Source of the DNA: Octopus vulgaris
Lineage: Eukaryota
Assembly: GCA_951406725.2 (NCBI GenBank)
Contig: OX597822.1
Location: 74,462,001-74,526,000 of the forward strand
Direction: 5' to 3'
Length of the DNA: 64,000 nt
Of the stretch, positions 1-64,000 are shown one piece after another; positions within the stretch are counted from its first letter, which is position 1; each line of letters opens with the position of its first letter. A program made the translations under genes and the position numbers. Under the pieces are notes generated by a model. It was not told the origin of the DNA. It was given only the letters and a program-made list of their open reading frames with translations, and ran no database searches.

Positions 1-255
1 CACAGCATACAATTTTAGGTCATTTTAGGACATGAACAAGAGACGGTGAATGAGCTTGGTTCTTCTTTTCCCTGTGTTGCATCCAGAATCTGATTTTATA
101 TCACCATTCTTAAAGATAGAAAGTCCAGTAGCACTCTGGCTTTGGAATATATTTGTAGATAATGCTGTGAGGCTGGTGCTTAGTCATGGCGTTGAGGTGC
201 ATGAGATGACAGTTTCTACAAAAATCTATAAACACATATCTGTCAACGCGGAGTC
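1..255 (-). other. Possible exon of a minus-strand host transcript
   Basis: Strong acceptor TTTTTTTCTCTCTTTCAG (273-256, minus strand) followed by non-repetitive sequence. No long ORF. Confidence 0.3.
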
Positions 256-639
256 TGAAAGAGAGAAAAAAATGACAGAGCAGGCGAGAGAAAATTGATG
301 TTTGTATTACTGCGAAACAAATGTCTCCGACAAAAAGTGTTAACCATAAACACATGCCTCAGCCACTGCATAATACAACAGTGTCTTGTCTTCAATATTA
401 GAAATGTAATAACAAAACCGAGCAACAAAAGGAGTTGGGCAAACGCTGCAACATCTGTTTGAAAATTGTATCTTCAGTTTCTCTATTCTATTTGTTATTT
501 TTTAAAAGAAAAAAATTAGGCTTCAACAATTTGTCCACCTTCGTTTACATGATATATATATATATAATACATCAGTAATTCGCTACCACAGTCACACGTG
601 GCATGTGTATGTTTGGTGTATGGGTGTTAGCGTGTATAC

Positions 640-731
<92 letters not shown>

Positions 732-792
732 CTATGTATGTATATATATAGATGTATGTATGCATGTATGTATGTATGTATAAATATTTATG

Positions 793-823
<31 letters not shown>

Positions 824-963
824 GCTAATATATACATATATGTGCATAAATACCCAAATACCCACTCAAACAGACATATGAATACATATTCATACATACG
901 TATGTACATACACGCACACATCCACAGGCACACACATATGTATGTATTATGTATGTATGTGTA

Positions 964-1014
<51 letters not shown>

Positions 1015-1171
1015 TATCTTGTGTTTATATTTGCTATATATATATATATATTTGTTTGTGTGTGTGTGTGTATAAACATATATGTGTATACTTGCATACA
1101 CATACTTACACATATATATATACATACATACATACACATACTCTCACACACACATATACATACATGCACAC

Positions 1172-1202
<31 letters not shown>

Positions 1203-1871
1203 CATACATACATACATACTTGCATACATGCATGCTTACATATATGTGTATGTGTGTATATGCATATATGCATGCATAATTAGTGAGATCGAGTGGGAGA
1301 GAAAAAGTGCAAAACAGGTGCTTATGCGCATTTATTTATGCACGCATGCATACACACGCTCACACACTCATATATATATACACACACACTGATCCAAATC
1401 TATACACCTTATCACAATGCATATGTACAATACAAGATGTGTATATATATGTATACAATTGCAGAAGGTCAGCAAATTTTGAAACAAAGTACCCCACCAC
1501 CACCACCACCACCATCACCCACCACCCACCATCCACCACTACCACCGCCAGCACCAGCAGCATCACTGCTTACATCTAACTCAACATGTCAACTTGGAAG
1601 TGATGATGAAGTCATCACACGAGTTATCAAATGTTTTCTGTATCCCACACAAGGAAACTGAGTCAAATTTCTATTCTCTGTGTCGCTCCCTATACACACA
1701 CACACACACAAACACACACACACGAATATGTGTGTATGTGTGTGTGTGTAGTGTGTAGGCTTGGAGACGCAAACAGGAAAATAGAACTCAAAACATGAGT
1801 ACATATATATGTATGTATGCATGTATGTATGTATGTATGTATGTATGTATGTATGTATGTATGTATGTATG

Positions 1872-1903
<32 letters not shown>

Positions 1904-2045
1904 TGTATGTATGTATGTATGTATTATGTATGTATGTATATATATATATCATTATTACATTATTACTATTATTAATATTTGGAAGAAGTAACAGAGTGAC
2001 TAAAAAACAGAGTTTCGCGTTAGCACTTATGTATCTAATATATAC

Positions 2046-2114
<69 letters not shown>

Positions 2115-2175
2115 TATATATATATACATACATATTATATATGTATATTATATACTATATATGTTATATATATAT

Positions 2176-2516
2176 ATACTAATAAATATTAGGGAATAAA
2201 TCCAAATTTACAGGGAAAAATCAGATTTAGGATTGAATCCAATTTTATAGTAAAATATAATATAATATTAATTAGAGACAAAACCACTATTATGCAAATC
2301 AAACAAAGAAAGACTTAATCCAATACATAAAAAATAGTTTAAAACTTGCAAAGAAGGTCTTGAAACCACCTGATGAATGTCCATAGAAGTGACAAGAAAC
2401 GATCGTAGTGGATATCTTAATTATATTTAATTTATATAAAATTTTTTATGTATTGGATTAAGTCTTTCTTTGTTGTATTTGCATAATAGTGGTTTTGTCT
2501 CTAATTAATATTATAT
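2176..2516. mobile_element. Penelope-like pLTR fold-back remnant between (TA)n tracts
   Basis: ~75-bp inverted repeat (about 2260-2335 vs 2441-2516) bracketing the hammerhead. Confidence 0.7.
2366..2411 (+). ncRNA. Minimal type I hammerhead ribozyme (Penelope pLTR type)
   Basis: CCAC-CTGATGA-aTGTC(catagaagt)GACAa-GAAAC-GATC-GTA-GTGG. Stem I is CCAC/GTGG, the core is intact and stem III is the palindrome ACGATCGT. Confidence 0.85.
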
Positions 2517-2754
2517 ATATATACTATATATGTTATAAATACATATATGTATAAATAAGTAACATAGATGTACAGGTGTTAATTCATTACGGCCGTTTCA
2601 GGCGGCTGCATTTAATTGATATGGGCTGCATTCTCTGCACACACGACAGGAATACAAGGTACAAATATCTCTACACTAATTCTTGATATTCAATATTCGA
2701 ATAATATTTTTGGAGTGTGCGAACAAGTACCTAATTCAATTGAATTCTACATTT

Positions 2755-3121
<367 letters not shown>

Positions 3122-3478
3122 GTATATATGCATACATACATATATGATTGGTAGATAGACACATAGATAGATAAATAGATATATAGTTAGATAGATAGAT
3201 AGATCGATATATAGATAGATAGATAGATAGATATATACATACATATATACATACATACATACATACATACATACATACATACATACATACATAAAGAAAG
3301 GGAGAGAGAGAGAAAGAGAGAGATAACAATAGATGCACACACACACATGCATATACAAATATATAAGTACGTACGTATGTATGTATGTATGTACAGGTTG
3401 TTCTTTTAATTTAGACATGGCCAGGGCCAATCTTTGGCCGAAGCATGTGTATATACATACATACATACATATGTACAT

Positions 3479-3522
<44 letters not shown>

Positions 3523-3628
3523 TTACACCTGCATATATATATATACATATATAGAGAAAGAGGGAAAGACTTAGATATAGATGTAAGAGTATTTTTGTGT
3601 GTGTGCGTGTGCGAGTGTCTGTCTGTAT

Positions 3629-3696
<68 letters not shown>

Positions 3697-3803
3697 ATGT
3701 ATGTTTGTATGTATGTATGTATGTATGCGCGTGTGTATTTGTGCGTGTGCATGTGTGGATCTTTGAGGTTGCGTGTGTGTGAGGAATTGTTTTCGAACTG
3801 AAT

Positions 3804-3842
<39 letters not shown>

Positions 3843-4833
3843 GAAGAAAGAAAAAAAGAAAGAAAGAAAGAAAGAAAGAAAGAAGGAAAGAAAGAAAGAG
3901 AGATAGAAAGAACAAGGCTAGTGACGAAGGAAGATATATTTCCATGATGGACTATCTGAAGAAACAGCATCACTGACAAGGAATCGCGTTTAGGAGTCTT
4001 TGTTAGAATTCTCAGGAATGTCTTACATCTCAACAGCTAAAGAATGTGAGACTGGAAAGAGCCTAGGCTGGATGGGAAAGGGGTAAGATGAGGGATGTAT
4101 GTGTCAACTCAATCTTTGTACTCCTTTGAAAAGGAGAATATAACAATTTGTATGCGCATGCGCGCATGTGTGTGTGTGTGTTGTGTTATGGTATATACAT
4201 ATGCAGTTGCAGGCATGGCTACATGGTTCAGAAACTCTTTTAGCAACCAGATGAGATGGTTTCGGGTTCAGTGCCACACCACAAGACCCTAGGGAAATGT
4301 CTTCTACAATAAGCCTGGACCGACGAATGTCTTCGTACACGGAAACTGTGAGGAAGCCTGTAGAATATGTGTGTGTATGTGTGAGTGGTATGTGTGTGCG
4401 TGCGTATGTGTGTATGAGAGAGAGAGAGAAAGTTCTTGTCCCTTCCACCGCTTGACTGTCGGGGTTGGGTTTATTACGGCCCTTTAACCTAGCGGTGCGG
4501 CAAAAGCAATGACAGAATAAGTACAAGACTTAAAAATAAGTTCTGATGTTAGTTTCTTCGACTAAAATTTTTATATTTTCATTTTTCTTCTGAAATCATT
4601 TTTTTTTTTTATTTACTTCAGTCCTTCGGCAACGGTCATGATGAGGGCAGAGACATGAAGAATTTTAGGCGATCAAATCGACATGAATACTTATTCATTA
4701 AGTCTGGTACTTATTCTACTAGTCTCTTTTACTGAATCGCTAAGTCATGGGGAGGTAAATAAACCAACACCTTTTGTCAAGCGGAGACATGGGGACAATT
4801 ACAAGCACATAGACACACACACGCACACACACA

Positions 4834-4900
<67 letters not shown>

Positions 4901-4999
4901 TTACGACAAGCTTCCATATAGTTTCTGTCTACCAAACTGGTTCACAAGGTATTGGTTGGGTCGAGGCTATAGTAGAAGACACTCGATGGCTAAGCTGCC

Positions 5000-5400
5000 G
5001 TATCCTGGAGGTGTGTAACCTGGAGATTGGAGAATCCCTTCAGGTTGAACCGCTTCTTCGTATTGAGAGGTTACAGCTTCGGTAGATTGGACATGTATTA
5101 ATAGTTCAAATGTTACAGGAAAAAAATCGCAAGACAAATTCTGCAAGCTGAGCCAAGCAGCAGGGGACCTAGGGGTATATCAAGAAGGATATGGTTGGAC
5201 AATATCCATAGTCTGAGACAATATCCATAGTCTCAAACAATATCCATAGTCTCAGACAATATCCATAATCTCAGATAATATCCATAATCTATGTTAGTCA
5301 TGTAGAACAATCCAGCAGGAAAGTGTTATGACGGTTGCTTCTGACAGGATAGTATGAAGGAGGTGTCACGATCTTTCAAAAGATAGTGGGCGTCGAATAT
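5000..5400 (+). pseudogene. Decayed RTE-clade LINE 3' fragment
   Basis: Translates to ESLQVEPLLRIERLQLR*IGHV and PRGISRRIWLDNIH, resembling the RTE C-terminus. Contains stops. Confidence 0.6.
5198..5291. repeat. 19-bp tandem repeat x5 (GACAATATCCATAGTCTCA)
   Basis: Five adjacent near-identical units with no spacers. Confidence 0.85.
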
Positions 5401-5543
5401 GGATGATGTATAACTTTAGTCCATTCATTTAATCAGCCTTATACAGCTCAAAACGAAGTTATTCAAGTACATTTGACCCTTTGGTGAACGCTTTGTACAA
5501 AAAATATATTTGCGAGTTATTATTTGATGCACGTGGGCATATA

Positions 5544-6065
5544 CCGTAAATCCTCGAGTATATAGTCCGCCTTTGAGTAAAATACGCAGAGGATTTTTAG
5601 GTGGCTGTACCTCTGAAAAACGTAAATCTTCTGTATAATGCGCACTCATTCTCTAACTTGAGTCGTGCGTAATTAAGCCAGCAGCACCAAGTCAAACAAA
5701 CACTTCCACGCATGCGTAATACAATAATGGTGATGTTCTTAACTGTTATATGGGAATGTAAATGTTTGCAAATTGTTTTTGCTACATGTTATTCTGTGTT
5801 CTGAATACTTTTATTTTAATAAATGTTGCTTACTGCAAGTTATGGATGATTCTTTTATGACTTCATTGCTTTCAGGCTTAGCTTAAGGTATTTTCGCGCC
5901 CGACATCACAAAATGCATCTGAATAAACATTGCCGGACAGCAAATAGAGACTCGGACATTGCTTAGAAAATAATTTTCATTTTTAACCTCGTATATAGTA
6001 CGCACTAGGGATTTTGACCTTTAAATTTTGGGGGGAAAATGCGGATTATACTCGAGGACTTACGG
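5544..6065. mobile_element. Tc2/pogo-like MITE (~520 bp)
   Basis: TIRs CCGTAAATCCTCGAGTATATAGTCCGC / GCGGATTATACTCGAGGACTTACGG, TA on both sides, and subterminal GTATA..T.CGCA repeats. Confidence 0.85.
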
Positions 6066-6150
6066 TATAGGCACACACACACACCTACATACATACATAC
6101 ATACATACATACATACATACATACATACATACATACATACATACATACAT

Positions 6151-6229
<79 letters not shown>

Positions 6230-6232
<3 letters not shown>

Positions 6233-7848
6233 TTGCGGCCAAAATGTTCAGAACGGCATTGTTTTCGTCAGAAAAGTAGGTATAATTTTTTATCAAAGTT
6301 GTTTAATATTCTATAATTTTCCCCGACAATAAATACAAAATTAATTGTTATTGTCTGAGATTTTGGTGTAATTACACCAAAATCTCCTCTCTCTGAGAGG
6401 ATAATACAAAAGTTATGGATGATTTAGTGATTTACTGCAAAATCCATGGCGGCCAAAATGATCCGAACGATTGCGTTTACTCCGTGTTTTAGTATATTTA
6501 ACCGGCGAACCCTAATGTTTTGAATTTGTTTACGTGACGGTTCGTTTACTAAACATTAGTAAGAATATCTGCAGTGTGCTTTGTTAATATAATGCCACTT
6601 ACTCCGTTACCAATTCGTCAGCAGATTATTAAGTTTCGAAAAAAGGATAATTTAAGTATTGAGTCTATTGCAAAGATTGTTAACAAGTCAAAAAGTGTTG
6701 TTCACGGTATTCTTAAGGTCTACGATGATTGTGGTTCGTGTGAAGCAAGAAAGTCTACAGGTAGGCCAAGAAAAACGACCAAGAGAGATGATCGTGCTAT
6801 GGTAAGGTTGGTTAAAATGGACAGGTTTAAAACTGCTGCTGCTGTTTCTCGGGAAATGAGCATTGTACTGAATAAAACTTTATCTCGAAAAACTGTGTCT
6901 CGTCGTTTAGTTGAACATGACATACAAGCAAGAGCACCTGCAGTGAAGCCACTGATCAGCTCCAAGAATAAAAAGTGTCGTCTTATCTTTGCAACCGAAC
7001 ATGTGTTGTGGTCTCAAGAAAAATGGCAAACGGTGCATTTCAGTGATGAATCTAAGTTTATGTTATTTGGCTCAGTAGGTGAAAAATTGTCGCTTGAATG
7101 CCTTAAGACTAGTGTTAAATTCGGTGGAGGAAGTGTCATGGTTTGGAGGATGATATCTGGGGATGTTGTGGGCCCTTTGCTGCGATTACATGGAAAGGTA
7201 AATGCAGGAGTTTATAAACAACTTGTAAAAGATCATGCCTTGCCTGTGCTGAGAAATTCAACTAAGCGATCACCCATATTCATGCAGGACAATGCCCCAT
7301 GTCACAAGACTAAAGTGGTCATGAACTTCCTCAAGGCTGAAAAGGTTATTGTTATGGATTGGCCAGCTCTAAGCCCAGATCTCAATCCTATTGAAAATGT
7401 GTGGAATATTCTAGGAGAACGTTCGAAAGCCAGAAATCCTAAAACAACCGAGCAATTATGGAATGCCCTTCAGGAAGAATGGAATAAGATCACCCAGCAA
7501 GAAATTGATAATTTAATTTCCTCATGCAGTCGAAGATGTCAAAGTGTGATTGAAGCTAAAGGGCTTCACACTAAATATTAAATAATTCCAGTATTCTCTG
7601 TCATTTTTGATTATTTTGTTATTTTTTTAACCGTTCTGATCATTTTGGCCGGTATGGGTGTTGCAGTAAATCCCTAAATCATCCATAACTTTTGTATTAT
7701 CCTCTCAAATTACACCAAAATCTCAGACAATAACAATTAATACTGTATTTATTGTTTGTGAAAATTATAGAATATAAAACAACTTTTATAAAAACTTATG
7801 CCTACTTTTCTGACGAAAACAATGCCGTTCTGAACATTTTGGCCGTAA

Positions 7849-7851
<3 letters not shown>
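6230..7851 (+). mobile_element. Tc1-family DNA transposon, IR/DR type, ~1.62 kb, inserted in (TA)n
   Basis: TIRs of ~220-240 bp (CAGTTGCGGCCAAAATGTTCAGAACGG at 6230; reverse complement ends at 7851). An inner direct repeat GGCCAAAATGATC(C/A)GAACG lies at the inner TIR ends. TA flanks both sides and the element encloses a transposase ORF. Confidence 0.97.
6592..7581 (+). CDS. Tc1 DD34E transposase (329 aa from ATG 6592), probably with a short in-frame deletion
   Basis: N-terminal HTH region, GRPRKT AT-hook-like motif, FSDESKF, FMQDNAPCH and WPALSPDLNPIENVW, with 34 residues between the second D and the E. Ends in GLHTKY. Confidence 0.95.
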   Translation: MPLTPLPIRQQIIKFRKKDNLSIESIAKIVNKSKSVVHGILKVYDDCGSCEARKSTGRPRKTTKRDDRAMVRLVKMDRFKTAAAVSREMSIVLNKTLSRKTVSRRLVEHDIQARAPAVKPLISSKNKKCRLIFATEHVLWSQEKWQTVHFSDESKFMLFGSVGEKLSLECLKTSVKFGGGSVMVWRMISGDVVGPLLRLHGKVNAGVYKQLVKDHALPVLRNSTKRSPIFMQDNAPCHKTKVVMNFLKAEKVIVMDWPALSPDLNPIENVWNILGERSKARNPKTTEQLWNALQEEWNKITQQEIDNLISSCSRRCQSVIEAKGLHTKY

Positions 7852-7897
<46 letters not shown>

Positions 7898-8036
7898 TGT
7901 GCGTGTGTGTGTTAATATATACATTAAAGGGACGTTTCGGGTAAGGCCGAACAAGTTTCTTCAATGTAATATCATACAATGCTTCACCAAAACTACCATG
8001 TGTGTGTGTGTCTGTGTGTCTATATGCGTGTGTGTT

Positions 8037-8071
<35 letters not shown>

Positions 8072-8162
8072 TCCTTTCCTGAGCGCTGATAGTACATTAC
8101 TTATTACTTGTACTATGTCCTCGCGTTGTTGTTTTTCTATGTTTGTTCTTCATTATTTGGAT

Positions 8163-8241
<79 letters not shown>

Positions 8242-8732
8242 AATATATATATAATAGAAATATTAAAATAACTAAGTCTCTCTACGCACACACTTTTACT
8301 GGGACGAAAGTGTACAAGTGTGTGCGGAGGATGTATATATATAATGTATATATGTGAGATATACATACATCCTGAACATCAACATAACGAAGATTTATTA
8401 AATTTCATTTACATACCGACACTTATTCTCGAAGTGTAACATATCAAACATTTTTCCCCTTTTCCGTAATTCTGTCCATCGCACCCTCTCCGTGTGTATA
8501 TATATATGTACGCACACACACACGCATACACACACATATATATATATATATACATATATATGTGTATATATATATATATGTATGTATATGTGATATGTGT
8601 ATATAAACATTCATATACATATCTGTATGTGCCTACATTTATAAATATATATGTGTGCTTTTATGTATATGGATATATGTGTGGATGTAGATAGATAGAC
8701 AGACAGACAGATAGATAGATAGATAGATAGAT

Positions 8733-8794
<62 letters not shown>

Positions 8795-8895
8795 GTACAT
8801 ATATATCTATGAGCGTATATACCAACATTCATTAATAACTGGAGTAGTATATACACACACTCATAAATTTATATACATATATGTATGCGTGTGTG

Positions 8896-8950
<55 letters not shown>

Positions 8951-9484
8951 GCCCATATACATATAGACACGCGTGCACGCGAATGTACACAAAAGAATTC
9001 ATACATACATACGTACATACATACATACATCGTTGGGAAATTTTAGATTCCGTTTCAAAACATCTGCAAAAGAGAGAGACCACCAACACATTTTAGTCGA
9101 CCTTCTTTTTCCATGTTCGTTTTTGCCTTATTTTTTATTCTAAATGACCTTCTAGACATTTGACAACAATAACAACGAACATGGCGAGACCACATCGATG
9201 GCGATGGCGATGACAGATCTTTGTTTAAGCGAAACAATACGGTGATAACATGCACACGTAGAGATATACACGCATATACGCATGCACATGTATTTATGTA
9301 CAAAGCATGGCTAGAGAAATCTCGAAGCTCATCGTTAATATAGCAATGATAAAAACGAGAACGGTACCTGGCGTTGTCTGAGAAATATTAGAGGTGGTGG
9401 CCAATTGGTCAGTTTGTTGTCAGCTAATCATTGCAATTCTACAATTTCATTTCGAACATAATGTCTACAATACTGGCACGACTT

Positions 9485-9868
9485 AAGGCGGCGAGCTGGC
9501 ATAAACGTTAGCGCGCTTGGCGAAATGCGTAGCCGTATTTCGTCTGCCGTTACGTTGTGAGTTCAAATTCCGCCGAGGTCGACTTTGCCTTTCATCCGTT
9601 CGGGGTCGATAAATTAAGTACCAGTTACGCACTGGGATCGATATAATCGACTTAATCCGTTTGTCTGTCCTTGTTTGTCCCTTCTGTGTTTAGCCCTTGT
9701 GGGTAGTAAAGAAATAGGTATTTCGTCTGTCTTTATATTCTGATTTCATATTCCGCTTTCATCCTTTCAGGATCGATAAATTAAACATCAGTTGCGTACT
9801 GGAGTAAATCTAATCGACTGGCCCCCTTCCCAAAAAATTTCGAGTCTTGTGTCTAGAGTAGGAAAGAA
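9485..9868 (+). mobile_element. tRNA-derived SINE family A, dimer (tail X unit + tail Y unit)
   Basis: A-box-like TGGCATAAACGTTAG, B box GAGTTCAAATTCC and central GCCTTTCATCC..CGGGGTCGATAAATTAAGTACCAG domain. Confidence 0.88.
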
Positions 9869-10006
9869 CACGTTATGACTTGTAGCAAAAATATATGTTC
9901 TTTTTACGGATAAGTCTGTATTTTGTAAAACGATTAAGAAAAAATAGTACACAGAAACAAGCATTCATATATACATTACTTTCTCTTTCTCTCTCTCTCT
10001 CTCTCT

Positions 10007-10051
<45 letters not shown>

Positions 10052-10084
10052 TCTATACATACGTATACACTTACATCTATACGT

Positions 10085-10275
10085 ATATATGCATGCATAT
10101 GTAGACACAGGACGTCACGAGACGTGTACAACAAAAAATTCGAAGTCAGAGTACATGGAATATGAAGTATTTTTTCGAACAACGAAAGACACAAATGGAA
10201 AACAAGAGAAACAACATAAAGAACGACCCTTCATCTGTTGTTGGTTGTTTTTCTAATCTCGTATTTCGAAATCAT
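10085..10275 (-). repeat. Dispersed pLTR-like repeat. Copies at about 41905-42145(+) and 44790-44990(+)
   Basis: Shared CA(A/G)CC(G/A)A(C/T)AAC(T/A)G(A/G)TGAAG(G/A)GTC ... GTGACGTCCTGT...CATAT..GCAT. Degenerate hammerhead-like remnant at 41907-41960. Confidence 0.6.
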
Positions 10276-11289
10276 TAAGGTGCTAAATGCAAATTAAAAT
10301 CAAAAGGCAATAAATTAATTGACATTAAAAGTGACTAAGATGCAAGCCAGCACCGGCATTGCTAGAATTAAGAGTCAAAGAGCTCTTAGCTACGAACAGA
10401 ACACAGTTACTAGTCAATCCGTCAGACAGACAGACGGATAAATAGACACACAGATAGATAGACAGATAGACAGATAGATTACGATTCTATTTCCCGAATC
10501 TATTCAGCAGAGTGATGAGAATATCATACAGTAAAATAATAACTTGTTTCGGTGAAAGTCTTGAAAAGAATGCTGTCGCTATAAATTTTCTTCATTTGTA
10601 AATTATATATCTTCTTCGAAAAGTTACCATGCAGTTTCAAATAACACGGAAAATACAAGGGAAAAAATCATGCTTTCCACGGTTTCACATTTTAGTACCA
10701 AAATCTTGTACACTTAAAATGCTCTGTTAGTATCTATGACAATACCAAGAGATAATTAATAACGACAGCATTCCAGCCTAGAATTTTATATTATACGACA
10801 TTGTCTTTCACCCTATACAGCATATTGTTTCATGTTTCATATTTCTTTTCCCATCACACAAACGAGATTCGGAATAAAGTATCGAGATGATAGTGTTTCT
10901 AGATATAGGAATTTGTTTATAATTTCTAAAATATTCAAGTAGGCACATGTGTGGCTGTGTGGTAACTACATGCTTCCGGGTTCAGTCCCACTGCGTGGAA
11001 TCCTTGCGCAAGTGTCTTTTTCCACCATAGCCTCGGGTCCACCATAGCTTTGTGAGTGGATTTTAAAGACGGAAATTGAAAGAAGCTCGTACTATATATA
11101 TATATACATATAGGTGTGTGTGTCTTTCCGTCTGTGTTTGTTCCGCATCACCGATTGACAACCGCTGTTGGTGTGTTTACGTACCCGTAAACTAGCGGTT
11201 CGGCAAAAGAGACCGATAGAAAAAGTACTTGGCTTGAAAAAATATCCTGAAGCACAAGTCTGGGCAATGTCGTTTATGGAAGGCTAGCA

Positions 11290-11523
11290 GTCGCCCATAA
11301 ATACCAGCCTCTCCTCTGCATACCACCGATGTTATCCAAGGGAAAGACAGATACAGTTTGGCACCAGTGACATCGCAACTCATTTCTACAGCGGAATAAA
11401 TTGGAGCAACGTGAAATAAAGTGTCTTGCTCAAGAACACAACACACCGCCCGCATTGGGAATCGAAATCACAAACCCACAACTGTGAGCCCGACGCTCTA
11501 ACCACCGAGCCATACACCTTCAC
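11290..11523 (-). mobile_element. CORE-like tRNA-SINE family B. Other copies at about 24540-24670, 49395-49628 and 58742-59045 (all minus strand)
   Basis: Minus strand tRNA-like head followed by GTGTTCTTGAGCAAGACACTTTATTTCACGTTGCTCCA, resembling the CORE domain. Confidence 0.8.
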
Positions 11524-11529
11524 ACAATT

Positions 11530-12272
11530 GTTAGTACGCCGGGCGAAATGCTTAGAGGTATTTCGTATGCGTTACGTTGTGAGTTCAAATTCCGCCGAGG
11601 TCGACTTTGCTTTTCATCCTTTCAGGGTCGATAAATTAAGTACCAGTTACGCACTGGAGTCGATGTAATCGACTTAATACCTATGTCTGTCCTTGTTTGT
11701 CCGCTCTGTGTTTAGCCTCTTGTGGGTAATAAAGAAATAGGTATTTCGTCTGCTGTTACGTTCTAAGTTCAAATTCCGCCGATCTCGACTTTGCCTTTCA
11801 TCCTTTCAGAGTCGATAAATTAAGTACCGGTTACGCACTGGGATCGATATAATCGACTTAATCCATTTGTCTGTCCTTGTTTGTCCCTTCTATGTTTAGC
11901 TCCTTGTGGGTAATAAAGAAATAGGTATTTCGTCTGCCGCTACGTTCTGAGTTCAAATTCCGCTGAGGTCGACATTGCCTTTCATCTTTTCGGGGTTGAT
12001 TAAATAAGTACTAGTTACGCACTGGGATCGATGTAATCGATTTAATCCGTAAGTCTGTCCTTCTTTGTCCTCTCTGTGTTTAGCCCCTTGTGGGAATTAA
12101 AGAAATACGTATTTCGTCTGCCGCTACGTTTTGAGTTCAAATTCCGCCGAGGTCGACTTTGCCTTTCATCCTTTCGGGGTCGATAAATTAAGTACCAGTT
12201 GCTTACTGGGGTCGATCTAATCGACTAGTCTCCTCCCCCAAAATTTCGGGCCTTGCGCCTAAAGTAGAAAAA
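11530..12272 (+). mobile_element. SINE family A head-to-tail tetramer (3 tail X units + 1 tail Y unit, ~186-bp period)
   Basis: Four B boxes and four central domains. Junctions read AAAGAAATA(G/C)GTATTTCGTCTG. Confidence 0.9.
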
Positions 12273-13055
12273 AAACAACAAATGTTTCCCCATCGCAGCG
12301 TAGCAAGCGAGGTAACTAAAGCATTGTAATGTTCGTATGACGTGTCGCATTAGAAAGTAAATGGTAAATTTGCTCTGAAAGACAATTATTAATAGCCAGA
12401 GTTATATTGGTGGAAATGGTTAATTGAACTTGCTCAACCCGGAATCCAAAACCGCATCGGCAAACACTGTTTATCCGGTGAGCGAGATTTAGTCAGCAGC
12501 TCAGGTACACAGCAACGGTGCGCTGCTGCTGCACAGGTGGCTTTGCCCTTTCATCTCATTATGACAGGGTTCTTTTTTATTTTTTTGTTATGCTTTGTTT
12601 TGTTTGTTTTGTGTTTTGTTTCTTCGTTGTTGTTGTAGTGGTGGTGGTGGTGGTGGTGGTGGTGGTGACGGTGATAGATTTTGTTTCCAGTTAGAGATAT
12701 GCATAGAGAGAGAGGTGGAGGAAAGGAGAAGGAAGAGGAGGACGAAGAAGGTGAAGAGGACGAAAAGAAGGAAGAAAAGGGGTAGGAGGAGGAGGAGGAG
12801 GAGGAAAGATAGAGAGGATGAGGAATGCGTAATGGAACTTTCGAAAAACAGAGAAGGAAAACTTGTGCGTGTGTGTGTATGTATGTGTATGTGTGTGTGT
12901 GTGTGTGTGTGTGAGTGTGTGTGGTTCTGTGTATGTGTACATGTATGTGTGTGTGTGAGTGTGTGTGATTGAAACAGACAGGGTGAAGGAGAGAGAAAAA
13001 GAAAGGTAAAGAAAGATTGTGTGTGTATGTGTGTGTGTGAGAGAGGGAGGGGGAG

Positions 13056-13092
<37 letters not shown>

Positions 13093-13240
13093 GAGAAAGA
13101 GAGATAAAATGCTGTGTAGTTTTAGTGTTAAAAGGACTTCTTCACCTCATTGTATTATCATAATTATAACAGGTTGTATTGTTAGTCACCGAAGAAGAAA
13201 AGGAAAGTGACAAGGAGAGAGAGAGGGAAAGAGAGAGAGA

Positions 13241-13276
<36 letters not shown>

Positions 13277-41396: not shown

Positions 41397-41429
41397 GCGG
41401 AGGCTAACATACTCCAGTGTAATTGTATG

Positions 41430-41855
41430 TAATAACACCAACTGATAGGATTAGCTAAATCCTTTTAAAGTCAAGTTTCGTGGTATCATGGTCTATTCAT
41501 GTAGGGAGTTCTAGTTGAGTGAGTTGTATCCAGGCATAGATGGCTTATTTGGTATTCCTTGAAGAAATTTGTCCCTATTCCGTTTAAAGGTGATCCTTTT
41601 CCTCTTTGATCAGTTTTGGGACAATGTTAAACAGGGAAGGGCCTGTTGAGGAAAAGAAATTGTATCGCAGTGTACCTATACGTTGTGATCCTGAATTGGG
41701 CAGGGGACGTATGGCCCGTGGTCCCAGTCTTGGATGAACCTTGAAGCTAATGTTCAGGTCGTTTGGGCAATGCTGGCGGTATATTCTCCACATCATGCAA
41801 ATGATGTACAGCTCGCGGCGGCGCTGGAGAGCATAGAGTTTCAAGGCTTTTCCCA
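41430..41855 (-). pseudogene. CR1-like LINE 3' fragment
   Basis: LKLYALQRRRELYII..MWRI ... GPSLFNIVPKLIK, typical of the post-RT region. Confidence 0.7.
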
Positions 41856-42145
41856 ACTTTGACTCTCCATAAATCCTAAATTTTATTTTAGAATTTATGG
41901 AAGCTACTATCTTTGAAGACTCATATTATCGCTTGACTGCTCAAAATGAGGAGTAGATAGACAACCGACAACTGGTGAAGGGTCCTTTCTCTGTGTTAAC
42001 TTGTCCTGTTTTCCTTTTTGTTTTGTTTACGTATTTCACCCTATAATTACGTTTTTGTCCTATAATTACTGTCCACGTCTTGTATCTGTCTCTCATGTGT
42101 ACGTTATTTGCACCGTTAGTGACGTCCTGTACCCATATATGCATG

Positions 42146-42194
<49 letters not shown>

Positions 42195-42208
42195 AATATT
42201 ATATTATA

Positions 42209-42311
<103 letters not shown>

Positions 42312-42657
42312 TAAAGGAAAAGAGAGAACACTGTATTCTTGCTTCGAGGTATGAGGGCCTGACAGTCAATATTAGAGCTGTTACACCACCAATAATGGTG
42401 AAGGGTTGTGCAGGACCAGCGTAGCATGATCTGATTCCGCAGGCGAAAGGACGGATATCACCTGAGGAAACTGCGGTTGTACAATTATGTAAAGTTATGT
42501 AGTACTATACTATTATGTATTGTTGACTAAATAATTACGCATCTAAAATGCGTGAAGCTATGATTTTAGTTGTCCATTATTTTTTATAATAAATATATAT
42601 GTAATGATATATAATTACTTATATAAAGATAAACAAAACTGCATACATACATATATC

Positions 42658-42765
<108 letters not shown>

Positions 42766-43240
42766 AGGATATAAGTGTATGTTTTTGTGTGTATATGAGT
42801 ATGTTCATGCGTGCCAACGTTTGTGCTTGAGTATATATTCAAAATCAGGACAATCTGGGACAGGCTTGTAAATAACGATGCAGGTATGAACAGGATGTGT
42901 AATGATTACACAAGTCTGACGTATACAATTCTTTAATCAGACAGGTGGATAGCATTATATATAAATATATAAATATATAAATATAAATATATACATATAT
43001 ATATGTATATATATATGTATATATATGTATATATATATATGTATATATATATATGTGTATATATATATATATGTATATACATTTATATATATGTATATAT
43101 ATATATATGTATACACACATACATATACATACATACATATATATATGTACATGTACATACATATATATATATATATACATACGTACATATATATATATAT
43201 ATATATACAAACACGTATATATATGTATATATACATACAC

Positions 43241-43382
<142 letters not shown>

Positions 43383-44054
43383 AACATACACCCAAACACA
43401 AGCGCACGCGCTCACATACACACACGCACACGCACATACACACACGCACACACGTACACATAAGGCGGATGAGTGGAAAGGTGCGCCTTTGTTTACTTGT
43501 ATCTGTCTGTGCGCACGCGCATTTGTGTATCTGCTTGCTCATACTCAAGGTGTCTGAACGCAATCATCTCTTTTATCTACGGAACCCATATCGAAACGGA
43601 AGAACTACTGATTATTAACTAATTAATTAATTAATCAATTAATTAATTTACTGGTTACTTAGACACCTAATTAGCTTCCTTCCTTCTCTACAAATACTTT
43701 CCCCATACTTACCTAAATCTCAAGCCAAGAATACTTTGCCAGTTGTGTCTTTATTCCTCTATTTCTCTAATTAAGACGTCTGTTATGAACGTAACTCTAT
43801 GTATATACAATCTACATAGTTTATACCGAGGTTTTGTATAGTCTCACTCACTCTCAACTTCTCTTTCTCTCTTTCTCCCTCTCTCGTTTGTATATAATTA
43901 TATATTTTTTCACTTGGGGATGATGTTTTTTTTTTAAAGTCTTAAAATAAAGGTTATTTTCCCTACTTATACGAAATTCTTCATCGACTTTTAATACAAG
44001 AATTGGTTACTATCAAAATAAATTAACAAGTCATAGCTCTAATATATGTAAATA

Positions 44055-44612
44055 TTGGGTTGTCCGGAAAGTTCGTGCCGATTTTTAAAGGAAAGGAAAA
44101 CGTCAATAAATACTTGCCATTACAATCAACCAAATATGAACCATTTTGTTGCACAATGCATCTCCATCATTCCTTTAACTTGAATATACCCTCTTCCCTA
44201 AATTGAGGTGGTTTCATAGCAAAGAATTCATCAAGGTATCTTTTTACGTCATCCAAGGAATTGAAATTTTTACCATTAAGGCTATTCTGCAGGCCTAAAT
44301 AAGTGGAAATCGGAAGGAGCAATATCTAGTGAATATGGAGGGTGAGGTAACACATCCCAGCCGAGCTGCAGCAATTTTTGTCTGGTTCCCAAATCATCAA
44401 GTGCCGAAAATGAACTTTCTTATCTTCCATTTTAAAGGGTTACAGAATTAACACAGGTTATAGGAACATAAACCTTCTTCCACGAAAAGAAAGCTTAAAC
44501 TGTGCTCTAAATGGAGGTGTAGTCAAATCATATTTTATGAACCCAACCATGTTCTAAAATAAATCGAAAGGTAAGTTACTATAAATCGGCACGAACTTTC
44601 CGGACAACCCAA
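44055..44612 (-). mobile_element. Internally deleted mariner (DD34D-type)
   Basis: Perfect ~30-bp TIR TTGGGTTGTCCGGAAAGTTCGTGCCGATTT with TA flanks. Minus strand LGWDVLPHPPYSLDIAPSDFHLFR. Confidence 0.93.
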
Positions 44613-45079
44613 TATATATATATTTCTCCGCGTTCGCCACCTCACCTCGTTTAGGCTCAGCAGCCATTCCTGTTTGTTTTCACTATCCTGTTTTTCTTAC
44701 CAATTCTGACTCTCAGCAAAATCCCAAATTTTATTTAATTTGCTTTGCGGGAGCAACTGTTTTATCGAAGGCGTATCTTGTCGTTGAATTGCTCGAAATA
44801 CGGATCAGAAAAACAGCCGATAACTGATGAAGAGTCGTTCGTTATGTTACTTGTCTTGATTTGCATTTGTTTCTTTCGTTGTTGCAATAAAAAGTTCATA
44901 TTCCTTGTATTCGTATTTCGTATCTCATGTTTTCGTTTTATTTTATATTGTTTACGTTCCGTGACGTCCTGTGCCCACATATGCATATCTATATACGTAT
45001 AGATGTATGTACATATACGTATGTATATATGCATATATAATTTATTATTACTTATATACATACATACATACATACATAT

Positions 45080-45147
<68 letters not shown>

Positions 45148-45454
45148 GCGCAAATTGGCACGTAGGTGCAAAACAAGATGGTAAAAAAGGACCAGTCGAA
45201 TACAGAAGGTAAAGCAAAATACTATTTTATTAAAGCTGGAAAAAAAACCTTCACAAACAGGGCTTACTCCCTTATATATGTATGTGTGTGTGCGCGCGAC
45301 GTCGATGGATGGATGGATGGATTTGTGCGGTTAAGGAAGTTCGCTTCCTAATCACGCGGTTCTAAGTTTAGCTCCACCCACATTAAGCCAGGGACCAGTC
45401 TCACATCATAACTAGAGCACTTCTGCATTAGACGCTCTCAATCTTTTTTCAATT

Positions 45455-46231
45455 ATTCTTTTCTACTCCAGGCAAAAGGCCCGAAATTTTGGGGGAGGGG
45501 GCCAGTCGATTAGATCGAAAGGATGAAAGGCAAAGTCGACCTCGGCGGAATTTGAACTCAGAACGTAAAGACAGACGAAATACCGCTGAGCATTTCACCC
45601 GGCGCGCTAACGATTCTTATTTGTTTATTACCCACAAGGGGCTAAACATAGAGGGGACAAACGAGGACAGACAAAGAGATTAAGTCGATTACATCGACCC
45701 CAGTGCGTAACTGGTACTTAATTTATCGACCCCGAAAGGATAAAAGGTAAAGTCGACCTCGGCGGAATTTGAACTCAGAACGTAAAAACAGACGAAATAC
45801 CTATTTCTATTTCTTTATTGCCCACAAGGGGCTAAACACAGAGAAGACAAACAAGGACAGACAAACGGATTAAGTCGATTATATCGACCCCAGTGCGTAA
45901 CTGGTACTTATTTAATCGACTCCGAAAGGGTGAAAAACAAAGTCGACCTCGGCGGAATTTGAACTCAGTACGTAAAGACAGACGAAATACCTATTTCTAT
46001 TTCTTTATTGCCCACAAGGGGCTAAACACAGAGAAGACAAACAAGGACAGACAAACGGATTAAGTCGATTACATCGATCCCAATGCGTAACTGGTACTTA
46101 TTTAATCGACCCCGAAAGGTTGAAAAACAAAGTCGACCTCGGTGGAATTTGAACTCAGAACATAAAGACAGACGAAATGCCGCCAAGCATTTCGCTCGGC
46201 GCGCTAACGCTTCTGCCAGCTCGCCGCCTTA
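45455..46231 (-). mobile_element. SINE family A head-to-tail tetramer
   Basis: Reverse complement of the same units: three tail X units followed by an internally deleted tail Y unit. Confidence 0.9.
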
Positions 46232-46905
46232 ATCTTTTTCAATTATTGGCGTACTGGAAACATAAATAAAAGACTTACTGGTTCGCTTCGCTTAGAGTTA
46301 AAATAAAATGACTATATATGTTACGTAAGTTAGCAATGTGAAAAAAAAACATTAAAAAAATATTGCTTCCCTTGTTTATTAATCCTACTTATGTATAATA
46401 AAAATGTGATCAACTCATATTTCAAGATGCTTAAGTATCTATAATATTGTACAGCATGTCACGACTTTTTCTTCCAGTGTAATTCTTTTGATAGTCTTTA
46501 ACTATGGAACGAAATCAAGGAGATAATGGCATTTTTTTGAAGATATTATTAAGTTGGTGCATAATTATTGCTTTTTTTTTTTTTGCAACAAATTATAGTC
46601 AACTAAAACAACAACATGTAACAAAAACATCTTTAAATGATTATTCCGGGGTATATTCACTATCTACTTCAATTACTGCTTCCCATTTGCTTGGCAGACG
46701 GTCAGACCGTCATTTAAAGATGTTTTTGTTAAATATTGTTATTGTTTTTGTTGAAAAAAAGCCGTAATAATTATGCACCAACCTAATAAAACATAATCTG
46801 TTGTTAAACTTTAACAACCTTTCGGATTTAGTTCCACTTCGCGGTACTTTTGGCCATGTCTTGTGGGTGAATTTAATGAACGGAGACTGTGTAGAAGCCC
46901 GAAGG

Positions 46906-46938
<33 letters not shown>

Positions 46939-46953
46939 TGTGAGTGTGAGTGC

Positions 46954-46984
<31 letters not shown>

Positions 46985-47713
46985 CATGCGTGCGTGCATG
47001 CGTGCGTGCATGCGTGCGTGTGTGTGTCTGCGAGCATGTGCGTGTCTTAATGTTTGTCCCTGGACCGCTTGATACGAGGTGTTGGTTTGTTTGCGTCTCC
47101 GTAATACCGTTAGAAAAATTACCGAACTTGAAAAAAAAAGTACTGAAATTGATTTGATCGTCTAAAACAGCAGTTCTCTACTACAGCTCCCAGGGCTGCA
47201 TGCGGCCCTCAAGTATTCTTCTGGTGGCCCAGCATGGCCGCAGCCCAATGACGGAAACGAGTAAAAGATTAAAATAGTAAGAGAATATCCGTCTTTTACT
47301 TGTTTCAGTCGTTTGACTGCGGCCATGCTGGAGCACCGCCTTGAGTCGAAGAAATCAACACCAGAACTTATTCTTTGTAAGCCTAGTATATATTCTATCG
47401 GTCTTTTGCCGAACCGCTAATTTACGGGGACGTAAACACACCGACATCGGTTGTCAAGCGATATTGGAGGGACAAACACAGACACAAATACATACACACA
47501 CACACACAGATATAACACACACACATATAGTTGAAATTTACGGAAAAACAAAGGATAAAGACAGCCGTATAAACAACAAGAAGTTGTATTAGTTTGACGC
47601 TCGGGAAGGTGACAAAGTCTTTTACGTTTCGAGCCTACGCTCTTCAACAGAAAGGAATACGAGGAAATAAACACAGAGAGAATTTTAAAAAAACTTGCGG
47701 ATGTAGCGGTCAG

Positions 47714-47780
<67 letters not shown>

Positions 47781-48388
47781 ACGGGCTTCTTATAGTTTCT
47801 GTCTACCAAATCCACTCACAAGGCTTCGGTCGATCCGAGGCTAGAGCAGAAGACACTTGCCGAAGGTGCTACGCATTGAGACTGAACCCGGAACCATGTG
47901 GTTGGGAAGTAAGCTTTTTTACCACACAGCCACTCCTGCGCCTGTGTGTGTCTATTTGTAATGTAACAAGAAAGAAAGCAAGCAAGCTTTGAGTTCATAT
48001 AATAATAGATTTATAAATATGAAAGTATGTACTATGATGTTACACAACCCTCTACGCTATTGTCGTCGTTGTTGCTGTTGTTGTTGTTATTGTTGTTGTT
48101 GTTGTTGTTGAATCGTTAACGTATAATGGCGGCCAAGTATTAAAATATTCATTCGGTGGCCTTGCTCACAAATATTGTTAGCTAAATAGTTGTAGATTTG
48201 CAATATGGAAAAGAAAAAAAAATGGTTTTATTCCTCATATTCTATTCGTATTCATTTCATCAATATTTTGAATCAAATATGAGATCTTGTTAAACGTTTC
48301 CTGTTTACAAAATATATGCGCATGCGTACGTGGCTACCCTGTGCGTCTGCGTGCGCGATTGTGTTTGTCTGGGTGTGTATGTGTGTGT

Positions 48389-48426
<38 letters not shown>

Positions 48427-49074
48427 AGAAACAAAACAATTAATTTGGATAAAAGAATTAATTACGTTTTTAATGCCTTTTTTTTATTGTTGACTGATTT
48501 GGATAGCTTTTTTTTCTTCTTGTTTTTGGCGGGTGGAACTGAGAGCGACGGATGGCAGAAATTAGAGGAGCGTTTTGATAAAAAGAAAATCACCGCGTGC
48601 TGTTTAGTAGTAGTAGTAGTAGTAGTAGTTGTTGTTGTTTTGCCCTTCCTCCTTGGTCACTCCTGTTTCACCAGCTTTATGATCAAAAGCGTTCCAGGCG
48701 TGACGAAATCGTTTCATACATTTATATTTTCTTTTCCCTTCTTTTTTGCATTTTTTTTTTTTTTTGCAGCCATACAGGCGCAAGTATGGCTGTCTGGTTA
48801 AGAAGCTCGCTTTGCAGCCACGTAGCTTTCAGGTTCAATCCCACTGTACAGCACCTTAGGCAATTGTCTTCTATTATGCCCCGAGGCCGACGAATGCTTT
48901 GTGAGTGAATTTGGTAAACGAAAACTGTGTGGAAACCCGCTGTATGTGTGTACACAATATGAATGTGTGCCTTTGTGTTTGTGCTTGCGTTTCTTTCCTA
49001 CACCGCTTGACAACCAGTGTTGGTTTGTTTATGTCCCCGTAGAGAAGCGATTCGGCGAAAGAGTTCGATAGAAT

Positions 49075-49111
<37 letters not shown>

Positions 49112-49968
49112 TCCAACACCGCTTGATAACCCGGTGTCAGTTTGTTTACGTCCCCATAACTTAGCGGTTCGGAAAACAGAGGCCGATACAGTTAGTACCC
49201 GACTTCAAAAAACAAAAACAAAAAAAAACAAGTACTGTGGTCAATTTGTTTGACTATACTGTTCAAGGCGGTGCCCCAGTATGACCGCAGTCCAATGGAG
49301 GATACAAGCAAAAGGCCTACCACAGCGTTTTATGCGGGAAGCCTCGGAAAATATTTAAGTATTTAAACAATTAAAAATAAAGAAAGTCACCCATGCATAC
49401 CAGCCTCTCCTCTCCACACCACCGTTGCTATCCAAGCGAAAGGCAAAGGGGCCGATACAGCTTGGCTCCAGTGACGTCGCAACTCATTTCTACAGCTGAG
49501 TAAATTGGAGCAACGTGAAAGTAAAGTTTCTTGCTCAAGACCACAATACGCAGCCATGTCTGCGAACCGAACTCACTACCTCATGATTGTAAGCCCGATG
49601 TTCTAACTACTGAGCCATGCGCCTTCACTAAATACCTTATTAAATTTCATTGACTGTCCTTATTTAATAAATTGGGTTGTCAGATAAATTCGTTCGTTTC
49701 TTCCCAAAGCTGTTAGAATTAACAGGAAAAGTATATTTTTTTTAAGCCCTTTTCTTCTTCAACGGGGAAAGCGCGTGGTTTAGTGGTTAGTGTTCAGTTC
49801 ATGATCGTAGGGTCGAATTTGCCTTTTGTCCTTTCGGGGTGAAAAAAATAAGTACCCGTTGAGCACTGGAGTCAATGTATTTGACAAATCCCCACCTATA
49901 GCTAGAAAAGGTTGTTACTATTATTATTATTATCATTGTTGTTGTCGTTGTTGTTGTTGTCGTCGTCG

Positions 49969-50000
<32 letters not shown>

Positions 50001-50007
50001 ATTGAAT

Positions 50008-50549
50008 GAGTGAGAGAGCAGTGCATGCCATCAAAGTGACACTGGGGTAAAATATACGAAACCCAGTATACCCATCATGACAACCCGTCTGATAAGGGTA
50101 CACTAGGCACATGCATCACAACCATATGTGCGCGACATGGTGATCTCATATCAAGAAAAGCAGCACCTGACCTTGCTGGTGGGGCCCAGTTAGAACTTTC
50201 TTCTGGTCGAGTAACCCATCCCGCTCGAAAGGTCCCCGAATAAGGGTTGTTTAAGGATGTTGGACGAAACACCCATGTTTCCAGAGGTGAATTATTCAAA
50301 CCCTCAAAGAATTGCTCTCAACATATGGCTATGATGCTCCCCCACTACTTCTGCTCATGATCAGAGGTGCACATATCGTCAGCCACTAAGAGACATGCTT
50401 AACTGGTTACGGTCAAACAACTGACAAGCAAATCTGTGGTATTGAGCAGAATATTTGCTGTATCCCATCTTTTATACCAAGACAAGCACTTCGGATCACT
50501 TAAGATCAGAAGCCATGTGAGCCACTGCCTGGTACTGTATCAGGGCATT
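50008..50549 (-). mobile_element. ~560-bp element, copy 4
   Basis: Near full length, with TTA/TTG tracts on both sides. Confidence 0.88.
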
Positions 50550-50620
50550 ATTATTGTTGTTGTTGTTGTCGTCGTCGTCGTTGTTGTTGTTGTCGTTGTT
50601 GTTGTTGTTACTATTATCAT

Positions 50621-50838
50621 TGCCTTTACACAGCTTCTAGCGCTAGAGATGTACTACGGTGTCAGCTGCTCACTACCAGTGAACTAAGGTAATACCCCTT
50701 ATTTTTCGAGCACCTTCGGGAGTATTCGAGCTGTTCCAAGCAGTGCTGTTTTCTGCAAGAGCTCCACCCTTATTGCAGACCCTATTTGTTCCATGTACTT
50801 CTCAAGATTTTTACTCACTGTTCCCAGGGCTCCGGCAA
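50621..50838 (-). pseudogene. R4/Dong-clade extreme 3' fragment (second subfamily)
   Basis: KNLEKYMEQIG..VELLQKTALLGTARILPKVLE*, with TAA-type tracts at both ends. Confidence 0.75.
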
Positions 50839-50854
50839 TTATTATTATTATCAT

Positions 50855-51400
50855 TTAAGACGTCGCACAGTATACAATATTGTGAGGTTGTTGATTGAAG
50901 ACATTGTGTCTACCGGAGGTTTGTACTGTCTGTCAAGTCACAATAAGGATCTCAGACAGACAGTACTTTACACAATATGCGTCCAGTTCCAAGTAATGCC
51001 GATTTTTGCAATACATCTAGATTGTGGGGCATTTTTAAAGTTTCCAGATATTTTTCAGGTTGGGTGGTATTTAACTCAATGCTCCGATTTTAATAGGGAC
51101 AACCCTTGTGCTTGACTCTCGTAGCTGCCACATCTTGGCGATCTCAATTCTCAAGTCACCATATTTATCAATCTTTTCTCTTTCTTTCATGATAATATGT
51201 TAATTTCCTGGCACCGCCACGTCGATTATCAAGCACTCTTGTTTGTCCCTCCTAAAGGTTACTATATCCGGCTTTCGGCGCTCTAACACCTTGTCTGTCT
51301 GGAAGTCGAAGTCCCAGAGGATTTTCGCCTTCCCTCTTTCGTTCATTACCTTTTCCGGTGTATGTTGGTACCAAGCAGTAATTACCTCGTATCCATGCAT
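50855..51400 (-). pseudogene. R4/Dong-clade RLE fragment (third subfamily)
   Basis: WYQHTPEKV..AKILWDFDFQTDKVLERRKPDIV..ECLIIDVAVPG ... LQKSALLGTGRIL. Confidence 0.88.
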
Positions 51401-51716
51401 CCGGCATAGTAGCTAGTAAAGGTTTTGCGCTACCTTGTCGATTATTATCATTATTATTATTAAGAAGGCGGCAAGCTGGCAGGATCGTTAGCACACCGGG
51501 CAGAATACTTAGCGGGATTTCGTCAGTCTGTACATTCTGAGTTCAAATTCCGCCGAGGAGGACTTTGACTTTCATTCTTTTGTGGTCGGTAAATTAAGTA
51601 CCAATTGCGTACTGGGGTCGATCTAATCGACCGGCCCCTTCCCCAAAAATTTCGGGCCTCGTGCCAAGAGTAGAAAAGGATTATTATCATCATCATCATT
51701 ATTATTATTATTTATT

Positions 51717-52306
51717 GAGCGAGAGAGCAGTGTATGCCATCAAAGTGATAATGGGGTAAAATATACGAAGCCCAGTATACCCATCATGACTACCCGTCTG
51801 ATAAGGGTACATTAGGCATCACAACTATATGTGCGTGACATGGTGATCTCATATCAAGATAAACAGGGCATAACCTTGTAGGTAGGGCCCAGTTAGAATT
51901 TTCTTCTGGTCAAGTAGCCCAAACCACTCAAAAGGTCCCTGAATAAGGGTTGTTTAAGGATGTTGAACGAAACACCCATGTTTCCAAAGGTGGATTATCC
52001 AAACCTCTAAGAATCCCTCTCAACACATGGCTATGATGCTCCCCCTCCCTCCACACACACTACTGCTCGTGATCAGAGATGCACATTTCGTCAGCCACCA
52101 AGGGACATACTCAACTGGTTAAGGTCAAACAGCTGACGAACAAATCTGTGGTACTGAGCAGAATATTTGCCGTAGCCCATCTTTTATACCAAGACAAAAC
52201 AATGTACATGATAACACTTCCAATCAGTTAAGATCAGAAGCCACGAGAGCCACTGACTGGTACTGCATCAGGGCATAGTCACTGCCTGGTACTGCATCAG
52301 GGCATT
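51717..52306 (-). mobile_element. ~560-bp element, copy 5, with a ~29-bp terminal duplication
   Basis: CACTG(A/C)CTGGTACTGCATCAGGGCAT occurs twice at ~52250-52306. Confidence 0.88.
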
Positions 52307-52854
52307 TATTATTATTATTATTATTATTATTGTTGTTGTTGTTGTTGTTATAATTTGATGGTCAGTGCAAAACTAGGTGCACTGCTAGTTTAATAAATAA
52401 TTTACAGTCAGCAGCGACAATAATGGCAACGACACCAGCAAAAGCAACAATAACGGAAAAAACAATTATTAATCTGTAATGTGTGTGCGCGAGTGTGCGC
52501 GTGTGTGTGAGTGCGTGTCTGTATGTGTGTGCGTGTGTGTGTGTGTGTGTGTGCTGGCTAGACATGTAAATATTTATGGGAAACGTTTCGTTAAATGTTT
52601 GTTTTGGTAATGGTCGGAGGAGGTCAATTGAACGTTGTTGCTGATGATGATGATGATAATGATGATGATGATGATGATGATGGCAGCGGTAATGGTGGTG
52701 GTGGTGGTGGTGGTGGTGGTCAGGATGTCGCAGTGATGGCTGTTGCTGCTGCTATTAATGCTATGGGTGCAGTTGTTGCTGTTTTTGCTATTACCTTTGT
52801 TGCTGCTATTGTTGTTGTTGCCACTGTTATTAGAGTTCTCGTTGAAGATGCTTT

Positions 52855-52901
<47 letters not shown>

Positions 52902-53122
52902 CACACACACACACACACACACACACACTCGAATGCATATTTTTGTAAAGCATTGATTCTTAGACCATCTATATATATATATATATATAATTAGTGTACA
53001 TTTTTATACATAAAAGAGGTGAGCCTAACAGGACACCTTACATGCTAAAAGGAGCAGTCAAAGCCAAACCACAGTTAAGAGTAGTTTTCTTTATAAACAC
53101 ACACACACTCACACACACAGAC

Positions 53123-53187
<65 letters not shown>

Positions 53188-53486
53188 CAGAGAGAGAGAG
53201 GGACGTTATGAGAGGTAATGGTGTCACTGAGACCCAAAGGTGTCAGGTAATGCTGAATAAGTGCTATGGATAAGACCATAGTTAAGTTCCAGGTTCGGTG
53301 ATTATACGAATAAGGGGTTCAACGTTGGTCATATGTCAGCGTGTGTATATAAAAAAAATTTTCGTTATGAGGTAAAAAAAAATGCAACGCTGTGTAGATT
53401 TTAGAACATTTGTAGATGGAAGGTCTATCTATAAATGTTCTAAAATCTACACAGCCTTGGGTTTTTTCTCTCATTACGAAAAAAAA

Positions 53487-53558
<72 letters not shown>

Positions 53559-53567
53559 CGTGCGTGT

Positions 53568-53865
53568 GGAGGCGCAATGGCCCAGTGGTTAGGACAGCGG
53601 ACTCGCGGTCGGAGGATCGTGGTTTCGATTCCCAGACCGAGCGTTGTGTGTGTTTATTGAGCGAAAACACCTAAAGCTCCGGCAGAGGGTGGTGGCGACC
53701 CCTGTTGTACTCTTTCGCCCCAAATTACTCCCACTCTTTCTTCCTATTTCTTGAGTAACGCTGCGATGGACTGGCGTCCCGTCCAGTTGGGGGGAACACA
53801 TACACCATAGAAACCGGGAAACCAGGTCCATGAGCCTGGCTAGGCTTGAAAAGGGCGCATAAATA

Positions 53866-53870
<5 letters not shown>
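53568..53870 (+). mobile_element. SINE family D, tail type 2 (V-domain-like)
   Basis: Same head. The 3' part is CTGCGATGGACTGGCGTCCCGTCCAG...GAAACCGG, ending in (ATAA)n. Confidence 0.8.
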
Positions 53871-53899
<29 letters not shown>

Positions 53900-53903
<4 letters not shown>

Positions 53904-54131
53904 TCAGTAAAAAACATAAATCTGAAAGAAGAAGCAGACTCTAAGATATAGAGCAGTATATGTTAAAAATAGGGAAGGCCAGTTTATGGGATTACCTTAG
54001 GGTTCCTGTCCATAAAGGGTTTAGCTTTATGGCATATCGTCAGAGGGTCAACAGGTTTTGGGACTTGATGATACAACATAAAGCTAAACCCTTTATGTGC
54101 GGTGAATCTAAGGTAATCCCATAAACCGGCC
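53900..54131. mobile_element. Head-to-head pLTR-like pair with two decayed hammerheads
   Basis: Imperfect inverted repeat at 53977-54131. Cores are CTGACGA..GGAAC (minus) and TTGATGA..GAATC (plus). Same family as 60055-60197. Confidence 0.7.
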
Positions 54132-54527
54132 GCGATTTTTTTTTTTTTTTTTTGCACGAGAGTTCCCGAGCCCAGTAATGAACTCATTTGCATACAGCCA
54201 ATCGGAGCTCACCTTGACCTTGTTATCAAGTTAACAAACACACTCCACCGAGTAAATTCAAAACGAAGAACAGTGTTGTAAGTCGATCGATTGGCCAAGT
54301 TATGCCTGATTTTAGAAGGAGACAAGTAATTAGATAGATTTGCATTTGTACCTATAATCGGATTTCGTGAGGGCCCCATTATGGTGAAGATGTGGATGGG
54401 AATAATGTGGGCAGAGGGTAATGTGTTAGCAACCCTCTCCCCTTACAGTTTTATAAAGTAAACAACGACACAAATAACTACACAGAGGCAGCCATGGTTG
54501 AAACAAGAACAAGAACAAAAAGTATTA

Positions 54528-54668
54528 TAAGGTTGTCCCAAAAGTTCGTAGAAAGTCTTGGAAAATAATGGTCTTTATTTTGAGGAATAATTTTTGTTGT
54601 TTTTGTTAGTACTTGGCGAGTAAAAATTCAATTTTCGCAAGTGTTTACGAACTTTTGGGACAACCTAA
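54528..54668. mobile_element. 141-bp mariner-type MITE
   Basis: TIR AGGTTGTCCCAAAAGTTCGTA / TACGAACTTTTGGGACAACCT with TA flanks. Confidence 0.88.
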
Positions 54669-54850
54669 TATTAAAAGAGAAAAGAAGCAAAGTCATTCCT
54701 TACTTAAGTGACCTTATCTTATCGCCCATCGCTTGTTATACGCTCCATAAGTTAGTTAAGCTTTGATTGGTTGTATGCAAAAGAGTTTATAACTGGGATC
54801 CGGAACTCTCGTGGGGAAAAAAATTTCGCAAACCGGCCTTCCTCATTTTT

Positions 54851-54929
<79 letters not shown>

Positions 54930-55003
54930 TCATACATACATACATACATACATACATACATACATACATGCATACATACATACATGTGTGTGTGTGTGTG
55001 TGT

Positions 55004-55428
55004 GGAGGCGCAATGGTCCAGTGGTTAGAACAGAGGGCTCGTGGTTGTAGGATCGCGGCCGGAGGATCGCGGCCGGAGGATCGCGGCCGGAGGATCGCGG
55101 TTTCGATTCCCAGACCGGGGCGTTGTGAGTGTTTATTGAGCAAAAACACCTAAAGCTCCAAGAGCCTCCGGCAGGGGATGGTGGCGAACCCTGTTGTACT
55201 CTTTCACTACAACTTTCTCTCACTCTTTCTTCCTGTTTCTATTGTACCTGTATTTCAAAGGGGCAAGCCATGTCATACTCTTTGTCATGCTGAATCTCCC
55301 CGAGAACTAGATTAAGGGTACACGTGTCTGTGGAATGCTCAGCCACTTGCATGTTAATTTCACAAGCAGGCTGTTCCGTTGATTGGATCAACTGGAACCC
55401 TCGTCGTCGTGACCAACAGAGCGCCGAC
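55004..55428 (+). mobile_element. SINE family D, tail type 1, with a 14-bp internal tandem amplification
   Basis: Same head, with GGATCGCGGCCGGA repeated just before the B box. Confidence 0.85.
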
Positions 55429-55651
55429 CGCGTGTGTATTCTAATATATTGATTTTACAAACTGTAACCTTGAATATAGAATATATGTATGTATATTATT
55501 ATATATTATTATGTATATGTGTATATATATATATATATAGGAGCATGGGTATATGCACTCATATGTATGTGTATATTATATATTATGGGTATGTACCCAC
55601 TCTTGTATGGGTGTACCTCCTCTGATATTCATATTTAGATTGTACTTTATA

Positions 55652-55778
55652 ATCTCTGAAGAGGCCTTGGGGTATTTTTGTAAGTGTCTCATTTATAACC
55701 ACGTTTTAACTTATCACACCTGGCTAATATGAGCATAATGAGATACCCATATCTACATGGCTGAAACAGCTGTAAGAT
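55652..55778 (+). ncRNA. Type I hammerhead ribozyme with extended stem II
   Basis: ATCT-CTGAAGA-GGCC(~92 nt including GGGTAT/ATACCC)GGCT-GAAAC-AGCT-GTA-AGAT, with palindromic stem III ACAGCTGT. Confidence 0.78.
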
Positions 55779-56097
55779 GTAGTTTATATTTATATTTATA
55801 TATATTTATTTATACATATTGTACTTATTGTATTATATTACTCATTGATGTGCATTGTTTTGTTCTGTTTGACCTTGATGTTCATATGTAGTGGGTTAAT
55901 AAATTATGTGATTGGGTATTATCTGGTAGTTGATTATTGATTAAGGTGTATTTCTCCATTTTCTTATTTTGTATTATAAATTTGTGGTAAAACATTTTAA
56001 CTTCGCCCATATTAATTGCATCGTAATTCTTAACATTTATGTATTAACTTTGTTGGGTGCTTTACTGGCAGTATATTGGATATATGTTATCTCAATT

Positions 56098-56174
<77 letters not shown>

Positions 56175-56180
56175 GTGTGT

Positions 56181-56455
56181 GGAGGTGCAATGGCCCAGAG
56201 GTTAGGACAGCGGACTCGCGGTTGTAGGATCGCGGTTTCGATTCCCAGACCGGGCGTTGTGAGTGTTTATTGAGCGAAAACACCTAAAGTTCCACGAGGC
56301 TCCGGCAGGGGGTGGTGGTGATCCCTGCTGTACTCTTTCGCCACAACTTTCTCTCACTCTTTCTTCTGTTGGCCTGCTCGCTTAGCCAGCGGGGTAGCAT
56401 CATTTGAAGGCTAAAACAATGCGAAGCACATTGTGACCAGCGATGTGTAGCGGTG
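56181..56455 (+). mobile_element. SINE family D, tail type 3
   Basis: Same head and body up to CAACTTTCTCTCACTCTTTC, then an unrelated tail. Confidence 0.8.
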
Positions 56456-56461
56456 ATCACG

Positions 56462-56498
<37 letters not shown>

Positions 56499-56933
56499 AA
56501 ACTGCTTCAGAGACTGTGTCGCAATATAATAAATGTTTAAGTAAAGTTAACAGGGTGGGGTTGTGTGTTTTTGAACAGCAAGTATGGGTCTTCTTTGCTG
56601 TTTTAGTTTCAACACAGCCCCGGAACAAAATGTACATTTGCAACATAATCCTTTCTATTATAGACACAAGGCCTTGGAATTTTGGTGTAGAGGATTAGCC
56701 GACTACATCGACGCCAGTGCTCGACTGGTACTTATTTTATCGACCCGGAAAGGATAAGCAAAGTCGACCTTGGTGGAATTTGAACTCAGAACGACAGGCG
56801 AAATACTGCTAAGCATTTCGTCCAGCGCGCTAACGATACACCAACGTCGGTTGTCAAGCGATGCTGGGGGAAGGGAACAAACACTGACATACAAATACAT
56901 ACACACACACACACACACATGCACGCACGCACG

Positions 56934-56971
<38 letters not shown>

Positions 56972-58337
56972 CGACGGGCTTCTTTCAGTTTCCGTCAACC
57001 AAATCCACTCACAAGGTTTTGGTTGGCCCGAGGCTATAGTAGAAGACACTTGCCAAGGTGCCATGCAGTGAGACTGAACCAAGAACCATAAGCTACTTAC
57101 CACACAGCCACTCCTACGCCAAGGTCGACTTTGCCTTTCATCCTTTCGGGGTCGATAAATTAAGTACCAGTTACACACTGGGGTCGATGTAATCGACTTA
57201 ATCCCTTTGTCCGTCCTTGTTCGTCCCCTCTATGTTTAGCCCCTTGTGGGCAGTAAAGAAATATATATACATGATGGAATAAATAAATATCAAACATACC
57301 CTGCTTTAAAAGTGTATTAATTTCAGTCAGTAACATACAATTTAATTCTTTACTTGCATACACTTCAGAAAACCGGAAAATCCAGATATCCGGGAAACTT
57401 CCGACCTTAAACTTGCCTGTATTGTATTTCGTTTAGGTCGTGCGCTAACCCAGATAGATAACGATCAATCTAATATTTCGACGAAGCTATGTAGCTGACA
57501 TAACAGATCAAATTGGGGTACAAATGTCTAAATAACAGAAATACAAGAATGAGCTTGTTTCCAATAATCATTGGCCTTCTTTCCTTACACTCTTGTTATT
57601 CCACGAAATTTAATAATCTGGTATGTTTCGGTCATACGATAAAGATATATCTTAATCTAATCTCAAAGGTTTTTCATTTTCACAGAAATATTGAATCATC
57701 AAAAGATTGTTTTATCATTTAATCACTCTCAATTCATTTTCGACATTATATATATGTACCGATAGGGCACAGAAAGTGTGTTTATAGCCAGCTGGAAGAG
57801 GTGTCCTCCTGGGGCTACAAACTACAGTAGCATCCACTCTTAGGGGTTAGCCATATTTAAATGGGAAATATACGTCACAGTATTTTATAAATGTGCCGAA
57901 AAACGGGAAGCAAGCTACTTACCACACAGCCACTCTTGTATATGTATATATTCCCTCTTAAACGTGGATATTCTGTTTTGCTTGTCTCACTCATGGAATG
58001 CAGTCATACTGGAGCACTACCTTGAAGGGTCTAGTTGCCTTTTTTTTTCTTTTTTTTTTCTAATTCCGGTTCTTATTCTAATGATCTTTCGCTGAACCGC
58101 AGGAAGTCGCGGAAGTAGACAAATCAAGCTGTGGTAAAGGACAAAAACAAACACACATATACACGTATACAACGAGCTTCCACTAATAAGGTGCCGCACA
58201 GTGAGATTGAACCAGAAGCCATGTCACCGGCGTGTGGCTTAATGGTAAGGGGCTTTGGCTCACGATTGTAAGGGTCTTGTACATGTATTGTATTTCCCTT
58301 GCATGTTAATTTCACAAGCAGGTTGTATGTATATATG

Positions 58338-58466
<129 letters not shown>

Positions 58467-58589
58467 ATATATATATATATATATATGTGAGTAAACACAT
58501 AAATGTGAAACAAGGTGGAAAAAAGAGTACTCAAATACCAGTGGTAGAGTAATATGCTTTATTTTAAGCAGCAGAAAATTCAACAAAAT

Positions 58590-58627
58590 CTGTTACTCTG
58601 AGTTTCTCGTTGCCGTTCATCAGACAG
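58590..58627 (-). ncRNA. Minimal type I hammerhead ribozyme, mirror copy
   Basis: Exact reverse complement of 58644-58681. Confidence 0.82.
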
Positions 58628-58643
58628 TTTTTGCTAGAAAAAA

Positions 58644-58681
58644 CTGTCTGATGAACGGCAACGAGAAACTCAGAGTAACAG
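58644..58681 (+). ncRNA. Minimal type I hammerhead ribozyme
   Basis: CTGT-CTGATGA-aCG(gcaa)CGa-GAAAC-TCAGA-GTA-ACAG. Confidence 0.82.
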
Positions 58682-59358
58682 ATTTTGTTGAATTTTCTGC
58701 TGCTTAAAATAAAGTATATATATATATATATATATATAAACCTTTGGCCATGGAGGACGAGGGGATTGCACCTAGAAAGTTACCCTCCGAGGCACAAGTC
58801 TTATAGAAGACCTTCAGTCGCCTATGCACACCAGCCTCCCCTCTCTGTGCCACTGATGTCATCCATGGGAAGGCAAAGGGGCCGATACAGCTTGGCACCA
58901 GTGACATCACAACTCATTTCTGCAGCTGAGTGAATTGGAGCAACGGGAAATAAAGTGTCTTGCTCAAGAACACAAAACACAGCCAAGTCCGGCAATCGAA
59001 CTCACAACCTTACAATTGTAAGCCCGACGTTCTAACCAAGCCTTCACACGTATGTGCGCCTGTGAGATTGTGTGTGTGTGTATTTATGTGTATCTGTCCT
59101 TCTGCCTGAGTTTGTTCCCCACCACCACGGCTTGACAACTGGTGCTGATGTGATTGCATCCTCGCAACTTAGCAGTTCAGCAAAACAGCCGATAAAATAA
59201 ATACCAGGTTTAAAAAATAAATACTGAAGTCGAATCCAAGGCAGTGCCCCAGCATGGCGACAGTCTAATGACTGAAACAAGTAAAAGGTTATATATATAT
59301 ATATATATATATATAGCAATAATAATTCTCTAAATGAGATATAGACAGTAACTGCTCC

Positions 59359-59605
59359 ATAACATAAGGGACTAAAGCCATCTGAATATGGCTAGGGACA
59401 GGACAGGGTGGTGGGAATGTTACTGTTGCATTTAGCCCCAGGCGAACATCAACGTCGCCAGGTAGGCTTGACACCATAAAGGACACCGTGATGGTGTCAA
59501 GCCTATCTGGCGACGTTGATGTTCGCCTGGGGCTAAATGCAACAGTAACACCCCCACCACCCTGCCCTGTCCCTAGCCATATTCAGATGGCTTTAGTCCC
59601 TTATG

Positions 59606-59609
<4 letters not shown>
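59359..59609. repeat. ~250-bp palindrome (119-bp arms, 13-bp spacer) between (TA)n tracts
   Basis: 59359-59477 is the reverse complement of 59491-59609 with about 4 mismatches. Confidence 0.95.
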
Positions 59610-59672
<63 letters not shown>

Positions 59673-59865
59673 CGCAGGAGGAGCTGTGTGGTAAGTATCT
59701 TGCTTACCAACCACATGGTTCCGGGTTCAGTGTGAATGCGTGACACCTTGGGCAAGTGTCTTCCACTATAGCCTCAGGCCGACCAAAGCCTTGTGAGTGG
59801 ATTTGGTAGACGGAAACTGAAAGAAGCCCGTCGTATATATATATATATCGACCCTGTTTTCGGAC

Positions 59866-59928
<63 letters not shown>

Positions 59929-59937
59929 AGGGAAATC

Positions 59938-59978
<41 letters not shown>

Positions 59979-60004
59979 CACACACGATTTCCCTTTGATA
60001 TGAT

Positions 60005-60057
<53 letters not shown>

Positions 60058-60136
60058 TCCGTAAACATAAATCCGAAAAAAGAAGCGCACTCTAAGTTAT
60101 AGAACAGTAAATATTAAATGAGAAAGGTCTGTTTAT

Positions 60137-60197
60137 GGGATTACTTTAGGTTTCACGTCCATAAAGGGTTTGGCTTTATGGCGTATCATCAGGTCCC
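60137..60197 (-). ncRNA. Type I hammerhead ribozyme in a pLTR-like repeat (60055-60197)
   Basis: GGGAc-CTGATGA-tACG-CCATAAAG(ccaaacc)CTTTATGG-a-CGT-GAAAC-CTAAA-GTA-aTCCC. One mismatch at the base of stem I. Confidence 0.72.
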
Positions 60198-60555
60198 AAA
60201 ATTTGCTGCCTAAACGCGTCTCTAGCGAGAGGCCTGTCTAGAATATGGAGGAGGAAATGAACCACTCAATGTCAACAAAGGGGATTGTCTCCCCTTGGCT
60301 GTCGATCGCCGATGTCAACAAAAGTGATTGAGTTCTTTTCGCTATCGATCTGCTATGGGTTCCAATAGACTAGAAGAGTTTAGGATGTTCCCTGGGTTAA
60401 AGGAGTCTTTTAGGATCCTCACCCGCTCCGCTATGCATAATTTAAAGCGAGGCTGGTCTCGTTAATGTATAATATATGTATAATATATAGATAGACTTAC
60501 ATGTATATGTAAATATGTATGTATATACACGTGTATATATGTAAGTATACATATA

Positions 60556-60620
<65 letters not shown>

Positions 60621-60647
60621 ATGTATATATGCATTTATGTATGTATG

Positions 60648-60694
<47 letters not shown>

Positions 60695-61258
60695 TCTTTT
60701 ACTCTTTTACTTGTTTCAGTCATTTGACTGCGGCCATGCTGGAGCACCGCCTTTAGTCGAGCAAATCGACCCCGGGACTTATTCTTTTGTAAGCCCAGTA
60801 CTTATTCTATCGTCCCTTTTGCCGAACCGAGGCATGTATATATGTGTAAATATATATGTATGTATATATATATATTTATGTATATATATGTGTGTGTGTA
60901 TGTATAGATATAGATGTATATATATATATGGATGTATATTACTAGATATATATGTATAGATGTATATGTATTTGTATATGTATATATATATATATATATT
61001 AAGGTATGTAGAAAAATACAACATGGACAAGAACGTATAACTCTTAGAAGAGAGAGAGAGAGAGGGGCTATATGTATATCTAACTATATGTATATATATA
61101 TGAGTATATATATGTGTGTGTGTGTGTGCATATATGTATGTATATATATATATATATGTGTGTATGTATATATATACGTGTGTGTGTGCATTTATAAATA
61201 TATATATACGCATGTATATATGTGTATATATATGCATGTATATATATATTATATATAT

Positions 61259-61298
<40 letters not shown>

Positions 61299-61455
61299 TA
61301 TTAATATATTTAATATATATACAAACATATATACATATATATATGTATATAGTGCCTATCCAATATACTGCTGGTAGTGTACTCAATTAATCATACCCAA
61401 GTGCTAGTTATTGCGTGGGAATCTCGCAATCGAGTGAAATATATCCATATACATG

Positions 61456-61486
<31 letters not shown>

Positions 61487-63089
61487 GTGTGTGTGTGTGT
61501 GTGTGTGTGTGAATATATATGTGTGTGTGTGTGTGTGTATATATACTATAGGCTCAGGTCCACCAAAGCCTTGTGAGTGGATTTTGTACTCGGAAACTGA
61601 AAGAAGATTGTCGCATATTATGTGTATGTGTGTGTGTGTGTGTGTAATGTCAACATAGTTTAAAACCACTTATGAATTATAGACATATTTAGAGTGCACG
61701 TCCAGTATCACAATTATAATCTAACAGAATATGCAGCAGCAACAACAACTATAATTGTTTACCCTGTTTATAAGCGAAACACTTGTTTCAGTTTGAGACG
61801 ACACTAAGGCGATTCGGAAAGCGACGCAAAAAGGCCGAGAAGTAGAGACAAGTGTGAACGACGTCGTTTGTAAACATGGATGAATTCAGTTCTGTCGAAG
61901 ATAAGAGAAATAATTTAAAACTTTATTTGATTGTAGCTATGTGCAAAAATCGAGGTATCGGCTATAAGAATAATATGCCATGGGATTTAAAGTAAGTTAA
62001 ATTCAAAACCTAACATGCATACGTGTATGTGTATGTATATGTGTTGATAGATCAATCGATATGTGTGTGCCTGTGTCGGTGTGTATATATGTATGTGTCT
62101 GTGTATGTGTGTGTTTATATATGTGTGTGTGTAATATTCTTTTATTCTATTACTTGTTTCGGTCATCTGACTGCGGCCATGCTGGAGCACCGCCATAAAG
62201 AGCTTTTTTTTTTAATCGAACAAATCGACCCCAGGATATATTCTTTGTACGCCTAGTACTTATTCTATCAGTTTCTTTTGCCTAACAGCTAAGTTACGAA
62301 GATGTAAACACACTCACATCGGTTGTCAATTGATGGTGGTGGTGGTGGTGGTGGCGACAAACACAGGCACAGGCACAAACAGACACACACACACACACAC
62401 ATACATATATACGACGAGCTTCTTTCAGTTTCCGTCTACCAAATCCACTCACAAGGCTTTGGTCGGCCCGAGGCTATAGTAGAAGACACTTGCCCAAAGT
62501 GCCATGCAATGGGACTGAACCCGGAACCATGTGGTTGGGAAGCAAGCTTCTTATCAGAGAGCCACTCCTGAGCGTCTATATAAATATATAGCGATATAGC
62601 GAAAACGAGGCAAATAGATTGACAGACAGACATACATACATTTCAGGAATGGGTGTGCTCTTGTGGTTAAGAAACTCGCTTTGCAACTTTGCTGTTTCGG
62701 TTTCAACCACGATGCACGACACCTTGGGCAAGTAATTTTTACTATAACCCCGGACCGACGAAAGCCTTGTGAGTGAGTTTGGTTGACGGAAACTGTGTGG
62801 AACTCCGTCGTATGTATTATGTATATATACATATTCTTTTATTCTTTTACTTGTTTCAGTCATCTAACTGCGGCCATGCTGGAACACCGCCTTAAAGGGG
62901 GTTTTTTTTAGTCGAAGACATCGACCACAGGACTTATTCTTTGTACGTCTAGTACTTACTGTATCGATATCTTTTGCTTAACAGCTAAGTTACGGAGACG
63001 TAAACACACCCACATCGGTTGTCGATCGATGGTGGTGGTGGTGGTGGAGTCGACAAACACCGACACAAAGACACGCACATAAATATACA

Positions 63090-63147
<58 letters not shown>

Positions 63148-63329
63148 CGCGACAGGCTTCTTTCAATTTTCGTCTACCAAATCCATTCACAAGGCTTTGG
63201 TCGGCCCGAGGCTATAGTAGTAGACACTTGCCCAATGGGACTGAACCCGGAACCATGTGGTTGGAAGCAAGCTTCTTACCAGAGAGCCACGCCTGTGCGT
63301 CTATATAAATATATAGAGATATAACGAAA

Positions 63330-63560
63330 AAGAGTCATGCTTTGGCATCCATAACAATATGTCACACGCCAGCTCTTGTTTAGCTCACCAGTAATGTTCC
63401 GCAAAGTGCAAACACCTTTCTCTCTTATATTGGTGGGAACAGGCAGGAAATCTTCATACAAATATTTATAGGTAGGATGAATTCTCCAAGATATGTTTAA
63501 CACTGCTCTTAACACTCGGGTGTAAGTTTCATCTGGCCTGGATTCCAAGCATCCAGCTTT
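63330..63560 (-). pseudogene. Decayed RTE-clade LINE fragment (may extend toward the window end)
   Basis: DETYTRVLRAVLNISWRIHPTYKYLY..P..TNIREK, then frameshifted. Confidence 0.75.
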
Positions 63561-64000
63561 GTGGTATGGTGATGAAAACTCCCATCCATTGGGTCCCCTC
63601 TTTGCGGATTGGAGAAAGGCCTGAAGATATTTAGGCTAGCTGTGAAACTTTCAATAGGCAGTCCCGGACAAAATCACAGGTTGCCTTTTGGCAAGGTATA
63701 GCACTCGTTAGCCACCCTGTCAGTCATGGTGAAATCTTGAAACCCTGAAAAGTGCGGCAATGGCACAATCACTGGAAAGCAAGAGGGTGGTGGGGGAACG
63801 AAATGCAAAGCATAAAAAACACTTTGTCTTTGAATTGCTTCTCACTTCGCCAAACAAATTACACAATTATGAATCTTGGTCTAAGGAAACCCGTCGTTTT
63901 CACAGGCACTGCAGTTGTGTATAGGCTCTGCGACCAAAGCCGAGGAATTAGCAATCGAAACACATTCCATGGCTCGCATTAACCTCAGAAGATTTGAAAG

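What the first reader, a model, noticed from the sequence alone, without database searches (positions are those of the whole stretch)
59359..59609. Unrecognised covarying two-hairpin motif at the centre of fold-backs, where sister fold-backs carry hammerheads
Seen: reading outward from the centre gives hairpin 1 GACACC-gtgat-GGTGTC, then hairpin 2 AGCC-tatct-GGCGAC-gttgat-GTTCGCC-tgg-GGCT, then AAATGCAACAGTAACA and a downstream AGCCATATT. Diverged relatives keep the pairing with changed sequence. At 37583: AGCC-atc-AGGAGGC-gtcgat-GCTTCCT-ag-GGCT. At 57765-57865: GCAC-agaaa-GTGT, AGCC-agct-GGAAGA-ggtg-TCCTCC-tgg-GGCT, ACAAACTACAGTAGCA, AGCCATATT. At 37815-37906 (minus strand): GATGCA/TGCATC, AGTC...GGTT. 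No CTGANGA/GAAA core is present, and by eye it does not match twister, pistol, hairpin or HDV consensus. Inference: this may be an undescribed self-cleaving, self-priming or RT-recognition RNA of a (TA)n-associated retroelement.
Basis: partly seen in the sequence, partly recalled or inferred. Interest (0 to 1): 0.8.

Follow-up and report, generated by a model that had tools for sequence, protein, structure and literature searches.

The report
Hammerhead retrozyme with conserved priming domain
The two hairpins are a real, conserved RNA fold inside a ~360-base repeated parasite RNA that carries an ordinary-type hammerhead ribozyme further upstream and whose copies always land as mirror-image pairs with one short and one long end, which likely means a Penelope-type retrotransposon enzyme copies it from two start sites and that the hairpins likely help that enzyme find it.

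Summary
The fold-back at 59315-59609 and the two-hairpin motif are real. The motif covaries across diverged families (94% of cells paired, 10 of 16 pairs with double changes; slid controls 33-52%). But it does not replace a hammerhead. The window holds only 5'-truncated pieces of ~360-nt, ORF-less tandem units (families A-H, hundreds to thousands of genomic hits). Full units carry a type I hammerhead about 50-60 nt upstream of hairpin 1, with odd cores (U3-G8, U4C, U3-A8) that a CTGANGA search misses. These are non-LTR retrozymes. The 'AAATGCAACAGTAACA' and 'AGCCATATT' strings are stem arms of a downstream domain holding two fixed 3' ends 44-59 nt apart. In 60 of 60 classifiable fold-backs one arm stops at each end; targets are (TA)n or AT-rich with about 10-13-bp duplications. 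That is the Penelope-like-element (PLE) 'tail' signature; an active autonomous PLE in this genome shows it too. Likely mechanism: a PLE RT-endonuclease primes from both nicked strands at the two sites, and the cDNAs join by microhomology. The hairpins likely help recruit that protein (about 45%); a new ribozyme is unlikely (about 7%). No autonomous PLE examined carries them.

The parts
59315..59477 (-). Left arm of the family A fold-back; 5'-truncated retrozyme copy that ends at 3' end site 2 (carries the tail)
   Evidence: left end at offset 132, span 59315-59609
59315..59358 (-). 44-nt tail (between end site 1 and end site 2), present on this arm only
   Evidence: sequence
59327..59339 (-). 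P6 hairpin (TCTC-N5-GAGA) just before end site 2
59345..59352 (-). 3' strand of helix P3 (GTTACTGT), partner of ACAGTAAC
59476..59606 (+). Right arm; 5'-truncated copy that ends at 3' end site 1 (TTATGT then (TA)n); joined to the left arm by 1-2 nt of microhomology
59482..59498 (+). Hairpin P1 (GACACC/GGTGTC)
   Evidence: covariation helix 1
59500..59534 (+). Hairpin P2 (AGCC/GGCT outer stem, asymmetric internal loop, GC-rich inner stem)
   Evidence: helices 2 and 3
59542..59549 (+).
   Evidence: 5 of 8 pairs with changes on both sides
59575..59592 (+).
59291..59314 (.). (TA)n target, left flank
59607..59670 (.). (TA)n target, right flank
37477..37735 (.). Family B fold-back: left arm ends at site 1, right arm at site 2; P2 at 37583-37615
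57755..57880 (+). Family C 5'-truncated copy ending at site 1
   Evidence: (57763-57831)
37815..37965 (-). Family D (older) 5'-truncated copy ending at (TA)n
   Evidence: 37841-37908

Best explanation
The motif is the conserved hairpin module of a ~360-nt, protein-less hammerhead retrozyme that is likely copied into AT-rich DNA by a Penelope-like element (PLE) protein, and the hairpins likely help recruit or position that protein upstream of two fixed start sites. Shown: tandem 353-363-nt units with a type I hammerhead fold, then P1, P2, P3-P6; two discrete 3' ends; mirror-image insertions with one arm at each end; about 10-13-bp target duplications; 1-8-nt microhomology at most centres; arms up to more than two units long. 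Inferred steps: (1) tandem loci are transcribed and the hammerheads, whose short palindromic stem III suggests dimer folding, would cut out monomers that may be circularised; (2) a PLE RT-GIY-YIG protein binds the RNA in trans and makes a staggered cut in (TA)n/AT-rich DNA; (3) each free 3'-OH primes reverse transcription, one at site 1 (inside the P3-closed loop, 3' of P5) and one at site 2 (3' of P6); (4) the two cDNAs grow toward each other, stop at variable points and join by microhomology, giving a fold-back with the tail on one arm only. The motif looks central in short fold-backs only because the arms were truncated just upstream of it. Odds by step: retrozyme identity 0.9; PLE-driven double priming 0.8; P1/P2 as protein-recruiting module 0.45. 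Best candidate partner: the 781-aa two-ORF PLE.
For: Units and hammerheads: periods 359-363 nt (A, B, G) and 353-355 nt (H); longest ATG ORF 42-90 aa; cores U3-G8 in 33 of 39 A and 29 of 34 H copies, C3-C4 in 6 of 7 B and 7 of 7 C, U3-A8 in 20 of 20 G, the last being a known active covariation (PMC3088659, PMC4209133, passages read). Circular folds of natural periods z -5.2 to -6.9, same layout in A, B, G. Covariation. Two ends. One-of-each rule: A 17/17, B 10/10, G 6/6, C 9/9, H 18/18 (loci chosen from pattern positions, not by their ends) = 60 of 60 classifiable among 66 examined. Target duplications by eye in 8 of 10 non-(TA)n sites and 6 H sites. Centre overlap 1-8 nt in 25 of 36. An active 1312-aa PLE in this genome has two ends 58 nt apart, (TA)n targets and one-of-each in 5 of 5 classifiable inverted pairs (of 6). 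The 781-aa PLE shares family G's hammerhead core and stem III (TTGATAA...GAAACATG) and a CTC-N5/6-GAG...TTATTAT hairpin before end 2; in 2.26 Mb (both strands) that pattern hit only families A, C, H and this PLE (pattern chosen after seeing it). Literature: tail, inverted 5'-truncated copy and 8-10-bp TSD in PLEs (PMC3846280, PMC8557442); two internal RT starts, both strands extended, predicted dimer, ~150-nt RNA region required (PMC11167929).
Against: No autonomous PLE examined carries P1/P2: model R1 found none in the repeats of the 781-, 574-, 1312-, 842-, 981- or 1091-aa families or 20 further GIY-YIG loci (the hits in L110, L114, L115, L116, L197 are separate insertions), and blastn of five units against eight PLE loci gave nothing below E 0.03. 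The 781-aa PLE has only 66-75 AT-rich nt between ribozyme and end 1, so P1/P2 is not a copy of its own signal. Rfam does not recognise family A's hammerhead even at E 10; U3-G8 and U4C cores are untested and may be weak. No tandem period was seen for C, D, E, F; only 1 of 2 D cores and 0 of 2 E cores are intact. Junctions are not at base-paired partners (2 of 30, about 6% expected). Loci for A, B, C, G were best hits, not a random sample.
Confidence: 0.6

Rival explanations
1. The element is as described, but P1/P2 serve the RNA's own life cycle (folding, circularisation by a host ligase, stability, export or host-protein binding) and are not read by the reverse transcriptase; only the P3-P6 domain sets the start sites.
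For: P1/P2 absent from every autonomous PLE examined; ends keep their distance to P5/P3/P6, not to P2 (site 1 lies 62-65 nt after P2 in B, C, G but 72-75 in A); retrozyme circles are highly self-paired in other animals (PMC7229834).
Against: Pure stability would not need a fixed geometry (6-bp P1, 4-bp stem, small asymmetric loop, 6-7-bp stem, A-rich linker) kept across families.
Confidence: 0.28
2. P1/P2 (with or without P3-P6) is a new self-cleaving or ligating ribozyme that backs up the altered hammerhead cores.
For: Strong covariation, no Rfam match; four of five young families have non-canonical cores.
Confidence: 0.07
3. The element is a SINE-like or DNA-transposon-like repeat moved by a LINE or transposase; the fold-back arms are terminal inverted repeats and the hairpins a promoter or by-product.
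For: Inverted arms; a tRNA-headed SINE in the same genome has a superficially similar AGCC...GGCT-AAAAC tail.
Against: Arms are variable-length head-to-head duplications with unequal ends, not fixed TIRs; no tRNA head, poly(A) or simple tail repeat; the SINE tail scores 7.4 bits (E 4.5) with R1; compensatory changes point to RNA-level selection.
Confidence: 0.05

Closest known systems
Animal non-LTR retrozymes (Cervera and de la Pena 2020, PMC7229834; mussel units of ~350-390 bp; Li et al. 2026 preprint 10.64898/2026.07.22.740005)
   Same: Short ORF-less tandem units with a type I hammerhead, short palindromic stem III, highly self-paired predicted circle, co-occurring with PLEs.
   Different: Non-canonical cores fixed in young families (U3-G8, U4C, U3-A8); a conserved covarying P1-P6 module and two fixed 3' ends, which I did not see described in the passages read; expression and circularity not shown here.
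pLTR and 'tail' of endonuclease-positive Penelope-like elements (PMC3846280, PMC8557442, PMC4209133)
   Same: Inverted 5'-truncated copy, optional tail at one end, short TSD, (TA)n bias, hammerhead upstream of the ends.
   Different: No RT-EN ORF; tail 44-59 nt rather than 30-40; no sequence match to the repeats of the autonomous PLEs found here; the tail is not optional but strictly on exactly one arm (60 of 60).
PAc (Poseidon of Anolis) internal RT initiation (PMC11167929)
   Same: Two RT start sites downstream of a hammerhead, AT-rich targets, little target homology, both strands extended.
   Different: PAc starts in an AC-rich stem-loop inside its ORF and showed no strand difference in start site in vitro; here the genomic products are strictly asymmetric and the RNA is non-coding.
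Twister-sister-like 'lantern' ribozymes (PMC11620745)
   Same: Two stems around an internal loop.
   Different: Loop sizes 3-5 by 2-3, no conserved CA, letters not conserved.

Membership tests
non-LTR retrozyme | short tandem unit (~170-400 nt) | tested here: met
   359-363 nt in A, B, G, 353-355 in H; no tandem seen for C, D, E, F
non-LTR retrozyme | type I hammerhead fold in each unit | tested here: met
   three stems plus core with GUC site by descriptor in A, B, C, G, H, one D copy; core has one non-canonical position in A, B, C, H
non-LTR retrozyme | match to an Rfam hammerhead model | tested here: not met
   no hit for family A at E up to 10; none among the 150 of 183 rows shown for seven loci. 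Not a defining feature in the source papers, which use descriptors
non-LTR retrozyme | no protein-coding capacity | tested here: met
   longest ATG ORF 42-90 aa on either strand
non-LTR retrozyme | low GC (<45%) | tested here: inconclusive
   42-46%
non-LTR retrozyme | self-cleavage | not testable with these tools
   needs in vitro transcription
non-LTR retrozyme | expressed as circular RNA | tested here: inconclusive
   no run on record as RNA; two contigs of unit length plus 31 nt fit a circle or a tandem equally
PLE-type insertion | head-to-head inverted 5'-truncated copy | tested here: met
PLE-type insertion | tail extension at one end | tested here: met
   60 of 60 classifiable fold-backs
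PLE-type insertion | short target-site duplication, AT-rich or (TA)n target | tested here: met
   about 10-13 bp by eye in 8 of 10 non-(TA)n sites and 6 H sites
autonomous PLE | RT plus GIY-YIG ORF linked to the repeat | tested here: not met
   no ORF in the units; motif absent from the PLE families sampled
twister-sister-like ribozyme | 5+6-nt internal loop with conserved CA | tested here: not met
   against PMC11620745 passages
any Rfam family (twister, pistol, hairpin, HDV-like, hatchet) | covariance-model match over the motif | tested here: not met
DNA transposon / MITE | fixed terminal inverted repeats of equal ends | tested here: not met
   arm lengths 38 to about 900 nt, ends always unequal

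The most novel reading that the evidence does not exclude
P1-P2 is an undescribed functional RNA class of retrozymes: either an aptamer-like module evolved de novo to hijack a PLE protein whose own RNA lacks it, setting two primers asymmetrically on one circular template, or a second catalytic element that compensates for weakened hammerhead cores.
Probability: 0.2. Interest if true: 0.8.

Novelty: new variant of a known kind. Interest (0 to 1): 0.5.

Why it matters
How animal retrozymes are copied into genomes has been argued from co-occurrence and phylogeny (PMC7229834; 10.64898/2026.07.22.740005). These families give direct footprints: tail, target duplications and a strict one-end-each rule shared with an active PLE in the same genome. 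That rule offers a simple explanation of PLE inverted junctions (two target-primed cDNAs joined by microhomology) against the self-priming idea raised in PMC3846280, and it names a compact 360-nt RNA, two start sites and candidate intact proteins for an in vitro test. The fixed U3-G8 and U4C hammerhead cores are natural variants worth assaying. The finding is not a new ribozyme class on present evidence.

Tried and rejected
Rfam, window at gathering scores: none; at E-value thresholds: only microsatellite/miRNA noise and a U6 copy among rows shown. Autonomous carrier of the motif: GIY-YIG family search, two protein searches, R1 scans and blastn found none; only part of the genome's PLE diversity was sampled and no N-terminal-endonuclease or Poseidon-type query was run. 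A whole-genome search with the RNA model was not available, so families were found by DNA, pattern and chance co-occurrence; there is no genome-wide census. A 1.38-kb tandem array with family H was a local duplication, not a longer element. SINE tail as homologue: rejected. Junctions at stem partners: rejected. Motif patterns in metagenome and viral contigs: 0 hits (exact patterns, near relatives only). Expression: no RNA holder listed; contigs only. Alignment A1 had one row with wrong coordinates and A4 one on the wrong strand; neither alignment was used for counts. The loose descriptor (216 hits, shuffled 24-35) was used only to find families. Earlier scan notes: nothing found. The supplement of PMC7229834 could not be read; it holds invertebrate retrozyme sequences and might show the same module or cephalopod examples. 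Paper searches that found no description of these elements.

Full report
Setting. The window lies at G000:C9:74462001-74526000 of a 2.8-Gb assembly. It is rich in microsatellites and tRNA-headed SINEs; these look cephalopod to me, which is recalled and comes from no call.

Observation. The inverted repeat is real: arms 59359-59477 and 59491-59609, spacer 13 nt, between (TA)n runs. Each is a piece of a high-copy family: first-look candidates 1098 (A, 59480), 2161 (B, 37583), 1338 (C, 57765), 534 (D, 37815-), of which 40 each were scored; these are not copy numbers. A is very young (16 listed copies identical over 130 nt). Further families turned up: E, F (one copy), G, H (585 exact hits to a 24-nt pattern, 0 for the reversed control) and one more beside a PLE.

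Covariation. Model R1 was built on 12 copies of C, D, E only. It recovered A (28 bits), B (13-26), G (43) and H (up to 60), none used to build it, though not the window's B copy, which lacks P1. On 35 distinct model-aligned rows 94.4% of 557 cells pair and 10 of 16 pairs change on both sides; slid controls pair 33-52%. That alignment leans to the model, includes one spurious row, and rows within a family are related. A MAFFT alignment of 13 copies of the downstream part gives 82.8% of 232 cells paired and 6 of 18 pairs with double changes, slid controls 27-47%: ACAGTAAC is one arm of a long-range helix P3 (5 of 8 pairs covary) and AGCCATATT one arm of hairpin P5. The truncated arm alone does not fold better than shuffles (z -0.37); whole natural periods folded as circles do (z -5.2, -6.9, -5.4 for A, B, G) and share one layout: a long rod tipped by the hammerhead and a multibranch loop with P1, P2, P3-P5, P6.

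The missing hammerhead. Longer copies are tandem units of 359-363 nt (A, B, G) or 353-355 nt (H) with no ORF over 90 aa. About 50-60 nt upstream of P1 is a type I hammerhead fold with a palindromic stem III and a GUC site. Cores: TTGA-GA (U3-G8) in 33 of 39 A and 29 of 34 H; CCGATGA (U4C) in 6 of 7 B and 7 of 7 C; TTGATAA (U3-A8) in 20 of 20 G; CTGATGA in 1 of 2 D; none intact in 2 E. U3-A8 is a known compensatory, active core (PMC3088659, passages; PMC4209133, parts 1-2 of 4 read). A CTGANGA search misses all of these, and Rfam does not score family A's. This anatomy fits animal non-LTR retrozymes (PMC7229834, passages and part 3 of 6; preprint 10.64898/2026.07.22.740005, part 1 of 5 and passages). 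Activity of the U3-G8 and U4C cores is untested.

Insertion footprints. Copies end at two sites 44-59 nt apart: site 1 in the P3-closed loop after P5, site 2 just after P6. In head-to-head insertions one arm ends at each site: A 17 of 17, B 10 of 10, G 6 of 6 classifiable of 9, C 9 of 9 classifiable of 11, H 18 of 18 classifiable of 19; 60 of 60 classifiable among 66, none with both arms at the same site. The H set was picked from pattern positions without looking at ends; the others were best hits. Non-(TA)n sites show duplications of about 10-13 bp by eye in 8 of 10 cases and in 6 H sites. Centres overlap by 1-8 nt in 25 of 36, arms range from 38 to about 900 nt, and the joints are not at base-paired partners (2 of 30). 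Tail at one end, inverted truncated copy, short TSD and (TA)n bias are PLE hallmarks (PMC3846280, passages; PMC8557442, passages), and the tail was shown to lie between two RT start sites for an Anolis PLE that extends both target strands and is predicted to be a dimer (PMC11167929, parts 1-2 of 4).

Candidate enzymes. The genome has several intact PLE families: a two-ORF family with a 781-aa RT/GIY-YIG protein, a 1312-aa family with many identical copies and 842/981/1091-aa families. The 1312-aa family inserts at (TA)n, has two ends 58 nt apart and follows the one-of-each rule in 5 of 5 classifiable inverted pairs. The 781-aa family has family G's core and stem III, two ends 39 nt apart, and a CTC/GAG hairpin followed by TTATTAT before end 2 as in A, C, H; that pattern, chosen after the fact, hit nothing else in 2.26 Mb of both strands. 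But none of the autonomous families sampled carries P1/P2, so the partner is not proven and P1/P2 is not simply an inherited pLTR signal.

Mechanism. Shown: anatomy, ends, asymmetry, duplications. Inferred: a PLE protein cuts AT-rich DNA with a stagger, both 3' ends prime on the retrozyme RNA, one at each site, and the two cDNAs join by microhomology; strict asymmetry suggests one asymmetric complex, perhaps one RNA. Arms longer than a unit need a multimeric or circular template. Short fold-backs show the motif at their centre because the arms stop just upstream of P1, near the base of the rod (23 of 72 arm ends at unit positions 22-62 by my count; query choice biases this). For P1/P2 I favour a protein-recruiting or positioning role (0.45), by their fixed geometry just upstream of the start sites and by analogy with the RNA region PAc needs; a role in the RNA's own life cycle is next (0.28); a new ribozyme is unlikely (0.07) because loop letters vary between families and fail the twister-sister-like test (PMC11620745, passages).

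Expression. No run is on record as RNA. Two 373-nt contigs from two studies span one A period (less 19 nt) plus 31 nt, as a circle or a tandem would; this is no evidence either way.

Novelty. Searches (listings; papers opened as stated above) showed no description of these families, of a conserved retrozyme module of this kind or of a strict one-end-each rule; the library lacks most subscription papers and repeat databases, and one relevant supplement could not be read. Verdict: a real structure in a new variant of a known kind; interest 0.5.

Noticed in passing
window:58490-58719: Fold-back of another family with a minimal canonical hammerhead (CTGATGA at 58648) only about 35 nt from its first end; the left arm runs on about 60 nt further, again one short and one long end.
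   Followed up: partly
window:2260-2516: Fold-back with a hammerhead (CTGATGA at 2370) whose stem III (CGATCG) is like that seen beside the 981/984-aa PLE family.
   Followed up: partly
L163-L168 (e.g. G000:C19:14370500-14387000): PLE family with a 1311-1312-aa Asn-rich ORF, about 140 listed copies identical over the 158-aa query, in 4.6-kb tandems and inverted pairs; minimal hammerhead with CTGATGC core. Looks currently active.
   Followed up: partly
L106-L111: PLE with two overlapping ORFs (about 479 and 781 aa), a 3' region of repeated CCAAT-like and TGACGTC boxes, and a U3-A8 hammerhead.
   Followed up: partly
L043:1249-1360, L048, L069, L075: tRNA-headed SINE whose 3' part has an AGCC...GGCT-AAAAC look-alike and ends at (TA)n; not scored by the motif model.
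   Followed up: yes
families A, G, H hammerhead cores: U3-A8 (G) and U3-G8 (A, H) differ by one A-to-G change; drift through a wobble intermediate or RNA editing before reverse transcription could explain it (speculation).
   Followed up: no
L001:1189-1602 (read laying): Two run contigs cover one family A period with a 19-nt deletion at hairpin P1, hinting that P1 may be dispensable in some copies.
   Followed up: no
window:20027-23199: 3.2-kb CAG/CAA-rich tandem array (period 12/24/36).
   Followed up: no
window:6553-7578 (+): 342-aa open frame resembling a Tc1/mariner transposase (label recalled, not tested).
   Followed up: no
window:28552-30927 (-): Long open frame with a LINE-type reverse transcriptase region (label recalled, not tested).
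   Followed up: no
L054:2395-2502: U6 snRNA-like copy above the Rfam gathering score.
   Followed up: no
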